In this document: positions 1 to 64,000 of the stretch, piece after piece
Position numbering within the stretch: the stretch's first letter is position 1
Layout of the letters: the number at the start of each line of letters is the position of its first letter
Assembly: GCA_963741665.1 (NCBI GenBank)
Contig: CAVUIM010000003.1
Coordinates: 48,710-112,709 of the forward strand
Source: an uncultured Acidobacteriota bacterium
GTDB lineage: Bacteria; Acidobacteriota; Vicinamibacteria; Vicinamibacterales; UBA2999
Length of the DNA: 64,000 nt
Direction: 5' to 3'
The notes under the pieces: model-generated
The model's input: the letters and a program-made list of their open reading frames with translations, nothing else
Database searches by the model: none
Told to the model about the DNA's origin: nothing
Program-made: the position numbers and the translations under genes

Positions 1-89
1 GACGTTCGCATCGCCTTCGGGCCAGCTGCCGGCCCGGTCCATCTGCTGGCAGCGGCGCACGACCTCTGCCGAGTACCGCACGGCGGTCG

Positions 90-1271
90 TCAAGCCCGCC
101 CCACTTCCACCGGCGACGCCGCGCGCAGCCGCTGCACCAGCGCGACGACCCGCTCGGCGGCGAAATCGACGTCGGCGTCAGTGGTGGTCCGCCCTAAGCC
201 GAAGCGGACGGCGCCCCACTGCTCGGCCGCGCCCAGGCCGAGCGCCTTCACCACGTGCGACGGCTCGCGGCTGCCCGACGCGCATGCCGAACCAGACGAC
301 GCGGCCACGTCGTCGGCCAGCCCGGTCATCAGCGCTTCCCCGTCCACGCCGGCGAAGCTCACATGCAGGTTGTGCGGCAGCCGCGCCGACAACGAGCCGT
401 TCACCGTCACCGCCTCGAGGCCAGCCTGCAGACCCGCCAGCAGCCGGTCGCGCCGCGCCGCCACGCGCGGGCCCTCGCTGGCCAGTTCCTGGCCGCACAC
501 CTCGGCCGCGGCGCCAAACCCCACGATGCCTGGGACGTTCAGGGTGCCGGGCCGGATCCCGCGTTCCTGGCCGCCGCCGGTGAAGAGCGGCGTCAGTGCC
601 ACTTTGGACGCCCGCCGCACGTAGAGCGCGCCGACGCCCTTGGGGCCGTACATCTTGTGTGCGGTGATCGACGCCAGATCGACGCCGAGCGTCTCGACGT
701 CGACCGGCACGCGGCCCACCGCCTGGACGGCGTCGGTGTGCAGCCACACGCCGCGGGCGCGGCAGGCCTGCGCCAGGGTGGCGATCGGCTGGATGACGCC
801 GATCTCGTTGTTGGCGGTCATCACCGAGGCCAGCACCGTCTGCTCGGTGAGCGCCGCGGCGAAGCGGTCTGGATCGACCAGGCCGTCGCGTTCCACCGGC
901 AGCACGGTCACCCGGCAGCCGTCGTGCTCGAGCGCCTTGCAGGTATCGAGCACCGCGTGATGCTCGGTCGCGACGGTGACCACGTGGTTGCCGCGGGACC
1001 GGCGGGCCGCCACCGCGCCGCGGATGGCGAGGTTGTTGGCCTCGGTCGCGCCGCTCGTGAAGACGATCTCCTTGGCCTTGGCGCCGATGAGCGCCGCCAC
1101 CTGCTGGCGGCCGCGCTCGACCGCTTCCTCCGCCTTCCAGCCGAAGCGATGCTGCCGGCTCGACGCGTTGCCGAACACGTGGTTGAAGTACGGCAGCATC
1201 ACCTGCAGCACGCGCGGATCGACCGGCGTGGTGGCGTGGAAGTCGAGGTAGACGGGACGCGAGACAGTCAT
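90..1271 (-). CDS. iscS: cysteine desulfurase, IscS/NifS type (class V PLP aminotransferase)
   Basis: 393-aa ORF. It has N-terminal VYLDFHATTP, the PLP-lysine region ITAHKMYGPKG and the catalytic Cys loop SSGSACASGS. It lies directly downstream of an Rrf2 regulator on the same strand. Confidence 0.9.
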   Translation of the reverse strand: MTVSRPVYLDFHATTPVDPRVLQVMLPYFNHVFGNASSRQHRFGWKAEEAVERGRQQVAALIGAKAKEIVFTSGATEANNLAIRGAVAARRSRGNHVVTVATEHHAVLDTCKALEHDGCRVTVLPVERDGLVDPDRFAAALTEQTVLASVMTANNEIGVIQPIATLAQACRARGVWLHTDAVQAVGRVPVDVETLGVDLASITAHKMYGPKGVGALYVRRASKVALTPLFTGGGQERGIRPGTLNVPGIVGFGAAAEVCGQELASEGPRVAARRDRLLAGLQAGLEAVTVNGSLSARLPHNLHVSFAGVDGEALMTGLADDVAASSGSACASGSREPSHVVKALGLGAAEQWGAVRFGLGRTTTDADVDFAAERVVALVQRLRAASPVEVGRA

Positions 1272-1278
1272 CGTCGTC

Positions 1279-1764
1279 TCAGTCGGCCGCGCGCACCGAC
1301 GGCCGGCCCGGATTCGCCATGGTGAGTGCGATCGGCACCGCCGCCGCTGCCACCGCCTCGACCGGTTCGGCCAGCTCCGCGAGGCTCACGGTGGCCAGCG
1401 CGTCGACGATGCGCGACTTGATCTTCCACAGCGGGTCGCGGATCTCGCAGCGCTCGAACTGCTCGCAGGTGTGGTTGGTCGGCGAGCAGGCGGTCACCGC
1501 CACCGGGCCGTCGATCGCCTGGATCACGTCGGCCACGGTCATCTGGAGCGCCGGCCGGCCCAGCTTGTAGCCACCGCGCGTGCCTTGCACCGACACGAGC
1601 AGCCGCGCCCGCACCAGCCGCTGCAGTACTTTGGCGAGCAGCTCGGCCGGAATCGCGTAGCTCTCGGCGATCTCGCGCGCGCTCGACGAGCTGCCCGGCT
1701 CGCCCGCGGCGAGGTGACGCATCGCGATCAGCGCGTAATCCGCTTTTTTCGACAGGCGCAGCAT
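1279..1764 (-). CDS. iscR: Rrf2-family transcriptional regulator (IscR-like)
   Basis: This is the C-terminal 161 aa of ORF 1279..2205, starting at the ATG whose complement is at 1762-1764. MLRLSKKADYALIAMRHLA is the typical Rrf2 N-terminal wHTH. A Cys cluster (TACSPTNHTCEQFERC) is present. The upstream 147 codons of the ORF are Arg/Gly-rich shadow sequence. Confidence 0.85.
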   Translation of the reverse strand: MLRLSKKADYALIAMRHLAAGEPGSSSSAREIAESYAIPAELLAKVLQRLVRARLLVSVQGTRGGYKLGRPALQMTVADVIQAIDGPVAVTACSPTNHTCEQFERCEIRDPLWKIKSRIVDALATVSLAELAEPVEAVAAAAVPIALTMANPGRPSVRAAD

Positions 1765-1992
1765 GAGTGTTCGTCCTAGGTCACCCGACTGGGCTGGGAA
1801 GCCGGGGATTGGGCCCCCGGAGACGCTGTCCAGCCCGGCCGTCTGGAAATGCGACCGTGCGAGTCCTATATTAGGCCGGGAAGTCCGACTGCGCAAGTCG
1901 CCATTGGCAGTTGTTGCGGCGGCCAGCTGGGCTTTAGCAATCCGGGCCCGCCGGAACGGCCCCGGATCGGACCGCGATAAGATTCGCCGCGC

Positions 1993-4740
1993 ATGAGCTT
2001 GGCGTCCGGAGCCCGCATTGGCCCCTACGAGGTGGCCGGCCCCCTGGGCGCTGGTGGCATGGGGGTGGTGTACCGGGCGACCGACACCTCTCTCGGCCGC
2101 CAGGTGGCCATCAAGATCCTGCCCGAGGCGTTTGCCGCGGACCCCGATCGCTTGGCGCGCTTCGAGCGCGAGGCGAAGACGCTCGCCTCGCTGAACCATC
2201 CGCACATCGCCGCGATCTATGCCGTCGAGAAGTCCGGCCCTTCGACAGGCTCAGGGCAGGCGGCGATGTACGCGCTGGTGATGGAACTGGTCGAGGGCGA
2301 GGATCTCTCGCAGCGCATTGCGAAGGGCGCCATGCCGATCGATGAAGCGCTGCCGATCGCGAAGCAGATCGCGGAAGCCCTCGAAGCCGCGCACGAGCAG
2401 GGGATCATCCACCGCGATCTGAAACCCGCCAACATCAAGGTGCGCGCCGACGGCACGGTGAAGGTGCTGGACTTCGGCCTCGCCAAGGCGCTCGATCCCG
2501 CCGCCGCGTCCAGCGCCCAGGCGGTGAACCCGCCGACCATCACGTCGCCGGCGATGACACAGGCCGGGATGATTCTCGGCACCGCGGCGTACATGGCGCC
2601 CGAACAGGCGCGCGGCAAGATGGTAGACAGACGCGCCGACATCTGGGCGTTCGGCGCGGTGCTCTTCGAGATGCTGACGGGGACGCGGGCGTTCCGGGGC
2701 GAGGACGTGACCGACACGATCGTGTCGGTGATCAGCAAGGAGCCGGACTGGAGCGCCGTGCCGGCCGCCACGCCGGCCGCGCTACGCCGATTGCTCACGC
2801 GCTGCCTGAAGAAGGACGTCAAGACGCGCCTGCAAGCCATCGGCGACGCGCGCGTTCAGATTGACGAACTGCTCAGTGGCGCACCCGAAGACGCGAGCAG
2901 CACGACAACGACAACGACCACCGCCTCGTCGCGCCGGCGACTCCCGTGGATGGTCGCGATCGTCGCCGTGGCTGGGATGGTCGCCATGGCAACGCCCACA
3001 CTGCGATATCTGCGCCAGACTCCGCCGCCCGTCCCGCCCGAGACCCGCCTCGAGATCGTGACACCGGCGACCAGCCAACCCGGGTCGTTTGTGCTCTCGC
3101 CCGACGGCCGCCAGATCGTGTTCGCCGCCGACAGTGACGGCGCCTCCAGGCTGTGGCTGCGGCCGCTGGCCGGCACGAGCGCGCAGCCGCTGGCGGGGAC
3201 GGAGGGGGCGACCTGGCCCTTCTGGTCCCCCGACGGCCGGTCCATCGGCTTCGTCGCAGAGAACACGTTGAAACGCCTCGACCTGGCCGGTGGCGCCCCG
3301 CAGACGCTGGCGACGGTCACGGGCGGGGCCGGCGGAACGTGGCACACGGACGGCGTCATCCTGTTTGCGAGCAACACCACCGGCTTGCCCTTGATGCGCG
3401 TTGCCGCCACCGGCGGCGCCGCCGTCCCGGTCACGCAGGTGGAGGGCGCGTCATCGCACACGGCGCCACAGTTCCTCCCCGACGGCCGATACCTGTGCTA
3501 CGTGGCCGGCGGGACAGACGTCCAGGGGATCTACCTTGGCGCGCTCGACGGCCGCGCCCCGACACGGCTGGTAGCTGCAGATGCCGGCGGGGTGTATCTG
3601 CCCTCGCACGGCGGGGCGTCGGACGCGTCGGCCACCGGCGATGGGGGATGGCTGCTGTGGGTGAGGCCTGGCACGGCAACGCTGGTCGCCCAGCGGTTGG
3701 ATCTCACGACGGCGACCCTGGTGGGCGAGCCGGCGACGCTGGCCGAAGGCGTCGGGGCCGACTTCCGGTCGAATCGCATAGCCGTGTCGGCGGCGGCGAC
3801 CGGGCTGCTCGCCTACCGGAGTGGTGACGGCAGCCTGCGGCAGCTCACCTGGGTGGACCGGTCGGGCGCGGCCCACGGCGCCGTGGGCCCCCGCGACGGG
3901 ACGCTCAGTAACCCCAGCGTCTCGCCCGATGGCCAGCGTGTGGCGGTGACACGCACGGTGCAGGGCAACGAGGATGTCTGGCTGCTCGATGGCCTCCGCG
4001 ACAGCCGGTTCACGTTCGATCGCGACCTCTCGCGGTATCCCGTCTGGTCGGGCGACGGCGCACGGATCATGTTCTCCCGCCGCGAGGCGGCAGTGTCTGA
4101 TGTGTACCAGAAGCGCAGCAACGGCGCGGGCGAGGCGGAGCGACTGCTGACCTCTGTGCAGGCGAAGCTCGTCACCAGCGCGTCGGAGGACGGGCGCTTT
4201 GTGCTCTTCAATAGCGTGGATCCGCAGACCAACGTCGACATCTGGGTCGTGCCAACCTCGGGGGATCGGACGCCCACGGTGTGGCTGAAGACGCCGTTCC
4301 GCGAGGGCTACGCGATGTTCTCCCCCGATGGCCGGTGGGTGGCCTACCAGTCGAACGAATCCGGACGGCCGGAGATCTACGTGCGGCCGTTCGTGAGGCC
4401 GTCAGACGACTCGTCGGCCACCCAAGCGGACGGCCAGTGGCAGGTCTCGACGGGGGGCGGCATTCATCCCGTGTGGCGGCACGACGGGAAAGAGCTCTTC
4501 TACCTCAACCCGGCCGGCGAGCTGATGGCCGCGCCCATCACCACCACCGCGGCCGCCGTGGTTCCGGGCGTCCCAGTGGCGCTCTTTCCCACGCGTATCG
4601 TGGGCGGCGGCATCGATGCGATACAGGTACGGCAGTACGACGCGGCCCGCGACGGGCGCTTCCTGATCAACACGGTGGTGGAGAGCGCCGCCGCGCCGAT
4701 CACGCTGATTCAGAATTGGAATCCTGAGGCGAAGCAGTAG
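1993..4740 (+). CDS. Ser/Thr protein kinase with transmembrane segment and C-terminal TolB-like beta-propeller
   Basis: 915-aa ORF with a Hanks kinase domain: glycine loop GAGGMGVVY, AIK lysine, HRDLKPAN, DFG and APE. A poly-Thr linker and a hydrophobic helix follow. The rest carries repeated SPDG/WSPDG propeller motifs. Confidence 0.9.
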   Translation: MSLASGARIGPYEVAGPLGAGGMGVVYRATDTSLGRQVAIKILPEAFAADPDRLARFEREAKTLASLNHPHIAAIYAVEKSGPSTGSGQAAMYALVMELVEGEDLSQRIAKGAMPIDEALPIAKQIAEALEAAHEQGIIHRDLKPANIKVRADGTVKVLDFGLAKALDPAAASSAQAVNPPTITSPAMTQAGMILGTAAYMAPEQARGKMVDRRADIWAFGAVLFEMLTGTRAFRGEDVTDTIVSVISKEPDWSAVPAATPAALRRLLTRCLKKDVKTRLQAIGDARVQIDELLSGAPEDASSTTTTTTTASSRRRLPWMVAIVAVAGMVAMATPTLRYLRQTPPPVPPETRLEIVTPATSQPGSFVLSPDGRQIVFAADSDGASRLWLRPLAGTSAQPLAGTEGATWPFWSPDGRSIGFVAENTLKRLDLAGGAPQTLATVTGGAGGTWHTDGVILFASNTTGLPLMRVAATGGAAVPVTQVEGASSHTAPQFLPDGRYLCYVAGGTDVQGIYLGALDGRAPTRLVAADAGGVYLPSHGGASDASATGDGGWLLWVRPGTATLVAQRLDLTTATLVGEPATLAEGVGADFRSNRIAVSAAATGLLAYRSGDGSLRQLTWVDRSGAAHGAVGPRDGTLSNPSVSPDGQRVAVTRTVQGNEDVWLLDGLRDSRFTFDRDLSRYPVWSGDGARIMFSRREAAVSDVYQKRSNGAGEAERLLTSVQAKLVTSASEDGRFVLFNSVDPQTNVDIWVVPTSGDRTPTVWLKTPFREGYAMFSPDGRWVAYQSNESGRPEIYVRPFVRPSDDSSATQADGQWQVSTGGGIHPVWRHDGKELFYLNPAGELMAAPITTTAAAVVPGVPVALFPTRIVGGGIDAIQVRQYDAARDGRFLINTVVESAAAPITLIQNWNPEAKQ

Positions 4741-4793
4741 CGCCAGCCGTTCGAGGCTGGTGTGCCACGGAACTCGCGCTCTATAATCGCGCC

Positions 4794-5093
4794 GTGGCGC
4801 AATCGTTCCCCGGCCCGCAGCTGGCGGTGCTCTCAGCCGACACCACGGCCGACAGCGAGCAACGACAGGTCGAAGCGTGGCGACAGCTCTCGTCGATCGA
4901 ACGCTTGCGGCTAGTCAGCGAGACCACCCGCGCGGTGTTGGATCTGTCGATGGCCGGGATTCGCCTTCGCCATCCCCAGGCCTCGGAGCGCGAGTGCTTC
5001 CTGCGCCTGGCCGCTATTCGGCTCGGCGTCGGCGCGACGCGGCAGGTCTACCCTGATGCCGCGCACCTGACCGACCTCCGCGGGGCGCGGTGA
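4794..5093 (+). CDS. hypothetical small protein, upstream partner of a nucleotidyltransferase
   Basis: 99-aa ORF with a GTG start. Its TGA overlaps the GTG start of the next gene (GTGA at 5090-5093), which suggests translational coupling. No motif recognised. Confidence 0.4.
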   Translation: MAQSFPGPQLAVLSADTTADSEQRQVEAWRQLSSIERLRLVSETTRAVLDLSMAGIRLRHPQASERECFLRLAAIRLGVGATRQVYPDAAHLTDLRGAR

Positions 5094-5668
5094 ACGACCC
5101 GGTCGCGGTCGCGCTCGCCGTGGCGCAGATCTTCGAAGCGTGCGGACTGCGTTATCTCGTCGGCGGATCGCTGGCCAGCTCGCTGAGTGGGGAACCGCGA
5201 TCCACCCTCGACGTCGACGTCGTCGTCGCCCTGACGACGGCGGACGTGGGCCGGCTGACCGAGGCGCTCGATGGCGAGTTCGACGTCGACGAACAGGCAG
5301 TCGCCAGGGCCGTTCGTGAGCGGTCGAGCGTCAACGTCTTCCATCGGGCGAGCGCCATCAAAGTCGACTTGTTCATCATGGGCGGATCACCGCTCGATGA
5401 AGAGCAGATGAATCGGCGGCAGCGCGTCCAGGTGACGGCCGCGCCCGACAGCTTTCTCTACGCCTACACGCCCGAAGACATCCTCCTGCAGAAACTGCGT
5501 TGGTTCCGCAAGGGCAACGAGGTGTCGGATCGCCAGTGGCGGGATGTGCTGGGCATTCTGCTCGTGCAGGGCAGCGCGCTCGACCGGTCCTACCTTCAAG
5601 ACCGCGCGGCACGCCTCGGAGTCTCGGACCTGCTCGCGCGAGCGGAATCCGCAGTCGGCAGGGCGTGA
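5090..5668 (+). CDS. minimal nucleotidyltransferase-fold protein
   Basis: 192-aa ORF. GGSLASSLSGEPRSTLDVDVVV matches the G-S-x(9-11)-D-x-D pattern of the pol-beta nucleotidyltransferase superfamily. It is coupled to the upstream small ORF. Confidence 0.6.
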   Translation: MNDPVAVALAVAQIFEACGLRYLVGGSLASSLSGEPRSTLDVDVVVALTTADVGRLTEALDGEFDVDEQAVARAVRERSSVNVFHRASAIKVDLFIMGGSPLDEEQMNRRQRVQVTAAPDSFLYAYTPEDILLQKLRWFRKGNEVSDRQWRDVLGILLVQGSALDRSYLQDRAARLGVSDLLARAESAVGRA

Positions 5669-5747
5669 GTCCGTCGATATTCATCGGCGTCGTCAACCAG
5701 GCGGCCGGACGCGAGCACAGCCTCACGTCGAGCAGGAGATCATCACG

Positions 5748-7406
5748 ATGACACCTCGAGACGTCGTCGCCGCCGCACTGACGCTGGGCCTTCTTTCCGC
5801 CTGGCAGGTCGGTTCGCACTCCCAAGCACCGGCCTTCGACCTGGTGATACGGGGCGGCCGTGTCATCGACGGCACCGGCAACCCCTGGTTGCTCGCCGAT
5901 GTCGGCATCAAGGGCGACGTCATCGCTGCCGTCGCCCCGCATCTCGCGACGTCCGGGGCGCGCGTCATCGACGCGCCGGGACTGGTCGTCGCACCGGGCT
6001 TCATCGACGTCCACGTGCACGGCGATGCCGGTAATACGGTCGTTCCCGCGGGAACCGTCGACCCGCTGGTCCGCGACGACAAGCAGGACCTCATCGGCAA
6101 TCCGGCGGCGGAGAACGACATCCGCCAGGGTGTGACCACGGTGATGGCCGGCCCTGATGGTTTCGGCACCACGCAGGTCGGCGCCTTTCTCGCGAAGGTC
6201 GCGGCGGCGAAGCCGGCCATCAATCTCGGCGCCTTCATCGGGCACGGCGCCGTGCGGCTCGCCGTGCTCGGCATGGCGAACCGGCCAGCGACCCCCGATG
6301 AGCTGCAGCGCATGCGCGATCTCGTCAGACAGGCGATGCGCGATGGCGCCTTCGGCATGAGCACCGGGCTCTTCTACGTGCCCGCCAACTATGCGCCACT
6401 GCAGGAAGTGATCGATCTGGCGGGCGTGGCCGGCGAGTTCGGCGGCGTCCATCAGTCGCACATGCGGGATGAAGGGCTGCACGTCGTCGACAGCGTGCGC
6501 GACACGATTGCCATCGGCGAGCAGGGCCGCCTCCCGACGCAAGTCACCCACCACAAGACCATCGGCAAGGCCAATTGGGGGAAGAGCGTCGAGACGCTGC
6601 GCCTCATCGACGAGGCGCGGATGCGCGGCGTGGACGCGACGCTCGATCAGTATCCGTACACCGCGTCGAACACCACCATCCAGTCCGGCTTGATTCCACA
6701 GTGGGCCCAGGAAGGCGGCCGCAACGCCATGCTGGCGCGCTTCAAGGACGAAGCCACGCGGCAACGCGTGCTGAGTGAAATCGCTGCGGCGCTGGAGCAG
6801 GGGCGAGGTGGCGGCGACCCCGCCAATGTCGTCCTGGCGTCTTGCGACTTCGACCCGGCCCTGGCCGGCAAGAGCCTGGCGCAGGTGCTGCGCGATCGCG
6901 GGCGAACCGTGGCGTTCGACCTGGCGGCCGCCCTGGTGGTCGAGATCGTCGAGCGCGGCAGTTGCGTCGGGATCTACCACGCCATGAGCGAAGACGACCT
7001 GGTGCGCATCATGAAGCATCCGGCGACGATGATCGCCTCCGACGCGTCGCCAGGGATGCCGACCTTCGGCAAGGACGCGCCGCACCCGCGCGCCTACGGC
7101 ACGTTCGCCCGAGTGCTCGGCGTCTACGTCCGGGAGAAGCGCGTGCTCACGCTGGAGGAGGCGATCCGCAAGATGACGTCGTTTCCGGCGCAGCGCATGG
7201 GGCTCGCCGATCGCGGCGTCCTTCGTCCCGGCCTCAAGGCCGACGTCGTCGTCTTCAATCCCGCGACGATCATCGACAAGGCGACGTTCGAGAAGCCGCA
7301 CCAGTACGCCGAAGGCGTCGTCGCCGTGGTGGTCAACGGCCGACTGACGTTGAACGACGGACGGATGACCGGCGAGCGCGCCGGGCGAGCGCTGCGACGG
7401 AATTAG
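5748..7406 (+). CDS. N-acyl-D-amino-acid deacylase (D-aminoacylase) family amidohydrolase, secreted
   Basis: In frame with ORF 5544..7406, with the ATG at 5748 followed by a signal-like peptide. Motifs: VIDGTGNPW, PGFIDVHVH and LDQYPYTAS, typical of D-aminoacylases. Confidence 0.85.
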   Translation: MTPRDVVAAALTLGLLSAWQVGSHSQAPAFDLVIRGGRVIDGTGNPWLLADVGIKGDVIAAVAPHLATSGARVIDAPGLVVAPGFIDVHVHGDAGNTVVPAGTVDPLVRDDKQDLIGNPAAENDIRQGVTTVMAGPDGFGTTQVGAFLAKVAAAKPAINLGAFIGHGAVRLAVLGMANRPATPDELQRMRDLVRQAMRDGAFGMSTGLFYVPANYAPLQEVIDLAGVAGEFGGVHQSHMRDEGLHVVDSVRDTIAIGEQGRLPTQVTHHKTIGKANWGKSVETLRLIDEARMRGVDATLDQYPYTASNTTIQSGLIPQWAQEGGRNAMLARFKDEATRQRVLSEIAAALEQGRGGGDPANVVLASCDFDPALAGKSLAQVLRDRGRTVAFDLAAALVVEIVERGSCVGIYHAMSEDDLVRIMKHPATMIASDASPGMPTFGKDAPHPRAYGTFARVLGVYVREKRVLTLEEAIRKMTSFPAQRMGLADRGVLRPGLKADVVVFNPATIIDKATFEKPHQYAEGVVAVVVNGRLTLNDGRMTGERAGRALRRN

Positions 7407-7423
7407 GGCCTGCGGGTCCTAAT
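7402..7423. terminator. hairpin between convergent genes with both TAG stop codons inside the stem
   Basis: aTTAGGGCC-tgcg-GGTCCTAAt forms a 9-bp stem including one G.T pair. TAG 7404-7406 ends the deacylase. The complement of 7419-7421 is the TAG of the MoeZ-fusion gene. There is no U-tract. Confidence 0.4.
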
Positions 7424-8867
7424 ACTTCGGCTGGCTCGGATCCACCTGATCCACCCAGGCCAGGATCCCGCCGGTCAGGTTCTTCACGTTGGTGAAGCCC
7501 TGCTGGCGCAGGAACGCCGCCGCCTTGCCGGAGCGCACGCCCGACTTGCACTGGGTCACGATCTCGGCGTTGCGGTCGAGTTCCCCGACCCGTTTGGGCA
7601 GATCGCCGAGCGGGATCAGCACCGACCCCGGAATGCGATTGATCTGGTACTCGTTCGGCTCACGGACATCGAGGACGAATGGCGTCGTGCCGGCGTCCAT
7701 CCGCGCCTTGAGCTCGAGCGGCGAGATGTCGGTGGCCGACGACGTCGGCACCGGCACGGCCGCGGGCACGATGCCGCAGAACTGGTCGTAGTCGATGAGC
7801 GCGGTCACCGTCGGGTGCGTGCCGCACACCGGGCAGTCGGGATCCTTGCGCAGCGTCAGCTCGCGAAAGCGCATCCGCATCGCGTCGTAGATCAGGAACC
7901 GGCCGGCCAGCGTCTGGCCGATGCCGAGAATCAGCTTCACCGTCTCGGTGGCCTGGATGGTGCCGACCAGCCCCGGCAGGATGCCGAGCACCCCGGCTTC
8001 AGCGCAGCTCGGCACCAGTCCGGGCGGCGGCGGCTCCGGATACAGGCAGCGGTAGCACGGGCCGTCCTTGGCGCCGAACACCGAGGCCTGACCCTCGAAG
8101 CGGAAGATGCTGCCGTAGGCGTTGGGAATGCCGAGCAGCACGCACGCGTCGTTCACGAGGTACCGCGTCGGGAAGTTGTCGGTGCCGTCGACGACGACGT
8201 CGTAGCCGCGGAAGAGATCCAGCGCGTTGGCCGAGCTGAGCGCGACCTCGTAGGTGATCACGTTCACGTGCGGGTTGAGGCGACGCAGCGTCTCCTTCGC
8301 CGAGGTCAGCTTCGGCTTGCCGATGTCGTCGGTGCCGTGCAGGATCTGGCGCTGCAGGTTGCTGAGGTCCACGGTGTCGAAGTCGACGATGCCGATGGTC
8401 CCGACACCGGCCGCCGCCAGGTACATCGCCACCGGCGAGCCAAGGCCGCCGGCGCCGATGCACAGCACCTTGGCCGCCTTGAGCTTCTGCTGCCCTTCCA
8501 TGCCGACTTCCGAGAGGATGAGGTGACGGCTGTAGCGCTTGATCTCCTCGCCGTCGAGCGCCGGCAGGGCGGTCGCCGGCGCGGCCGCGCCGTGGCCCCC
8601 GGCCACCGACGGGATGATGCTCAGCGTCTGGCCGTCGGTCACCGGCGTCTGCTCCTTCTGCAGGTAGCGGATGTCCTCGTCGCCGACGTAGATGTTCACG
8701 AAGCTCCGCAGCTTGCCGTCGGGCGAATAGAGGTGCTGCTTCAGCCCGGCGTACTGCGTGGTCAGGTCCTTGAGCACCTCGCCGACCGTGGCCCCGGAGG
8801 CCTGCACGGTGTCGAGCTTGTCGGTGAAGGGGCGAAGGGGCGTCGGGATGTGAATGGCTACGGGCAT
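7419..8867 (-). CDS. moeZ: fusion protein: MoaD/ThiS/CysO-like sulfur carrier (ending in GG) + MoeB/ThiF/MoeZ E1-like adenylyltransferase + rhodanese
   Basis: 482 aa. Residues 1-91 form a ubiquitin-like carrier ending IIPSVAGG (GG codons at 8595-8600). The E1 domain follows, with the nucleotide loop GAGGLGSPVAMYLAAAGVG and Zn cysteines CYRC and CPVC. The C-terminal rhodanese has active-site CKSGVRS. Confidence 0.85.
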   Translation of the reverse strand: MPVAIHIPTPLRPFTDKLDTVQASGATVGEVLKDLTTQYAGLKQHLYSPDGKLRSFVNIYVGDEDIRYLQKEQTPVTDGQTLSIIPSVAGGHGAAAPATALPALDGEEIKRYSRHLILSEVGMEGQQKLKAAKVLCIGAGGLGSPVAMYLAAAGVGTIGIVDFDTVDLSNLQRQILHGTDDIGKPKLTSAKETLRRLNPHVNVITYEVALSSANALDLFRGYDVVVDGTDNFPTRYLVNDACVLLGIPNAYGSIFRFEGQASVFGAKDGPCYRCLYPEPPPPGLVPSCAEAGVLGILPGLVGTIQATETVKLILGIGQTLAGRFLIYDAMRMRFRELTLRKDPDCPVCGTHPTVTALIDYDQFCGIVPAAVPVPTSSATDISPLELKARMDAGTTPFVLDVREPNEYQINRIPGSVLIPLGDLPKRVGELDRNAEIVTQCKSGVRSGKAAAFLRQQGFTNVKNLTGGILAWVDQVDPSQPKY

Positions 8868-8894
8868 GCGCGTCCTCGTGCGAAGTCTTTCAGT

Positions 8895-9326
8895 TTATGA
8901 CGCCTTGGCATCAGCCGCCGTGTCGACCGGCTGCTCGTCGTAGCCCGACCGGTCGTCGCGCAGCCGCCACGCCCGCAGCGCCGCCGGCTCGCCCTGCTGC
9001 ACCGACAGGATCGGGTAGACGAAAGTCGGAAACGCGTGGTCGAGGTCGTACTGCGACGGCTCGGCCGGATGGTCGGGATGCGAGTGGTAGAAGCCGAGCA
9101 GGCTGAGGCCGGTGGCCGCGGCCTTGCGCTCAGCCGCCAGGTAGTCCTTGTCGTCGACCCGGAAGCGGCGGCGCGGCCCCTCGGTGGTCACGTTCGGCAG
9201 CGGGTGCACGGCGTGCACCACGTCGCCCTCGCCCAGCAGCGCGCCGCAGCATTCGTGCGGGTAGGCCTCGCGGCCGTGCTGCTCGATGGCGGCGCGGACG
9301 CCGTGCGCCAGGGTCAGCGGCGTCAC
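8895..9326 (-). CDS. mec: JAMM/MPN+ metalloprotease (Mec-like)
   Basis: 143 aa. It has a conserved Glu (HECCG) and the JAMM motif HSHPDHPAEPSQYD (H-S-H-x7-S-x-x-D). Its start overlaps the cysM stop. Confidence 0.85.
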   Translation of the reverse strand: MTPLTLAHGVRAAIEQHGREAYPHECCGALLGEGDVVHAVHPLPNVTTEGPRRRFRVDDKDYLAAERKAAATGLSLLGFYHSHPDHPAEPSQYDLDHAFPTFVYPILSVQQGEPAALRAWRLRDDRSGYDEQPVDTAADAKAS

Positions 9327-10294
9327 GTCGCGGAGGCCTCCGAGAGCGGGCGCGCGTCGGTCGCCGCGGTCCGTCCCTCGTCCCAGAAGTGCTCGGAGAG
9401 GTAGCGATCGCCGGCGTCACAGAGCACGACCACCATCACGACCCGGTCGCGCGTCCGCACGGCGTCGGTAGCGCGCTCCAGCCCGGCGGCGACGTTGGCC
9501 CCGCTCGACACGCCCACGAGCAGGCCCTCGTCGCGGGCCAGGCGGCGCGTCATCTCGTGGGCGGCTTCGGTCGACACTTCGGCGGCGTGGTCGGCGAGCG
9601 TCGCGTCGTAGATGCCCGGAACGATCGCCGAGGCCATGTGCTTCAGGCCCTCGAGGCCGTGCAGCGGCGACTCCGGCTGCACCGAGATGAGGACCACGTC
9701 CGGGATGTTGGCGCGCAGGAACCGCCCGGTGCCCATGAACGTTCCGCTCGTGCCGAGCGCGGCCACGAAGTGCGTGATGCGACCCGCCGTATCGGCCAGG
9801 ATCTCGGGGCCGGTCGTCTCGAAGTGCGCGCGCCAGTTGAAGTCGTTGTTGTACTGGTCGGGATAGAAGTAGCGATCGGGCGCCTCGGCATAGCGGCGCC
9901 GCGCCTCGACGATCGCGCCGTCCGAACCGTCCATCGGATCGGTGAACACCAGCTCGGCGCCGTAGGCGGTCAGGATCCGCTTGCGTTCGGGGCTGGCGCT
10001 CGACGGCAGGCACAGCGTCACCGGAAAGCCCAGCGCGGCGCCGAGCATCGCGTAGGCGATCCCGGTGTTGCCGGACGTGGCGTCGAGCAGCCGCTTGCCG
10101 GGGCCGAGCGCGCCGGTGCGCCGGCCCTCGAGGATCATGTGGCGGGCGGCCCGGTCCTTGACCGAGCCGCCGGGATTGCTGGCTTCGAGCTTGCCGTACA
10201 ACTCGAGGCCCGGCACCGCGCGCTCGAGACGCGTGAGCCTGACCAGGGGCGTGCGGCCGATGGCCGCGAGCAGACCGGATTCCATGTGCGTCAA
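9323..10294 (-). CDS. cysM: cysteine synthase (CysM/CysK family, PLP dependent)
   Basis: 323 aa with the PLP-lysine motif GGSVKDRAA and TSGNTGIAYA. It is the first gene of a cysM-JAMM-carrier/E1 operon. Confidence 0.85.
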   Translation of the reverse strand: MTHMESGLLAAIGRTPLVRLTRLERAVPGLELYGKLEASNPGGSVKDRAARHMILEGRRTGALGPGKRLLDATSGNTGIAYAMLGAALGFPVTLCLPSSASPERKRILTAYGAELVFTDPMDGSDGAIVEARRRYAEAPDRYFYPDQYNNDFNWRAHFETTGPEILADTAGRITHFVAALGTSGTFMGTGRFLRANIPDVVLISVQPESPLHGLEGLKHMASAIVPGIYDATLADHAAEVSTEAAHEMTRRLARDEGLLVGVSSGANVAAGLERATDAVRTRDRVVMVVVLCDAGDRYLSEHFWDEGRTAATDARPLSEASAT

Positions 10295-10463
10295 CCAACG
10301 TCCAGCTTATGGCACAAACCCCTCGCTGCGCGAACAGGACGCCCGAGGGCAGTCCCTCAGAGACGCTCGTAGGGCAGCTCTTTAGAGCTGCCTCGGAGGG
10401 ACGAGTGACAGCCACGAATTCGCTGTCGTCGATGCGCGATCGGCATCGTGGCAGAATGCCGCG

Positions 10464-11936
10464 GTGGCTCTCGACACCAGACGCGCCCGCCGGCATCTAA
10501 TCGCCGCCGATCCGGTGATGGCCGATCTCATCCGCCGCGGCGGCCCGTGCCGCCTCGGCGCCAGCCGCGGCGACGACCCGTTCTTTCTGCTGCTGCGGGC
10601 CATCGTGTCGCAGCAGCTGTCGACCAAGGCCGCCGCGACCATCTTCGGCCGGTTGTGTGCGCTCTTCCCCGGCGAGGCGCCGACGCCGTCACGCCTGCTG
10701 GCGCTCGACGAGGCCACGCTGCGCGGGGTCGGCCTCAGCACCAACAAGACCCGGTTCGTGCGCGACCTGGCCGCGCGGGTCCGCGACGGCCGCCTCGACC
10801 TGGCCGCGCTCGACGCCCGCGACGACGCCACCGCGCTCGAGGCGCTGACCGCGGTGCTCGGCATCGGCACGTGGACGGCGGAGATCTTCCTGCTGTTCCA
10901 GCTCCACCGGCCGGACATCTTCCCGGTCGGTGACCTGGGCCTGCTCACGGCGATGCAGCGGCAGTACCGCATGCGCAGCCGGCCCTCGCCGGCCCGGGCG
11001 TTGAAGGTGGCCGAGGCGTGGCGTCCCCACCGCTCGGTGGCCGCTTGGTACCTGTGGCGTAGCCTGGAGATTCTGATCGGGGTCCCGAGCCCCGCCCCGT
11101 TACTTGATCGACGCCGTCAGCGTGACCGAGGCGCGGATCACCGCCTCGCCGGCGGCAATCGGCGGTGGGGGCGGCGCGGCGGCGATCGAATCGGCGGCCA
11201 TCCGCATCATCGGCTGTTCGATCGGCCGGCTGATGACGCCGTCTTCCTCGATCCGCACGACCGCGACCACGGTCGCACCGGCGCCCTCGGCGGCCGCCGC
11301 GGCCTTGGCCCGGGCATCGGCCACGGCCCGGGTGATCGCCTGGCGTTCGAGCCGGGTGCGCTCCTTCAGGTCGAAGCGCACGCCCTGCACCGACGTGCCG
11401 CCGGCGCTGATGCCGATCTCGAGCAGCTCGCCGACCCGCGTCACCGGCTCGACCCGCACCTCGATGACGTTGCGGGCCAGGAACCCGCGCGGCACCTGCT
11501 TGCCGTTGGTGTAGTCGAACTGCGGCTGCAGATCGTAGCTGAGCGTGCGGATGGCGTCCTTGGCCAGCCCGGCCGCGGTCAGTCGCTGCTGCACCGCGGT
11601 CATCGCCGTGGCGCCCTGCGCCTGCGCGTCCCGGGCGGTGGCGCCGCGGTGCTCGGTGGCGAGGGTGACGAACGCCACGTCGGGCTGCGCGCGCACTTCC
11701 CCTTCCCCGCGCACCACCACCACGGGCGGCCCCGGCGCGGCGGTCTGCGCGCCCGCCACGACGGCGCCGGCCAGCACGAACAACGACGACAGCATCACTC
11801 GAACCCCTCTCAGAAACCCCGGCGTCGCACCGAGGGCGGGGCGGCGCCCGGATCGCCAGGCGCGACGACTGAGGATATGGCGGATATCCGAAGGAGGAGC
11901 AACGCCGCGAGCCGGGGCCCCCGCGACGCGTGGTGA
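10464..11936 (+). CDS. alkA: DNA-3-methyladenine glycosylase II (AlkA-like, HhH-GPD); the ORF lacks an in-frame stop after the conserved domain
   Basis: The first ~203 aa have HhH-GPD features: IVSQQLSTKAA, LGIGTWTAEIFLLF, FPVGDLGL and WYLWRS. After about 11070 the frame runs 860 nt antisense through the SIMPL gene as Arg/Gly/His junk. A TGA sits at 11074-11076 in the +1 frame. Confidence 0.7.
   Translation: MALDTRRARRHLIAADPVMADLIRRGGPCRLGASRGDDPFFLLLRAIVSQQLSTKAAATIFGRLCALFPGEAPTPSRLLALDEATLRGVGLSTNKTRFVRDLAARVRDGRLDLAALDARDDATALEALTAVLGIGTWTAEIFLLFQLHRPDIFPVGDLGLLTAMQRQYRMRSRPSPARALKVAEAWRPHRSVAAWYLWRSLEILIGVPSPAPLLDRRRQRDRGADHRLAGGNRRWGRRGGDRIGGHPHHRLFDRPADDAVFLDPHDRDHGRTGALGGRRGLGPGIGHGPGDRLAFEPGALLQVEAHALHRRAAGADADLEQLADPRHRLDPHLDDVAGQEPARHLLAVGVVELRLQIVAERADGVLGQPGRGQSLLHRGHRRGALRLRVPGGGAAVLGGEGDERHVGLRAHFPFPAHHHHGRPRRGGLRARHDGAGQHEQRRQHHSNPSQKPRRRTEGGAAPGSPGATTEDMADIRRRSNAASRGPRDAW
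11100..11795 (-). CDS. SIMPL-domain (DUF541) periplasmic protein
   Basis: 231 aa from the ATG whose complement is at 11793-11795. It has a signal peptide (MLSSLFVLAGAVVAGAQT). The layout GEGEVRAQPDVAFV...QPQFDY...FLARNVIEVRV...RFDL is typical of SIMPL/DUF541. Confidence 0.7.
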   Translation of the reverse strand: MLSSLFVLAGAVVAGAQTAAPGPPVVVVRGEGEVRAQPDVAFVTLATEHRGATARDAQAQGATAMTAVQQRLTAAGLAKDAIRTLSYDLQPQFDYTNGKQVPRGFLARNVIEVRVEPVTRVGELLEIGISAGGTSVQGVRFDLKERTRLERQAITRAVADARAKAAAAAEGAGATVVAVVRIEEDGVISRPIEQPMMRMAADSIAAAPPPPPIAAGEAVIRASVTLTASIK

Positions 11937-12007
11937 GCGTCGTGGGGTGGGACGCGGGATGCCGCGCCGGCCGAATGCCGGCGGGGTTTCTGAGATGGGT
12001 TCCAAGA

Positions 12008-12841
<834 letters not shown>

Positions 12842-12868
12842 CGGGTGCCGGTAAGTATACTCGCCGCC

Positions 12869-14013
12869 ATGCGGGTCGAGCCGTTCGCCATGGAGCGTTT
12901 CCAGTCCACGTGGGAGCATCAGGTCCGGTTCAACCTGTCGGAAAGCGGGGTGCATCCCCTCAGCGTGCGGGAACTGGTCGGCGACGGCGCGGCGCTCGAC
13001 GCGGTGCTCGACCAGCCGCTCATCTACACGCAGACCAACGGCACCGAGGCACTGCGGGGGGCCATCGCCGCCCTGTACCCCGGCGCCACGCCCGCCCACA
13101 TCGAGGTGACCAACGGCGGGGCCGAAGCCAACTTTCTGGCGGCGTGGTATCTGGTCCAGCCCGGCGACGAGGTCGTGATGCTCGTCCCCACGTACATGCA
13201 GACGCACGGACTCGTCACGGGCCTTCGGCGGCGCGGTGCATGAGTGGCCGCTGGTCGACGATCACGCGGCGGGACGCTGGCGTCCCGACCTCGACCGGCT
13301 CGCCGCGCTGGTCGGCCCGCGCACGCGGGCGATCGTCCTGTGCACGCCGAACAACCCGACCGGCGCGCGGCTCACCGCGGCGGAACTCGATGCCGTCGCC
13401 GCTGTCGCCGACCGCCACGGCTGCTGGGTCGTGTCGGACGAGATCTATCGCGGCGCCGAGCTCGACGGCGCGGACCTCGCCGTCGATGTGGGGCCGCGGC
13501 GAGCGCGTGCTGGTGACGAGCGGCCTGTCGAAGGCCTACGGCCTGCCCGGGCTGCGCGTCGGCTGGGTCGTCTCGACCCCCGAAGTCGCCGAGGCGCTCT
13601 GGACCTACCACGACTACACGACCATCGCCCCCGGCGCGCTGAGCGATCGGCTGGCGCAGATCGCGCTGGCGCCCGACATGCGAACCCGGCTGCTCGGCCG
13701 TACCCGCCAGGTGATCGCCGCCAATCTTCCGCGCGTGGAAGCGTGGCTGGCCGCGCACGGCGACCGCTTCACCTGGATCCGGCCCGAGGCCGGGGCCATC
13801 GTCTTCACGCGCTACGCCCATCCCATCAACTCGACGGCACTGGTCACCCGGCTGCGCGAGGACGAGAGCGTGCTGGTCGTGCCCGGCGATCAATTCGGCA
13901 TGGACGGCTACCTGCGGCTCGGCGTCGGCGAACGCACCGACTACGTGATGGCCGGCCTCGAGCGGGTCCGCGCCGTGCTCGATCGGCTGCCCCACGTCGC
14001 CACCGCGCAGTGA
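12869..14013 (+). pseudogene. class I/II PLP aminotransferase split over three reading frames (two +1 disruptions)
   Basis: The N-terminal third runs from ATG 12869 in the frame of ORF 12146..13243. The middle (HEWPLVDD...LCTPNNPTGARL...VVSDEIYRGAEL) is in the frame of 13236..14024. The C-terminal part (VLVTSGLSKAYGLPGLRVGW...) is in the frame of 12910..14013. The junctions are at the GGG run 13219-13221 and near 13473-13480. Confidence 0.8.
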
Positions 14014-14020
14014 GACCCGG

Positions 14021-15078
14021 GTGATGCCGACCCGCCCCGAACTGCGGCTGGTCCTGGTCGGGTTCGGCCACGTCGGCCGGCGACTGCTCGAGCTGCTCGA
14101 CGACGACGCGCGATCGCCTGCCGTTCACCTGGCGACTGGCTGGCGTTTGTGCCCGCTCGCGCGGCGGTCTGCTCGACCCCGGCGGCCTCGATCACGCGGC
14201 GGTGCTCGCCTCGGCCCGGCGGGCGCGGCCCTGGCCGCGGTCGGGGCCTGGCGACGGCGAGGCGTTCCTGGCCGATGCGCTTCCGGGTACTGCACGATGC
14301 CTGCGCCAACGGCCGGGTGGTGGTCGTCGAGACCACCGTGCTCGACGCGACGCACGGCGAGCCGGCCCTCACCCACGTGCGTCTCGCCCTCGACGCCCGC
14401 GCCCACGTCGTCACGGCGAACAAGGGCCCGGCGGCGTTCGCCTTCCACGAACTGGCGGCGCTGGCGGCGCTGGCCAACCGCGCCTTCCTGTTCGAGAGCG
14501 CGGTGATGGACGGCGTGCCGGTGTTCTCGCTGGTCGCCGACACGCTGCCGGCGCTGACCGTGTCGGCGTTCCGCGGCGTGGTCAACACCACGTGCGGCTA
14601 CATCCTGGCGGCGTTGGAGCGTGGCGTGCCGTTCGCCGAGGCGCTGGCCGAGATGCAGGCCAGGGGCATCGCCGAAGCGGATCCCTCGCTCGACATCGAC
14701 GGCTGGGACGCGGCTGCCAAGGCCGCGGTGCTGGCCAACGTGCTGCTCGACGCGCGGATCACCCCTCACGACGTGGCCCGGTCAGGCATCCGGGCGCTCG
14801 ACCCGGCCGAACTGCAGCGCGGTGTGGCCCAGGGCCTGCGCCTGCGGCTGGTGTCGCACGGCCGCCGGGAAGACGGCCGCGTCGCTGTCGGCGCCGCGCC
14901 GGTGTGGCTCGCGCCCGACGATCCGCTGGCGCCGGTGGCCGGACTCGAGAACGCGCTGTATCTCAGCACCGATCACCTCGGCGAGATCGGCATCGTGCAG
15001 CGCGACGGCGGACTCACGCAGACGGCCTATGGTCTGCTCGCCGACCTGGCGCGGATCAGCCGTCAGCTCGCCGGCTGA
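14021..15078 (+). pseudogene. hom: homoserine dehydrogenase split over three reading frames (two +1 disruptions)
   Basis: The Rossmann N-terminus LRLVLVGFGHVGRRL is in the frame of 14021. The segment RDRLPFTWRLAGVCARSRGGLLDPGGLDHAAVLASARRA reads only in the frame of 14202. From about 14284 onward (RVLHDACANG...VVTANKGP...ESAVMDGVP...GVVNTTCGYIL...EADPSLDIDGWDAA) it is in the frame of 14149. The junctions are near 14108-14111 and 14280-14283. Confidence 0.8.
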
Positions 15079-15133
15079 TCGCCGTGGCCGGTGCGTCCCG
15101 CCTGGATCGCGGGTACCATGGCTGCCGCATCGT

Positions 15134-16324
15134 ATGGGACCACTGACCGGCGTCACCGTCGTCGACTTCACCCGCGTGCTCTCGGGACCGTATTGCACGA
15201 TGATCCTCGGCGACCTCGGCGCCCGGGTGATCAAGCTCGAACACCCCGAACGTGGCGACGACACGCGACGCTGGGGGCCGCCGTTCCTGGGCGATGAGAG
15301 CGCCTATTTCCTGAGCGTCAACCGCAACAAGGAGAGCGTGGCCGTCGACTTCAAGACGCCCGGCGGCCGGGCCCTGGTCGGCAAGCTCCTCGCCACCGCC
15401 GATGCCGTGGTCGAGAACTTCCGCCCCGGCACCCTCGACAGCGTCGGCCTCGACGCCGCCAGCGTGCGGGCCGCCCATCCGCGCCTCATCTACTGCTCGA
15501 TTTCCGGCTACGGGCAGACCGGCCCCCGGCGTAACGAGCCGGGCTACGACGCGGTGATGCAGGCCGAAGGCGGGTTGATGAGCATCACCGGCGCCGCCGA
15601 CGGCCCGCCGTACCGGCTCGGCGTCGCCATCGTCGACATCGTGTCGGGCATGTTCGCCGCGCAAGGCGTGCTCGCGGCGCTCGTCGCCCGCGAGAAGACC
15701 GGCCAGGGCCAGATCGTCGACCTCGGCATGCTCGACGCGACGACGGCGCTGCTCACCTACCAGGCCGGCAACTACTTCGCCACCGGCGCGGCGCCTGGAC
15801 GGCTCGGCAATCGCCATCCGACCATCGCTCCGTACGAGACGTTCGCGACCGCCGACGGCGACCTCGCGCTGGCGGTCGGCAACGACGGTCTGTGGCAGCG
15901 CTTCTGCCAGGCCGCCGAGCTGCCTGACCTGGCGGCCGATCCGCGCTTTGCGTCCAACGCCGGGCGCCTCGAACACTACCCGGTTCTGAAGGTACGGCTC
16001 GACGCCGCATTCGCGTCGCGCTCCCGCACCGACTGGACCGCCCGCCTGCTCGCCGCCGGCGTCCCGTGCGGCGCCGTGCGCACCGTGGAGGAAGTGTTCG
16101 CCGATCCGCAGACCGCCGCACGCGGCATGGTGCAGCGGGTGTCGCACGCGACGCTGGGGCAGGTCTCGGTCACCGGCGTGCCAGTGAAGCTGTCCGAGAC
16201 ACCGGGCAGCGTGCGGATCGGGCCACCGGTGCTGGGCCAACACACCGCGGCGGTGCTCGCCGAGCTGGGATACGATCAGGCCGCCGTCGATGCCCTCGCC
16301 TCGGCCGGCGCCATCCGCTCCTAG
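15134..16324 (+). CDS. CoA transferase, family III (CaiB/BaiF type)
   Basis: 396 aa from ATG 15134, in frame with ORF 14621..16324. Motifs: LTGVTVVDFTRVLSGPYCTMILGDLGA, NFRPG, GYD and HPTIAPYE. Confidence 0.85.
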   Translation: MGPLTGVTVVDFTRVLSGPYCTMILGDLGARVIKLEHPERGDDTRRWGPPFLGDESAYFLSVNRNKESVAVDFKTPGGRALVGKLLATADAVVENFRPGTLDSVGLDAASVRAAHPRLIYCSISGYGQTGPRRNEPGYDAVMQAEGGLMSITGAADGPPYRLGVAIVDIVSGMFAAQGVLAALVAREKTGQGQIVDLGMLDATTALLTYQAGNYFATGAAPGRLGNRHPTIAPYETFATADGDLALAVGNDGLWQRFCQAAELPDLAADPRFASNAGRLEHYPVLKVRLDAAFASRSRTDWTARLLAAGVPCGAVRTVEEVFADPQTAARGMVQRVSHATLGQVSVTGVPVKLSETPGSVRIGPPVLGQHTAAVLAELGYDQAAVDALASAGAIRS

Positions 16325-16331
16325 ACACGAA

Positions 16332-16760
16332 ATGGACATCGCCCTCATCCGCAAGTCGCTCCTCCAGGCCGTCGACGCGGCCAAGCGGGACGCCGTCGAG
16401 CGCCGCGCCCGCACCGACGAAGCAACCAAGCGCTACGAGAAGTTCCTGGAAGAGACGGCGACGCCGGCGTTCCGGTCGATGGCGTCGGCGCTGCGCGGCG
16501 AAGGGCTGCTCTTCGAGGTGATCACCCCGTTGGGCGGGGTCCGCCTGGTGCCCGAGCGAACCCGCGAGGACGGCATCGAGCTGACGCTCGACAGCACCGT
16601 CGATCCGCCGCAGCCGGTCATCCGGGTGATGCGCTCGCGCGGCAGCCGGGTGAACCAGCACGAGCGCCCGGTGGCCGGCGCGCTGCGCCTCGAAGGCCTC
16701 ACCGACGAGCACGTCGTGACGGCGCTGCTGGAAGAGCTGCGTCCCTGGCTCGAAAGATAG
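16332..16760 (+). CDS. hypothetical protein
   Basis: 142 aa from ATG 16332. Its composition looks like that of the recognisable genes around it, judged by eye. No motif recognised. It ends in a TAG that is fused to the heptamer repeat. Confidence 0.5.
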   Translation: MDIALIRKSLLQAVDAAKRDAVERRARTDEATKRYEKFLEETATPAFRSMASALRGEGLLFEVITPLGGVRLVPERTREDGIELTLDSTVDPPQPVIRVMRSRGSRVNQHERPVAGALRLEGLTDEHVVTALLEELRPWLER

Positions 16761-16880
16761 GGAACAGGGAACGGGGAACGGGGAGCAAGAACCTCTGACG
16801 AACTAGCGCCCGTCCGACAATGACGACAGCGTGGTAGCGGGACGCTCGCGCTTTCCCTGTTCCCTGTTCCCTGTTCCCTA
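16758..16880. repeat. inverted pair of TAG-anchored (GGGAACA)n heptamer arrays between convergent genes
   Basis: Left arm: TAGGGAACAGGGAACGGGGAACGGGG at 16758-16783. Right arm: CCCTGTTCCCTGTTCCCTGTTCCCTA at 16855-16880, which reads TAGGGAACAGGGAACAGGGAACAGGG on the minus strand. Each arm begins in the TAG stop of the gene it follows. The arms are mutually complementary and separated by about 70 nt. Confidence 0.85.
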
Positions 16881-19493
16881 CGCAAGTCTTTCTACAAAAG
16901 ACGTATCGATGCCCTCGCGGCGCAGCAGCCCGAGCAGCCCGACCTTGTCGTCGGCCTTGCGATAGGCCTCGCGGACGTCGACCGCGCCGCTCTGCACGAA
17001 CGCGACGAGCGCGTCGTTGAGCGGCGCCATCCCCAGCTTGCGGCCGCTGTCGATGGCCCGCGGCAGCTGGGCGATCTGCCCGTCGCTGACCAGCGCGGCG
17101 ACGGCGTTGGTGTTGAGGACCAGCTCGCGCGCGGCGAGGCGGCCGCCGCCGGCCTTGCGCAGCAGTACCTGAGCGACGACGCCGCGCAGATGCTCGGCCA
17201 GCGCGGCGCGTACGGTGCGGCGCTGTTCCGACGGACAGAGGTCGACCAGGCGCTCGAGGGCGGCAGTGGCCGACGCAGCGGTGACCGAGGCGAACACCAG
17301 CAGACCCGATCCGGCGGCGTCGAGCGCCACCTGCAGCACGTCGGGCGAACGCAGGTCCTCGATGATGAGGACGTCGGGGTTCTCGCGCAGCGCGGCGCGG
17401 GCCGCCGCCACCACTTCCGAGGCGCTGCCGCGCAGTTCGCGCTGGCTGATGAGCGATCCGCGGCTCTCGTGCACCAGGCGGATCTGGCCTTCGAGCGTGA
17501 TCACGTAGTCGTTACGCTGGCGGTTGATGAGGTCGACGTAGGCCGATACCAGCGTGGACTTGCCGCTGGCGCGCGGCCCGGTCACGATCACCAGCCCCTC
17601 GGGCTCCATCGCCAGCGCCTGGATCTCGCGCACCAGGCCGAGCTGCTCGGCTGAGGTGGCACGGGCCGAGATCATCCGCAGCAGCGCGCCGGGACCACGA
17701 TAGTCGCGGAAGGTCGTGATGCGGACACGGCCGACGTCCTGCAGGTCGCGGATCCACTCGGCGCTTTCCTTGTCGCGGGCCCCTTCGGGCGCCAGCTCGA
17801 GCACCGCCGCTTCGACGTCGCCGCTCGACAACGTGGCTTCGCCTTCGAGCAGGCGGATGTCGCCGTCGACGCGCACGGCGGGCCGGGCCTGCGTCGTGAG
17901 ATAGAGCGCCGAGGCGCCGCGCGCCGCGGCCAGACGCAGTAGCCGTTCGATGCCGCCGCCGCGGCCGTGGCCACGCGACGACTGGCTCGGGGCTCGCGCT
18001 GAATCGCGGGTCAGCGACAGCACGACGCCGGGCAGGGCGTCTGACGTGGCCTCGCCACGCGCCGCCACGGCGGCGTCGACCTCGTAGGACGGCGGCAGAC
18101 CTGGCAACGTGGGCTGCGGTTCGATCGGCCGGTAGACAGGTGGCTCGGACACGGTGGGCTCGACGGGCGGCATCGGCGCGCGGGGGGAGGCCGCGGCGGC
18201 CGGCACGTCGTATCGGGGGGCGTAGGGTTCGACCGCCGGGGCCTGGGGCGGCGCGGGCGTGGACTCGGGAACCAACGGCACGTTCGGCATTGTCGCCCAC
18301 GCGGGGGGCGCTGGTGCCGCCGGCGCTGCAGGCACGGGCGGTGGCGGCGCCACCGGGGCTGCCACGGCGGCCGGAATGAACTCGGGGACGGCGGTTTCGA
18401 CCGGCGCGGTGACGGGCTCCGGCGCGGGCGCGGGACTGATCGCGGGAGCAGCCTCCGCCTCGGCGTCCTGGCCGACGGGTTCCGGCAGCGGCTCCACCGG
18501 CGGCACGACGGCGGCGAGGATCGCGGCCTCGAACGAGGCCGGCGCGGCGGTCACGACCGACACGTCGACCGTGAACTCCAGCGGCGGCACGGCGCCGGTC
18601 TCGCCCAGCGTCTGCTCGAAGTCGATCGCCGGCACGTGCTCGATGGCCCACGCGTCGGCGATGCTGACCTCGGGTTCGAGCTCCACGACGGGCGGCGCGG
18701 CGTCGGCCACCGGCGATTCGTCGGGCGCCGCAATCGGTGCCGCCTCGATGGCCGGCGCCTCGACGAATGCGGGTTCAGCGAACGGCACCGGCTGGTCGGC
18801 CATCGTGACCGGCTCCACCGGCAGCGCGGCAGCGATCTCCAGCTCGGGTTCGACGACGACAGGTTCGACGACGACAGGTTCGACGACGGCAGGTTCGACG
18901 ACGACAGCTTCAACGACGACCGCTTCGACGACGACAGCTTCGACGACCGGCGCCTCGACGTCGTCGACCGGCGGCACGTCGACGGTCACCGCTGCGGCGG
19001 CGTCTTCGTTTGAGGCCGGCGCGGCGACGAGGTCGACGGCGGCGGCCGGCGCCACCGCCTCGGCGACCGGGACCTCGGCGACGAGCTCGGCGGCCGGCGC
19101 GGCGGCGACCGATTCGGCCGCCAACGGCGTGGCCGCATCGGCCGGCGCGTCGAGCACCGCGGCGGTCGCCGGGCGCACGCGGCGATGCCGGCGCACTTCA
19201 ATCCAGATGTCGTCGCCGCCGCGGGCCGCGACGACCGTGAACCGATCGGCGCCGCCGGCCGCGCTGGCCGCCAGCTCGTGTTCGACGGCGCCCATCTCGC
19301 GCAGGCCGCGCAGCGCCTCGGCCGACAGCAGCTGCGCGAGCAGCCCCTCCATCGCGCCGAGGCCGAGGCCCTGCCGCGACAGCTCCACCGTGCCGGTGGC
19401 TGCGACCACGTAGGGTTTCTCCCCCACGTGCAGCACCAGGGCATCGCCGTCACTGCGGACGATGGCGGTCAGGAGCGAATCGACGAGCGGCAT
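16878..19493 (-). CDS. PilT/GspE-family ATPase with duplicated PilT-N domain and a ~400-aa Pro/Ala/Val/Glu-rich linker
   Basis: The C-terminal ~350 aa carry Walker A GPRASGKST, Walker B-like DVLIIEDLR and PilT-like tail motifs. The first ~115 aa resemble a second PilT N-terminal domain. The middle is low complexity with VVVEA/VVVEP repeats. The ATG whose complement is at 19491-19493 is preferred over the GTG at 19529. Confidence 0.7.
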   Translation of the reverse strand: MPLVDSLLTAIVRSDGDALVLHVGEKPYVVAATGTVELSRQGLGLGAMEGLLAQLLSAEALRGLREMGAVEHELAASAAGGADRFTVVAARGGDDIWIEVRRHRRVRPATAAVLDAPADAATPLAAESVAAAPAAELVAEVPVAEAVAPAAAVDLVAAPASNEDAAAAVTVDVPPVDDVEAPVVEAVVVEAVVVEAVVVEPAVVEPVVVEPVVVEPELEIAAALPVEPVTMADQPVPFAEPAFVEAPAIEAAPIAAPDESPVADAAPPVVELEPEVSIADAWAIEHVPAIDFEQTLGETGAVPPLEFTVDVSVVTAAPASFEAAILAAVVPPVEPLPEPVGQDAEAEAAPAISPAPAPEPVTAPVETAVPEFIPAAVAAPVAPPPPVPAAPAAPAPPAWATMPNVPLVPESTPAPPQAPAVEPYAPRYDVPAAAASPRAPMPPVEPTVSEPPVYRPIEPQPTLPGLPPSYEVDAAVAARGEATSDALPGVVLSLTRDSARAPSQSSRGHGRGGGIERLLRLAAARGASALYLTTQARPAVRVDGDIRLLEGEATLSSGDVEAAVLELAPEGARDKESAEWIRDLQDVGRVRITTFRDYRGPGALLRMISARATSAEQLGLVREIQALAMEPEGLVIVTGPRASGKSTLVSAYVDLINRQRNDYVITLEGQIRLVHESRGSLISQRELRGSASEVVAAARAALRENPDVLIIEDLRSPDVLQVALDAAGSGLLVFASVTAASATAALERLVDLCPSEQRRTVRAALAEHLRGVVAQVLLRKAGGGRLAARELVLNTNAVAALVSDGQIAQLPRAIDSGRKLGMAPLNDALVAFVQSGAVDVREAYRKADDKVGLLGLLRREGIDTSFVERLA
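18847..18966. repeat. 15-nt tandem repeat (about 8 units, GGTTCGACGACGACA) inside the PilT-like gene
   Basis: The first two units and the fourth (18847-18861, 18862-18876, 18892-18906) are identical; the third (18877-18891) differs at one position. The later units are degenerate. The repeat encodes the (V/A)VVE(P/A) pentapeptide repeats on the minus strand. Confidence 0.85.
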
Positions 19494-19609
19494 CAGTATG
19501 GCAATCGGTCGGGTTGCCCGGGGGTGCACTCTCCCTCACGGGAAGCCCAGACCCAACCGTCCTGCATTGGAGTTTCGGACCCTCGGCACGTCAACGATAG
19601 CGACGATCG

Positions 19610-20326
19610 TCACACCGGACGACGGCCGACGTGCAGTGACATCAGGCCGCCGAGGAGTCGGAAAACCGACACCTCATCGAGGCCGGCGCGGGTCAACCGA
19701 TCGGCGACGGCGCGGGCGCCGGGATAGCGGCGAATCGACGCCGGGATGTAGCGATAGGCCGCCGGCTCGCCGTGCAGCGCCCAGCCGAGCGTCCCACCGA
19801 CGAGATCGAGATAGCCCAGATACGCCGTGCGCACGATCGGCGATTCCGGACGATTGAAATCGAGCGACGCGAAGCGTCCGCCCGGACGCAGCACGCGCGC
19901 GATTTCGGCGACCGCGGCGTCGAGGTCGGGCACGTTGCGCAGGCCGTAGCCGGTGGTCACGATGTCGAAGGTCGCCGCGGCGAACGGCAAGGCGGTCATG
20001 TCGCCGGTGGTCCAGGTGCATGCCACGGGCGACGGCTTGCCACGGGCCAGCTGCAACATTCGCGGCGTGATGTCGAGGCCGCACACGCGGACGCCGGACG
20101 CCGCCAGACGGAAGGCGATGTCGCCGGTGCCGCACGCGAGATCGAGCGCGCGCTCACCGGGCCGCGGCGCGACCGCCCGGACCAGCCGATCCTTCCAGCG
20201 CGCGTCCTGGCCGTACGACAGCACCCGCGTCACCACGTCGTAGCGATCGGCGATGGTCGCGAAGAGCTGACGGACGTGCCGCCGTTTGGCCTCGGGCGTG
20301 GCAAAGGCGGCCGCGAGGGACGGCAT
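19610..20326 (-). CDS. ubiE: demethylmenaquinone/ubiquinone C-methyltransferase (UbiE/MenG family)
   Basis: 238 aa. Motifs: VRQLFATIADRYDVVTRVLSYGQDARWK, the SAM motif LDLACGTGD and GYGLRNV. Confidence 0.85.
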   Translation of the reverse strand: MPSLAAAFATPEAKRRHVRQLFATIADRYDVVTRVLSYGQDARWKDRLVRAVAPRPGERALDLACGTGDIAFRLAASGVRVCGLDITPRMLQLARGKPSPVACTWTTGDMTALPFAAATFDIVTTGYGLRNVPDLDAAVAEIARVLRPGGRFASLDFNRPESPIVRTAYLGYLDLVGGTLGWALHGEPAAYRYIPASIRRYPGARAVADRLTRAGLDEVSVFRLLGGLMSLHVGRRPV

Positions 20327-20376
20327 CGTCCGACACTATCGCGTTTTCGCGGGAGCCGTCAGCCGTCGGGCCGCGA

Positions 20377-22614
20377 TCAGGCGCCGGCCACCAGGCGCCA
20401 GGTCTGGGCGACGACGAAGCACAGCAGGAAGCCCATCACCAGCGGCAGCAGCGCCGACACCGCCGTCCACTTGGCGCTGCCGGTCTCCTTCCAGATCGTG
20501 TAGATCGTCGTCGAGCACGGGTTGTGCACGAGGCTGAAGAGCATCAGGCACACCGCCGTCAGCAGCGTCCAGCCACCGGCCCGCAGCACCGCCGCGGTGT
20601 CGGTGGTGGAGTCGAGCTCGAACATCACCCCGGCGCCGGCGCCGACGTCGGGCACGCCGGTGACCAGCACCGTGAGCATCAGGATGGTCGGCACGACGAT
20701 CTCGTTGGCGGGGATCGCGACCACGTAGGCCAGCAGGATCACGCCCGACAACCCGAGCACGCCGCCGAACGGCTGCAGCCAGGTGACGATCTGCGCCGCG
20801 AGGCTGGCGTCGCCGTAGGGGATGTTCGACACCAGCCAGATCACCGCGCCGGCCGGCAGCGCGAACACGACCGCCCGCCACAGCACGTAGAGCGTCCGGT
20901 CGATGAGCGACGTGTAGAGCGTGGCCAGCACACGCGGCGGGCGATACGGCGGCAGCTCGAGGCTGAACGCCGAGACCTCGCCGCGCAGCAGCGTGCGCGA
21001 CAGCAGCCACGACGTGGCGAAGGTGAGGACCACGCCCAGCACTGCGACGCCGACGACGGCCAGCGCCGAGATCAGGCCGGCCCAGTGCGCCGGGACGGCG
21101 CCGCCGACGAAGATCGACGCCACCAGAATCTGTGTCGGCCAGCGGCCGTTGCAGATGGCGAAGTTGTTGGTGATGATGGCGATCAGCCGTTCGCGCGGGC
21201 TCTCGATGATCCGCGCCGCGACCACGCCAGCGGCGTTGCAGCCCCAGCCCATCGCCATGGTGAGCGCCTGCTTGCCGTGGGCGCCGACGCGGCGGAACGA
21301 CCGATCGAGGTTGAAGGCGACCCGCGGCAGGTAGCCGAAGTCCTCGAGCAGCGTGAACATCGGGAAGAAGATCGCCATTGGCGGCAGCATCACGGCCACG
21401 ACCCAGGCCGTGGCCAGATACATCCCGTCGATGAAGAATCCCGACAGCCACCACGGCGCGCCGATCGCCGCGGCACCCGACTTGAGCACCGGCACCGTCC
21501 AGTCGATCAGCAGGGTGGCCAGCATGCCCGACGGCACGTTGGCCCCGGCGATGGTGATCCAGAACACGCCGGTCAGCATCGCGATCATCAGCGGCACGCC
21601 CCACACCCGGCTGGTCACCAGCCGGTCGATGGTGCGGTCGAGATCGAAGCGCTTGCCGCCCTCGGCTCGGGTCACCGCACGGTCGGCGATCCGCGCCGCC
21701 TCGGTGTAGAGCGCTTCCATCAGCGACTGGTGGAACTCGGTGCCGACCTGCCAGCGCAGTTGCGAGGCCAGCTCGACGACCGCCTCGGCCGCCTGCGGTT
21801 CGGGCGGGGTCGCCATCAGGACTGCGGCCGGATCGACCCGCTGGTGCAGTTCGCCAAGTTCACCCGAACGCAGCGCGGTCCGGATCCGTTCGTCGCCGTC
21901 GAGCAGCCGCAGCGCCACCCAGGCGGCGTTGGGCAGCTCGGGATAGAGGCCGCGCACCGCGTCGCTCACCCGGGTGACCGCCCGCTGCAGCGCCGGGGAG
22001 CGCTCGCCGACGCGATGCGGCGTGCCGGCGGCGGCGCCGTTGGCCACTTCCGACATCGCCTGCATCAGCTCGGGCAGGCCCTCGCCCTGACGGGCCGAGG
22101 TGGCGACGACGCGCACGCCCAAGTCGCGGGCCAGGCGCCGTGGATCGACGTCGAGGCCGCGCCGCCGCGCCTCGTCCATCAGGTTGAGGCAGACCACCGC
22201 GCGGTTGGTGATCTCGAGCACCTGGAGCACCAGATTGAGGTTGCGCTCGAGAGTGGTCGCGTCGACGACGATGACCGTGACGTCGGGCTGGCCGAAGAGG
22301 ATGAAGTCGCGGGCGACCTCTTCGTCGAGACTCGCCGACAACAGCGAGTAGGTACCCGGCAGGTCGACCAGCTTGAAGCGATGGCTGCCGGCGGCGAACG
22401 CCCCTTCGGCCCGCGTGACCGTCTTGCCCGGCCAGTTGCCGGTGTGCTGGCGCAGGCCGGTGAGGGCGTTGAAGACCGTGCTCTTGCCGGTGTTCGGGTT
22501 GCCGGCGAGCGCCACGACGTAGTCGTGGCCCTCCATGTCCACCCCGAGCTTCTTCAGGTTGGTGAGGTGGTGGGCGGGGCAGGCCGCGCACGCCTCCGGA
22601 GACGGGTGGCTCAT
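20377..22614 (-). CDS. feoB: ferrous iron transporter FeoB
   Basis: 745 aa. It has an N-terminal G domain (GNPNTGKSTVFNALTG, DLPGTYSL) followed by a polytopic membrane domain. Its start overlaps the stop of the upstream DtxR-FeoA gene. Confidence 0.92.
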   Translation of the reverse strand: MSHPSPEACAACPAHHLTNLKKLGVDMEGHDYVVALAGNPNTGKSTVFNALTGLRQHTGNWPGKTVTRAEGAFAAGSHRFKLVDLPGTYSLLSASLDEEVARDFILFGQPDVTVIVVDATTLERNLNLVLQVLEITNRAVVCLNLMDEARRRGLDVDPRRLARDLGVRVVATSARQGEGLPELMQAMSEVANGAAAGTPHRVGERSPALQRAVTRVSDAVRGLYPELPNAAWVALRLLDGDERIRTALRSGELGELHQRVDPAAVLMATPPEPQAAEAVVELASQLRWQVGTEFHQSLMEALYTEAARIADRAVTRAEGGKRFDLDRTIDRLVTSRVWGVPLMIAMLTGVFWITIAGANVPSGMLATLLIDWTVPVLKSGAAAIGAPWWLSGFFIDGMYLATAWVVAVMLPPMAIFFPMFTLLEDFGYLPRVAFNLDRSFRRVGAHGKQALTMAMGWGCNAAGVVAARIIESPRERLIAIITNNFAICNGRWPTQILVASIFVGGAVPAHWAGLISALAVVGVAVLGVVLTFATSWLLSRTLLRGEVSAFSLELPPYRPPRVLATLYTSLIDRTLYVLWRAVVFALPAGAVIWLVSNIPYGDASLAAQIVTWLQPFGGVLGLSGVILLAYVVAIPANEIVVPTILMLTVLVTGVPDVGAGAGVMFELDSTTDTAAVLRAGGWTLLTAVCLMLFSLVHNPCSTTIYTIWKETGSAKWTAVSALLPLVMGFLLCFVVAQTWRLVAGA

Positions 22615-23642
22615 GTCGTCGCCTCCGCCACCTTGTGCACGAAGATGTGATGGGCCTGGTCGCGGCGCAGCGCGATGAGCGCGCCGCGGATGCGATACGC
22701 CGTCGGGTCACCCGAGGGCCCGCGCAGTTCGCTGGCGACCCGGGTGCCGGGGACCAGGCCGAGGTCGAGCAGCCGCCGGCGCTGGGCGCCGCGGCAGGTC
22801 GCGGCCAACGCCACGACTTCGGCGGCCTCGCCGAGGTCGATGGCCGACAGCCTGGTCATCGCCGCGGTCTGGTGGTCGGGCTGCTCGATCGGCAGCACGG
22901 TGATGTTGGCGGCCACCACCGGCGCCAGCACGACTTCATCGGTTTCGGCCTCGACGCGGAGACGCTGCGGCGTACGCTCGAGCACCCGTACGCGCATCCC
23001 AGGCATCAGCCCGGCGGCGACAATCTGCGCGAACACGGCTTCGGGTTCGTCTTCGATGTGCAGAATCTCGGCGACCTGGTCGGCGGTCAACTTCGTGAGC
23101 GGCATGCCCTGATGTGGCGGCACTTCCCCGCTGGGCATCGGAATCGGATCGCCGTGCGGGTCGAACCGCGGATGCCCGAGGGTCGCCGCCAGGGCCTCGG
23201 CCTGCTGGGCACTGGTCAGGTGTTCGCGCCGTTCGGCATGGGCGTGCCACTCGCGGGCGTCGAGGCCGGTCTCGTCAGCCAGGTAGCGTTCCCACAGCCG
23301 ATGGATGCGGATGACCCGCAACGCCTCCCGCCGGCCTTCGCCGGTGAGCCGCAGCGTGCTGTCGTCGTGGTCCAGCAGGTCGAGCCGGCCGAGCCGATCG
23401 ACCAGTTCGGCCGCGGCCCGCCCGGACAGACCGAGCGCCCCGGCCATGCTCTCGAGGGTAGCCGGCCGCTGCCGGTATTCGCCGTCCCAGATGTGTTTGA
23501 GGGCGTCTTCGACCTCGACGCGATCCGAGGCGGCCGATCCGCGCCGCCAGCGCCACGCCAGCCCGGTCGTGGGCCAGAACAGCACCACGGACAGCGCCAG
23601 GGCCGCCGCGACCACGCCGAGGGACCAGAGGGGGTCGAGCAT
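22611..23642 (-). CDS. membrane-anchored DtxR-family metalloregulator fused to two FeoA domains
   Basis: 343 aa. It has an N-terminal hydrophobic helix, a DtxR dimerisation/metal region (IRIHRLWERYL...HPRFDPHGDPIP) and then two SH3-like FeoA modules. It is the first gene of the feo operon. Confidence 0.75.
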   Translation of the reverse strand: MLDPLWSLGVVAAALALSVVLFWPTTGLAWRWRRGSAASDRVEVEDALKHIWDGEYRQRPATLESMAGALGLSGRAAAELVDRLGRLDLLDHDDSTLRLTGEGRREALRVIRIHRLWERYLADETGLDAREWHAHAERREHLTSAQQAEALAATLGHPRFDPHGDPIPMPSGEVPPHQGMPLTKLTADQVAEILHIEDEPEAVFAQIVAAGLMPGMRVRVLERTPQRLRVEAETDEVVLAPVVAANITVLPIEQPDHQTAAMTRLSAIDLGEAAEVVALAATCRGAQRRRLLDLGLVPGTRVASELRGPSGDPTAYRIRGALIALRRDQAHHIFVHKVAEATT

Positions 23643-23695
23643 CAGAGTCTTGGTGCCGCCGGGCAGGCGCCGTTCTCGGTGACGGCCCGGCGGTA

Positions 23696-23713
23696 ATTTT
23701 GATTAGTCAAAAT
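23696..23713. promoter_or_regulatory. AT-rich palindrome ATTTTGA-TTAG-TCAAAAT, candidate metalloregulator operator
   Basis: Perfect 7-nt inverted arms with a 4-nt spacer, 54-71 nt upstream of the feo-operon start codon (23642). It stands out as AT-rich in GC-rich DNA. Confidence 0.45.
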
Positions 23714-23860
23714 CATGATGCCGATCGACCGAAAAGTCAAGCGGCCGCGGGACTAGGTAGGTGTTGCAAGGGCATCGGCTCGGCTCCGGTAGACTGAGGG
23801 TCACGGCAAGGCGTGGCGTGGCTCGGCAAGGCTGAGCTTGGTCGTGCATGGCACGGTGGG

Positions 23861-23890
23861 GGCCGCTCCTTCGGGGGCGGCCTTCTTTCG
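23861..23890. terminator. GC-rich hairpin with a TTCG tetraloop followed by a T-rich tract on the plus strand
   Basis: GGCCGCTCC-TTCG-GGGGCGGCC forms 9 bp including one G.T pair, followed by TTCTTTCG. It lies 10 nt below the stop of the minus-strand zinc-ribbon ORF. Only the plus-strand reading has the U-tract. Confidence 0.55.
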
Positions 23891-23891
23891 T

Positions 23892-24035
23892 CTAGTGGGG
23901 CTTCGTCCCCGGCTGCTCGGCCGACCACCGATGCCAGCAGGCGGGGCAGACGAACGTCATCGCCGTAGGCGTCTGGTGCTCCACCTGGGCCACTGGCTGG
24001 CGGCAGAAGGGGCACGCGAGGCCGGTGCGCCTCAT
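23892..24035 (-). CDS. 47-aa zinc-ribbon protein
   Basis: MRRTGLACPFCRQ...FVCPACWHRW has two CxxC pairs. Its ATG (complement of 24033-24035) overlaps the TGA of the upstream membrane-protein gene by one base (TGATG). The longer 61-aa form in the ORF track starts at 24077. Confidence 0.5.
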   Translation of the reverse strand: MRRTGLACPFCRQPVAQVEHQTPTAMTFVCPACWHRWSAEQPGTKPH

Positions 24036-24682
24036 CACTGGCGGGCAAAGTGGACATCTCCACGCGCGGCGGCACATGACGGATAACTAGCAATTGTCTG
24101 AAGCACGTACGCATGCGTCTCCTCGCGTGGCAGCTTCAACTGCTGACGTTCATATGGCCATCCACACTGTTTTGTGGGCTGCCCAGTCACCACCGCTCGA
24201 CCGGCTACGACGTCGAAAATCCGCGCCTGCGCGGTTCCGCCGCAATCCCCTGACTCTGAGTAGACGTCCAGATCGGCGAAAGCATCGATGCCGTTCATCT
24301 GTGCCCACGGGATCTCGATGGGCCGGTGCGTCACCGTCGTCCACTCTGGGTCGTTGAAGCAGCTTGGAATGGTCGGATTCCTAAGGGGATAGACGGGCAA
24401 TGGGCCGGTTGGGGATTGCATCGCCACGGTGATGCTTTGTGGCTGCTTTGTTTGCGTGTCGATTCGCTGGATCGTTTCGGCAAGTTGCCTCGTAGCCGCG
24501 TTCTCTTGTGCGTTCTGCCAAATGGCCGCGACCAACCCGCCGAGAAACAACAGGACGAACGCGGCGAGATAACTGTGCCGCTCGGTACGACTTGCGGGAG
24601 GCACTAATGACACGTACGTCCCGAGCACGCCGCTAAGGCCAGCGCAGACCAAGCCCAGAATGAAGGGGAACCAGTCAGGCAT
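24035..24682 (-). CDS. hypothetical membrane protein (two N-terminal TM helices plus a soluble domain)
   Basis: 215-aa ORF with hydrophobic segments FPFILGLVCAGLSGVLGTYVSLV and YLAAFVLLFLGGLVAAIW. Lower GC than the backbone. No motif recognised. Confidence 0.55.
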   Translation of the reverse strand: MPDWFPFILGLVCAGLSGVLGTYVSLVPPASRTERHSYLAAFVLLFLGGLVAAIWQNAQENAATRQLAETIQRIDTQTKQPQSITVAMQSPTGPLPVYPLRNPTIPSCFNDPEWTTVTHRPIEIPWAQMNGIDAFADLDVYSESGDCGGTAQARIFDVVAGRAVVTGQPTKQCGWPYERQQLKLPREETHAYVLQTIASYPSCAAARGDVHFARQ

Positions 24683-24686
24683 GCCG

Positions 24687-25731
24687 GTAGACTACTCCCG
24701 GCGGCGCCTATTCTTGCGGGTCCTGCAGGGGTGCGTCGATCTGCCCCATCGCCTCTGGCAGATACGGCGGGTTGTCCACCGACTCCCGGTACTCCAGCCG
24801 CTTGCCCTGCACGGCCTTGATGGCGCGCGACACGCGCGAGCCGTCGTCCATCTTCCGGGTGTTGTGCCGGAACTCGAACTCGTTCAGGTAGTTCGGCAGG
24901 TGCTTCTTGCTGACGCTGTGAAACGTGCCCATCACGCCGCGCTTCAACAAGCTGAAAACGCCCTCGATGGTATTCGAGTGAACGTCGGTCCCGCGCCGCA
25001 CGTACTCGCCGCGATGATGCGACACCGCTTCGTGCCCGCCGAGGAACTGACGACCAATCGGCTTGTATGCCGGGTACTCGTCGGTGATCAGCCGCGCCGC
25101 GATGCTTGCATTCGCTGCGATGGTCGTCTCCAGGTTGTTGATCGTGATGCGGTCGAGCATCTTGAAGCGCACGTCGCCACCGCGCTGCACCATCCCCAGC
25201 ACCGGGGCCTTGCGCGTGCCACGACCCGTGCCGCCTGAGTGCTTGAAGCGCGGCTTGCCGCCGACGTACGTCTCGTCCACTTCCACCGTGCCGGTGAGCA
25301 GCTTCGTGCCGTCGATCTGCTGGTCGTAGCCGAGGCCGTGACGGATACGGCGCAGGACGAACAGCGCCGACTTGTGGGTAATCTCCATCTCGCGCGACAG
25401 CTGCAACGCCGAGATGCCCTTCTTCGACGCGCATGCGCGCCAGAACGCGTAGACCCACACGCGGAGCGGCAGGCGCGACTCCTCGAACACCGTCGCGGTG
25501 CGGACGGTGAACATCGTCTTGCACCCACGGCAGCGCCACCGATAGTCCTTGTTCCGCTCGCCGTTGACGCCGGTCATCTTGTAGACGTCGGCATCGCCGC
25601 AGCGCGGGCAGGCCGGTGCGGAGCCCCACCGCTGTGCCTCCAAGAACTCGACCGCCGCCGTCTCGTCGAAGGTTGCCGCCTTGAGTGCGCTCAGGATGGG
25701 CGAGGCGTTCTTGACCATGAACGCAGTCTAC
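24687..25731 (-). mobile_element. putative IS1595-family insertion sequence (boundaries tentative)
   Basis: GTAGACT at 24687-24693 and its inverted copy AGTCTAC at 25725-25731 bracket the transposase gene within 5-14 nt of its ends. A third copy (CCGGTAGACT at 23786-23795, identical to 24684-24693) lies beyond the adjacent cassette. I found no target-site duplication. Confidence 0.4.
24708..25718 (-). CDS. IS1595-family (ISXO2-like) transposase
   Basis: 336 aa. It has an N-terminal zinc ribbon (CPRCG...CRGC), then VEVDETYVGGK, ITDEYPAYK, HSNTIEGVFSLLKRG and LPNYLNEFEFRHN, which are characteristic of IS1595/ISXO2 DDE transposases. Confidence 0.85.
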   Translation of the reverse strand: MVKNASPILSALKAATFDETAAVEFLEAQRWGSAPACPRCGDADVYKMTGVNGERNKDYRWRCRGCKTMFTVRTATVFEESRLPLRVWVYAFWRACASKKGISALQLSREMEITHKSALFVLRRIRHGLGYDQQIDGTKLLTGTVEVDETYVGGKPRFKHSGGTGRGTRKAPVLGMVQRGGDVRFKMLDRITINNLETTIAANASIAARLITDEYPAYKPIGRQFLGGHEAVSHHRGEYVRRGTDVHSNTIEGVFSLLKRGVMGTFHSVSKKHLPNYLNEFEFRHNTRKMDDGSRVSRAIKAVQGKRLEYRESVDNPPYLPEAMGQIDAPLQDPQE

Positions 25732-25732
25732 T

Positions 25733-26005
25733 TTATTTTTGATACATAATGCAAGCATCGTAAATCCTCAATAAATCAGAGTATTTACCGCTAGAGAACG
25801 CCTCGCTCAGCGCCATCCAAGCCGACTCGTCAAAGACGTAGACCAGCTCACAGGGAAGGCCAATCGGACGGGCCGAAGGGTATTCTTGGCCTACAATCAC
25901 GGTTTTCCCGCCGCGTTTAGTGCCGTGCGCCCATAGGCGGACGGGTTCACCTGCCCACCCACGCACGATCACCGGAGTCGGAATGGTTGAGCGTGGAGTG
26001 CTCAT
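25733..26005 (-). CDS. hypothetical protein
   Basis: 90 aa from the ATG whose complement is at 26003-26005, within ORF 25733..26074. The 3' end is AT-rich. No motif recognised. Confidence 0.4.
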   Translation of the reverse strand: MSTPRSTIPTPVIVRGWAGEPVRLWAHGTKRGGKTVIVGQEYPSARPIGLPCELVYVFDESAWMALSEAFSSGKYSDLLRIYDACIMYQK

Positions 26006-26006
26006 G

Positions 26007-26036
26007 TTGACACCTCGTCCACGCTGATCGTAAAGT
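26007..26036 (+). promoter_or_regulatory. sigma-70-like promoter TTGACA-N18-TAAAGT
   Basis: A consensus -35 TTGACA at 26007-12, an 18-nt spacer and -10 TAAAGT at 26031-36, about 30 nt upstream of the 26068 ATG. Confidence 0.5.
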
Positions 26037-26067
26037 CGTCCTCGCGCCCAAGGTGGCGCGTAAAGCG

Positions 26068-26799
26068 ATGCCAACCAAAGACAGCCCGCCGCCCCCCTAC
26101 GTGTCGTTCGGCATCTTCAAGAGCACCATCGAATCCCTCGGCCAGTCGACCGTGCCGTCCGGACCGCTCGACCGCCGAGTCCTCGACGGTCTGTCCGGAG
26201 CCGACCACGGCGCTCTGATGTCTGGCATGCGATTCCTCGGGCTCGTGGACGCCGACCGCAAGGCCACACCCGCGTACCGCACGCTGGTGCAGACATCGAA
26301 GGACCAAGCGCAGTTCAAGAAGATGCTGCTGGACCTGATTACGGCCCGCTACAAGGACTCGGTAGGCAGCATCGACACCGCGCACGGCACCATCTCGGAG
26401 TTGGAGAAGGCGTTCAAGGACGCCGGGGTGCCGGCGGGCCAGATGCTCACCAAGACGGTCCGCTTCTACATCCGGGCGCTGCAAGAGTGCGGCGTAGAGG
26501 TGTCGCCGCACATCCTGAAAGCTAAGCGACCGCCTGCATCGCTCAAGAAAAACGGCGGCGACAAGCCGAAGAAGCCGCGGCCAACGAAACGCACTCAGGA
26601 CTTCGATGAGATTCCCGAGGCCGTCCAGTTCATATCGCCCGACGGGTTCGAGCGGTTGCCGATCCCTGGACTGGCCGGGGCCTACATTCAGTACCCATCG
26701 AACTTGTCGGCTGCCAACTGCGACCTGTTCGACGCCATGATCGGCGTCCTTCGCACCTACGTGAAGGGCCGCACTACCGAGAAGGAGAAGAAGCCGTGA
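26068..26799 (+). CDS. hypothetical protein with Lys/Pro-rich linker (N-terminal part reminiscent of DUF5343-type proteins, unverified)
   Basis: 243 aa from ATG 26068 (an alternative GTG is at 26053), with AAGG 14 nt upstream. It contains the basic tract KRPPASLKKNGGDKPKKPRPTKR. The family assignment is from memory only. Confidence 0.5.
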   Translation: MPTKDSPPPPYVSFGIFKSTIESLGQSTVPSGPLDRRVLDGLSGADHGALMSGMRFLGLVDADRKATPAYRTLVQTSKDQAQFKKMLLDLITARYKDSVGSIDTAHGTISELEKAFKDAGVPAGQMLTKTVRFYIRALQECGVEVSPHILKAKRPPASLKKNGGDKPKKPRPTKRTQDFDEIPEAVQFISPDGFERLPIPGLAGAYIQYPSNLSAANCDLFDAMIGVLRTYVKGRTTEKEKKP

Positions 26800-26836
26800 G
26801 GAGGGAGTGAGGGCCGCGCTAGGTGGCCCGAATCGA

Positions 26837-26880
26837 GCCGGAGCGGGAGGGAACGTTGGTGACGGGCTCCCCGCTCCGGC
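26837..26880 (+). other. long GC hairpin between the hypothetical gene and the tRNA
   Basis: GCCGGAGCGGG (26837-47) pairs perfectly with CCCGCTCCGGC (26870-80). The intervening 22 nt include two further possible pairs. There is no U-tract. It could be a terminator or a processing signal. Confidence 0.4.
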
Positions 26881-26906
26881 CCTAGCAGCACTTGCAAGTC
26901 CTCGAA

Positions 26907-26994
26907 GCCCCGGTGATGGAACAGGCAGACATGCACGGTTTGCAACCGTGTGGCCGCTAGCACGGCCGTCCGGGTTCAAGGCCCGGCCGGGGCA
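26907..26994 (+). tRNA. class-II tRNA, tRNA-Leu-like body with anticodon UGC (alanine codons); CCA not encoded
   Basis: Manual fold: GCCCCGG/TG/ATG/GAACAGGCAGA/CAT/G/CACGG/TTTGCAA/CCGTG/TGGCCGCTAGCACGGCCGT/CCGGG/TTCAAGG/CCCGG/CCGGGGC/A. All stems are Watson-Crick. U8, A14, G18G19, U33, A37, G53, the T-loop TTCAAGG, C61 and A73 are present. The anticodon is at 26941-26943. Confidence 0.8.
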
Positions 26995-27030
26995 CACTTT
27001 CGCACCCCAACCACCAACTAGAGTACCACG

Positions 27031-27183
27031 ATGCCTACGCCAGCCAAGCCCAAGCGTAAGACGGCCAAGAAGCCCCAGAAACGCGGCCCGAAAGAGGAAC
27101 GGCTGATCATCGCTGACGACCCGCAGACCGCCCTGATCACGCTCCTGAAGTTCCGCCCCGCCCCGAAGCGCCGCAAGCAGTAG
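27031..27183 (+). CDS. possible 50-aa highly basic small protein
   Basis: ATG 27031 to TAG 27181-83: MPTPAKPKRKTAKKPQKRGPKEERLIIADDPQTALITLLKFRPAPKRRKQ. It falls below the ORF-track length cutoff. No clear SD and no recognised homolog. Confidence 0.25.
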   Translation: MPTPAKPKRKTAKKPQKRGPKEERLIIADDPQTALITLLKFRPAPKRRKQ

Positions 27184-27293
27184 CCCGGCGATTCCGTCGC
27201 CGCCTACACCTCGCCCGACGTCCGCCCGAGAGAGTTTCAACAACTACTTACTCCCGAGCGGCCGTTGGTGACTCTGTTAGCATTTCGGCACGC

Positions 27294-27971
27294 ATGGCCC
27301 CCTCCAGCACCGTCGAGAACTACTTGAAGGAGGTTTATCTGGGGGTGTCGCGGCTGCCGGCCGGCACCCGGCTGCTGCCGATGGGCCAGCTGGCCGCCGC
27401 CCTCGGCGTGGCCCCGGGCACCGCCACCACGATGGTGAAGGCGCTGGCCGAATCAGGGCTGGTGGAATACGAGCCCTACAACGGCGTCTGCCTGACCGAC
27501 GCCGGCTTGCGGCTGGCCGCCACCGTGCTCCGCCGCCACCGGCTCGTCGAGCTGTTCCTGGTCCAGGTGATGGGCATGCGCTGGGACGAGGTGCACGACG
27601 ACGCCGAGCACCTGGAACACGTCGTCTCCGATCGGCTGATCGAACGAATGGACGAGATGCTCGGCCACCCCGAGACCGACCCGCACGGCGATCCGATCCC
27701 CGGCCCGGAGGGCACGTTCCGCGAGCGGCATCTCGAGACGCTGCTCACCTGCCCGGTCGGCGAGCGGGTGGTCGTCGCCCGCGTCACCGATCAGGACGCC
27801 GCCTTCCTCCGCTTCGTCGAGCGCAACGGCCTCAAGCCGGGCGAGGCGGTGGAGGTCGAGTCGCGCGACGAAGCCGCCGATGCGGTGCGCTTGCGCGGAC
27901 GCGACAACACCGTGGTGACAATCGGCACCCGGGCGGCGTCGAAGCTCCTGGTCGACACCACCGCCGGGTGA
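27294..27971 (+). CDS. DtxR/IdeR/MntR-family metal-dependent transcriptional regulator with C-terminal FeoA/SH3-like domain
   Basis: 225 aa. Motifs: ENYLKEVY, TATTMVKALAESGLV, RRHRLVELFL, EHLEHVVSD and HPETDPHGDPIP. Confidence 0.85.
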   Translation: MAPSSTVENYLKEVYLGVSRLPAGTRLLPMGQLAAALGVAPGTATTMVKALAESGLVEYEPYNGVCLTDAGLRLAATVLRRHRLVELFLVQVMGMRWDEVHDDAEHLEHVVSDRLIERMDEMLGHPETDPHGDPIPGPEGTFRERHLETLLTCPVGERVVVARVTDQDAAFLRFVERNGLKPGEAVEVESRDEAADAVRLRGRDNTVVTIGTRAASKLLVDTTAG

Positions 27972-27981
27972 GCGGCCAGAC

Positions 27982-28641
27982 TCAGGCGAGCGGCAACCGG
28001 GCGGCGGCGAGGGCGGCGCGGATGGCCGCCGGCAGCGCCGAGGGTGTCGGCGCCACCCACGCCGTCGGCGGCGTCTCGATCGCCGCGGCGCCGAACCCGT
28101 AGCCCGCCAGCACGAACGGCACGCCGGCGCGGCGCGCGGTCTCGGCATCGACCGGCGAATCGCCGACCAGCACCATCGGCCCCCCGCCGGCGTGGAATCG
28201 CAGGGAGACGAGACCGGCGGGATCGGGCTTGCGCGGCAACGGGCCGTCGCCGCCGACGACCTCGACGAACCGACCGCGCAGGCCGAGACCGGCGAGGATC
28301 CGCTCGGCGGGCTGCCGCGGTTTGTTGGTGAGGACGGTCAACGCCAGCAGCGGGTCGAGGGCGTCGAGCGCGGCGAGCATCCCGGGATACAGGCACGTGG
28401 TGTCGAGCAGCCGGGCGTCGTAGAGCGACAGGAACTGCTCGAGGGCGCCAGGGGTGGCCGGATCGAGCCGGGCCGCGGTGAGCACCCGGCGAACCAGCAC
28501 GGGCGCGCCCTCGCCGACCATCGCGACCACCTCGGCCCGGCTCAGCGGCCGGCCGCCGAGCGCCACCGCCAGCGCGCTGGCCGCCGACGCCAGGTCGGTG
28601 GCCGAATCCACCAGCGTCCCATCGAGGTCGAACGCCACCAT
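27982..28641 (-). CDS. gph: HAD-superfamily hydrolase, phosphoglycolate-phosphatase-like
   Basis: 219 aa from the ATG whose complement is at 28639-28641. It has HAD motif I FDLDGTLVDS, TNKP and the C-terminal GDSPVD. Confidence 0.7.
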   Translation of the reverse strand: MVAFDLDGTLVDSATDLASAASALAVALGGRPLSRAEVVAMVGEGAPVLVRRVLTAARLDPATPGALEQFLSLYDARLLDTTCLYPGMLAALDALDPLLALTVLTNKPRQPAERILAGLGLRGRFVEVVGGDGPLPRKPDPAGLVSLRFHAGGGPMVLVGDSPVDAETARRAGVPFVLAGYGFGAAAIETPPTAWVAPTPSALPAAIRAALAAARLPLA

Positions 28642-28731
28642 GCCGGCGGTCACCGGCGACCTCACCACTGCCTCACCATCACGCGATCGTCGCTCCCCCA
28701 ACCGTCGGGCTTGATTGTATCCTTCGGTGCA

Positions 28732-29418
28732 ATGACCAGGCGGCCGGTGTCCGTCGTGCTCGTCTCCGGGGGACTGGACAGCGCCGTGCTGCTCGCGCAC
28801 GAGTCCGTCACGCACGACGTGCGCCCGGTGTACGTGCGATCGGGTCTGGCCTGGGAGGCCGCCGAGCTGCGGACGCTGGCCCGGCTCATCGCCGCGCCGG
28901 TGTTGTCGACCCATCTGCTGCCGCTCACGGTGATCGAGCTGCCGATGCGCGACGTCTATCCGCAGGATCACTGGGCCATCGTCGGCCACGCCCCCGACTA
29001 CGACACCCCGGACGAGGAGGTGTATCTCATCGGCCGCAACCTCACGCTGCTGGCCAAGGCCGGCGTGGTCGCGGCCCGTGCCGACGCCCGGCGCATCGCA
29101 CTGGGGCCGCTGGCCGGCAATCCGTTCCCCGACGCGACGCCGGCGTTCTTCACGGCGATGGCCGAGGCGCTGTCGCGCGGGCTGGCGCACGCGCTGTCGA
29201 TCGCCACGCCGTTCGCCACGTTGCACAAGCACCAGGTGATCGAACTGGGGGCGCGGCTGAGCGTGCCGTTCGAGCTGACGCTCTCGTGCATGCAGCCCGA
29301 CGGCGATCGCCACTGCGGACGGTGCAGCAAGTGCCGCGAGCGCCGCGACGCCTTTGCCGAAGCCGGGGTGTTCGATCCCAGCTCCTACGCGCAGCCGTCG
29401 CCGCGCGAGCCGGCGTGA
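28732..29418 (+). CDS. queC: 7-cyano-7-deazaguanine synthase QueC
   Basis: 228 aa from ATG 28732. It has the PP-loop SGGLDS and the C-terminal Zn cluster CMQPDGDRHCGRCSKC. Confidence 0.85.
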   Translation: MTRRPVSVVLVSGGLDSAVLLAHESVTHDVRPVYVRSGLAWEAAELRTLARLIAAPVLSTHLLPLTVIELPMRDVYPQDHWAIVGHAPDYDTPDEEVYLIGRNLTLLAKAGVVAARADARRIALGPLAGNPFPDATPAFFTAMAEALSRGLAHALSIATPFATLHKHQVIELGARLSVPFELTLSCMQPDGDRHCGRCSKCRERRDAFAEAGVFDPSSYAQPSPREPA

Positions 29419-29464
29419 TCGATGCGGGGCAGCTCTTCCGCCCTCCGAATACCCTGAAGGCGAT

Positions 29465-30376
29465 CTAGCGCTCGAAGCGGATGGTGCCGTCGCCGGTGCG
29501 GATACGCAGTGTGCGGCCGCCGGTCCCGAGCGTGCCGCGCAGTTCGCGCCGCGACTCCTCGTCGTCGTCGCGGCGTTCGACGGTGAGGCCGGGGTAGTTC
29601 GAACGGACCGCGCCGTCGGTGGTGACGGCGTCGACGGCGACGTCGATGGCCTCGGGCAGCCGCACCTCGATCGAGCCGTCGCGGGTCTCGACGACCCAGT
29701 CCTCTTCGAGCCGGCTGCCGGGTTCCAGGGCGATGCGCACCGAGCCGTCACCGGTCTTGGCGCGCAGGTGCGTGAGCGTGCCTCCGACCACGACGCTGCC
29801 ATCGCCGGTCTCGACATCGACCTTGCCGGTCATCTCGCGGAAGCGGATCGAGCCGTCGTCGGTGCGGGCCAGTACTTCGCCCGACAGCCGCGTGGCGACA
29901 ATCGCGCCGTCGTCGGTGCGGAACGACGCCGTGCCGGTGATCTCTTCGACGGTGATCGAGCCGTCGCCGCTGCGCAGGTCGAGCATCGTCGCCTTGGGCA
30001 CGGCCACCCGCAGCCGCGCGCTGGGCGAGTATTGGACGCCGATGACGATGCCGTCGGAGCCCGACGACGACGGTCCACGCACCCTCAGCGTCACCGTATC
30101 GCCGTCCTGCGACTTCTCGATGACGATGTCCTGGAGCTTGGTCTCGTCCTGGGCCTGCTTCTCGACCACCACCTCGACCTCGGCGCGGTCCCAGGCGTGC
30201 ACTTCGATCGAGCCGTCGAAGGTGTCGAGCGCCACTCTCGGCGTGCCCGTCACCTTGAACAGGTGGGTCTCCGACACGGTCGCGCCGTCGGTGTTGACGT
30301 TGACCGTGCATCCAGTCAGGACGACCGCGAGTGCGGCGGCGCCGAGCGAGCTTACGTGTCGAGCTGTGGCTGGCAT
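29465..30376 (-). CDS. DUF4097-type repeat lipoprotein (putative adhesin)
   Basis: 303 aa from the ATG whose complement is at 30374-30376. It has the lipobox LTGC and repeated DGSI/DGSV/DGAI beta-strand units. Confidence 0.65.
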   Translation of the reverse strand: MPATARHVSSLGAAALAVVLTGCTVNVNTDGATVSETHLFKVTGTPRVALDTFDGSIEVHAWDRAEVEVVVEKQAQDETKLQDIVIEKSQDGDTVTLRVRGPSSSGSDGIVIGVQYSPSARLRVAVPKATMLDLRSGDGSITVEEITGTASFRTDDGAIVATRLSGEVLARTDDGSIRFREMTGKVDVETGDGSVVVGGTLTHLRAKTGDGSVRIALEPGSRLEEDWVVETRDGSIEVRLPEAIDVAVDAVTTDGAVRSNYPGLTVERRDDDEESRRELRGTLGTGGRTLRIRTGDGTIRFER

Positions 30377-31596
30377 CACGGCCTCCCGGGTGGAGAGACG
30401 GCGCCACGCCCGGCGGAGTTCCACGCCGGCGCGCCGGCCACCCAGGTCTGCACCACCTGCCAGCTGGCGTCCAGCACCACCAGGTCGGCGGCGGCGCCGG
30501 GGGCGAGACGGCCCAGGTCGGGCCGCCCCAGCGCCTGCGCCGGCGTGGTGGCGCACAGCCGCGCCGCGGTCACGACGTCGAGGCCGACCGGTCCGAGCAG
30601 CGTCCGAAAGGCGCCGTCCATCGTCAGGATGCTGCCGGCCAGGGTGCCGTCGGCGAGCACGGCGCAGCGCTCGGTGACCCGAATCGGCTGGTCGCCGAGC
30701 ACGCTCTCGGCACCCACCGGCAGGCCGGCGCCGGCGGTGGCGTCGGTGATGGCGAGGACGCCACCGGGCCCCTTGGCGCGCACCGCCATCCGCACCATCG
30801 CCGGGTGCACGTGGAAGCCGTCGCAGATCACCTCGGTCGTCACCCCGTCGTGCGTCAGCACCGCCCCGGCCAGGCCGGGCGCGCGGTGCGCCACCGGCGG
30901 CATCCGGTTGAAGAGATGCGTGGCGTGGCGGGCGCCGGCGTCGATGCCCGCGAGGGCCTGCTCGAGGGTGGCGGCCGAGTGGCCGAGCGACACGCGGTGT
31001 CCGGCGGCGACGAGCCGGGCGATGAGATCGAGCGCCCGGTCGAGTTCGGGCGCCAGCGTGACCAGCCGCACCGCGGCGCGGTGCGCGTCGATCACCGCGA
31101 CGATGGCCGCCCCGGTGAAGCGGCCCTCGTGCGACAGCGCGTCGCCGGGGCGCGGCGGCACGCGCAGGCAGCCGGCCGGCTGCGCGCCGTTGTACTCGGG
31201 ATTCAGGAAGTTGCTCTCGAGATGCGCGCCGAGGACCCGGGCCGCGCCGTCGTGCGGCGCCGCCACCGCGGCCTCGACGGCGGACAGGAACCGTTCGAGC
31301 GGCTCGGGGGCGCAGGCCACCGTGGTCGGACAGAACCCGGTGACGCCGTGGCGCGGCAACGACGCGGCCACGCGGGCGACGGCGCCGGCGCCGCTCAGCA
31401 CGTCGGTGCCATCGACGCCGTGGATGTGGCCGTCGATGAAGCCGGGCAGGATCCACTGCCCGTCGCAGGCGATGTCGTCGGCCGACGCGCCGGTGTCGGC
31501 GGCGATCTCGACGATGACGCCGTGATCGATCGCCAGCGCGGCGCCCTCCAGGACGCCGTCGGGAGTGACGATGCGCCCGCCGCGCAGCCGGATCAC
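30376..31596 (-). CDS. nagA: N-acetylglucosamine-6-phosphate deacetylase
   Basis: 406 aa. Motifs: ILPGFIDGHIHG, AGHRVSLGHS, THLFNRM and ITDATAG. Confidence 0.8.
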   Translation of the reverse strand: MIRLRGGRIVTPDGVLEGAALAIDHGVIVEIAADTGASADDIACDGQWILPGFIDGHIHGVDGTDVLSGAGAVARVAASLPRHGVTGFCPTTVACAPEPLERFLSAVEAAVAAPHDGAARVLGAHLESNFLNPEYNGAQPAGCLRVPPRPGDALSHEGRFTGAAIVAVIDAHRAAVRLVTLAPELDRALDLIARLVAAGHRVSLGHSAATLEQALAGIDAGARHATHLFNRMPPVAHRAPGLAGAVLTHDGVTTEVICDGFHVHPAMVRMAVRAKGPGGVLAITDATAGAGLPVGAESVLGDQPIRVTERCAVLADGTLAGSILTMDGAFRTLLGPVGLDVVTAARLCATTPAQALGRPDLGRLAPGAAADLVVLDASWQVVQTWVAGAPAWNSAGRGAVSPPGRP

Positions 31597-31618
31597 GCCG
31601 CCGGCGTCCTCAGGCCGA

Positions 31619-32749
31619 TCATGCCGGCGCGTCGCCGCCCTTCCGGGGCGCCGAGGCCTCGACCTTGAGCGCCGCCACCAGCGCGTCGCGCTGGTGCACC
31701 AGGCCCTTCAGCGCGCGCCGGTTGTTGGTGTGGCCGACGGCGTATTCGGCGAAGAGCGGGAAGGCAATCGTCGAATCGCAGTAGGCGACGCAGGTGTCGG
31801 GCAGCACGCCCGGGTTGACCTTGCCCCAGCTGACGGCTTCGGCCGGCGTCGCGCCGGACAACCCGCCCCACACCACCGAATCAGTGGTGATCTGGATGAA
31901 GTAGTCGTTGCCGCCCTTGGGGATGCCGTAGACCTCCCACAGCGTCGGCTGGCCCTGCAGGTAGAAGTTCTTGGGCGAGCCGCCGCCGAGGATCACCGCG
32001 CCGTTCTTCTGACCGGCCAGGATGATGGCGCAGACCTCGTTGACGTCCTTGTTGGGATCGACCATCAGCCGGCCGCCGTTCATCAGCTCGTGATAGGCGA
32101 TGTTCATCCCGATCGAGCTGTCGCCGGGCGACGAGGTGTAGATCGGCACCCCGGCGCGCGACGCGGCGGCCAGCACCGAGTAGTCCTCGCAGCCAGGATG
32201 CATCGCCCGCAGGTCTTCGCCGAGCGCGTAGTGAAGTTCGGCGGTCGACACCGGACGGTCGAGCCCCGAGCGGACCAGGAACTCGCGCACGTAGGTGTCG
32301 GTGTCGAGCAGCACCTGCGCCGGGAACAGCACGTCGTAGATGCGGATGATGCCGTCTTCGTAGAGTTGCCGGTCGTCGACGAACGGCGAGCCGCGGTGCA
32401 GGGTGAAGTTCAGCGCGTAGTGGAGGTCGTGGTAGAGGTTGGCGCCGGTGCTGATGACGAAGTCGACCAGCCCGCGCTCCATCAGCTCGATGACCGCGCC
32501 GCCGAGGCCGGCCGGGGTCATCGCTCCGGCGATGGTCAGCGCGATCGTCGTGTCGTGGTCGGGCGACAGCATCTTGTCCGAGAAGATGCGGCAGGCCTCG
32601 CCGAGGCGGGCGGCGTTGAACGCCTGGAAGCCCTCGTCGATGAGGGTGCGCACGTCGGCGCTGCCGCGCGGGCGGTAATAGCGGATCGGGCGGCCCGAGA
32701 GCGGGTTCCGCGTGGACGAACCGGGAGATCCAGGGGCACGATAGGGCAC
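31619..32749 (-). CDS. deoxyhypusine synthase-like protein
   Basis: 376 aa from the GTG whose complement is at 32747-32749, with GGAGG 11 nt upstream. Motifs: AGAMTPAGLGG, DFVISTGANLYHD, SSPGDSSIGM, GGGSPKNF and ITTDSVVWGGLSGATP. Confidence 0.75.
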   Translation of the reverse strand: MPYRAPGSPGSSTRNPLSGRPIRYYRPRGSADVRTLIDEGFQAFNAARLGEACRIFSDKMLSPDHDTTIALTIAGAMTPAGLGGAVIELMERGLVDFVISTGANLYHDLHYALNFTLHRGSPFVDDRQLYEDGIIRIYDVLFPAQVLLDTDTYVREFLVRSGLDRPVSTAELHYALGEDLRAMHPGCEDYSVLAAASRAGVPIYTSSPGDSSIGMNIAYHELMNGGRLMVDPNKDVNEVCAIILAGQKNGAVILGGGSPKNFYLQGQPTLWEVYGIPKGGNDYFIQITTDSVVWGGLSGATPAEAVSWGKVNPGVLPDTCVAYCDSTIAFPLFAEYAVGHTNNRRALKGLVHQRDALVAALKVEASAPRKGGDAPA

Positions 32750-32836
32750 GGGGCGATCAACCTCCGGAAAAACTGCGCACGTCAGGGTACCAGACGGACT
32801 CGACCGCCACCAAGCACCACTAACCTTTCCCTGGGA

Positions 32837-34216
32837 GTGTCCGATACAAGGACACGGGACCAGACTGCCGTGGACGACCTTTCCTTTGCCGCCAGACGGG
32901 CGTCGAGTACCGCCCCCCGGTCCGAGAGCGATCCCGAGACCCGCTTCCGGGTGCTCGTACAGTCGCCGCTCCGGGCCGGCATCCTCCGATTCCTGAGCGC
33001 ACGGCCGACCGAACAATTCGACGCCGAGGCGATCATGCAGGCGTTCGGGCGCATGCGCCTGGACGTCGAGAACTGCCTCAAGGAGCTGGTCGAGTCGGGC
33101 GTGGTCCGGCGGATGGCCGGCGACCCGGTGGCCTACACGGCCGCCAAGCTCGACCCGGCGTCGGCCCAGGGCAAGCTGCTCGACACCTTCCTCGAGCGCC
33201 GCGCCGCCGTCGGCATCGAGGACACCTCGCCGTCGGTGCAGCGGTTCCGCGAGCTGATCGGCCGCGACGAGAAGATGCTGGCCATCTTCGAGTGGATCCG
33301 CACCGCGGCCAAGTCGGACATCTCGGTGCTCATCCTCGGACCGACCGGCGCCGGCAAGGAAGTGGTGGCGCGGATGATCCACGAGCTGTCGCGCCGCGGC
33401 ACCGAGAAGTTCCAGGCGGTCAATTGCGCCGCGCTGCCCGACACGCTGTTCGAATCGGAGATCTTCGGCTACGAGAAGGGCGCCTTCACCGGCGCGCACG
33501 ATCGCAAGCCGGGCCGCCTCGAGCTCGCCAACGGCGGCACCTTCTTCCTCGACGAGGTCGGCGACCTGTCGCTGGTCGCCCAGGCCAAGATCCTGCGCGT
33601 CCTCGAGGAGCGACGCTTCGAACGGCTCGGCGGCAGCAAATCGATCCACGTCGACTTCCGGCTCATCTCGGCCACCAACCGTCCGCTCGACCAGTTCGTG
33701 CGCGAGAGCCGCTTCCGCGAAGACCTGTTCTACCGCGTCAACGCTTTCTCGATCCGCCTGCCGTCGCTCAAGGAGCGCGCGGTCGACATCCCGGTGCTGG
33801 CGGCGCGGTTCCTCGGCCGCTACTGCGCCGCCAACGGCCTGCCGCTCGATGCCAAGCAGCTGTCGCCGGATGCCGCCGAGCGGCTGCTGCGCTACCACTG
33901 GCCCGGCAACATCCGCGAGCTCGAAAGCACGATGTCGCGCGCCGCGCTGTCGGCGCCGGGCCCGCTCATCCGCGCCGAGGACATCGAGTTCCTGCACGAA
34001 CCGGTGGCCCAGGTGGCCAGCACCCCGGGCCGGCTGCCAACGCTGCGTGACAACGAGCGGGCCCACATCGCGGTGGTGCTCGACGCCGTCGGCTGGAACA
34101 AGCTCGAGGCCGCCCGGGTGCTCGACATCAGCCGCGGCACGCTCTACCGGAAGATCGAGGAGTACGGCCTCGAGCCCGCCGCCGGTCGCCGGCGCCGCGA
34201 GCCGGTCAGCGCCTGA
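32837..34216 (+). CDS. sigma-54-dependent transcriptional activator (AAA+ EBP with C-terminal Fis-type HTH), non-receiver N-terminal domain
   Basis: Walker A GPTGAGKE, GAFTGA, Walker B FFLDEVG, RVNAF, WPGNIRELE and a C-terminal HTH. The N-terminal ~110 aa look winged-helix-like and lack a phosphoacceptor Asp pattern. The start is uncertain (GTG 32837 or GTG 32870). Confidence 0.8.
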   Translation: MSDTRTRDQTAVDDLSFAARRASSTAPRSESDPETRFRVLVQSPLRAGILRFLSARPTEQFDAEAIMQAFGRMRLDVENCLKELVESGVVRRMAGDPVAYTAAKLDPASAQGKLLDTFLERRAAVGIEDTSPSVQRFRELIGRDEKMLAIFEWIRTAAKSDISVLILGPTGAGKEVVARMIHELSRRGTEKFQAVNCAALPDTLFESEIFGYEKGAFTGAHDRKPGRLELANGGTFFLDEVGDLSLVAQAKILRVLEERRFERLGGSKSIHVDFRLISATNRPLDQFVRESRFREDLFYRVNAFSIRLPSLKERAVDIPVLAARFLGRYCAANGLPLDAKQLSPDAAERLLRYHWPGNIRELESTMSRAALSAPGPLIRAEDIEFLHEPVAQVASTPGRLPTLRDNERAHIAVVLDAVGWNKLEAARVLDISRGTLYRKIEEYGLEPAAGRRRREPVSA

Positions 34217-34224
34217 GCCGCGCG

Positions 34225-36747
34225 ATGCGCGAGCTCCCCCGCCCCGCCAGGACCTATATCGTCGCCGTCGTCATCGCCGGCGCGGTCGTGCTGGCGCGCG
34301 CGATTCTCGGGATCGATCTCGACAACCCGTATCTGTTCGTGGCGCTGTTGCTGCTCTCGAACGTGTCGTCGGCGTTCAAGGTGGCGCTGCCGCTGTCGGC
34401 CAGCGGCTCGACGATGTCGGTGTCCTACGCCGTCGACTTCGCCTCGCTGCTGCTGCTCGGTCCGGCGCAGACCACGGTGATCGCGGTGACCAGCGCGTGG
34501 AGCCAGTGCACGTTCCGCATGCGCCAGCCGACCTCCACCTACCGCACGCTGTTCAGCATGGCGTGCCTGGCGGTGACGGTGCAGGCCGCCGGCTGGGTCT
34601 ACCTGCGGCTGGGCGGCGTGCCCGGCGCGATCGGCGAACCGCTGGCCGGGGAAGTGGCGGCCGCTGGTCGGCGCGGCGACGACCTATTTCCTCTTCAACA
34701 CCGTCCTCATCTCGGTGGCGATCGCCCTCTCCACCCGGCAGCCCTGGATCTCGACCTGGAACGAGAACTTCCTGTGGAGCGCGCCGAGCTACTTCGTCGG
34801 GGCCGCCGGGGCGTTCTTCACCGGCGAATCGGTGCTGCGGTTCGGCCCCTGGTTCGCGGTGCTGATGGCCGCGCCGCTGTTCCTGATCTACCGCACCTAC
34901 AAGGTCTATCTGGGGCGCATCGAAGACGAACGGCGCCACGTGCAGGAGATGTCGGACCTGCATCTGGCGACCATCGAAGCGCTGGCGCTGGCGATCGACG
35001 CCAAGGATCAGACCGCGCAGAGCCACATCCGCCGCGTCCAGGTCTACGCCGCCGGCATCGCCCGCGCCCTCGGGATGCCGGACAACGAGATCCAGGGCGT
35101 GAAGACCGCCGCGCTGCTGCACGACATCGGCAAGCTGGCGGTGCCCGAACACATCCTGTCGAAGCCCGGACCGCTCACCCAGGAGGAGTTCCAGAAGATC
35201 CGCGATCCACCCGCAGGTCGGCGCCGAGATCATCAGCGCGGTGCCGTTCCCCTATCCGGTCGCGCCGCTCATCCTCAGCCATCACGAACGCTGGGACGGC
35301 AAGGGCTATCCGCAGGGACTGAAGGGCGAGGAGATTCCGCTCGGCGCCCGCATCCTGTCGGTGGTCGATTACTTCGACGCGCTCACGTCCGACCGCCCCT
35401 ACCACCGGGCGATGGAGCACGACGCGGCGTTGTCGCTGCTCGAACAGGAAGCCGGCAAGGCGCTCGACCCGCGGGTCGTCCACACCTTCTTCGCGCACCT
35501 GCCGGCGCTGGCCGCCGAGGCGACCCGGCTCGAGCAGCAGCCGTCGCGGCGGCTGACGCTCGAACCGACCTCCGAACTGGGCCGGCCGGCGGTCGGGTTC
35601 GAGCACGAGAGCGGCCGCGGCAGCACGGTCTTCGAGGACATCGCGCTGGCCCACCGCGAGATCTACGCGCTCTACGAAATCGCCCAGTCGATGGGCACCA
35701 GCCTCGGCGTCGCCGACACGATGGCGCTCATCAGTTCGAAGCTGAGCAACCTGGTGCCGTTCGCGGCGTGCGCGCTGTTCCTCTACGACGAGGAGCACGA
35801 CTGGCTGCGCTGCCGCTTCGCGACCGGACTCGACTCGGAGCTGATCGGCAGCATGACCATCAAGAGCGGGCATGGGCTGACCGGGCTGGGTCACCCGCAA
35901 CCGCCGGCCGCTGGTCAATGCCCGGCCGAGCGCCGATTTCGAGGCGGCCGGCCTGTCGCCGGCCAGCACCACGCTCAGGTCGGCGATCGTCTCGCCGCTG
36001 GTGTTCAACGACCGGCTGATCGGCACGCTGGCCGTCTACCAGGACTCCGAGGACGCCTATACCGACGACCATCGCCGGCTGCTCGACCGCGTCTGCGAGC
36101 AGGCCTCGGCGGTGATCAACAACGCCAGCGTGTTCGAACGCACCCAGGAGGATTCGCTCACCGACGCCCTCACCGGCCTGCCCAACACGCGCTTCATGTT
36201 CATCCATCTCACCCGCGAGCTGGCCCGGGCCGAGCGGCTGAAGTCGGAAGTGGCGCTGCTGGTGATGGACTGCGACAACTTCAAGGACATCAACGACAAC
36301 CACGGCCACCACGTCGGCGACCGGGCGCTGCGCGAGGTGGCCAACGTGCTGCGCGGCGGCGTGCGGCCCTACGACATCTGCGTGCGCTACGCCGGCGACG
36401 AGTTCATCGTCGTGCTGTCGGGCTGCGGCGCCGACGAGGCCGAGCGCAAGCGGGTCGAGCTGAAGCGGGCGATGGAAGACGTGGTGTTCGAAGTGCGGCC
36501 GGGCCGACGCCTGCACCTGTCGATCAGCGTCGGCGCGGCGATCTACCCGCACGACGGCGAGACCTACGAAGCGCTGCTGGCCACCGGCGACGCCCGGATG
36601 TACCGCGACAAGACCACTCGCAAGCAGCTGGCCCGCCCGGCCGGCGCCCGGCTCAAGGATCGCCGCGCTTCGGGGCTGCGCCACCCGGCGATGCCGCCGG
36701 AGATCAGCGACCTGGACATCGAACGCGCCCGGGCCGGCGTGCTCTGA
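34225..36747 (+). pseudogene. multidomain c-di-GMP signalling protein (membrane domain + HD-GYP + GAF + GGDEF) split over four reading frames (three +1 disruptions)
   Basis: The TM region is in the frame of 34225. The second TM part and HD (LLHDIGK) are in the frame of 34715. HHERWDGKGYP and GAF are in the frame of 35241. The end of GAF and GGDEF (RxxD then YAGDEF) are in the frame of 36001. The junctions are at the GGGG run 34648-51, at about 35204 and at about 35883-86. Confidence 0.8.
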
Positions 36748-36772
36748 CCCTCGCAGGGTACCCTACAGCTCC

Positions 36773-37462
36773 GTGCCGACCGCCACCGTTTGCGACGTCC
36801 ACCGGGCGACGCCCCGCACCCGCCGGCTGCGCCTGCAGCTGGCCGAGCCGTTCACGTTCACTGCCGGGCAGGCGGTCCTCGTCGGCCTGGCCGGTTCGCT
36901 GCTTCGGGCGCCGTACTCGATTGCCTCCGCTCCGGCCGACGCGACCACCGGGATCCTCGAGCTGCTCGTCGGCGCCGACGGCGCCTTCGGTCAGCCGGGC
37001 CTCGATCCTGTGACCGTCATCGGCCAGCCGCTCGACGTCGAGGGCCCGATCGGCACCTTCGGGGTCCCGCCGGCCGCGGACGCCGCGCCGCTCCTGCTGG
37101 TCGCCGGAGGCACCGGCATCGCCCCGCTGCGATCGGTGCTGCTCGACCGGATCCCGCGCCTGGCGGCGCCGCGGATCAGCCTCGTCTACAGTGCCCGCGC
37201 CGTCGACGAGTTCGCCTTCGGCAACGAGTTGGAGACACTGGCGCGCGACGGCCGCATCGCGCTGCACTGCACGGTGACCCGCGACGAGCCGGGGGCGTGG
37301 CCGGGGCGCACCGGACGAATCGACGACCACCTGCTGGCGGCCGCCTGGCCCGGTGCCGACGCCTGGAGTCTGGTGTGCGGACCGGCGCCGTTCGTCAGCG
37401 ACGTCACCGCCGCCCTCGCCAGCATCGGCGTCGCGCCGGAGCGAGTTGTGGTCGAAAGATAG
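36773..37462 (+). CDS. ferredoxin-NADP reductase-like FAD/NAD(P)-binding oxidoreductase
   Basis: 229 aa with a GTG start. It has the FAD motif RAPYSIAS, the NAD motif LLVAGGTGIAP and the C-terminal VCGP. Confidence 0.75.
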   Translation: MPTATVCDVHRATPRTRRLRLQLAEPFTFTAGQAVLVGLAGSLLRAPYSIASAPADATTGILELLVGADGAFGQPGLDPVTVIGQPLDVEGPIGTFGVPPAADAAPLLLVAGGTGIAPLRSVLLDRIPRLAAPRISLVYSARAVDEFAFGNELETLARDGRIALHCTVTRDEPGAWPGRTGRIDDHLLAAAWPGADAWSLVCGPAPFVSDVTAALASIGVAPERVVVER

Positions 37463-37469
37463 AAGCTCG

Positions 37470-38243
<774 letters not shown>

Positions 38244-38322
38244 CAGCGCGTCCTTTCGGTTCGTCGTGCCGGACGATCTTGGCTCATCCGGCGGCGCCGG
38301 CCAAGCCGCGAACGGCGGGGCG

Positions 38323-39702
38323 TCAGAAGCGGGCCAGCCAGGCCCGCGTCTCGTCGAGCGCGGCGCGCACCGCATCGGGGTGCGTCGACTGCGGCGTGCG
38401 GCGGGCCCGCACCGACGCCATCGCGCTGACCGCCGCGGTGACGTCGTCGCCGAACAGGTCCGAGTAGGCGCGCCATTCCGCCAGCGACAGGTCGTCGAAG
38501 TCGCGTCCCGCGGCCAGCAACTCGCGGACCATCCGGCCGATCACCTCGTGGGCGTTGCGGAACGGCAGGCCGCGGCGCACCAGGTAGTCGGCGGCGTCGG
38601 TGGCGAGCAGCAGCCCCGAAGCCGCCTTGCCGGTGCGATCGGGCCGCAGCGTCAGGTTCGAGACGACCGAGGTGGTGGCGTCGAGCGACACGGCCAGCGT
38701 GTGCTCGGCGTCGAAGACGCCTTCCTTGTCCTCCTGCAGATCCTTGTTGTAGCCGGTCGGCAGGCCCTTCATCGCCACCAGCAGCGCCACGTGGTGGCCG
38801 ATCACGCGGCCGGCCTTGCCGCGCACCAGCTCCATCGGGTCGGGATTCTTCTTCTGCGGCATCATGCTGCTGCCGGTGGCCGAGCTGTCGGCCAGTTCGA
38901 AGAAGCCGAATTCCTCGGCGGTGAAGTAGATGACGTCCTCGGCCAGCCGGCTGAGGTGCACCATGGCCAGCGACGCCGCGTGGAGGAAGCTGACCGCGAA
39001 GTCGCGGTCGGACGAGGTGTCCATGCTGTTGGGCACGACCCGCGAGAAGCCGAGCGCGCGGGCCAGCGCCGCCGTGTCGATCGCATAGCCGGTGCCGGCG
39101 ACCGCGCCGGAGCCGAGCGGCAGCGCATCCGCCTCGTCGATCGCGACCGCCAGCCGCTGATGATCGCGGCGCAGCGCCGCGGCGTGGCTCAGCAGGAAGT
39201 GGCTGACCAGCACCGGCATCGCCCGGCGCATATGGGTGTAGGCCGGCATCAGCGCCTCGCCGGCGCGATCGGCCTGATCGGCCAGCGCGGTGACGACGGC
39301 CCGCACCCGCTCCTGCAGCAACGGGATGCGCCGCCGCAGATAAAGGCGGAAGTCCACCGACACCTGCTCGTTGCGCGACCGGCCGGTGTGCAGCCGCCGT
39401 CCGTCGTCGCCGATGAGCGCGACCAGTTCGCGCTCGACGAAGGCGTGGATGTCCTCGTCGTCGCCGGCGACCCACGCCGGTTCGCTGCGGCCGCGCTCGA
39501 GGATCTGCTCGAGCCCGTCGCGGATGCGGCCGACCGCCGTGGCATCGAGCGCCCCGGCCCGTTCGAGCGCATCGGCCCACGCCAGGCTGCCGGTGACGTC
39601 GTCCTCGAACAGGCGCCGGTCGAAGGGGAACGACACCCCGAAATCGAACGCCGCCGGATCGGGCGCCGCATCGAATCGTCCCGACCACAGATGTCCGCTC
39701 AT
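38323..39702 (-). CDS. argH: argininosuccinate lyase
   Basis: 459 aa. Motifs: LWSGRF, the fumarate-lyase signature GSSMMPQKKNPD and HTGRSRNEQV. Its start overlaps the stop of the upstream argG-like gene. Confidence 0.92.
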   Translation of the reverse strand: MSGHLWSGRFDAAPDPAAFDFGVSFPFDRRLFEDDVTGSLAWADALERAGALDATAVGRIRDGLEQILERGRSEPAWVAGDDEDIHAFVERELVALIGDDGRRLHTGRSRNEQVSVDFRLYLRRRIPLLQERVRAVVTALADQADRAGEALMPAYTHMRRAMPVLVSHFLLSHAAALRRDHQRLAVAIDEADALPLGSGAVAGTGYAIDTAALARALGFSRVVPNSMDTSSDRDFAVSFLHAASLAMVHLSRLAEDVIYFTAEEFGFFELADSSATGSSMMPQKKNPDPMELVRGKAGRVIGHHVALLVAMKGLPTGYNKDLQEDKEGVFDAEHTLAVSLDATTSVVSNLTLRPDRTGKAASGLLLATDAADYLVRRGLPFRNAHEVIGRMVRELLAAGRDFDDLSLAEWRAYSDLFGDDVTAAVSAMASVRARRTPQSTHPDAVRAALDETRAWLARF

Positions 39703-40649
39703 GCTCCCACCTCGATCCGTCCGTGCTGCATCGTCATCGTCACCTCGCCCGACGCCAGGTCGAGCACATGGGCGGCAAACGCCTCGAGCCCGCCGCGCAG
39801 GGGCGTGAACCAGTGGCCGTCGCGCACCAGGCCGGCATAGGCCGCGGCGGCGTCCGCAGCAAAACTCCGGGTCGCGTCGTCATACGTGCGCTCGGCGACG
39901 GCGCTGCAGGCCAGATGCAGCGTCTCGGCGGCCGGGGCGTGCACCCGCCAACGGCGGCCGTCGGCGTCACGGGTCACCTGGGGCCTCACGCCGTGCGCCC
40001 GGGCGATCGTCGTCAGGCTGTCGACGATCTCGGCCGGCACCATCGTCACCCGATTCAGGGCCACCGGCAGCCCGTGCTCGATGGTGACCACCACGTGCGC
40101 CGGCGCGCCAGTCGAGGCGTCGCCCGGCGGCGGCTCGCCGCCGGCAATCGGCTCGACGCGCGCCCCGAGATTGCGCTGGTCGTCGGTGTCGCGGCCGCGG
40201 CCGACCGTGACGACGCCGAGTTCCGGGCCGAGGTCGCGCAGCGCCGCCAGCAGCCGCTGCCGTTCGCGTGCCGCCGGCGCCGCGGCAGCGATAGCCGTGG
40301 CCCGTTCGAGCCGCGCCACCTCGACCACCACTTCGGCGACACACGGCGCCGACAGCGCCGTGACCACCGGCTCGCCCGGCACGCCGAGCAGCCCGGCGCG
40401 AAGCGCCGGCCACAGATAGCGCTCGGCCAGCCGCGCGCGCCGATCGAAGACGTGGCAGCGCAGCGCGCCGGCGCCCATCGCCACGTCGCGCAGCTGGTCG
40501 AGCGGCGCCGCCTGCCCGATGTCGACGGCGACGGCAATCACCTCGGTGGCGGTGCGGCGCACCAGATCGGACACCGCATCGGCGGCGTCGACCGAGGTGA
40601 CGGGAACGACGATGCGTTCCAGGACGACGGGCGGATCGGGAACGGTCAT
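39699..40649 (-). CDS. argininosuccinate-synthase-like protein with degenerate catalytic motifs
   Basis: 316 aa from the ATG whose complement is at 40647-40649 (an ATGA overlap with the argR stop). It is collinear with ArgG (EVIAVAVDIGQ, RAG, VTIEHGLPVALN, WFTPLR, final GRIEV). The PP-loop AYSGGLDTS is VPVTSVDAAD here, and the HGATGKGNDQ motif is absent. Confidence 0.65.
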   Translation of the reverse strand: MTVPDPPVVLERIVVPVTSVDAADAVSDLVRRTATEVIAVAVDIGQAAPLDQLRDVAMGAGALRCHVFDRRARLAERYLWPALRAGLLGVPGEPVVTALSAPCVAEVVVEVARLERATAIAAAAPAARERQRLLAALRDLGPELGVVTVGRGRDTDDQRNLGARVEPIAGGEPPPGDASTGAPAHVVVTIEHGLPVALNRVTMVPAEIVDSLTTIARAHGVRPQVTRDADGRRWRVHAPAAETLHLACSAVAERTYDDATRSFAADAAAAYAGLVRDGHWFTPLRGGLEAFAAHVLDLASGEVTMTMQHGRIEVGA

Positions 40650-41107
40650 CCGGCGGCGAGCCCTTCGAACTGCAGCACGAGATTGCGCGCCGCGCGGTGG
40701 TCGCGGCTGATGACCAGAATCGTGTCGTCGCCGGCGATGGTGCCGAGCACGTCGGGCAGTTTGGCGCGATCGATGGCCAGGGCCAGCAGCTGGGCCTCCC
40801 CGGCGCCGGTGCGCAGCACCAGCAGCTGCTGCGACTGCTCGATCCCGGCCAGGTAGTCGATGAGCGCGCGCTGCAGATGGTGGCGGGCGACCTCGGTGCC
40901 GGGCGCGGCGGTGGCGTCGTCGGACGCCGGCTGATAGGCGCCGTCGGCGGCCCGCTTCATCAGCCCCAGTTCCTTGATGTCGCGCGACAGCGTCGCCTGG
41001 GTCACGTCGAAGCCCTGCGTGAACAGGCGCTGCCGCAGCTGTTCCTGGCTGCGCACCGGGTCGCGGCTGACGATGTCGAGGATGGCGGCTTGGCGGCGGG
41101 CCTTCAT
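40646..41107 (-). CDS. argR: arginine repressor ArgR
   Basis: 153 aa. It has the N-terminal wHTH (RQAAILDIVSRDPVRSQEQLRQRL...GFDVTQATLSRDIKELGL) and the C-terminal oligomerisation/arginine-binding region with GTIAGDDTILV. Confidence 0.88.
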   Translation of the reverse strand: MKARRQAAILDIVSRDPVRSQEQLRQRLFTQGFDVTQATLSRDIKELGLMKRAADGAYQPASDDATAAPGTEVARHHLQRALIDYLAGIEQSQQLLVLRTGAGEAQLLALAIDRAKLPDVLGTIAGDDTILVISRDHRAARNLVLQFEGLAAG

Positions 41108-41170
41108 TTTTATGCAGCCGAGTGTATATCAATATGCAGCGCTCAGGTTCACGAAATGGCGCCGGAAGTC

Positions 41171-41199
41171 TTGACGACTCACCAGGTCACATGCATACT
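41171..41199 (+). promoter_or_regulatory. sigma-70-like promoter TTGACG-N17-CATACT upstream of argC
   Basis: -35 at 41171-76, a 17-nt spacer and -10 at 41194-99, about 40 nt before the argC ATG. It lies in an unusually AT-rich divergent region that also has two copies of TATGCAGC (41111-18 and 41133-40). Confidence 0.45.
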
Positions 41200-41238
41200 T
41201 ATTCTTCCGACCGTATAAGTTTACGAGCTCAGATCGTG

Positions 41239-42273
41239 ATGACCCAGACCGAAACTCTGACCGCCGTGCCGCCCGTCGCCGCTCCCGTGCGGGTGGCGAT
41301 CGCCGGCGCCACCGGCTACGCCGGACAGGAGCTGGTGCGTCTGCTGGCCCGCCATCCCCGCGCCACGCTGACCATGGCCACCGGTTCGCAGGCCACCAGC
41401 ACGCCTCGCAAGTTACCGGCGCTGGCCCGCATCTTCGACGGCGAGGTGGTGCCGCTCGACCTGGCGGCGATCGGGCGCGCCGCCGAAGTCGTGTTCCTGG
41501 CGTTGCCCGAAGCGGCGTCGGCCGACGTGGCGCCGGTGCTGCTCGAGGCCGGCGCCCGCGTGATCGATCTGTCCGGCGCGTTCCGTCTGCGTGACGACGC
41601 CGCCCGCGCCAAGTGGTATCCCGCGACCAAGTCGCTGCCGCCCGGCGTGGTCTACGGCCTCACCGAGTTTGCCGCCGACGCGATCGCCGGTGCGTCGCTC
41701 GTCTCGTGCCCGGGCTGCTATCCGACCGCGTCCTTGCTGGCGCTGCAGCCGCTGGCGCAGGCCGGCCTGCTGCGCCGCGACGCCGACGTGATCGTCGACG
41801 CCAAGTCGGGCGTGTCGGGGGCCGGCAAGGCCCCGTCCGAGCGGACGCACTTCTGCGAGAACCACGGCAGCGTCGCCGCCTACGGCCTCTTCGGCCACCG
41901 CCATACCCCCGAGATGGCCCAGGCGCTGGGCTGCGACGTCACGTTCACGCCGCACCTCGTGCCGCTCGATCGCGGCCTGCTGTCGACGATGTACGCACGG
42001 CTGGTGCCCGGCACCACGGCCGCGCAGGTCGGCGCGGTGCTGACGGCCGCGCACGCTCGCTCGCCGTTCGTGCGCCTCACCGGCGACACGCTGCCGGAGA
42101 TCAAGCACGTGGCGTGGTCGAACTTCTGCGACATCGGCTGGCGGGTGGACGAGGCGACCGGCCGGATCATCCTGGTGTCGGCGCTCGACAACCTGGTCAA
42201 GGGCGCGGCGGGCCAGGCGGTGCAGAACTTCAACCTGCTCATCGGCGCCGACGAAACCACGGGGCTGCTGTGA
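41239..42273 (+). CDS. argC: N-acetyl-gamma-glutamyl-phosphate reductase
   Basis: 344 aa from ATG 41239. Motifs: AIAGATGYAGQELVRLL, the active-site PGCYPT, and LDNLVKGAAGQAVQN. Confidence 0.92.
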   Translation: MTQTETLTAVPPVAAPVRVAIAGATGYAGQELVRLLARHPRATLTMATGSQATSTPRKLPALARIFDGEVVPLDLAAIGRAAEVVFLALPEAASADVAPVLLEAGARVIDLSGAFRLRDDAARAKWYPATKSLPPGVVYGLTEFAADAIAGASLVSCPGCYPTASLLALQPLAQAGLLRRDADVIVDAKSGVSGAGKAPSERTHFCENHGSVAAYGLFGHRHTPEMAQALGCDVTFTPHLVPLDRGLLSTMYARLVPGTTAAQVGAVLTAAHARSPFVRLTGDTLPEIKHVAWSNFCDIGWRVDEATGRIILVSALDNLVKGAAGQAVQNFNLLIGADETTGLL

Positions 42274-43076
42274 GCCGCATCGTCGTTCTCAAGTTCGGCG
42301 GCGAGTTGCTCGAGGATCCGGCTCGCACCAAGGCCCTCGCGGCGGTGGTGCGTAAAGCGGCAGCCCGGGGACCGCTCGTGGTGGTGCACGGCGGCGGGCG
42401 CGAGATCGACCGGGCGCTGGCCACCGCCGGTATCGCCAAGCAGCAGGTGGACGGGCTGCGCGTCACCGACGAGGCGACGCTCGAGGTCGTCGTGGCGGTG
42501 CTGGCCGGCATCCTGAACACGCGGCTGGTCGCCACGTTGAACGCCATGGGCGTGCCGGCCGTCGGCCTGACCGGCGCGGATGCCACCGTGGCCCCGGTGC
42601 GCCAGGCGCCGCTTTTCACCGCCGCCGATGGCCGCACGGTGAGCCTCGGTCGGGTCGGCGTGCCCAAGCCGTCGGGCCGGCCGGCGCTGCTCGAGCGGCT
42701 GACTGCGAGCGGCTTCGTGCCGGTGGTGGCGAGCGTGAGCGCGGCGACCGGCGGCGACCTGTGCAACGTCAACGCCGACACGCTGGCCGGCAACCTGGCG
42801 GCGCGCCTCAGGGCGAAGCGACTGGTGGTGGCCGGGGCGACGGCGGGCGTGCTCGACGCCGGCGGCGGCACCGTGGCGGTGCTCGACGCCGCGGCGGCGC
42901 GGGCGATGGTCGCGGCAGGGACGGCCAGCGCCGGCATGATCGCCAAGCTGGCGGCGTGCCGGGCGGCGGTGAAGGCGGGGGTGCGCGATGTGCGCATCGC
43001 CGATGGCCGGGTGCCGGCGGCGCTGCTGGCGGCGCTCACCGGCGAGGCGTCCGGACCCTGGACGCGGGTGCAATGA
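42270..43076 (+). CDS. argB: acetylglutamate kinase
   Basis: 268 aa from GTG 42270, overlapping the argC stop. Motifs: VLKFGG, VVVHGGG, NVNAD and GMIAKL. Confidence 0.9.
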   Translation: MSRIVVLKFGGELLEDPARTKALAAVVRKAAARGPLVVVHGGGREIDRALATAGIAKQQVDGLRVTDEATLEVVVAVLAGILNTRLVATLNAMGVPAVGLTGADATVAPVRQAPLFTAADGRTVSLGRVGVPKPSGRPALLERLTASGFVPVVASVSAATGGDLCNVNADTLAGNLAARLRAKRLVVAGATAGVLDAGGGTVAVLDAAAARAMVAAGTASAGMIAKLAACRAAVKAGVRDVRIADGRVPAALLAALTGEASGPWTRVQ

Positions 43077-44305
43077 CGATGACGACAACGGCGACGACGG
43101 CTTCCGACATCCAGGCGCTCGAAGCGCGGCACGTCCTGCAGACCTACAAGCGGCAGGCAGTGGTGTTCGCCCGCGGCGCGGGCACCCGCATCGAAGACAT
43201 CGACGGCCGCCGCTACCTCGACTTCGTGTCGGGCATCGGCGTGTCGGTGCTCGGCCACGGCCATCCGGGGCTGTCCAAGGCGATCGCCGAGCAGGCGGCG
43301 GCGCTGCTCCACACCTCGAACCTCTACTACCACCCGCTGCAGGGACAGGTGGCGGCGCGGCTGGCGGCGTTCTCGGGCCTGTCGCGCACGTTCTTCTGCA
43401 ACAGCGGCACCGAGGCGATGGAGGCGTGCCTGAAGTTCGCGCGCCGCTTCTGGTTCACCCAGGGCGTGCGCGGCCGCACCCGATTCGTCGCCTTCGAGCA
43501 TGGCTTCTCCGGCCGCACCATGGGCGCGTTGTCGGTCACCGCCAACCCGCACTACCGCGAGCCGTTCGAGCCGCTCATCCCGGGCGTGACGTTCGTGCCG
43601 CCGGGCGATGTCGCGGCCCTCGACGCCGCGGTGTCGTCGGCGACCGCGGCGATCGTCGTCGAGCCGATCCAGGGCGAAGGCGGCGTGCGGCCGATTTCGG
43701 CCGAATTCGCCGCGGCGATCGAAGCCGCCTGCGCGCGCACCGGCGCACTGCTGATCGCCGACGAGGTGCAGTGCGGGCTGGGCCGCACCGGCGCGCCGTT
43801 CTATTTCCAGACGCTGGGCCTCACGCCAGATCTCGTCACGGTGGGCAAGGCGCTCGGCGCCGGCGTGCCGGTGGGCGCGGCGCTGGTCGCCGAGGAGGTC
43901 GCGGCGCAAGTGCTGCCCGGCGATCACGGCACCACCTACGGCGGCAACCTGCTGGCGACACGCGCGGCGCTGTTCGTGCTCGAGCAGCTACAGGACCACG
44001 GCCTGATGGCGCACGTGCAGCGTGCCGGCGCGTACTTCGAGGCGCGGCTCACCGAACTGGCGACTCGGCACGCGGTCGTCACCGAGGTACGCGGCGCCGG
44101 CCTGATGCGCGGCCTCCAGCTCACCGTCGATGCGGCGCCGGTGGTCGAAGGGGCGTTGGCCCGCGGACTGCTCGTGAACCGCACCGCCGAGAGCGTGGTG
44201 CGCCTGCTCCCGCCCTACACGGTCTCCACGGGGGACATCGACGAGGCGGTGGCGACGCTCGACGCCGTGCTGGCCGGTCTGCCAGCGGAGGTGAAGGCGA
44301 AGTGA
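43073..44305 (+). CDS. argD: acetylornithine aminotransferase
   Basis: 410 aa from ATG 43073 (an ATGA overlap with argB). Motifs: FCNSGTEAMEA, DEVQCGLGRTG, TVGKALGAG and HGTTYGGN. Confidence 0.9.
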   Translation: MTMTTTATTASDIQALEARHVLQTYKRQAVVFARGAGTRIEDIDGRRYLDFVSGIGVSVLGHGHPGLSKAIAEQAAALLHTSNLYYHPLQGQVAARLAAFSGLSRTFFCNSGTEAMEACLKFARRFWFTQGVRGRTRFVAFEHGFSGRTMGALSVTANPHYREPFEPLIPGVTFVPPGDVAALDAAVSSATAAIVVEPIQGEGGVRPISAEFAAAIEAACARTGALLIADEVQCGLGRTGAPFYFQTLGLTPDLVTVGKALGAGVPVGAALVAEEVAAQVLPGDHGTTYGGNLLATRAALFVLEQLQDHGLMAHVQRAGAYFEARLTELATRHAVVTEVRGAGLMRGLQLTVDAAPVVEGALARGLLVNRTAESVVRLLPPYTVSTGDIDEAVATLDAVLAGLPAEVKAK

Positions 44306-44850
44306 ACGTGGAGCTTGTGACCGCGCCGGCAGCGGCGCCGGCGCCATTCGATCCTGATGTCGAGCCGACGACGCCGTGCGTCCTGCGGGCCGCCCGCGGC
44401 GGCGACGCCGGCCAGATCCACGCGCTCATCCAGGCGCACCTCGAGGAAGGGCGCCTGCTGCCCCGCCAGCTCGCCGAGCTCACGGTGCACGCGCCGCGCT
44501 TCGTCGTCGCGGTGCAGGGCGACCGCGTGGTCGCGTGCGCGGAACTGGCGCCGCTCAGTCGCGCGGTGGCCGAAGTGCGCTCGCTCGTCGTCCACCGCGA
44601 CGTCCGCCACGACGGCCTGGGCCAGGAGCTGGTCCACGAGCTGCGGCGCCGCGCCCGGCTCGACGGCTTCGACACGCTGTGTGCCTTCACGCACGGCCCG
44701 GGCTTCTTCGTGCGCCTCGGCTTCTCAATCGTCCCCCATCACTGGCTGCGCGAGAAGATCATGGTCGACTGCCAGAGCTGCCCGCTGTTCCGCACCTGCG
44801 GCCAGCACGCGGTGGTGCTGACGCTGCCGCCGCAGCGCCGCCAGGCGTAG
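44302..44850 (+). CDS. GNAT acetyltransferase, short N-acetylglutamate-synthase-like
   Basis: 182 aa from GTG 44302, overlapping the argD stop. It has the acetyl-CoA motif VRHDGLGQELV and the Cys-rich tail DCQSCPLFRTC. Its position inside the arg operon suggests an ArgA-like role. Confidence 0.6.
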   Translation: MNVELVTAPAAAPAPFDPDVEPTTPCVLRAARGGDAGQIHALIQAHLEEGRLLPRQLAELTVHAPRFVVAVQGDRVVACAELAPLSRAVAEVRSLVVHRDVRHDGLGQELVHELRRRARLDGFDTLCAFTHGPGFFVRLGFSIVPHHWLREKIMVDCQSCPLFRTCGQHAVVLTLPPQRRQA

Positions 44851-44854
44851 CCGC

Positions 44855-46069
44855 ATGAGCACCCATCTCACCGTGGTCTCCGGCGGCGTCACCGCGCCGC
44901 GCGGCTTCCGTGCCGCCGGTCTGCACTGCGGCATCAAGGCCAGCGGCAGGCCCGACCTGGCGCTGCTCGTCTGCGATGCGCCGGCCACAGCGGCCGGTGT
45001 GTTCACGCTGAACCTCGCCCAGGCGGCGCCGGTGCTGACGTCGAAGGCGCACCTGCGGGCCACCGGCGGCCACGCCCGCGCGGTGGTCACCAACAGCGGC
45101 TGCGCCAACGCCTGCACCGGCCCGCAGGGCCTGGCCGACGCGCAGGAGATGGCGGCCCTGACCGCGGCGGCGATCGGCTGCGACGCCGCGGACGTGCTGG
45201 TCGCCTCCACCGGCGTCATCGGCGTCAACCTGAAGATGGCGGCGCTGCGCGCCGGCATCCCGATGGCGGTGGCGGCGCTGCGCGTCGACGGCGCTGCCGA
45301 TGCCGCCGACGCCATCATGACGACCGATCCGTTCCCGAAGTCGGCGGCGGTCGAAGTCGAGACCGCACGGGGCACGTTCCGCGTCGGCGGCATGGCCAAG
45401 GGTTCGGGGATGATCGAGCCGCGGATGGCGACGATGCTCGGCTATCTCACCACCGACGCGGTCGTCACGCCCGATCGCCTGCACCGGGTGCTCACCGAGG
45501 CCTGCCGTTACACGTTCAACGCCATCACCGTCGACGGCGAGCCGTCGACCAACGACTGCGCGCTGGCGCTGGCCAGCGGCGCCAGCGGCGTCGTCATCGA
45601 CGACGCCACCGAGGCAGCGCTGTTCGAGGGCTTCCGCGCCGTGGCCCGCGAACTGGCGCTGGGGATCGTGCGCGGCGGCGAGGGCGCGACCAAGCTGGTG
45701 GCGATCACGGCCAGCGACGCCGCGTCGGAGGCCGACGCGTGGACGGCGGCGCGCGCCATCGCCAACTCGCTGCTGGTGAAGACGGCGATCCACGGCAGCG
45801 ATCCCAACTGGGGCCGGCTGGTGGCGGCCGCGGGGCGATCGGGCGCGGCCTTCGTGCTCGACCGCGCCCGGGTGCGCATCGGCCCGCTGGTGCTCTTCGC
45901 CGACGGCCGTCCGTTCGACGAGCTGGCGCCGCAGGCGGCGCACTACCTGCACGGCGCCGATCTCGACATCGAGGTCGCGCTGGGCACCGGCGGCGGCCAT
46001 CAGGCCACGGTGTGGACCTGCGACCTGTCGAAGATGTACGTGCAGATCAACGCCGAGTACAGGACCTGA
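44855..46069 (+). CDS. argJ: glutamate N-acetyltransferase / ornithine acetyltransferase ArgJ
   Basis: 404 aa. Motifs: APRGFRAAGLHCGIK, the self-cleavage site region ATMLGYLTTDA, and SDPNWGR. Confidence 0.92.
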   Translation: MSTHLTVVSGGVTAPRGFRAAGLHCGIKASGRPDLALLVCDAPATAAGVFTLNLAQAAPVLTSKAHLRATGGHARAVVTNSGCANACTGPQGLADAQEMAALTAAAIGCDAADVLVASTGVIGVNLKMAALRAGIPMAVAALRVDGAADAADAIMTTDPFPKSAAVEVETARGTFRVGGMAKGSGMIEPRMATMLGYLTTDAVVTPDRLHRVLTEACRYTFNAITVDGEPSTNDCALALASGASGVVIDDATEAALFEGFRAVARELALGIVRGGEGATKLVAITASDAASEADAWTAARAIANSLLVKTAIHGSDPNWGRLVAAAGRSGAAFVLDRARVRIGPLVLFADGRPFDELAPQAAHYLHGADLDIEVALGTGGGHQATVWTCDLSKMYVQINAEYRT

Positions 46070-46074
46070 CGCGC

Positions 46075-47010
46075 GTGGCCCCGACCCGACACTTCCTTTC
46101 GATCCTCGACTTCACCCCGGACGATCTCGCCCGCTGTCTCGAGCTGGCGTCGGCGCTGCGGGCCGGCCGCCGGGCGTGCACGCCGGTGCCGCAGGCCACG
46201 GCGCTGGCCGGGCGCCAGATCGGCCTGCTGTTCGAGAAGCCGTCGCTGCGCACGCGCGTCACCTTCACCATCGGCATCCGCGAGCTCGGCGGCGACTTCG
46301 TCGACATTCCCTCGGACGTCATGCACGCCGACCGTGAACCGCTGCACGACGTGGCCCGCAACCTCGAGCGCTGGGTCGACGCCGTCGTCATCCGCACCTT
46401 CGCCCAGGCCCGGCTGGAGATCTTCCTGGAGTCGGCGCCGTCGCTGCGCATCGTCAACGCGCTGTCGGACGAGGAACATCCGTGTCAGGCCCTGGCCGAC
46501 ATGCAGACGCTGCGCGAGCGCTGGGGCGCCGTGGCCGGACGCACCATCGCCTTCGTCGGCGACGGCAACAACGTGGCGACCTCGCTGGCGCATGCGGCGC
46601 TGATGCTCGGCGCGCACGTGCGAGTGGCCACGCCCAAGGGCTTTGCGCTGGCGCCGGTGGTGGTCGAGCAGGCCGGCCGCATCGCGGTCGGCGGTGCCGA
46701 GCTGTCGCAGTTCGTCGATCCGAACACCGCGGTGAAGGGCGCCGACGCCGTCTACACCGACGTCTGGACGTCGATGGGCCAGGAAGTCGAAGCGGCCGAG
46801 CGCACCAAGCTGTTCTCCCGCTACCAGGTGAACGACGCGCTGATGGCGCGGGCCGCGCCCGGCGCGATCTTCATGCACTGCCTGCCCGCCCACCGCGGCC
46901 AGGAGGTGACCGACGAGGTCATCGAGTCGGCGGCCTCGGTGGTGTTCGACCAGGCCGAAAACCGCCTGCACGCCCAGAAGGCGATGCTGATCCAGCTCTT
47001 CAGAGACTAG
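46075..47010 (+). CDS. argF: ornithine carbamoyltransferase
   Basis: 311 aa from GTG 46075. Motifs: FEKPSLRTR, HPCQALAD, DVWTSMG and HCLPAHRGQEV. Confidence 0.92.
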   Translation: MAPTRHFLSILDFTPDDLARCLELASALRAGRRACTPVPQATALAGRQIGLLFEKPSLRTRVTFTIGIRELGGDFVDIPSDVMHADREPLHDVARNLERWVDAVVIRTFAQARLEIFLESAPSLRIVNALSDEEHPCQALADMQTLRERWGAVAGRTIAFVGDGNNVATSLAHAALMLGAHVRVATPKGFALAPVVVEQAGRIAVGGAELSQFVDPNTAVKGADAVYTDVWTSMGQEVEAAERTKLFSRYQVNDALMARAAPGAIFMHCLPAHRGQEVTDEVIESAASVVFDQAENRLHAQKAMLIQLFRD

Positions 47011-47079
47011 CGGCTCGCGCCTGACAGGAAATGCCGCGCCGCGAGTTGCAATGGGGACAGTCCCCGTTACAATCCGCCG

Positions 47080-47838
47080 GTGCGCATCGACCTGAATGCC
47101 GACCTGGGCGAGTCGTTCGGCGCCTGGCCGATGGGCCAGGACACGCTGCTGATGCCGGTGATCTCGTCGGCCAACGTCGCCTGCGGCGGCCACGCCGGCG
47201 ACCCCGGCACGATGCGGCGCACGGTGCGGCTGGCCCGCGCCCACGGCGTGGCGGTCGGCGCGCACCCAGGCTTCCCCGATCTGCTCGGCTTCGGCCGCCG
47301 CGAAATCCAGATGAGCCCGCAGGAGGTCGAGGACCTGGTGCTCTACCAGGTCAGCGCCCTGGCCGGCATCGCCCGGAGCGAGGGGGTGCGCCTGCAGCAC
47401 GTGAAGGCCCACGGCGCGCTCTACAACATGGCGTGCCAGGACGAGGCGCTGGCCGAGGCGATCGCCCGGGCGGTGCTGGCGTGCGACCCGGCCCTGGTCC
47501 TGTTCGGCCTCCCCGACTCGGCCCTGATCCAGGCTGGACTCGACGCCGGATTGCCGGTGGCCGCCGAGGCGTTCGCCGACCGCGCCTACCACGCCGACGG
47601 CAGCCTCGTCTCGCGCAGGGTGCCGGGCAGCGTCCTCCACGAGGTCGACCTGGTGGTCGCCCGCGCCGTCACCATGGCCACCGAGCGCACGGTCGACACG
47701 GTGGACGGCCCGGCCATCACCTTCGAGGCCGACACGCTGTGCGTGCACGGCGACACCCCGGGCGCCGCGGCGCTGGCCGCCGCGATCCGCCGCGGTCTCG
47801 AAGACGCCGGTGTGACGATCGCGCGACTGACGCGTTGA
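47080..47838 (+). CDS. pxpA: 5-oxoprolinase subunit A (LamB/YcsF family)
   Basis: 252 aa with a GTG start. Motifs: IDLNADLGESFG, SSANVACGGHAGDP and KAHGALYN. Confidence 0.88.
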   Translation: MRIDLNADLGESFGAWPMGQDTLLMPVISSANVACGGHAGDPGTMRRTVRLARAHGVAVGAHPGFPDLLGFGRREIQMSPQEVEDLVLYQVSALAGIARSEGVRLQHVKAHGALYNMACQDEALAEAIARAVLACDPALVLFGLPDSALIQAGLDAGLPVAAEAFADRAYHADGSLVSRRVPGSVLHEVDLVVARAVTMATERTVDTVDGPAITFEADTLCVHGDTPGAAALAAAIRRGLEDAGVTIARLTR

Positions 47839-48055
47839 AGACGGGCGCCGCCCACGTCATCCGGGACGCGTCGGCGGGAACGAACCTGTAAGCGGCGGAT
47901 CAAACTTGTGGTGGCGCCGGACGCCGGCGCCGCGAGATCGGCCTGTTTTCGGTCGGCACGAAGCTTGTAAAGAACGCGGCGTCGCCAGTTCTGTTGTTTG
48001 CGGTTTGGTGCCGTGAACGCTGGGGGGAGCCAGGCTGGCGACACCTCTCGATGAC

Positions 48056-48089
48056 AAAAGGGGCAGGCCCTCGGGCCTGCCCCTTGTCA
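48056..48089 (-). terminator. rho-independent terminator of the DGQHR gene
   Basis: A 10-bp perfect stem, GGGGCAGGCC (48060-69) with GGCCTGCCCC (48074-83), and a 4-nt loop. On the minus strand it is followed by TTTTGTCAT. It lies about 60 nt below the stop at 48144. Confidence 0.75.
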
Positions 48090-48143
48090 CGTACATCGAC
48101 CGATTGGTGGCCGCCTGATCGGCGGATCCGCCCGGAGAACGAA

Positions 48144-49280
48144 CTACTGTCCGGCGCCCTCGGGATACATCAGCGCCAGGCGCAGTTCCTTGGCCAGACC
48201 GTCGACGCTGGCGCCCGAGCGCTTCCACGCCCCGTCCGTTTCGAAGCGCAACGCGCCAATCCGTCGCCCCCACGGGGCAATGGCTCGCCCGATGGCGCGG
48301 AAGTCCGTGCGCTCGGCATGCTGCTGCTCGACCGCCCGGAGGACGTCGGGTGCCACGCGCACGAACGCGCGCAGCGCGGTGGCCGATCGGATGCTGTACT
48401 TGCGGCCGTGCCAGGCCGTCTCGAAGACCGACGACACCTGCTTCAAGTAGTTGACGAAGAAGGTCTTGGAGTCGTCGCGGAACTGCGCCGCCTTGCGCGC
48501 GCCGCCGAGCGCCTCCTCATCGGCGAAGAGCCGCTTGAACTCCTGCGCCAGTGGCGCCTGCGCCACCCGGCCCTTGCCCACGCCGAGCAGCTTGATTTCG
48601 TTGTGGAGCGGCGAGTCGTCGCGGTCGTTCAGCGCCCGGACGACGTCGTGAGCGGCGGCCAGGGCCTCGTCGCGATACAACTGCCGGCCAGACAGCGACA
48701 CCAGGTGCGACGCGTTCAACCGCGTGTGCTTGGCGTTGATGGTGACGAACATCTGCACGACGTGATCTTCGGGCAGACGATCGAAAATGATCGCCGGGAC
48801 GGTGAACTGCTCGTCCTGGAAGTTGTCGATGTCGGCGTGGAGGGCCAGCAGCCGGTGCTGGCCGTCGATGGCGCGCAGGATGCCTTCGCGTTCCGGCACC
48901 TTCAACCGGCCGAGTGAGCTGCCGGCCTCCATCGGCTCGAACGACAGCTTCTCGTCGCACGAGATGATCACGGCGCCGGGAATCGACGGCAGGTCGCGCG
49001 CCTGGCGGCACTGCTCGTAGTACTGGACCAGCTCGTCGATCTTCTTGCGGATGATCTGGCGTTGATACGCCTTTTCGCTCGACGCGATGCGCCGCTCGAG
49101 CAGATCCCAGCGGATCTTCGACGGCGCCTTCTTCGCTCCGCCGCGCACGCCGCCGCTCGACTGGTCGCCGTAGCTGAGGACCTCGAAGCGGACCAGCTTG
49201 TCGATGTCGCTGGCCGTCAAAGACGCTTGGTAGAATTGCACACCGAACTGCTGCATCCGAATCGCGGCAACGCTGATCAT
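48144..49280 (-). CDS. DGQHR-domain protein (DndB-like / ParB-nuclease-related)
   Basis: 378 aa from the ATG whose complement is at 49278-49280. It contains the eponymous motif AIDGQHRLLAL followed by FVTINAKHTRL. It is a single gene with its own terminator, in opposite orientation to both neighbours. Confidence 0.75.
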   Translation of the reverse strand: MISVAAIRMQQFGVQFYQASLTASDIDKLVRFEVLSYGDQSSGGVRGGAKKAPSKIRWDLLERRIASSEKAYQRQIIRKKIDELVQYYEQCRQARDLPSIPGAVIISCDEKLSFEPMEAGSSLGRLKVPEREGILRAIDGQHRLLALHADIDNFQDEQFTVPAIIFDRLPEDHVVQMFVTINAKHTRLNASHLVSLSGRQLYRDEALAAAHDVVRALNDRDDSPLHNEIKLLGVGKGRVAQAPLAQEFKRLFADEEALGGARKAAQFRDDSKTFFVNYLKQVSSVFETAWHGRKYSIRSATALRAFVRVAPDVLRAVEQQHAERTDFRAIGRAIAPWGRRIGALRFETDGAWKRSGASVDGLAKELRLALMYPEGAGQ

Positions 49281-49422
49281 AGGTGTCCCGTTGGACGGCC
49301 GGATTCTACTGGCCTGCTGCCGTGAACACCAACCGTTTTTTCCCCGCGACGACCACGACGCGTGCAACCGCAGGGCGCCGGACTGAAGTCGTAACTAGCT
49401 GATTCAAAAGGACTTGATATCG

Positions 49423-52227
49423 ATGATCGCCCGGATCCCAGCTCGACTGCGGGTGCTCTTGTGGGCAGCCTTGACCATCGCCCTCGGGCTGGGAGGGCTG
49501 GCCGATGGCCAGACCCGCGGCCCGGTCACGAGCGAGGACGAGGAGTTCGCCCGGCTGGTCAAGGAATGGACGACCCGGCCCGATTTCACCAGCCCGCTGG
49601 TGTCGCATCTGCCGCGTCGTCCGGGCGTGCCGACGCCCAAGGACGTGCTCGGGTACCACATCGGCGAGCCCAAGCGGCTGACCTACACCGCCGATCAGCA
49701 GAAGTACTTCAAGGCGTTGGAGAAGGCGCTGCCGGGCCGGGTGCGGACGATCTCGGCCGGGCAGACCGAGGAAGGCCGCGATATCCAGGTCGTCTTCATC
49801 TCGTCGGAAGCCAACCTCAAGAACCTCGAAACCAACCGGCGCAACCTGAAGCGGCTGGCCGACCCACGCGGCCTGTCGGCCACCGACGCCCAGGCGATCG
49901 TCGCCGCGACCAAGCCGCACTATCACATCTCGGCCGGGCTCCACAGCGCCGAGACGTCGCCGCCCGAGGCGGTGATCGAGCTGGTCTATCGCCTGGCGGT
50001 GTCCGAGGAACCGTACATCCGCAAGATCCGCGACAACGTGATCATCTCGGTGGCGCCGACCACCGACCTCGACGGCCGCGACCGCGCCGTGGACTGGTAC
50101 TACGCCTACAAGATCGACGAAGCCTACGACGGCGGCGAGAACTTCGGCGGCCCGCCCTACTGGGGCAAGTACGTCTTCCACGACAACAATCGCGACATCA
50201 ACTACGGGGTCGACTCGCTGCGCGCCCACCTCGAGTGGTACCTGCACTGGGTGCCACCGGTGTGGCACGACCTGCACGAAGCCCAGATCCTGCTCTACAC
50301 CTTCAGCGGCCAGCCGCCGCAGAACGCCAACCTCGATCCGATTCTCTATTCCGAGCTGCCGTTCTTCGCGACCTACGAGGTGAACAAGCTCACCGGCTAC
50401 GGCATGCCGGGCGTGTGGCACTTCGGGTTCGTCGACATGTGGTCGCCCGGCTACCTCGGCTACGCCGCCGCCAACCACAACGGCATGCTGCGGATGTACG
50501 AAATCTTCAACCAGGGCGGCGCCAACACGAAGAAGGCGCGGCTGACCGGCAGCCAGCTGACCCGCGAGTGGTTCCGGCCGAAACCGGCGCCGTCGGGCGA
50601 GGTCGACTGGTCGATCCGCAACTCGATCAACTACGCGCAGACCGGGGTCCTCACGGCGCTCGAGCTGGCCTCCACCGTCCCGGGGATGCTGGTCGAAAAC
50701 TTCTACGAGAAGTCGGCGAACAGCGTCGCGGCGGGCACGGCGGCGGCGCCGTACGCGTTCGTCCTGCCGGCTGGCCAGCCTGACCAGACGCGCGTCGACC
50801 GGGTGGTAAACCTGCTGCGCCGGCAGGCCATCGAGGTGCACCGGGCCACCGCCGACGTCGGCACCGGCGACGCGAAGATCGTGTCCGGGTCGTACCTGGT
50901 GCGCCTGAACCAGCCGTACGGCCGGCTCGCCAAGACGCTGCTCGAGAAGCAGACCTACCCCGACGCCAGCCTGCGCACCTACGACGACAGCGCCTGGACG
51001 ATGGGCCTGGCCAACGACGTCGAGATCCGCACGGTCGACGACCGGGACGCGCTCACCTCACCGGCCGAGCTCCTCACCGCCGACGTGACCACGACCGGCG
51101 GCATCAGCGGCGAACTCGGCAAGGTGGTGGCGGTGAAGCACAGCGGCGCCTTGAACCTCATCACCTTGCGCTACCGGCTGAAGGATCTGCCGGTGCGCGG
51201 CGCCGTCGCCGCGTTCACGACGCCGGCCGGCGAGTTTCCCGCCGGCTCGTTCCTGATCGAGACCGGCAGCCACGCCGAGCGCATCGCCACCGAGGTGAAG
51301 GCACTGGGCCTGGTCGCGGCGGCGCTGCCGGCGATGCCCGACGGCGTCGCCACGACCGATGTCGATCTGCCGCGGCTGGCGATCTACACCACCTGGGCGA
51401 ACACCGAGAAGGTCGGCTGGGTGCGCCTCGCCTTCGACCGCTTCGAGATTCCCTACGACCTCATCCACAAGGACCACGTGCAGCCCGGCGCGCGGCTGCG
51501 GTCGAAGTACGACGTCATCGTCGTGCCGCACCAGACCCAAAGCGGCAAGGCCCTGGTCTACGAACAGCCCAAGCTGTCGAGGCCGCTGCCGTACAAACAG
51601 CACGACCGGTTCAAGTCGTTCGGGATGTACGCCCAGACCGACGACGTGCGCGGCGGGATGGGCATCAAGGGCGTGGCCGAGTTCGCCGACTTCCTCGATG
51701 CCGGCGGCGTCGTGATGACCTTCGGTGTCGCCAGCTACTTCCCAGCCGAGTTCGGACTGACCCGCGGGGTCGACGCGCAGCGGCCGCAAGGCACGTGGTA
51801 CGCCCCTGGTCCCTACGTGCAGACCGAGGCCGTCGATGCCAGCCACCCGCTGCTCTACGGCATCCGCGGCAAGACGCTGCCGGTGCGCTGGGCCGAGGGT
51901 CCGCTGCTGCAGGTGGCCGGCTCGAATCCAGAGACGGTGGCCTTAACCGGCACGACCCCGAACAACGCGAAGGTCGTGCTCCGCTACCCCGGCGGCGACA
52001 GCGCGGTGCTGAGCGGCCTGATGCGCGGCGCCGACCAGCTGCGCAATCGCCCGGCCCTGGTGGACGCCCCGGTCGGCAAGGGCCGGGTTTTGCTTTACAC
52101 GATGAACCCGATCTACCGGTGGCAGACCTTCGGCGAGCACGGGCTCGTCTTCAACGGCCTGCTGTACTGGAACGATCTGGACCGGCCCGCGCCGGCGGCG
52201 ACCGCGGCGACGCCACCGCGGCCGTAG
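49423..52227 (+). CDS. secreted M14-family zinc carboxypeptidase-like protein (large)
   Basis: From ATG 49423 (AAGGA 11 nt upstream; an alternative TTG is at 49414). It has a signal peptide. The Zn motif region is HISAGLHSAE (HxxE). The overall length and layout match large M14 peptidases. Confidence 0.6.
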   Translation: MIARIPARLRVLLWAALTIALGLGGLADGQTRGPVTSEDEEFARLVKEWTTRPDFTSPLVSHLPRRPGVPTPKDVLGYHIGEPKRLTYTADQQKYFKALEKALPGRVRTISAGQTEEGRDIQVVFISSEANLKNLETNRRNLKRLADPRGLSATDAQAIVAATKPHYHISAGLHSAETSPPEAVIELVYRLAVSEEPYIRKIRDNVIISVAPTTDLDGRDRAVDWYYAYKIDEAYDGGENFGGPPYWGKYVFHDNNRDINYGVDSLRAHLEWYLHWVPPVWHDLHEAQILLYTFSGQPPQNANLDPILYSELPFFATYEVNKLTGYGMPGVWHFGFVDMWSPGYLGYAAANHNGMLRMYEIFNQGGANTKKARLTGSQLTREWFRPKPAPSGEVDWSIRNSINYAQTGVLTALELASTVPGMLVENFYEKSANSVAAGTAAAPYAFVLPAGQPDQTRVDRVVNLLRRQAIEVHRATADVGTGDAKIVSGSYLVRLNQPYGRLAKTLLEKQTYPDASLRTYDDSAWTMGLANDVEIRTVDDRDALTSPAELLTADVTTTGGISGELGKVVAVKHSGALNLITLRYRLKDLPVRGAVAAFTTPAGEFPAGSFLIETGSHAERIATEVKALGLVAAALPAMPDGVATTDVDLPRLAIYTTWANTEKVGWVRLAFDRFEIPYDLIHKDHVQPGARLRSKYDVIVVPHQTQSGKALVYEQPKLSRPLPYKQHDRFKSFGMYAQTDDVRGGMGIKGVAEFADFLDAGGVVMTFGVASYFPAEFGLTRGVDAQRPQGTWYAPGPYVQTEAVDASHPLLYGIRGKTLPVRWAEGPLLQVAGSNPETVALTGTTPNNAKVVLRYPGGDSAVLSGLMRGADQLRNRPALVDAPVGKGRVLLYTMNPIYRWQTFGEHGLVFNGLLYWNDLDRPAPAATAATPPRP

Positions 52228-52236
52228 CTCGCGCCG

Positions 52237-53028
52237 CTACGTGCGCGTCGCGGTCACCAGCACGTGAGGGTCCGCCACGCTCAGCCGCGTGACCGTGCCG
52301 GCCTCGCGGGCGAACGCGATCCTCACCGACGGCGCGCCGGCTGGGAAGAACACCAGCTCGCCGGCGTGGAACAGGGTGCGGCGGTCGGCGCCCGGACGGG
52401 TGATGCCGAGCTGATCGCGATCGACGTCGACCACGAAGTGATCGCGCGGGCCGGCGCCGAAGCGGTAGCGGCCGACGACGGCGTCGCGATCGGCGGGAGC
52501 GAGCGGCTGGGTGGCGCTGCGAGTGTCGGCGCCGCCGAGGCTCTCCAGGTACTGCACGACCGCGGCGGAGTCGGCTCCTCCGGTGCGGGCGTGGGCGAGC
52601 AGCGTGATGCCGTGCGGTCCGAGCATTGCCTGCACCCCTGGCCGAGCCGTGACCAGCGCGCGCACGACGTCGAGCTGACCGAGCATGGCCGCCGAGAACA
52701 ACGTCGGTGGCGCCCCGTTGGCCAGCAGCAGCTCGGCGATCTCGCGCCGGCCGGTGTGCGCGGCGGCGCCGAGCGCCGTTTCCCAGTCGCCGAAGCCCCA
52801 GTCGACTGCCGCCCGGGCCAGCGCCGGCTGCCGCTCCACCAGCTCGCGGACGCGGGCGAGGTTGCCGTGCGACGCGCCGACGACCTCCTTGGCAAGGGCC
52901 GGGTCCTGCCGTGGCAGCCAGTCGGGGAATTCGGCCGGCGCCGACTGCGCGGTGACACCGGCCGGAAGCAACGTCGCCAGGCCGACACCGGGCAATTGGA
53001 CGAACGAGCGACGGGACAGATGACGCAT
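52237..53028 (-). CDS. ankyrin-repeat protein with Tat-type signal peptide
   Basis: 263 aa from the ATG whose complement is at 53026-53028. It has the twin-arginine motif SRRSFV. Ankyrin-like units include TALGAAAHTGRREIAELLLANGA and GQLDVVRALV. Confidence 0.6.
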   Translation of the reverse strand: MRHLSRRSFVQLPGVGLATLLPAGVTAQSAPAEFPDWLPRQDPALAKEVVGASHGNLARVRELVERQPALARAAVDWGFGDWETALGAAAHTGRREIAELLLANGAPPTLFSAAMLGQLDVVRALVTARPGVQAMLGPHGITLLAHARTGGADSAAVVQYLESLGGADTRSATQPLAPADRDAVVGRYRFGAGPRDHFVVDVDRDQLGITRPGADRRTLFHAGELVFFPAGAPSVRIAFAREAGTVTRLSVADPHVLVTATRT

Positions 53029-53160
53029 GCGGACGACCTCCAGGCACACGAGCGTGCTGCGGGCCATCGTGCGGGTCGCGCGTCCGGACCGCAAACGGAA
53101 ATCCGGCGAGGACGGGATGAGGCGGTAAGCCGTTGACAGCGCGTCGTTTGAGGGTGGACG

Positions 53161-54072
53161 TCAGGGCGTCTTCGCGCCCAGCAGATGCGCCCGCACGAGC
53201 CGTTCGGCCTCGCCCACGACCTCGTTCTCGAGGCCGGCGACGTCTCCGCCCGGACGCAGGAGCCGCTGCGCCGACAGGTGCACCTCGTCGCGGAGACGGA
53301 TGAAGTGCAGGATGAAGCGCAGGCCGGCGTCCTGACGCTGCAACTGGCCGATCACGATGTAGTCGGCCGGCACCTCCGTCGCCAGGGTCCTGAGGTTTCT
53401 GATCGCCCGCGGCTGGCGCAGCGCAGCGCTGTTGCCGACGACGCCGAGCCGATCGGGCGCCAGCGCCGTGAGCCGGGTGACGACGACGTCGGACAACCCG
53501 GTGACGAAGCCGTCGAGGGCCGGATCGCCGGTTTCGTTGTCGAAGATCGACACCGCGACGATGGCCGGCCGCGGCGGCGCATCGGCGCGCACCCAGATGA
53601 GCGCCAGCACCACGGCCGCCGCCATCGCGCTCAGCCATGGGCCGCGCCGGCGCCACCAGCCGCCGGGAGGCGTCGCGCCGGCGTCCGGCGGCGCGGCCGG
53701 CGCATCAGGCTCCGATGACGGGACCAGCAGCGCATCAGCCGCGGCGCCGCCGTTGGCCTCGGTGGTGACGGGCGCCAGGAACCGGAAGCCGCGTTTGGGC
53801 AGCGTCTGCACGAAGCGCGGGTTCTCGCCGCTGTCGCCCAGCGCCGTGCGCACCTGCGCGATGCAGTAGGCCAGGCCGCGGTCGTAGTCGACGTGGGTGT
53901 GCCCGCCCCAGATGGCGGCGCGCAGCTCCTCGCGGGTCACCACCTGGCCGGGGCGAGACAGCAGCACCGCCAGCGCCCGCGCCGGCTGCGGCTCGAGCCG
54001 CACCGCTCTCCCGTCACGCGTCAGCTCGAGGGACGCTGGATTGAAGCAGAACGTCCCGAACAGAATGGTCAT
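53161..54072 (-). CDS. membrane-bound OmpR/PhoB-type winged-helix regulator (CadC/ToxR-like)
   Basis: 303 aa. It has an N-terminal trans_reg_C-like domain (LTRDGRAVRLEPQPARALAVLL...VVTREEL...RFVQTLPKRGFRF), one TM helix (WLSAMAAAVVLALIWV) and a periplasmic C-terminal domain. There is no receiver domain. Confidence 0.7.
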   Translation of the reverse strand: MTILFGTFCFNPASLELTRDGRAVRLEPQPARALAVLLSRPGQVVTREELRAAIWGGHTHVDYDRGLAYCIAQVRTALGDSGENPRFVQTLPKRGFRFLAPVTTEANGGAAADALLVPSSEPDAPAAPPDAGATPPGGWWRRRGPWLSAMAAAVVLALIWVRADAPPRPAIVAVSIFDNETGDPALDGFVTGLSDVVVTRLTALAPDRLGVVGNSAALRQPRAIRNLRTLATEVPADYIVIGQLQRQDAGLRFILHFIRLRDEVHLSAQRLLRPGGDVAGLENEVVGEAERLVRAHLLGAKTP

Positions 54073-54078
54073 CGGCGG

Positions 54079-54173
54079 CCCTGTTCCCTGTTCCCTGTTC
54101 CCTGTTCCCTGTTCCCTGTTCCCTGTTCCCTGTTCCCTGTTCCCTGTTCCCTGTTCCCTGTTCCCTGTTCCCT
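54079..54173. repeat. 13.5 perfect tandem copies of the heptamer CCCTGTT (GGGAACA on the sense strand of both flanking genes)
   Basis: Units start every 7 nt from 54079 to 54163, with a partial unit running into the TAG stop (complement of 54172-54174) of the M24 peptidase gene. The array ends 6 nt from the regulator ATG (54072). I counted it directly from the sequence. Confidence 0.95.
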
Positions 54174-55488
54174 ACTTGATCACGAGCAACCGGTAATTGG
54201 CGGAGTGAACGAACTGAATCCCGTGCTCCATCAGCATCGCGTCGTCCTCGATCGGGATGCGCAGCTTCTTGCCGCCCCACTCGGGGATCGGGGTGTAGGC
54301 GAAGTACTCGAACGAGAACAGGTGCTGCTGGTAGAGCGTGAACGTGCTCTGGAACGGCTGCCACGTGGTGAGCGACGGGCCGATGTCGTGGCCGGTGTTG
54401 CCCACCGGGTGGAAGCCGTAGGTGACGTCGGTCTTGTCGTCGGCGTTGGGCTTGTTGAACTCGATCACCCCGTACCCGGCGGCGCGCAGCGCCGCGTCCA
54501 TGGCCGCCATCGTCTCCTTGCCGGTGCGGCCGGCCTTGATCGCCGGCTTGATGACGTCGCGGGCGGCGATCGCCTTGGCGAAGGCGGTGCGGATGCTGGC
54601 CGGCGGCTGGGTCTCGCCCGGTTTCAGCACGTAGGCGACGCGCTTGACGTCGGTGCCGAAGTTCATCAGCTGCACGCCCCAGTCGATCATCATCACGTCG
54701 CCGGGCTGCACGATCCGATCGGTGGACGTGGCGACGATGCCTTCAGGGCCGGTCACGTAGACCGACGGCATGTCGAACTCCGAGCCCAGGCCGCGGGCCA
54801 GCAGCTGGTCCTGCAGCCACCACGCCGCGTCCTCGAGCGTGGTCTTGCCCGGCGTGATCACTTCGTTCGAGAGCGCCCGTTCGGCCAGCTGGATGGCGAT
54901 GCCGGCGGCCTCGCCGAAGGCGACGATCTCGGACGCGACGCGGCGCGAGCGGAACTCGGACACCAGCCGCTCGGCGCTGGCCAGACGCGACGCGTACGGC
55001 TCGCCCAGGGTCTTGAGGAGCCGCTGGTGCATCGTCACCGACAGGCCGTCGGCCGGACCGATCTCCTCCGACATGTTGACGCCGATGCGTTTAGGGTCGC
55101 GGGCCTTGACCTCTTTGGCGAGATCGTCGGCCGAGCCGTACTTGTCGTAGGCGCCCGACTGGTTCAGCAGATAGCCGGAGGGCCCGAGCGCCAGCCGCTC
55201 GACGCGGTCGCCCTTCAGGAAGAACGCGTAGTAGCCGACGCCGGTGACGTAGCCGCGGCCCAGGTCCTCCCACAGCGGGTCGTAGTGGTTCTCCTTCACG
55301 GCGACGATCCAGGCGTCGAGGCCGGCGTTCTTCATCGCCACCGGCAGCACCTGCTCGAACTTGTCGAGCCGGATCTGACGCTGCATCTCCCACCGCCGTC
55401 GCGCTTCTTGCGCTTCGCCGCTCCCGGCCAGGAGCATCACCATCACCATCACCATCGCCACCGCCGCCGTCACCCGCCCACTCGTCAT
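54172..55488 (-). CDS. M24-family Xaa-Pro aminopeptidase-like protein, secreted
   Basis: 438 aa from the ATG whose complement is at 55486-55488. The signal peptide contains VAMVMVMVMLLAG. The C-terminal pita-bread region has DVMMIDWGV, HPVGNTGHDIGP and IEDDAML. Confidence 0.7.
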   Translation of the reverse strand: MTSGRVTAAVAMVMVMVMLLAGSGEAQEARRRWEMQRQIRLDKFEQVLPVAMKNAGLDAWIVAVKENHYDPLWEDLGRGYVTGVGYYAFFLKGDRVERLALGPSGYLLNQSGAYDKYGSADDLAKEVKARDPKRIGVNMSEEIGPADGLSVTMHQRLLKTLGEPYASRLASAERLVSEFRSRRVASEIVAFGEAAGIAIQLAERALSNEVITPGKTTLEDAAWWLQDQLLARGLGSEFDMPSVYVTGPEGIVATSTDRIVQPGDVMMIDWGVQLMNFGTDVKRVAYVLKPGETQPPASIRTAFAKAIAARDVIKPAIKAGRTGKETMAAMDAALRAAGYGVIEFNKPNADDKTDVTYGFHPVGNTGHDIGPSLTTWQPFQSTFTLYQQHLFSFEYFAYTPIPEWGGKKLRIPIEDDAMLMEHGIQFVHSANYRLLVIK

Positions 55489-55529
55489 CTCGTCCTCCGG
55501 TCCGACACGATGGCACACGACCGCGCCGT

Positions 55530-56681
55530 CTACAACAGCCGCGCCACCAGCCGCTTCAACCGCACCGGCGGTGCGTCGAGGGCCGCTACCCAGCGCCGCG
55601 CCCACGGCACCAGCCGCGTCAACCCGTAGACAACGGCGACGGTGCCGACCAGCGTCAGTTCGAACGGCAGCCGCCGCTTCAACGGAATGGCGACGCCGCC
55701 GTAGACGACCTCGACGTGCACCCAGTAGGCGAAGAGCGACGCCGCGCCGATGGTGGCCAGCGGCGCGCCGATCGCGTCGGGCAGGCGCCGGCGCAGGCAC
55801 CAGGCGAGCGGCAGCAGCGCGGCCACGACTGCGAGCCGCAGGAAGAAGAAGGTCGGCGACGCGCCCCAGAACGCCGACCGGCCCGGCGGGTAGATCGTCG
55901 GCTGGAACGACGCCCAGTAGGCCAGCGCGCCCACCGTCACCGCCAGCAGCGCCAGCGCCGCTTGCAGGCGCCGCTCGTCGCGGTCGTCGCGCACCGCGGC
56001 CAGCGCGGCGCCGGCGGCCACCCCGGCCAAGACGAACGCGCTCCACGGCACCAGGGTGAAGTTGGTGTGTGGCGGCGTCGGCCGCCAGTACCACTGCAGC
56101 GGCCCCGGCAGCACGTCGACCCACGCGGCGGTCCGGATGAGCGGCGCCGCCATGGCCAGCGCCACGGTCGCGATGGACGCCGCGGCTACTCGCCCGGTAG
56201 GGCCGGCGCCGAGCCCCCACACACCGGCCGCGACGATCAAGGCCGGCCCCATCACGTTGAGGATGTCGACCTTCAGGAAGCCGATCGGCGCGCCCCAGCC
56301 GAGCGCCAGCGCCTGGGCCCGAAACACGAAGGCCAGCCCGAAGATCAGCGCGCCGCGCCGGGCCAGCGCCAGGGTCGCGTCGAGCCGCGACAGGCCGTGC
56401 CGCAGCTTCGACGCGCCCGACAAGGCCGTACCGAGTCCGGCCAGGAACAGGAACGCCGGCGCCGCCAGTCCGCCGGCGAAATTGGCCCAGTAGAACGCCG
56501 TGCGATCGCGGTCGGCCTCGCGCGTCCAGGCGTCGACGACGTGAGAGAGCACCATCAGCACCACGGCGACACCGCGGGCCCAGTCGAGCCAGATCTGACG
56601 GGTGGTTGCTGGCGCCCGATCGCTCAGGGCACGACCTCGAACGACGTCGTCAGCGGGATGTCCTGGCGCAGGCTGTGCCAC
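55530..56681 (-). CDS. polytopic membrane protein, DUF1624 / heparan-alpha-glucosaminide N-acetyltransferase-like
   Basis: 383-aa ORF. It has the N-terminal WLDWARGVAVVLMVLSH motif and about 9-10 hydrophobic segments. As drawn, the start overlaps the OsmC gene by 58 nt, and I found no alternative canonical start. Confidence 0.5.
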   Translation of the reverse strand: MAQPAPGHPADDVVRGRALSDRAPATTRQIWLDWARGVAVVLMVLSHVVDAWTREADRDRTAFYWANFAGGLAAPAFLFLAGLGTALSGASKLRHGLSRLDATLALARRGALIFGLAFVFRAQALALGWGAPIGFLKVDILNVMGPALIVAAGVWGLGAGPTGRVAAASIATVALAMAAPLIRTAAWVDVLPGPLQWYWRPTPPHTNFTLVPWSAFVLAGVAAGAALAAVRDDRDERRLQAALALLAVTVGALAYWASFQPTIYPPGRSAFWGASPTFFFLRLAVVAALLPLAWCLRRRLPDAIGAPLATIGAASLFAYWVHVEVVYGGVAIPLKRRLPFELTLVGTVAVVYGLTRLVPWARRWVAALDAPPVRLKRLVARLL

Positions 56682-57031
56682 ACCGAGCAGTACTTCTCGT
56701 GCGACAGCGCGATGGCCCGCTCGACGGCGGCGTCGGGCACGTCGCCGGTGACGCGGAAGCGCAGTTCGACGGCGGTGAAGCGGCTGGGCGGCTCAGGCGC
56801 GCGCTCGGCGACGACTTCGGTGGTCAGCGCGCGCAGGTCGTGGCGGCCCTTGCGGACGATGTCAGCGACGTCGACGCCCATGCACGAGGCGAGCGCCAGG
56901 CCAAGGGCCTCGACCGGCGACGGGCCGGCGGTGGAATCGCCGTCGATGGTCACCGGCACGCCGCGGAAGTCGGCGACGAATCGCCGCTCGCCCTGCCAGG
57001 TGATCGTCAGTCGAATCGGAGGTTTGGCCAC
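56624..57031 (-). CDS. osmC: OsmC/Ohr-family peroxiredoxin-like protein
   Basis: 135 aa. It has the two conserved Cys contexts LASCMG and KYCSVW. Confidence 0.8.
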   Translation of the reverse strand: MAKPPIRLTITWQGERRFVADFRGVPVTIDGDSTAGPSPVEALGLALASCMGVDVADIVRKGRHDLRALTTEVVAERAPEPPSRFTAVELRFRVTGDVPDAAVERAIALSHEKYCSVWHSLRQDIPLTTSFEVVP

Positions 57032-57109
57032 GCCCGGCAGCGTACTACAGCCGCCGGCCGGACCTGGCGCGGCCCCGGAAGCTCTGAAGCGCGGCCCGGC
57101 ATTCGTGAC

Positions 57110-57883
57110 TCAGCGTGGCGGCGTCGGCGCCGGCAGGGCACCGCGGCGCAACTGCGAGACGTGCGCCTGCGTGAACACCTCGCCGCGGAAGACGACGGCG
57201 TCGATGGCGAGGGTGTGGCGGATGTCGTCGAGCGGATTGCCCGCGAGCACGACCAGGTCGGCGGGGGCGCCCGCGGTCAGGGTGCCCAGTCCATCGAGAC
57301 ACCAGGCGCGCGCCCGATCGATGGTCATGGCCCGCAGCGCCTGACCAGGCGTGCGGCCGGCGGTCGACACGAGTTGCGCCAGGTCGTCGTGCATGGCGCC
57401 GGGCGCCGAGGGCGACGTGCGCGACGACGCGACGCCAGCCGCCACAGACGCCGGCCGGCATCCCTGAGCCAGTCGTGGCGCGTAGAGCCGCCCGTCGTCG
57501 AGATCCTGCCGCCAGCGCGCCAGTTGCGCGAGACTGGTCCCGACGTCGCCCACGGTCGTGATGCCGGCGGCGAGCAGATGCTGCAGAGTAGCCGGCGAGA
57601 ACGCGGCCAGCCGGACCGGCGCGTCGACGAGACCCGGCATCGCCACTTTGCCCCTGCCGTCGATGACCGTCTTGCCATGCGGCAGCGACCCGCCGGCCGG
57701 CGCCACCCGCTCGATGCGGGTGCCGCGCACGACGATGTCGCGATCCGGCAGGAGCCGCCCGGACTCGACGTCGACGACCGCGACGCCGCGGATGACAACC
57801 TCGGCCGCAGGCTCGGCCGTCTGAGCGATCACCGACGCCGTCGCCACCACCGCCACTGCCATCGGCACCAGCACCCTGGTCAT
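57110..57883 (-). CDS. short amidohydrolase-like protein lacking the HxH metal motif
   Basis: 257 aa from the ATG whose complement is at 57881-57883, with a signal peptide. The expected PGLIDxHxH reads PGLVDAPVRL. The C-terminal GAPADLVVLAGNPLDDI is typical of the family. It is about 150 aa shorter than typical members. Confidence 0.55.
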   Translation of the reverse strand: MTRVLVPMAVAVVATASVIAQTAEPAAEVVIRGVAVVDVESGRLLPDRDIVVRGTRIERVAPAGGSLPHGKTVIDGRGKVAMPGLVDAPVRLAAFSPATLQHLLAAGITTVGDVGTSLAQLARWRQDLDDGRLYAPRLAQGCRPASVAAGVASSRTSPSAPGAMHDDLAQLVSTAGRTPGQALRAMTIDRARAWCLDGLGTLTAGAPADLVVLAGNPLDDIRHTLAIDAVVFRGEVFTQAHVSQLRRGALPAPTPPR

Positions 57884-57925
57884 GACGCTCCTCAATCTGA
57901 TGAACCGCTTGCACATATGATGGAC

Positions 57926-57939
57926 TACGATATATCGTA
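57926..57939. promoter_or_regulatory. perfect 14-bp palindrome TACGATATATCGTA, candidate PadR operator
   Basis: It lies between the divergent amidohydrolase-like gene (start 57883) and the PadR gene (ATG 57947), 8 nt upstream of that ATG. Confidence 0.5.
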
Positions 57940-57946
57940 CTCCGTC

Positions 57947-58300
57947 ATGACGACGCAACCGGCCGCCGACGTCCTCCGCGAAGCCAAGAAAGGCAGCGCC
58001 GAGCTGGTCATCCTGGCGCTGCTCGAGGACACGCCGCGCCATGGCTACGAGCTGGCGGCGCGCATCGAGCAGGACTCGGAGGGAGCGCTCAGCTACAACT
58101 TCGCGTCGTTGTACGCGACGCTCTACAAGCTGGAGGGCCGCGGCTGGATCGTCGGCCGGTGGGTGGAACGGCCGGGCCAGCGGCGACGGCGCTACTATCG
58201 GCTCACCGCCGCCGGCACCACGGTGCTGGGCCGGCAACGCGACGAGTGGAAGCAGTTCGTCCTGGCGCTGGGCCGCATCGCCGGCATCAGCTTCGCGTGA
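57947..58300 (+). CDS. PadR-family transcriptional regulator
   Basis: 117 aa from ATG 57947 (in-frame ATGs at 57917 and 57920 are also possible). Motifs: AELVILALLEDTPRHGYELA, YATLYKLEGRGWI and RRYYRLT. Confidence 0.85.
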   Translation: MTTQPAADVLREAKKGSAELVILALLEDTPRHGYELAARIEQDSEGALSYNFASLYATLYKLEGRGWIVGRWVERPGQRRRRYYRLTAAGTTVLGRQRDEWKQFVLALGRIAGISFA

Positions 58301-58310
58301 GGACACGGCG

Positions 58311-60968
58311 ATGAGCGACTGGCAGGCACGTGTGCGCCGTCACCTCCGCGACCGCGGCACCACGCTGCCCGACGCGGTGATCGAGGAACTCGCCGATCAC
58401 CTGGAAGACGCGTGGGAGGCCCGTCCCGCGCCGCACACCGCGACCGATCCGGACGCCTTCGCCGCCGACGCGATGCGCCGCGCCGACGTGATGGCGCTGG
58501 TCGCGCGTCAGGCGTCGCCGCCGCCTCCACCCGCGCCGGAGCCGGGCAGCGGCTCGGCGCTGAGCGGCCTGGGCGGCGAGCTGCGCCACACGCTGCGGCT
58601 GCTGCGCCGGGCGCCGGCGTTCACGGCCGCCGTCGTCGCCGTCCTGGCCCTGGGCATCGGTGCCACCACGGCCGCGTTCGAACTCGTCTACTCGGCGCTG
58701 CTGGCGCCGCTCCCCTACCCAGACGCCGATCGCCTGGTGATGGTGTGGGAGCACAACCTCACCCGCGGTCGGGATCGCAACGTCATCAATCCCGGCAACT
58801 ACTTCGCGTGGTCGGAACGCACCACGTCACTCGAGTCGTCGGGCGTGTTCAGTCCGACCGTCGGCAACCTCTCTGGTGACGGCGGCCCCCCAGAGGAGAT
58901 TCGCGGCGTGGTCGTGCAGCCGCAGATCCTCGGCATGGTCGGCGCGCGGCCGCTGGCCGGGCGGCTGTTCGTCGCCGGCGACGCCGAGCCGGGCGCGCCG
59001 CGCGCCATCCTCATCAGCGAGGGCCTGTGGCAGCGCCGCTTCGGAGGCGCCGCCGATGCGGTGGGCCGGGCGGTGGTGATGAACGGCGACCCGGCGACGA
59101 TCGTCGGGGTCCTGCCGGCCGACTTCCGCCTCGTCAGCTACCGCGGCGACTTCTGGCGGCCGGTGGTGATCCCGCCCGAGGCGCGCACCAGCTTCCGCGG
59201 GCGCAGTCTCCTGTCGATCGCGAAGCTGCGACCCGGCATCGCCCCTGAGGCGGCTCAGCAGGAACTGGCCGCGGTGTTCGACGGTCTGGTCCGCGAACAC
59301 CCGGAGTTCAACACCGGCTGGACCCTCAACGTCGTCCCGCTGCGCGAGCAGTTGACGAGCGAGACCCGGCCGGCGCTGTGGGTGCTCTTCGGGGCAGTCG
59401 TGGCGGTGCTGCTCATCGCCTGCGCCAATGTCGCGGCGCTGATGCTCGTGCGCGCCACTGGACGACGCCACGAGATGGCGGTCAAGGTGTCGCTCGGCGC
59501 TCGGCCGGTGCATCTGGCCCGGCAGCTCTTCCTCGAGACGGCGCTGCTCGTCGGCGTCGGCGGCGTGCTCGGCGCGCTGCTCGCCCGAATCCTCACCCGG
59601 GTGATCTCGACCACCGCGCGCGACGCCGGCGTGCCGCTGGTCACCGACGGCACCCTGGGCGGCGCGGCGCTGACCTTCGCCGTGGCGGTCACGGCGATGA
59701 CTGCCGTCGCCTGCGGACTCGGTCCGGCACTGCGGGCCCGCAAGGCGTCGGTGAACGACGCCCTGCGCGAAGGCGGCCGCGGCGGGGTCGGCAGCCGTCA
59801 GCGGCTGCGTGGCTGGCTGGTGGCCGGCGAGGTCGCGGCAGCGATGCTGATCCTGTCGGGTGCGGCGCTGCTCGGACGCAGCTACGTCGCCCTGCAGGAC
59901 GTCGATCCGGGCTTCAACCCGGCGCGGGTGCTGACCGCGCGGGTGTCCCGCATGGGCAGCGCGGCGCAGAAATCGCAGGTGCCGTTCGCCAACGACGTGG
60001 TCGCCCGGCTGCGCTCGCTGCCGGGTGTGACCGCGGTCGCCGCCACGTCGTTCCTGCCACTCGACGGCAACCCGGGGATCGGCTCGTCGTTTCTGCTCGC
60101 CGATCGGCCTGAGCCGCCGCCCGGAGAACGTCCCGTGGCCGACTACCGTCCGGTGACGCCGGGGTACTTCGCCGCGCTTCAGATCTCGCGGCGCCAGGGG
60201 CGCGACTTCAGCGACGCCGATGTCGACGGCCGGCCGCGCGTCGCCATCGTCAACGAGGCCTTCGTCCGCCTGCTGTCGGCGGACGTCTCGCCACTCGGCC
60301 GCCGTCTTGCCGACTCGCTCGGCGAGACGCAGGAAATCGTCGGCGTCGTCGCCGACGTCACCCTGGCCAGCCTGAATGCCGAACAACGGCCGACGATCTA
60401 CCTGCCGTTCGCGCAGCTTCCGGTCGGCGCGATGACGTTCGTGGTGCGCACCGCCGCCGGCGAGCCCGAGGCGCTCGGCCGGTCGGTGGCGACGGTGATC
60501 CGCGAAGTGGATCCGAACCAGCCGGTGTCCGACATCCGGCCGCTCGACGAGGTGGTGTCGCGGTCGCTGATCCGGCCGCGGGTCGCCTCGGCCGCACTCG
60601 GCCTGTTTGCCGCCGCGGCGCTGTTGCTGGCGGCCATCGGCGTCTACGGCGTGGTCGCCTACGGCGTGTCGCAGCGGCGCGCGGAGTTCGGCGTGCGGAT
60701 GGCGCTGGGCGCGCAGCCGGGTGACGTCGTGCGCCTGGTGCTGCGGCAGAGCCTGGTGATGGTGCTCGGCGGCGTGGTCGCCGGCGCGGCGCTGGCGGTG
60801 CCGCTGTCGTCGACGCTGCAGACGCTGCTCTTCGGCGTGGGTCCAGGCGATCCGGTGACACTGGCCGGTGTCGCCGCGCTGCTGGTGCTGGCCGGCGTGC
60901 TGGCGAGCTACGTCCCGGCCCGCCGGGGCACGCGCGTCGACCCCGTGACGGCGCTGCGCGCGGAGTAG
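58311..60968 (+). CDS. ADOP-family duplicated MacB/FtsX-type ABC permease
   Basis: 885 aa from ATG 58311. It has the N-terminal soluble extension typical of PadR-linked permeases, then two MacB_PCD/FtsX modules, each ending in a 3-helix bundle. The protein ends ...ARRGTRVDPVTALRAE. Confidence 0.8.
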   Translation: MSDWQARVRRHLRDRGTTLPDAVIEELADHLEDAWEARPAPHTATDPDAFAADAMRRADVMALVARQASPPPPPAPEPGSGSALSGLGGELRHTLRLLRRAPAFTAAVVAVLALGIGATTAAFELVYSALLAPLPYPDADRLVMVWEHNLTRGRDRNVINPGNYFAWSERTTSLESSGVFSPTVGNLSGDGGPPEEIRGVVVQPQILGMVGARPLAGRLFVAGDAEPGAPRAILISEGLWQRRFGGAADAVGRAVVMNGDPATIVGVLPADFRLVSYRGDFWRPVVIPPEARTSFRGRSLLSIAKLRPGIAPEAAQQELAAVFDGLVREHPEFNTGWTLNVVPLREQLTSETRPALWVLFGAVVAVLLIACANVAALMLVRATGRRHEMAVKVSLGARPVHLARQLFLETALLVGVGGVLGALLARILTRVISTTARDAGVPLVTDGTLGGAALTFAVAVTAMTAVACGLGPALRARKASVNDALREGGRGGVGSRQRLRGWLVAGEVAAAMLILSGAALLGRSYVALQDVDPGFNPARVLTARVSRMGSAAQKSQVPFANDVVARLRSLPGVTAVAATSFLPLDGNPGIGSSFLLADRPEPPPGERPVADYRPVTPGYFAALQISRRQGRDFSDADVDGRPRVAIVNEAFVRLLSADVSPLGRRLADSLGETQEIVGVVADVTLASLNAEQRPTIYLPFAQLPVGAMTFVVRTAAGEPEALGRSVATVIREVDPNQPVSDIRPLDEVVSRSLIRPRVASAALGLFAAAALLLAAIGVYGVVAYGVSQRRAEFGVRMALGAQPGDVVRLVLRQSLVMVLGGVVAGAALAVPLSSTLQTLLFGVGPGDPVTLAGVAALLVLAGVLASYVPARRGTRVDPVTALRAE

Positions 60969-61057
60969 CGCCTTCTTCGTCCCGGCCGCCGCCGTTCGTC
61001 CCAGCGACGTGCGGGTCGTGTTGCGTGCGGCCTGGCCGACGATGGTAAAACACCGCC

Positions 61058-61489
61058 ATGCCCGACATCTGTCATCGCCTGCCGGTCAACGCGCCGGCCG
61101 ATCGCGTCTTCGCGATGTTCGCGTCGCCACAGGGGCTGAACGAGTGGTGGACGTTGGAATCCGCGGGAACGGCGGCCGCCAGCGAAACCTACCGCTTCGC
61201 ATTCGGGCCCGACTACGACTGGCGCGGCATCGTGACCGCGTGCGACGACGGCCGCTGGATCGAATGGGAGATGACCGAAGCCGACAGCGACTGGACCGGC
61301 ACCCGTGTCGGGGTGCGCCTCACCGCCGACGGCGCCCGCACATGGGTGGACTTCTACCACTCGGGATGGCGCCACGCCAACGAGCACTTCCGCACGTCGA
61401 ACTGCTGCTGGGCCAGCTATCTGCGGGTACTCAGGCGGTTCGTCGAGCACGGCGAGCGCGTGCCCTACGCCGATCGCCTCGACGTGTAA
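61058..61489 (+). CDS. SRPBCC-superfamily protein (Aha1/START-like)
   Basis: 143 aa. The N-terminal NAPADRVFAMFASPQGLNEWW is typical of the AHSA1/SRPBCC family. Confidence 0.6.
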   Translation: MPDICHRLPVNAPADRVFAMFASPQGLNEWWTLESAGTAAASETYRFAFGPDYDWRGIVTACDDGRWIEWEMTEADSDWTGTRVGVRLTADGARTWVDFYHSGWRHANEHFRTSNCCWASYLRVLRRFVEHGERVPYADRLDV

Positions 61490-61508
61490 CGACCGCGGAG
61501 ATTCGCCC

Positions 61509-61926
61509 GTGACCGATCAGGCACCGCCCGCCCCTCGATGGAGCATTGCGCCGTACTTCCTGGTGGCCGACGTCGTCGCCGCGGCCAACGACTATCGCGA
61601 CCGCTTCGGCTTTGCTTACGAGCGATTCTGGGGCGACCCGCCAGGGTTCTGCATGGTCTATCGGCGCGGCGTCGTCGTCATGCTGAAGCAGGCGGAGACG
61701 GCCGGCGCGCCGCGGCCCAATCACCGCGCCGACCCGCACGACGAGGCCTGGGACGCCTACATCTGGGTGGACGACGCCGACGCGCTGCACGCCGAGTTCG
61801 TCGCCGCCGGCGCGACGGTAGTACCGACCGCCGTGCGATCAGGAGTACGGATGCCGCGACTTCGAGGTCGAGGATCGCGACGGCTATCGGCTGTGCTTCG
61901 GGCACGACCTCAACGCCCGGCGGTAG
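61509..61926 (+). pseudogene. glyoxalase/bleomycin-resistance (VOC) family protein with one +1 disruption
   Basis: From GTG 61509 in the frame of ORF 61305..62195 up to about 61835. The conserved C-terminus DQEYGCRDFEVEDRDGYRLCFGHDLNARR-stop (TAG 61924-26) reads only in the +1 frame from 61837. Confidence 0.7.
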
Positions 61927-61953
61927 CTGCCAGGCGGCCGCCGGCGGACGGGC

Positions 61954-62277
61954 TCAGGCCTCTTCGGCCAGCGCGAGACGGGTCCGCCAGTCCGGCGGCG
62001 GGTCGAGCAGGCGGATGCCCATGCCGCCGGTGGCGATCATCACCAGCGCCGAGGCCACGCGGCGGGCCCGCGTCACGCGTCCCTGCAGCCGCAGATCGTC
62101 GCCGCCCGCCACCTTCACTTGCAGCTGCACCGGCGACCCTGTGGCGAGCACCACGTTGGTCGACAGGAACACGCCCCGGCCCGACACGTCCGTGATGAGT
62201 CCGAGCCGCTCGGGCCGCTCGGCGCCGAACCGCGTCGGCAGATGCGTCTTCTTCCGCTGGCGTCCGCGCTTTTCCAT
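61954..62277 (-). CDS. PilZ-domain protein
   Basis: 107 aa from the ATG whose complement is at 62275-62277. It has the N-terminal basic motif RGRQRKKTHLP and DVSGRGVFL (D-x-S-x-x-G), the c-di-GMP binding signature. Confidence 0.7.
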   Translation of the reverse strand: MEKRGRQRKKTHLPTRFGAERPERLGLITDVSGRGVFLSTNVVLATGSPVQLQVKVAGGDDLRLQGRVTRARRVASALVMIATGGMGIRLLDPPPDWRTRLALAEEA

Positions 62278-62421
62278 GGGTTTGGGCCATCGCAGAGCAC
62301 GGCCCATGCCGCCGGCGATGGTGAGCCCAGGCCGGCACTTTCGTGCAGAATCGGCGACTTGGTGCGAGAAGTTTCCGCGTCTCGCCGCAGAAGAGTCTGG
62401 AAGGGCCTAGAAATCCTGACT

Positions 62422-63018
62422 TCAGTCGCCGGCGTGGACGACCGTGCGCCGGCTGCGATGGCCGGTCACGAGTTCGGCCCGCAGTTGCTTGCTCAGGTAG
62501 ACCTTCGACTCGGCGGCGGCGTCGACCGAGCGCTCGAACTTGATCACGTCGAACCCGAGCTGGGCCAGCACTGCGCGCATGTCGTAGAAGCGGTTCTTGG
62601 TCTTGACCACGACTTCCTGGTAGCCGAGGGCGACCGCCCACGCTTCGGATTGCTCGGTGAGAGCCCGGAAGTGCCCCTGGCCGCGCCAGTCGCGCCGGGT
62701 CGCGCCGATCCACGAGTACAGGACCTTGCGGCCCGAAAAGTCGACGCACCCGCCGAGCCGCTCCACCAGATCGCGCAGCTTGGGCTCGCGTTCCGTCGCG
62801 CGGATCTCGTGCACCACCTTGTAGGCGACCGGCACGAGGGTCGAGGGATCGTCGGGCAGCGACGACTCCGCCATCAGGATGAGCGACTCGCGATCGCCGA
62901 GCCGGCCGAGCACCTCGGCCGCGGTCTTGCGCCGCGGGAACTCGCCGAAGAACTCTTCGAGGTACTGGATTTCGAGGGCGCCTGACTCGAGAGGGTACTG
63001 CTCGATCAGATACTCCAC
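62422..63018 (-). CDS. GNAT-family N-acetyltransferase
   Basis: About 198 aa from the GTG whose complement is at 63016-63018 (start uncertain). It has the acetyl-CoA motif WRGQGHFRAL. Confidence 0.6.
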   Translation of the reverse strand: MEYLIEQYPLESGALEIQYLEEFFGEFPRRKTAAEVLGRLGDRESLILMAESSLPDDPSTLVPVAYKVVHEIRATEREPKLRDLVERLGGCVDFSGRKVLYSWIGATRRDWRGQGHFRALTEQSEAWAVALGYQEVVVKTKNRFYDMRAVLAQLGFDVIKFERSVDAAAESKVYLSKQLRAELVTGHRSRRTVVHAGD

Positions 63019-63038
63019 CGGCGCTCCGTCGGCGGCAA

Positions 63039-64000
63039 TTATAGCCCGCCGGCCACCGCCCGCCGCTCCTGCAGCAGCCGGCGCTCCGGCTCGGACATCT
63101 CGTGCCCCAGCGCCGAGTCGAGCCACGCCGCGGCTTGCGCGTGGTCGCCCACCCTGGCGTAGAGGTCGGCGAGCACGGCGGGCAGCAGATGGTAGCGGGC
63201 CAGGCGCGGGTCGGCGGTGAGCGCCAGCGCCTCGGGCAGCGCTGCATCCGGCCCCCGCACCTGGGCAAGCGCGATCACCCGGTTGAGGGCAACGACTGGC
63301 GAGGGCCAGCGCACGACCAGCGCGTCGTAGAGCGACAGGATGTGCGGCCAGTTGGTGGCCGTCCAGTCGGGCGCGGCGGCGTGGGCGGCGGCGATCGCAG
63401 CCTCGAGGTGGAAGCGGCTCTCGACCCGGCCGCTGGCCGATCGAGCCAGGGTCCGCAGGCCCTCGGCGAGCAGCACCCCATCCCACGCGCCGCGATCCTG
63501 CACCGCGAGCAGCCGCACTGCACCGCCGTCGACGCGGCTGGGAAATCGGGCGGCGTGCAACAGCATCAGCGCCCGCAACGCGTGCGTCTCTGGACGCGCG
63601 GTATCGGGCCGGCGGGCCAGCAGCGTCACCAGGCGCATCGCCTCTTCGGCGACGTCCTCTTTCAGCGCCCGCGGCCCGGTCGTCGGCGCATGGCCCTCGC
63701 TGAACATCAGGTAGAGCGCGTCGAGCACCGACGCCAGCCGCTCGCCGATGTCGGCCGGCGCCGGCAAGGCGAAGGGCACGTCGTGCTCGCGCAACGTCCG
63801 CTTGGCGCGCACCAGCCGCTGCGCCACCGCCGGCGGCTGCAGCAGGAACGCGCGCGCGATCTCACCGACGCCGAAGCCGCCGACGACCTTCAAGGTCAGC
63901 GCGACGCGGACGTCGGGCGGCAGCGCGGGATGACAGGTCATGAACATCATGACCAGCTCGTCGTCGTCGAACGGCGCCGCGGTCTCGGGCAGCGACCCGT
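63039..64000 (-). CDS. ECF sigma factor with long C-terminal helical-repeat extension (partial; N-terminus beyond the window)
   Basis: The frame stays open to the window edge (...DDDELVMMFMTCHPALPPDVRVALTLKVVGGFGVGEIARAF = sigma region 4). About 230 aa of helical repeat follow, as in the extended ECF groups. Confidence 0.75.
   Translation of the reverse strand, partial: GSLPETAAPFDDDELVMMFMTCHPALPPDVRVALTLKVVGGFGVGEIARAFLLQPPAVAQRLVRAKRTLREHDVPFALPAPADIGERLASVLDALYLMFSEGHAPTTGPRALKEDVAEEAMRLVTLLARRPDTARPETHALRALMLLHAARFPSRVDGGAVRLLAVQDRGAWDGVLLAEGLRTLARSASGRVESRFHLEAAIAAAHAAAPDWTATNWPHILSLYDALVVRWPSPVVALNRVIALAQVRGPDAALPEALALTADPRLARYHLLPAVLADLYARVGDHAQAAAWLDSALGHEMSEPERRLLQERRAVAGGL

Follow-up and report, generated by a model that had tools for sequence, protein, structure and literature searches.

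The 64-kb stretch of DNA analysed here, referred to as the window, contains two convergent genes taken from its open reading frame list. The plus-strand gene (16332-16760) encodes a conserved hypothetical protein of 142 aa that gave no match in a Pfam search, and the minus-strand gene (16878-19529) encodes a PilT-like type II/IV secretion ATPase with a T2SSE domain (PF00437, E = 1.8e-22) and a long, Ala/Pro/Val-rich N-terminal half. A homology search with the 142-aa protein returned 135 homologs, nearly all of ~142 aa, from Vicinamibacterales and other Acidobacteriota, and by their annotation the host is a soil acidobacterium of the Vicinamibacterales. Both genes end in TAG (16758-16760 and, on the minus strand, 16880-16878) and, as an earlier sequence-only reading of this DNA had claimed, each stop codon is fused to a short tandem array of G-rich heptamers. 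The 142-aa gene closes with ...CTC GAA AGA TAG and runs directly into GGAACAGGGAACGGGGAACGGGGA, the array reaching 16784; the PilT-like gene, read on its own strand, closes with ...CTT GCG TAG followed by GGAACAGGGAACAGGGAACAGGGAA. The left arm (16758-16784, plus strand) consists of TAG, one GGAACAG, two GGAACGG and a final GGA (3.7 units), and the right arm (16854-16880, minus strand) of TAG, three GGAACAG and GGGA (3.9 units). In both arms the unit can be written GGGAACR (~3.8 units each), the G-rich sequence is read in the sense direction of the adjoining gene, and the four G-tracts counted in the sequence-only reading are present.

Since the two genes converge, the arrays are reverse complements of one another. 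They form a 27-nt inverted repeat (16758-16784 / 16854-16880) that includes both stop codons and is 93% complementary with its arms 69 nt apart, in agreement with the complementarity across a ~70-nt spacer noted previously. By joint length and complementarity, this is the top inverted repeat of the whole window. The spacer (16785-16853, 68-69 nt) is locus-specific and contains a small internal stem in the predicted fold, the pair is flanked by TA...TA, and its arms resemble terminal inverted repeats. Just outside the left arm, the Glu-Arg codons that end the 142-aa gene (GAAAGA, 16752-16757, plus strand) are complementary to TCTTTC near the end of the PilT-like gene (16887-16892, plus-strand letters); pairing of the two lengthens the predicted stem into both coding regions, and TCTTTC is the sole U-rich stretch past the hairpin on the plus transcript. 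The Arg codon involved is the rare AGA, where relatives have CGC or CGA. We assign the locus with high confidence as two short G-rich heptanucleotide microsatellites in a convergent inverted arrangement in a Vicinamibacterales genome.

Three period-7 arrays were found in the window by TRF, all with 94-100% match: the two arms (3.7 and 3.9 copies) and a third, (GGGAACA) x13.6, on the minus strand at 54079-54174. The latter opens with TAGGGAACAG following the TAG (54174-54172) of an M24 peptidase gene identified by Pfam search; its 13.6 perfect units occupy 54079-54173. The array ends 7 nt ahead of the start codon (ATG, 54072-54070) of an equally oriented winged-helix regulator gene and, itself an open frame, is in frame with that ATG. 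It thus fills the gap from the stop codon of one gene to the start of the next and could tune the downstream regulator. For the convergent pair a frame or promoter effect, of the kind exerted by phase-variable SSRs, is unlikely because the pair lies 3' of both genes. Across the window GGGAACR occurs 33 times, compared with 17.3 +/- 4.1 in shuffled sequence (0/100 shuffles reach 33), and 19 of the 33 copies fall within the three arrays. On the sense strand, each of the three arrays shares the final one or two bases of a TAG, and the identical decamer described earlier, stop codon included, does open each of them. We conclude with high confidence that the 5' end of the G-rich strand of each array abuts the preceding ORF and overlaps the AG of its TAG. 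This coincidence of three arrays out of three with TAG is weaker evidence than it appears, because TAG is not rare in the window (a crude call of 31 long high-GC3 ORFs gives TGA 16, TAG 11 and TAA 4) and because two of the three arrays are the arms of one palindrome.

The sequence-only reading had also proposed an element that targets TAG stops or supplies one itself, and had suggested comparing relatives to see whether the genes end at the same residue in its absence. In every ortholog examined the 142-aa protein ends ...PWLER, with or without an array, and distant array-free orthologs (L135, L136 and L138) also use TAG. This constancy indicates that the TAG of the 142-aa gene was not brought by the repeat; with the nearly uniform ~142-aa length of the homologs and a spacer that is orthologous and locus-specific, unlike the core of a mobile element, it leaves the proposal unsupported at this gene.

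Placement was surveyed more widely by scanning genome and metagenome contigs, for which the array and ortholog figures refer to the matches listed and are at least the numbers given. Matches to (GGGAACA)3 came, among those listed, mainly from Nostocales, Okeania, Coleofasciculus and similar cyanobacteria. Among the 102 GGGAACA arrays listed, 18 have the 5' end of the G-rich strand within 10 nt of the stop of a long ORF, against 3 with the C-strand end so placed; the stop was TAG in 9 of the 18, across phyla. The G-rich arm comes first in 11 of the 12 inverted heptamer pairs at all loci retrieved among the matches listed. An intrinsic TAGGG start to the arrays was considered and found unsupported: among the matches listed the preceding base is A, the last base of the unit, in 81%, the second base ahead is T in about a third, mostly in AT-rich cyanobacteria, and outside the window 3 of 126 arrays are fused to a long-ORF TAG. 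A link between TAG and array does tend to recur in the present lineage: examples are both arms of the pair, the 54-kb array, two genes of L121, and L151. In L121 the ThiF gene reads TGA-CGC-TCG-TAG and passes directly into GGGACC..., the G of TAG being the first G of the array, and the stop of the QueC ORF is a TAG supplied within a CCGCTAG (GGCTAGC-type) array. Over 1308 gene positions L149 and L151 show only 3 differences, yet past the first base of the stop codon they are entirely different, L149 having TGA with a GGGTCTC-type pair and L151 having TAG with a GGGAAC-type array; the L151 junction consists of the last 21 nt of a contig at 2.4x coverage. In L119 a heptamer pair starts 6 nt past a tRNA-Gln gene (fold z = -9.1). 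Because an equivalent pair follows a tRNA gene, a role specific to translation is disfavoured and a transcript-level role is the better candidate; of the earlier suggestion that the element acts at the end of translation or transcription, it is the transcript- or gene-end part that stays plausible.

The sequence-only reading had further suggested that a read-through transcript from either side could form a long hairpin, and folding calculations predict exactly this. Predicted energies for the 156-nt region are -79.6 kcal/mol (z = -7.45) for the plus strand and -71.6 kcal/mol (z = -5.35) for the minus strand, no shuffled sequence folds as stably on either strand, and both strands give a predicted stem of ~27-33 bp closed by a 68-nt loop with internal structure. 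A GC-rich stem-loop directly past the gene end, as expected of an intrinsic terminator, is thus part of the predicted fold. The U-rich tract that should follow such a stem is absent from both strands (CCCUACGCAAGUCUUUC on the plus strand and CCCUAUCUUUCGAG on the minus strand): the minus transcript has only UAUCUUUC 3' of the stem, and the plus transcript lacks a U-tract. Consensus terminator and promoter scans called nothing at the pair, and a search of the whole 64-kb window with Rfam at gathering thresholds found no family. Terminator-like consensus matches occur at chance level across 60 kb of the window and, since canonical intrinsic terminators are at chance level here, another kind of 3' structure is plausible.

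The orthologous site was compared among relatives placed on a tree of the 142-aa gene only; identity in the PilT-like C-terminal region was rejected as a measure of relatedness since it saturates at 87-92% nt, against 70 to 92% for the 142-aa gene. Among the matches listed, pairs at this site are built from GGGAACA, GGGGCTC or GGCTAGC, with matching arms within each locus; relatives carrying these three units share 83-92% identity in the flanking gene. The pairs of L123 (GGGGCTC/GGGACTC), L124 (GGCTAGC) and L159 (GGCTAGC) have fold z values of -4.6, -5.0 and -4.8, respectively, and L133 carries a pair of GGGGCCTGGCCCC palindromes with z = -3.9. Other loci depart further from this arrangement: the L134 locus is reduced to TAGGGGCTCGCCCTA, the arms of L129 are asymmetric and L125 has a single array, and the folds of these three are no better than those of shuffled sequences. 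In L134, L125 and L133, then, arrays have gone, shrunk or been left without a partner; arm lengths and spacer vary in L129, L134 and L160, copy number varies between strains in CCCCAGT arrays, and unit types are scattered over the tree of the flanking gene. Such rapid turnover in arm length, spacer and copy number fits a microsatellite. There is similarity between the spacers of the orthologs L123 and L124 (p<0.002), and an only marginal match between those of the window and L124 (p=0.036); the L149 pair, which is unrelated, has a spacer with no similarity to those of the orthologous locus. Since the GGCTAGC variant has no G3 tracts, the feature common to the pairs is probably the hairpin and not a G-quadruplex.

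A full-text literature search for (GGGAACA)n in any rotation returned no bacterial paper. The closest described system is the set of SSRs reported by Rehm et al. (2015, PLoS One 10:e0144275, PMC4692102) in Xanthomonas (GGGAATC) and Nostoc PCC 7120 (GGGGAYT). These repeats, like those of the window (period 7; 3.7, 3.9 and 13.6 copies), have a 7-nt unit opening with a G3-4 tract, are strongly intergenic and most often number four units per array (28 nt), in line with the four G-tracts of either arm; long arrays of up to ~14-26 units also occur, as a minority in Xanthomonas to which the third window array corresponds, and length varies among relatives. Members of the class are scattered through a genome in hundreds of copies; the 64 kb of the window contain three arrays. 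In Xanthomonas the repeats lie 0-50 bp past the stop on the coding strand, stop overlaps included, as the G-rich strands of all three window arrays do, and each genome has 70-75 convergent inverted pairs, always with one array per strand, with spacers of 28-83 nt, compared with 27-nt arms, 93% complementary and 69 nt apart, in the window (PMC4692102). In Xanthomonas, too, transcript starts or stops are more frequent at G4-capable repeats than at controls (PMC4692102). The window differs in its unit (GGGAACA/G) and in its host, an acidobacterium with 71% GC. Orthologous sites of two Xanthomonas species retain one and the same unit, whereas the site described here has, among the matches listed, three units, one of them G4-incapable; and a consistent in-frame TAG start is unreported there, the supplement listing arrays only, without flanks (PMC4692102). 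We are highly confident that the pair belongs to this intergenic G-rich heptameric SSR class: the locus is a new example of an already described repeat class, which it extends to Acidobacteriota.

Two further families of tandem heptamers are more distant. The STRR heptamers of Calothrix/Anabaena (cited as ref. 39 in PMC4692102) are likewise dispersed intergenic tandem heptanucleotides, and the classical STRR unit CCCCAGT is arrayed in contigs encoding close homologs of the PilT-like protein with 93-94% aa identity; STRRs, however, occur in AT-rich hosts and in many unit families, and stop-codon placement and inverted pairing fall outside their definition. The TAACTGA repeats of Beggiatoaceae, cyanobacteria and Bacteroidetes (MacGregor 2015, PMC4679880) are also tandem heptamers at many intergenic sites, patchily distributed across phyla and containing stop-codon triplets, and a post-transcriptional role has been suggested for them. 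They differ in being AT-rich and not G-rich, in lying mostly a few nt upstream of start codons and in virtually never being inverted (a single indirect repeat among 170; PMC4679880). In its way of working, the pair most plausibly resembles a bidirectional intrinsic terminator or ribosome termination structure (Chemla et al. 2020, PMC7518266), in which a stable stem likewise starts from the stop codon, lies between convergent genes and is usable both ways; the window pair differs from intrinsic terminators in having no U-tract, a 68-nt loop and a microsatellite stem, and in escaping the consensus scan.

The reading that we favour, and to which we would give about an even chance, is that both transcripts end in a quickly evolving hairpin made of microsatellites, which serves in termination or stabilisation. 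A transcript running past either stop codon would contain the G-rich arm, the 68-nt spacer and the C-rich arm, and would fold into a stem of ~27-33 bp with both stop codons at its base. This hairpin could be a 3'-end structure shared by the two transcription units, pausing or terminating RNA polymerase or blocking 3'-to-5' exonucleases, and may limit antisense transcription from each unit into the other gene. The arms would be built and steadily remodelled by replication slippage, their likeness being maintained by copying between arms or by a genome-wide preference for one unit, and the array would extend to the last base permitted by selection on the coding sequence. Several observations stand against the hairpin. 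The long hairpin is lacking in some orthologs (L129, L134 and L125), and the stem has no U-tract on the plus transcript and went uncalled in the consensus terminator scan. Single arrays, such as that of 13.6 units at 54 kb, obey the same placement with no capacity to form the hairpin, and since they follow the same rule the placement may be unrelated to hairpins. Matching arms, finally, could come simply from one preferred unit per genome, GGGAACA being present at two unlinked loci in the window.

A serious rival, which we consider somewhat unlikely though well short of remote, is that the arrays are a functionless by-product: heptamers born by slippage fill unconstrained intergenic DNA up to the stop codon, and the pair arises where both convergent genes have acquired the favoured unit of the genome. 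Such a process would account for the extreme turnover of the site, with three units in the relatives that, among the matches listed, stand nearest (flanking gene 92% identical in nt) and with the losses and reductions described above, and for the orthologous peptidase-regulator junctions, which range from a 4-nt GTGA overlap through a 118-nt heptamer pair to 13.6 units. It is also in keeping with the Xanthomonas repeats, for which a regulatory role was not found by the authors, and polymerase slippage is credited for heptamer over-representation in work cited by the same paper (PMC4692102). Slippage alone, however, leaves unexplained why it is the G-rich end that abuts the ORF (18 versus 3 among the matches listed), why pairs are biased to the G-first arrangement (11 versus 1 among the matches listed), why one small set of units keeps reappearing at unlinked loci, in scattered strains and in different phyla, and why the modal size is four units.

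The emphasis of the sequence-only reading lay on G-quadruplexes. Four G-tracts past each stop would fold as an RNA G4, or as a DNA G4 on the non-template strand, and influence the release of ribosomes, the pausing of RNA polymerase or the protection of 3' ends. Each arm has exactly the four tracts required, ViennaRNA with G4 energies predicts a G4 for a single isolated arm and three G4s in the 54-kb array, and the G-first orientation means that the G-rich arm is transcribed first. Related repeats, again with a modal length of four units, fold into G4s in vitro, preferentially in K+ (PMC4692102). Once both arms are present, however, the same calculation has the hairpin (-79.6 kcal/mol) win completely over any G4, the orthologous GGCTAGC pairs have no G3 tract, and the mRNA of L149 carries the C-rich strand of its pair, just ahead of the start codon of the next gene. 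As an explanation of the pair, the G4 is improbable.

We regard as similarly improbable a dedicated, sequence-specific process that installs or exchanges arrays at ORF boundaries, for example by templated repeat synthesis or site-specific cassette exchange, choosing from a limited repertoire of units (GGGAACA, GGGGCTC, GGCTAGC and GGGGACT), rewriting the last bases of the stop codon and leaving the G-rich strand pointing away from the ORF. If true, it would account for three units at one site in the closest relatives (among the matches listed), for units common to scattered strains and distant phyla, for the divergence of L149 from L151 and for the G-first pairs.

A mobile or exchangeable cassette, either a TA-targeting miniature inverted-repeat element or a product of site-specific intergenic exchange that carries the array and rewrites the stop to TAG, is a little more doubtful again. 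REP/REPIN elements and TA-targeting MITEs such as the Neisseria Correia elements are ~120 bp long, with inverted arms of ~26 nt, TA ends, a location at gene 3' ends and a hairpin when transcribed. The TA...TA flanks and the arms of the pair recall such elements, and the abrupt divergence of L149 and L151 and the scatter of unit types on the flanking-gene tree could reflect exchange; GGCTAGC arrays, moreover, hold TAG in all frames on both strands, one of them providing the L121 QueC stop. The REP/REPIN assignment was rejected, the arms being tandem heptamers and not palindromic REP units and the spacer being similar to orthologous spacers only, unlike that of the unrelated L149 pair. A Correia-like MITE was rejected as well: TA...TA is present, but no conserved core or target duplication was found, and TAG is ancestral at the 142-aa gene with a constant protein end. 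Single arrays and asymmetric arms are unlike transposition products, an empty site with a single TA was not seen among the relatives' loci examined, which hold other arrays or a minimal palindrome, and the L151 case rests on the contig end described above.

Least probable is an array of binding sites for a sequence-specific RNA- or DNA-binding protein, for instance a CsrA-like regulator: ACAGGGA in the array resembles ACARGGA, the core of the CsrA SELEX consensus, and one unit is perfectly repeated at two unlinked window loci, but AGGGA, present in every unit, is buried in the predicted stem of the pair, and with unrelated units at the orthologous site in the closest relatives (among the matches listed) a binder would need to switch in step. 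S1, Csp and CsrA were proposed by MacGregor for the TAACTGA heptamers of Beggiatoaceae and cyanobacteria (PMC4679880).

In several bacterial phyla, G-rich heptamer repeats rank with the commonest intergenic features that still await an explanation, and they have no known function ten years after their description. The orthologs of the present locus amount to a natural experiment, in which hairpin pairs have been built at one site from three unrelated units; since one of these is G4-incapable, pairing or placement, and not G4 chemistry, would be what the pairs have in common. Two simple rules, the recurrent in-frame TAG start and the strictly G-first order of the arms, lend themselves to confirmation or dismissal by a genome-wide census, and the locus itself, with two genes and one 120-bp element, offers a compact and testable system for asking whether these repeats mark the ends of transcripts.

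The 142-aa gene (16332-16760, + strand) ends ...CTC GAA AGA TAG and runs straight into GGAACAGGGAACGGGGAACGGGGA, and the gene convergent with it (16878-19529, - strand), whose product is a T2SSE (PilT-like) ATPase, ends ...CTT GCG TAG followed by GGAACAGGGAACAGGGAACAGGGAA. Both gene ends and the arrays were re-read in the sequence, and the description given in the sequence-only reading proved correct throughout. By Tandem Repeats Finder the arms of this 16.8-kb pair have a period of 7 with 3.7 and 3.9 copies, and a third array of the same period, perfect and 13.6 copies long, lies at 54079-54173 (- strand). The third array follows the stop codon, again TAG, of an M24 peptidase gene and likewise starts with TAGGGAACAG; TAG is the start point of all three arrays. 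The window contains 33 copies of the heptamer GGGAACR (17.3 ± 4.1 in shuffles), 19 of them within the three arrays. The two arms form a 27-nt inverted repeat, 93% complementary, 69 nt apart and with both stop codons inside, and this ranks best among the window's inverted repeats for length and complementarity combined. RNA folding of the region predicts one long hairpin on each strand (-79.6 kcal/mol, z = -7.45, and -71.6 kcal/mol, z = -5.35). Where the + arm has G in place of A, at two positions, the + transcript forms G-U pairs and the - transcript A-C mismatches. The predicted stem extends into both coding regions via GAAAGA (16752-16757) and TCTTTC (16887-16892). These complementary hexamers arise from a GAA AGA near the end of both genes; AGA is a rare Arg codon, and several relatives carry CGC or CGA at this position. 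The window's longest inverted repeat lies at 11801-12002, directly downstream of a minus-strand gene ending at 12008, with 42-nt arms (GAACCCCTCTCAGAAACCCCGGCG... / ...CGGCGGGGTTTCTGAGATGGGTTC) that are 76% complementary and 118 nt apart.

The window has a GC content of 70.7%. A search of its whole length against Rfam matched no family, and in a scan of 60 kb of it consensus intrinsic terminators were no more frequent than expected by chance. The 142-aa protein has homologs annotated as Vicinamibacterales or Acidobacteriota, nearly all of the same length. The C-terminal ATPase domain of the PilT-like protein is 93-98% identical in many relatives, and its N-terminal repeat region appears highly variable; the Ala/Pro/Val-rich N-terminal half of the gene contains a 15-nt tandem repeat of about seven copies (18847-18960) encoding VVEAV/VVEPV-type pentapeptides.

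The pair is a member of a published class, the G-rich heptameric repeats of Xanthomonas (GGGAATC) and Nostoc (GGGGAYT) (Rehm et al., 2015; PMC4692102). Those repeats number about 185 arrays per genome with a modal length of four units, form 70-75 inverted convergent pairs per genome and adopt G-quadruplexes (G4s) in vitro; transcript starts and stops were commoner at G4-capable repeats than at controls, although no function was identified. The supplementary tables list arms of four units (28 nt) separated by 28-83 nt, one such pair lying in the groES-groEL gap (PMC4692102). The 16.8-kb pair is alike in architecture but differs in unit and phylum, and a literature search found no mention of the GGGAACA array. 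A scan for (GGGAACA)3 in one genome per species returned at least 119 loci. Among the matches listed the majority are cyanobacterial, the further hosts including Acidobacteriaceae, Gemmatimonadales, Longimicrobium, Phycisphaerae, Gammaproteobacteria, Clostridia, Bacteroidota and others. Of 102 arrays, 18 have the 5' end of the G-strand no more than 10 nt from a long-ORF stop, and three have the C-strand end that close. The G-rich arm comes first in 11 of the 12 inverted heptamer pairs in the fetched loci. One of these loci, from a gammaproteobacterial MAG (L119), carries an inverted pair of GGGCTCG-type heptamers (2531-2694) that starts 6 nt past a tRNA-Gln gene and has a near-perfect predicted stem (z = -9.1), with a second pair of GGCGGAC units 1 kb beyond. 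The classical STRR1 unit of cyanobacteria, CCCCAGT, forms arrays in L126 (2468-2505), L130 (3880-3910), L131, L132, L145 and L146. They lie some 147 nt past the PilT-like gene, on contigs whose PilT-like protein shares 93-94% amino-acid identity with that of the window; they have 4.6 or 5.6 copies, and the unit variants differ between strains.

We obtained relatives of the 16.8-kb locus by exact-protein look-ups and one metagenome scan, and give their nucleotide identity to the window over the 142-aa gene. At 92%, L120 reads TAG-CGGCTCAGGATCC(GGGGCTC)3 up to the end of its contig and L159 has TAG(CGGCTAG)4 with an inverted (CGGCTAG)3 past the PilT-like gene; L124 (87%) carries an inverted GGCTAGC pair of the same unit as L159, L160 (86%) a degenerate GGGAACA-type arm and at least four units of CCCTGTT, and L123 (83%) TAG-GGGCTCGGGACTCGGGGCTC... 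with an inverted GGGGCTCGGGACTCGGG. In L133 (85%; 940-1040) both genes stop with TGA and two GGGGCCTGGCCCC palindromes occur without heptamers. L125 (77%) has a single GGCTAGC array only, L134 (72%) nothing but TAGGGGCTCGCCCTA between the stops, and L129 (70%) (GGGAACA)4.7 on one side and a lone GGGAAC on the other. In more distant orthologs the stop codons almost abut and arrays are absent. Three unrelated units (GGGAACA, GGGGCTC and GGCTAGC) occupy the one intergenic site orthologous to 16740-16900, and arms remain matched across differing units. A neighbour-joining tree built from the 142-aa gene places the window (GGGAACA), L120 (GGGGCTC) and L159 (GGCTAGC) as nearest neighbours, and on it each unit type falls at three scattered positions. 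A significant hairpin is predicted where pairs exist (L123, z = -4.6; L124, z = -5.0; L159, z = -4.8) and for the two palindromes of L133 together (z = -3.9); in the remaining orthologous loci folded it was not significant. The spacers of L123 and L124 are similar (p<0.002), those of the window and L124 only marginally so (p = 0.036), and a pair elsewhere has an unrelated spacer. Since the spacers are orthologous and locus-specific, the arms change in place around them.

All close orthologs of the protein end in ...PWLER, whether their genes run into arrays or not, and the distant array-less orthologs stop with TAG (L135, L136, L138) or TAA (L139). The suggestion that the element brings its own TAG is thus not borne out at the 142-aa gene: judged from these orthologs, the TAG is older than the repeat, which has left the protein end unaltered. 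In a crude count of 31 long high-GC3 ORFs in the window, 16 stop with TGA, 11 with TAG and four with TAA, and three arrays out of three at TAG are less striking because TAG is common here and two of the arrays are halves of one palindrome. The association nevertheless recurs in this lineage. The stops of L159 and L124 share the phase of the TAGs in their TAGCGGC units. The ThiF gene of another fetched locus, L121 (991-1029), reads TGA-CGC-TCG-TAG and then directly GGGACC..., the array taking its first G from TAG, so that the array-fused in-frame TAG stands two codons past the current stop as a tandem stop. In the same locus the QueC and DUF4097 genes converge on a (CCGCTAG)4.7 array (17620-17652), and a TAG within it is the stop of the QueC ORF as called. 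GGCTAGC arrays contain TAG in every frame on both strands. Across phyla, among the matches listed, TAG precedes nine of the 18 arrays within 10 nt of a stop, and fusion to a long-ORF TAG is seen in only three of 126 arrays from outside the window. On our reading, arrays extend to the last base that the coding sequence permits, and the AG of TAG fits the ...A/GGG junction of these units; a causal link between arrays and TAG may exist.

At the peptidase-regulator junction orthologous to 54070-54174, L151 has TAG and a GGGAAC-type array (2555-2578), whereas L149 has TGA and a 118-nt inverted pair of GGGTCTC/GGGGCCC-type heptamers (6121-6238) ending 4 nt before the ATG. Their peptidase genes show three differences in 1308 nt and encode identical proteins, and divergence begins at the second base of the stop codon; the contrast is suggestive only, because the L151 sequence used here is the final 21 nt of a contig with low coverage. 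A third locus, L154, has a 4-nt GTGA stop/start overlap (8374-8377). In the window (54070-54174, - strand) no stop interrupts the 13.6-unit array, and the reading frame past the peptidase TAG runs on exactly into the ATG of the downstream winged-helix regulator. Between TAG and ATG stand 33 sense codons, (GTGNREQ)n then GTGPP, so that read-through of the TAG would join peptidase and regulator in one protein. An in-frame arrangement has a prior chance of one in three, and a one-unit change would break the frame.

We infer that the pair may be a microsatellite-built hairpin that two convergent transcription units have in common at their 3' ends, where it would terminate transcription, pause the polymerase or block exonucleases. 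Slippage would remodel it, and arm likeness could be kept through inter-arm copying or a genome-wide preference for one unit. The pair beside tRNA-Gln in L119 points to a putative role at the transcript or DNA level and not in translation termination. Against this explanation stand the absence of a U-tract at the 16.8-kb hairpin, the absence of the hairpin from several orthologs, and the single arrays that follow the same placement rule although they have no partner. The main rival is that the arrays are a tolerated by-product of slippage, which leaves the orientation rules and the small recurring vocabulary of units unexplained. A G4 function is less likely. Folding with G4 energies predicts a G4 at this pair only for one arm by itself, and three in the 54-kb array; once both arms are folded together the hairpin prevails completely. 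GGCTAGC pairs lack G3 tracts, so G4 potential is not the feature common to the orthologous pairs. A mobile or exchangeable cassette, set beside arms that change around an orthologous spacer, and a protein-binding array are also less likely. Relative to the literature searched, the pair adds an acidobacterial host and the GGGAACA unit to the class, together with a unit type that switches at one orthologous site while the arms still match and a tendency of arrays to begin at an in-frame TAG.

Follow-up and report, generated by a model that had tools for sequence, protein, structure and literature searches.

A perfect GGGAACA array between a peptidase gene and a CadC-like regulator gene of a Vicinamibacterales genome as a probable solo arm of a dispersed, stop-anchored heptamer family

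REP elements have roles in mRNA stabilisation and in the differential expression of operons, and Liang, Rudd and Deutscher are said to have found them near stop codons in 2015. In cyanobacteria (Calothrix/Anabaena), heptanucleotide repeats named STRR were reportedly described by Mazel et al. in 1990; to our knowledge, their function, like that of the heptamer class considered next, is not known. G-rich heptamer SSRs were described by Rehm et al. (2015, PLoS One, PMC4692102) as (GGGAATC)n in Xanthomonas and as (GGGGAYT)n in Nostoc PCC 7120. The arrays of this class contain 2–26 units with a mode of 4, and they lie on the coding strand 0–50 nt after a stop codon or overlapping it. They also occur as convergent pairs, keep conserved positions with variable lengths, and form G4 in vitro (PMC4692102). 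In the case of REPs, the termini provide TAG stops, the elements sit beside the 3' ends of ORFs, and insertions that keep the reading frame occur within genes (PMC3733652). A post-transcriptional role was proposed for a further heptamer group, the TAACTGA repeats (MacGregor 2015, PMC4679880).

The window, that is, the whole 64-kb stretch of DNA analysed, comes from a Vicinamibacterales (Acidobacteriota) genome. On its minus strand, an M24 peptidase gene lies upstream of a regulator gene in an operon-like gene row that is conserved in relatives, and a GGGAACA array occupies the gap between the two genes. The features of this locus, with the evidence for each in brackets, are as follows.

53161..54072, minus strand: CadC-like one-component regulator, 303 aa (Pfam, homologues, alignment)
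54073..54082, minus strand: last A-GGG of the array (54079..54082) and the 6-nt spacer CCGCCG before the regulator ATG (sequence)
54079..54173, minus strand: perfect tandem array of 13 full GGGAACA units and a terminal GGG (TRF, sequence, comparison with the related locus L213)
54172..54174, minus strand: TAG stop of the M24 peptidase, with its A and G opening the array (sequence)
54172..55488, minus strand: M24 metallopeptidase gene, 438 aa (Pfam PF00557)

For the array, TRF reported a period of 7, 13.6 copies, 100% matches, no indels, and a score of 190, the unit number being read off an assembly. This confirmed the perfect array that a first-pass annotation had placed between the TAG of the M24 peptidase and a point 6 nt before the ATG. 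The minus-strand gap reads AAG-TAG-GGAACAG...(13 full GGGAACA units)...GGG-CCGCCG-ATG, and the sense strand of the array consists of 42 G, 40 A, 13 C, and no T, with 14 GGG runs. The 14-mer GGGAACAGGGAACA was matched 15 times in the window versus 0.00 times expected from 100 dinucleotide shuffles. Two relatives, L120 and L130, use TGA to end the orthologous peptidase, also at the VIK* position. A literature search for the string GGGAACA returned primers and noise only.

The regulator comprises an N-terminal Trans_reg_C wHTH (PF00486, E = 1e-13, Pfam), a hydrophobic segment, and a C-terminal 'TolB-like' region. Its start at the ATG of 54070..54072 was backed by M1, which is nearly invariant across 33 homologues, and the recognition-helix region (R65-C70, R75, A77, L78) was invariant in the alignment of orthologues. 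The M24 peptidase has a signal-peptide-like N-terminus, and its own gene carries the ribosome-binding element GGAGG 6 nt 5' of the ATG. The first-pass annotation had also stated that neither a promoter nor a Shine-Dalgarno sequence could fit outside the repeat. A scan of 52900..56400 gave neither a sigma-70-like promoter nor an intrinsic terminator. The statement needed one correction, namely, that A-GGG at 54079..54082 forms a weak Shine-Dalgarno-like element within the repeat, 6 nt 5' of the regulator ATG.

The peptidase TAG is in frame with the regulator ATG, and the array contains no stop in any frame. A peptidase-regulator read-through fusion was rejected as topologically senseless because an exported peptidase would be joined to a cytoplasmic wHTH. 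The core motif of CsrA is ACARGGA, which the ACAGGGA of the array resembles. The idea of a CsrA sponge was set aside because the units at equivalent sites in sister lineages (GCGGCTA, ATGGCTG) are free of GGA.

The first-pass annotation had read the anatomy of the array correctly. However, it had missed both the recurrence of the heptamer at unrelated genes and the family found across the clade. A search of the window revealed three GGGAACA arrays, all beginning in a TAG stop and lying on the coding strand. Two of them form a convergent inverted pair of GGGAACA-type arms at 16759..16880, 37 kb from the main array, as listed below.

16759..16784, plus strand: G-rich left arm, GGGAACA GGGAACG GGGAACG GGGAG (TRF and sequence)
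16785..16852, no strand assigned: 68-nt core (loop) between the arms (sequence comparison)
16853..16879, minus strand: G-rich right arm, TAG GGAACAG x3 GGAAAG (TRF and sequence)

The left arm begins in the TAG that ends a 156-aa ORF (16290..16760), and the right arm begins in the TAG that ends a PilT/T2SSE-like ATPase gene (16878..19529). The two arms pair as a predicted hairpin of −79.6 kcal/mol in the plus-strand transcript and −71.6 kcal/mol in the minus-strand transcript. The core contains AAGAAC... and GACAGCGTGGTAGCG, which are loosely common to the cores of the pair elements of L120, L130, and L213. An Rfam search gave nothing at gathering thresholds, and the sub-threshold, miRNA-like matches were confined to this hairpin.

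The same kind of repeat was abundant in related DNA. In 493 kb, 75 of 146 tandem arrays had a period of 7, versus 1 in shuffled sequence, and an inverted partner was present for 42 of these 75 (56%). The modal array length was 4 units, equally so for G-free units, and the units were lineage-specific, with orthologous sites carrying different ones; GCGGCTA, ATGGCTG, and GCGGATT were found at equivalent sites in sister lineages. By manual count at related loci, 17 of 21 stop-adjacent arms were richer in G than in C when read on the sense strand. Two L120 elements aligned over their whole length of ~135 nt in opposite orientation, which points to dispersal and not to local slippage alone. Element cores from different genomes had only short motifs in common, at 51% mean column identity. 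The family follows housekeeping-type genes of all kinds, and GGGAACA itself forms arrays of 3–59 units in many Nostocales genomes. The number of stop triplets within 12 nt of arrays at the AT-rich cyanobacterial loci was set aside as a statistic for want of a baseline. The sequence AAGTAGGG occurs at the window array and in L213, and L130 and the window pair carry GTAG as well. As a family signature, the GTAG tag is inconsistent, with only ~5 of 32 outer arm ends carrying it and the other arms adjoining TGA or TAA stops. Scanning 1.4 Mb of loci gave no RAYT-like HUH motif (MPNHVH-type), a result that is uninformative for a single-copy gene. REP/REPIN-type mobility is no more than a possibility, given the inconsistent GTAG and arms that are not individually palindromic, and the similarity of the cores is modest.

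The orthologous gap between peptidase and regulator was then compared. In fourteen distant orthologues, it measures −1 to 25 nt, for example, TAGTG or TAGGAGGCGACGTG. Nine closer relatives (L120, L130, L131, L133, L211, L213, L214, L216, and L218) have gaps of 120–190 nt, and these consist of inverted heptamer arms, that is, a heptamer-armed hairpin element. Depending on the lineage, the unit is GCGGCTA, GGGGACC, GGGACTG, GGGGCTA/CCCCAGT, or GGGAACA. Predicted folding energies of the gap are −57 to −98 kcal/mol in seven relatives; for the window gap, the value is −5.2 kcal/mol (z = +2.0 versus shuffles), and no hairpin forms. One of these relatives, L213, is a 3.2-kb sequence with GGGAACA arrays at two loci. 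Its gap reads AAG-TAG-(GGGAACA)13-GGGG-core-CGTTCCCTGTTCCCCGTTCCCTGTTCCC-GGCCGCCG-ATG, with exactly 13 GGGAACA units after TAG, a 69-nt core, and a 4-unit C-arm; the window gap, for comparison, reads AAG-TAG-(GGGAACA)13-GGG-CCGCCG-ATG. The flank GCCGCCGATG before the ATG is common to both and lies 3' of the C-rich arm in L213. As the core and the C-arm of L213 are absent from the window, the array at 54079..54173 is interpreted as a solo G-arm. Both sequences carry 13 perfect units, and their flanking genes are 64–79% identical (21–36% divergent) at 4-fold sites. A recent local transfer was not supported as the source of this equality: the 3' end of the peptidase gene is highly conserved against all relatives (L120: 95% over 300 nt). 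L213, L120, and L130 have a further pair element between the next two genes, and this is likewise missing from the window.

On these comparisons, the array is best read, with a probability of about 0.55, as a member of a dispersed, stop-anchored family of tandem heptamers, in which it is a solo arm that would serve as a post-transcriptional spacer and not as an operator. The family would populate the intergenic DNA of Vicinamibacterales at or just after stop codons, usually as two inverted arms giving a long hairpin. The ancestral state was probably a tight operon junction of −1 to 25 nt between peptidase and regulator, which a hairpin element would have entered in a subclade ancestor. The G-rich arm would then have expanded to 13 units in the GGGAACA lineage, and a later deletion of core and C-rich arm (~107 nt) in the window genome would have left the remaining arm to fill the space between the stop codon and a point 6 nt 5' of the start codon. 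Because there is no space for a separate promoter outside the array, the array would be transcribed within the peptidase-regulator mRNA; the lack of a promoter or terminator match in the scan and the tight junction in distant orthologues likewise suggest co-transcription.

Within this mRNA, the array may act post-transcriptionally as an 86%-purine, U-free spacer, which would set the regulator start apart from the upstream stop and supply only the weak AGGG ribosome-binding element. A G-quadruplex could sequester AGGG, and translation of the membrane regulator would then be kept low. Such dampening is suggested by the modelled G4 energetics and by the repression by G4s at ribosome-binding sites, as work cited in PMC4692102 is described there. 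The array may also shield the upstream peptidase message from 3' exonucleases, or the solo arm is perhaps a mere relic without function. The 13 identical, perfect units in both the window and L213 are left unaccounted for by this best explanation, and they speak against a pure relic.

The first-pass annotation had read the array as a G-quadruplex motif, and in this respect the motif proved real. The G3N4 periodicity is that of the canonical motif, with 14 G3 tracts and 4-nt loops, and ViennaRNA gave −30.2 kcal/mol with three tandem G4s versus −5.2 kcal/mol without the G4 model. The model energy of −8.36 kcal/mol per (GGGAACA)3GGG is that of the Xanthomonas (GGGAAUC)3GGG, and the analogous (GGGAATC)3GGG DNA forms G4, with K+-dependent signatures in CD and a T1/2 of 50 °C at 100 mM K+ (PMC4692102). 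If the 14 tracts had been selected as a dedicated switch, K+-dependent G4s in the mRNA or in the non-template DNA would govern transcription read-through or translation of the regulator. The last G-tract at −9..−7 relative to the regulator start, which is the expected Shine-Dalgarno position, would suit such a switch, as would the loss of the C-arm, which leaves the G4 as the sole stable fold, and the conservation of the 13 perfect units in L213. However, only 24 of the 75 related period-7 arrays (32%) are G4-capable and the sister-lineage units named above stand at equivalent sites, which speaks against G4 as a common principle. That most arrays of the clade are incapable of G4 and still prefer 4 units, G-free ones included, weakens a G4-centred explanation of the class. 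Moreover, the modelled hairpin outcompetes the G4 when the C-arm is present, and the orthologous site folds as a hairpin in nine relatives. Three-layer G4s with 4-nt loops are only moderately stable, and RNA G4s in bacteria are reportedly largely unfolded or counter-selected, a finding attributed to Guo and Bartel in 2016 that counts against such a switch. On the model energies, the G4 potential of the array is real and G4 as its function is plausible but unproven, and we regard a dedicated switch as unlikely. It is likewise doubtful that the array is a neutral relic, that is, the remains of a selfish repeat that is decaying or was homogenised by slippage, without a role and tolerated since the regulator is still translated. 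The loss of the core and C-arm, the missing pair element between the next two genes, and the resemblance of the family to dispersed selfish DNA are in keeping with a relic, and the work on the Xanthomonas class did not find a function for it (PMC4692102). On the other hand, two genomes diverged by 21–36% at 4-fold sites share the unit number with zero substitutions, and the array fits exactly between the stop codon and the start region.

The two remaining proposals of the first-pass annotation fared worse. According to one, the array is a simple-sequence contingency locus; in such a locus, 7-nt units would often be gained or lost, and expression of the regulator would thereby be tuned or switched. 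Thirteen perfect units would be a good substrate for slippage, a transcribed heptamer SSR in the 5'-UTR of an H. influenzae gene relates inversely in length to expression (PMC12721329), and Xanthomonas species differ in array lengths (PMC4692102). However, L213 also has 13 units, and ten assemblies of the L120 species, in which the arrays have only 3–4 units, showed SNPs and one 1-nt indel but zero unit change. In addition, the family follows housekeeping-type genes of all kinds, and phase variation was held unlikely for the class by Rehm et al. (PMC4692102). A contingency locus was accordingly considered very improbable. The other proposal was an operator array, whose tandem heptamers are bound by the adjacent OmpR/CadC-type winged-helix regulator, which would make for autoregulation; the adjacency to the regulator gene and the length of three units (21 bp, two helical turns) would agree with this. 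It was rejected as having hardly any chance of being correct because GGGAACA arrays also follow the PilT-like ATPase gene and the 156-aa ORF 37 kb off and occur at a second site in L213, and because the upstream sequence of orthologues varies or is absent. With the recognition helix invariant, these orthologues have GCGGCTA, GGGGACC, or CCCCAGT arrays or only −1..25 nt upstream. The array also lies in a probably transcribed intercistronic gap and not in a promoter. Finally, an undescribed trans-acting system might rewrite the unit per lineage in both arms and at many loci and fix the array length. We consider this quite improbable, less so than a contingency locus; if true, it would explain the 13 perfect units in two genomes at 21–36% 4-fold divergence. 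The 7-nt periodicity in Acidobacteriota, Gemmatimonadota, Xanthomonas, and cyanobacteria would then reflect a common templated or protein-measured process and not polymerase slippage.

For annotation, the preferred reading as a solo arm of a dispersed family is a warning that such arrays should not be taken for locus-specific operators or phase-variation tracts. The clade also offers a natural comparison, in which one orthologous gap is empty, filled by a hairpin with varied units, or occupied by a solo G-arm, and such comparisons bear on what these repeats do. The equality of 13 units in the window and L213 hints at a constraint on array length.

Among the systems compared, the (ATCTTTC)n tract of Haemophilus influenzae hmw1A is a transcribed heptamer array that, like the window array, lies immediately 5' of a gene, and its action is on the RNA (PMC12721329). 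It differs in that its phase variation is demonstrated and its unit number varies, being at least 11, whereas the window array has an equal unit number in two species. The hmw1A tract also pairs with a G-rich partner to give an RNase III substrate (PMC12721329), while the partner of the window array is lost. The TAACTGA repeats found in Beggiatoaceae, cyanobacteria, and Bacteroidetes (MacGregor 2015, PMC4679880) are likewise direct repeats of a heptamer and end a few nt before start codons. However, their unit is AT-rich and incapable of G4, they are anchored on the start and not on the stop codon, and inverted sets are rare, with one among ~170 in the BOGUAY genome (PMC4679880). The cyanobacterial STRR repeats share the tandem 7-nt organisation and the dispersal in non-coding DNA, and GGGAACA is found in Nostocales too; in contrast, their hosts have low GC, and few inverted pairs are reported for Nostoc (PMC4692102).

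In behaviour, the family resembles REP/BIME/REPIN elements, including GTAG-tagged REPs (Di Nocera et al. 2013, PMC3733652; Bertels and Rainey 2011, PMC3116915). Both are dispersed intergenic hairpins that lie between unidirectional or convergent genes beside the 3' end of the upstream ORF, with TAG provided by the termini. Dimers with 20–100-bp spacers, lineage-specific families, and in-frame intragenic insertions are further likenesses. Unlike REP/REPIN, the arms are tandem heptamers and not individually palindromic units of 20–40 bp, the GTAG tag is inconsistent, and no RAYT transposase was linked to the family in the 1.4 Mb of loci scanned. The window array also lacks a hairpin, although its paired relatives and the 16.7 kb pair do form one.

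In kind, the array is closest to the G-rich heptamer SSRs of Rehm et al. (2015) in Xanthomonas and Nostoc. It differs from them in its Acidobacteriota/Vicinamibacterales host and GGGAACA unit, in that most heptamer families of the clade lack G-runs and have their units replaced by lineage at orthologous sites, and in that the window copy is a solo arm with the partner deleted. The likenesses comprise a 7-nt G3N4 unit in perfect arrays (up to 14–26 units in the class) with a mode of 4, and dispersed intergenic positions at or overlapping a stop codon with the G-rich strand as the coding strand. In both groups, convergent inverted pairs are frequent, positions are kept among relatives while lengths differ, there is no tie to gene function, and the repeats are G4-capable, for the window array by model only. 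A G-rich, stop-anchored, and unexplained class of heptamers from Xanthomonas and Nostoc is now extended to Acidobacteriota.

The array and its position proved to be real and as the first-pass annotation had described them. Tandem Repeats Finder returned window 54079..54173 with period 7, 13.6 copies (an assembly-derived number), 100% matches and a score of 190, and the gap, read on the minus strand that is sense for both neighbours, is AAG-TAG-GGAACAG...GGG-CCGCCG-ATG. Its borders are as follows.

54172..54174, minus strand: TAG stop terminating the 438-aa M24 metallopeptidase
54070..54072, minus strand: ATG opening the 303-aa regulator with an N-terminal Trans_reg_C winged helix

The regulator start was considered well placed because M1 was almost invariant in an alignment of 33 homologues; regulator homologues were annotated as Vicinamibacterales, Acidobacteriota. 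The array contains 14 GGG runs and no T on the sense strand; thus, no stop codon occurs in any frame. Its two-unit 14-mer matched 15 times in the window against 0.00 expected. A scan around the array detected no sigma-70-like promoter or intrinsic terminator within 3.5 kb, and no Rfam family matched. The annotation had also stated that no Shine-Dalgarno (SD) sequence fits outside the repeat, which the anatomy bore out, but a weak SD-like element, the last AGGG, lies inside the repeat 6 nt 5' of the regulator ATG, and the last G tract occupies the SD position. A canonical GGAGG lies at the same spacing before the peptidase ATG. The regulator ATG is in frame with the peptidase TAG, 102 nt away (window 54072-54174), which is probably a coincidence. 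A plus-strand (CATCAC)4.3 repeat (window 55435-55460) encodes VMVMVM in the signal-peptide-like N-terminus of the peptidase.

The gene row PadR, amidohydrolase, OsmC, acyltransferase, M24, regulator, 266-276-aa gene and convergent M14 was conserved, and the peptidase-to-regulator gap was gathered from 30 loci (L numbers denote loci from other genomes or metagenome contigs). In 14 more distant orthologues, the two genes form a tight operon junction that carries its own SD, the gap measuring -1 to 25 nt (TAGTG and TAGGAGGCGACGTG are examples). In nine closer relatives (L120, L130, L131, L133, L211, L213, L214, L216 and L218), the gap spans 120-190 nt, with a core of ~55-75 nt flanked in all nine by a G-rich heptamer arm and by a complementary C-rich arm that stops 0-22 nt before the regulator start codon. 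The units differ by lineage (GCGGCTA, GGGGACC, GGGACTG, GGGGCTA/CCCCAGT and GGGAACA). Predicted folding reached -57 to -98 kcal/mol in seven of the nine, while the window gap gave -5.2 kcal/mol, weaker than its own shuffles. Because the two-arm state is common to all nine relatives, it was taken as ancestral, and parsimony across them points to a deletion in the window genome rather than an insertion elsewhere. Three further loci (L142, L147 and L150) have a 460-540-nt gap without a heptamer element, containing an apparent antisense ORF of ~145 aa with hydrophobic character. Three short-read metagenome contigs from close relatives (L212:1-45, L215:1-38 and L217:1-45) start within the C-rich arm just upstream of the regulator; therefore, the arrays break assemblies, and short-read MAGs probably under-represent the heptamer family.

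The soil metagenome contig L213 shares 81-92% nucleotide identity with the window in the flanking genes and only 64-79% at 4-fold degenerate sites. Its gap starts AAG-TAG-(GGGAACA)13-GGGG, followed by a core ending in CACGCGAAGCGTGACAAGAGCACTACC, the C-rich arm CGTTCCC TGTTCCC CGTTCCC TGTTCCC, and GGCCGCCG-ATG-ACC-ATT-CTG-TTC, compared with AAG-TAG-(GGGAACA)13-GGG-CCGCCG-ATG-ACC-ATT-CTG-TTC in the window. Since the L213 gap has the same 13 units plus a core and C-arm, the window array is best read as the G-rich arm of an L213-type element minus ~107 nt (core and C-arm). A second GGGAACA pair lies between the next two genes in L213, where L120 and L130 are also paired; the pair element at this 266-aa-type/M14 gap is 120-160 nt in these loci. 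The convergent window gap there (52228-52236) is 9 nt, GTAG-CGGCGCGAG-CTAC, with both stops TAG, and may mark where an element was lost.

The GGGAACA array is not unique to the peptidase-regulator locus, as the window, the 64 kb of the source genome that the analysis covered, holds two further copies of the heptamer array.

16759..16784, plus strand: copy beginning in the TAG stop of a 156-aa ORF
16853..16879, minus strand: copy beginning in the TAG stop of a PilT/T2SSE-like ATPase gene

These copies converge with 68 nt between them, and in the folding model they form a hairpin that beats a G-quadruplex (G4), at -79.6 kcal/mol for the plus-strand transcript and -71.6 kcal/mol for the minus-strand one. 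The N-terminal extension of the ATPase gene holds a 15-nt tandem repeat (6.7-7.5 copies, window 18847-18960) encoding VVEAV/VVEPV-type 5-aa repeats. By crude gene calls, 52 GC3-filtered heuristic ORFs in the window end in TAG (19), TGA (29) or TAA (4). The TAG share looks high for a 70.7% GC genome and may be linked to repeat arms abutting or supplying stops.

A non-redundant set of 493 kb (the window and related loci, with ORFs called by a GC3-filtered heuristic) held 146 tandem arrays with at least three copies, 75 of period 7 and 13 of period 14, against one in a shuffled control. An inverted partner lies within 220 nt of 42 of the 75 period-7 arrays. The modal length is four units (16/27 G3-containing and 13/48 G3-free arrays), and arms lie next to stop codons (TAG, TGA and TAA alike) at a distance of 0-30 nt. 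The following cores were compared.

L120:5899-5961
L120:7891-7949
window 16785-16852
L130:7874-7938
L213:162-230
L213:2150-2205

Because the two L120 elements align over their full length in opposite orientation and cores from different genomes have short motifs in common (such as GACARCGTGRT), dispersal of the elements is weakly suggested. At non-orthologous loci and in different genomes with differing arms, AAGAAC recurs on the G-arm side and GACARCGTGRT or CACGCGAAGCGTGACAAG on the C-arm side, mean column identity being a modest 51%. Unit number was constant across ten independent L120-species assemblies, whose differences were SNPs and a single 1-nt indel. In a sister clade, the same regulator family carries an inverted pair, (CGTTCGA)n..(GAACGAC)n, in frame within the linker between the winged helix and the membrane segment (L165, L166, L170, L177, L179 at 1182-1300, L181, L182, L184, L190, L195, L205 and L206); it is translated as 7-aa repeats (RSTFDVR../ERRTEND..), and the ORF remains open.

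Three readings of the array had been offered, namely, a G4, a contingency locus and an operator for the adjacent regulator. A G4 is physically plausible, as the modelled energy is -30.2 kcal/mol with it and -5.2 without, and it is the only stable fold the model leaves at the window array; however, it cannot unify the clade's heptamer arrays, since only 24 of the 75 period-7 arrays contain at least four G3 or C3 runs. The operator reading was rejected because the heptamer follows unrelated genes (window 16.7 kb and the second L213 site) and, upstream of orthologues whose recognition-helix region is invariant, the units differ or the gap is absent. Slippage at a contingency locus is opposed by the 13 units of both window and L213, a comparison of two genomes by assemblies only. 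A purely neutral relic is a serious alternative to a functional spacer, but 13 perfect units in both genomes at 21-36% 4-fold divergence fit neutral decay poorly, as they do free slippage and local transfer. This identity is the most interesting residue of our analysis.

Taken together, the comparisons established that the array belongs to the family, is anchored at a stop codon, entered a once-tight operon junction and lost its hairpin partner. In the likeliest mechanism, that of a functional spacer, the array would be transcribed within the peptidase-regulator mRNA and act post-transcriptionally as a long purine-rich stretch, separating the regulator start codon from the peptidase stop and leaving AGGG as the regulator's only SD. 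Hiding AGGG in the modelled G4 would keep the regulator level low, and the upstream message might be buffered against 3' decay, by analogy with REPs.

With one genome per species, exact matching of three GGGAACA units found at least 119 loci. The matches listed were mostly Nostocales and other cyanobacteria, with Acidobacteriaceae, Gemmatimonadales and a few others; among them, 4 is the commonest number of G tracts, and few (6/130) reach 12 or more. The high-GC matches listed start at or just after stop codons and combine variant purine-rich heptamers into mosaics; a separate canonical terminator often lies downstream. In Gemmatimonadales/Acidobacteriaceae MAGs (L002:2880-3040, L066 minus strand, L094 and L065), successive blocks of GGGAAGA, GGGAACG, GAGATCA, GAGGTCA and GGGACAC run from the stop codon; a separate canonical terminator hairpin follows the array in L094 and L116.

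The array is thus a new member of an already known repeat kind. Rehm et al. (2015, PMC4692102) described GGGGAYT in Nostoc and (GGGAATC)n in Xanthomonas, of which X. campestris pv. campestris carries 186 copies. These heptamer SSRs have 2-26 units (mode 4), are intergenic in 89-93% of cases in two xanthomonads and 68% in Nostoc, and lie on the coding strand, overlapping the stop or 0-50 nt past it; 70 copies form convergent pairs, positions are kept between species while lengths vary, and G4s formed in vitro. Our literature search found no earlier description of the class in Acidobacteriota. The window array and its Vicinamibacterales family match this class in unit length, mode of 4, stop anchoring and convergent pairs. 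Parallels also exist with REPs, whose termini frequently provide a TAG stop, which lie close to the 3' end of the upstream ORF (often within 20 bp), and which can insert in frame inside genes (Di Nocera et al. 2013, PMC3733652).
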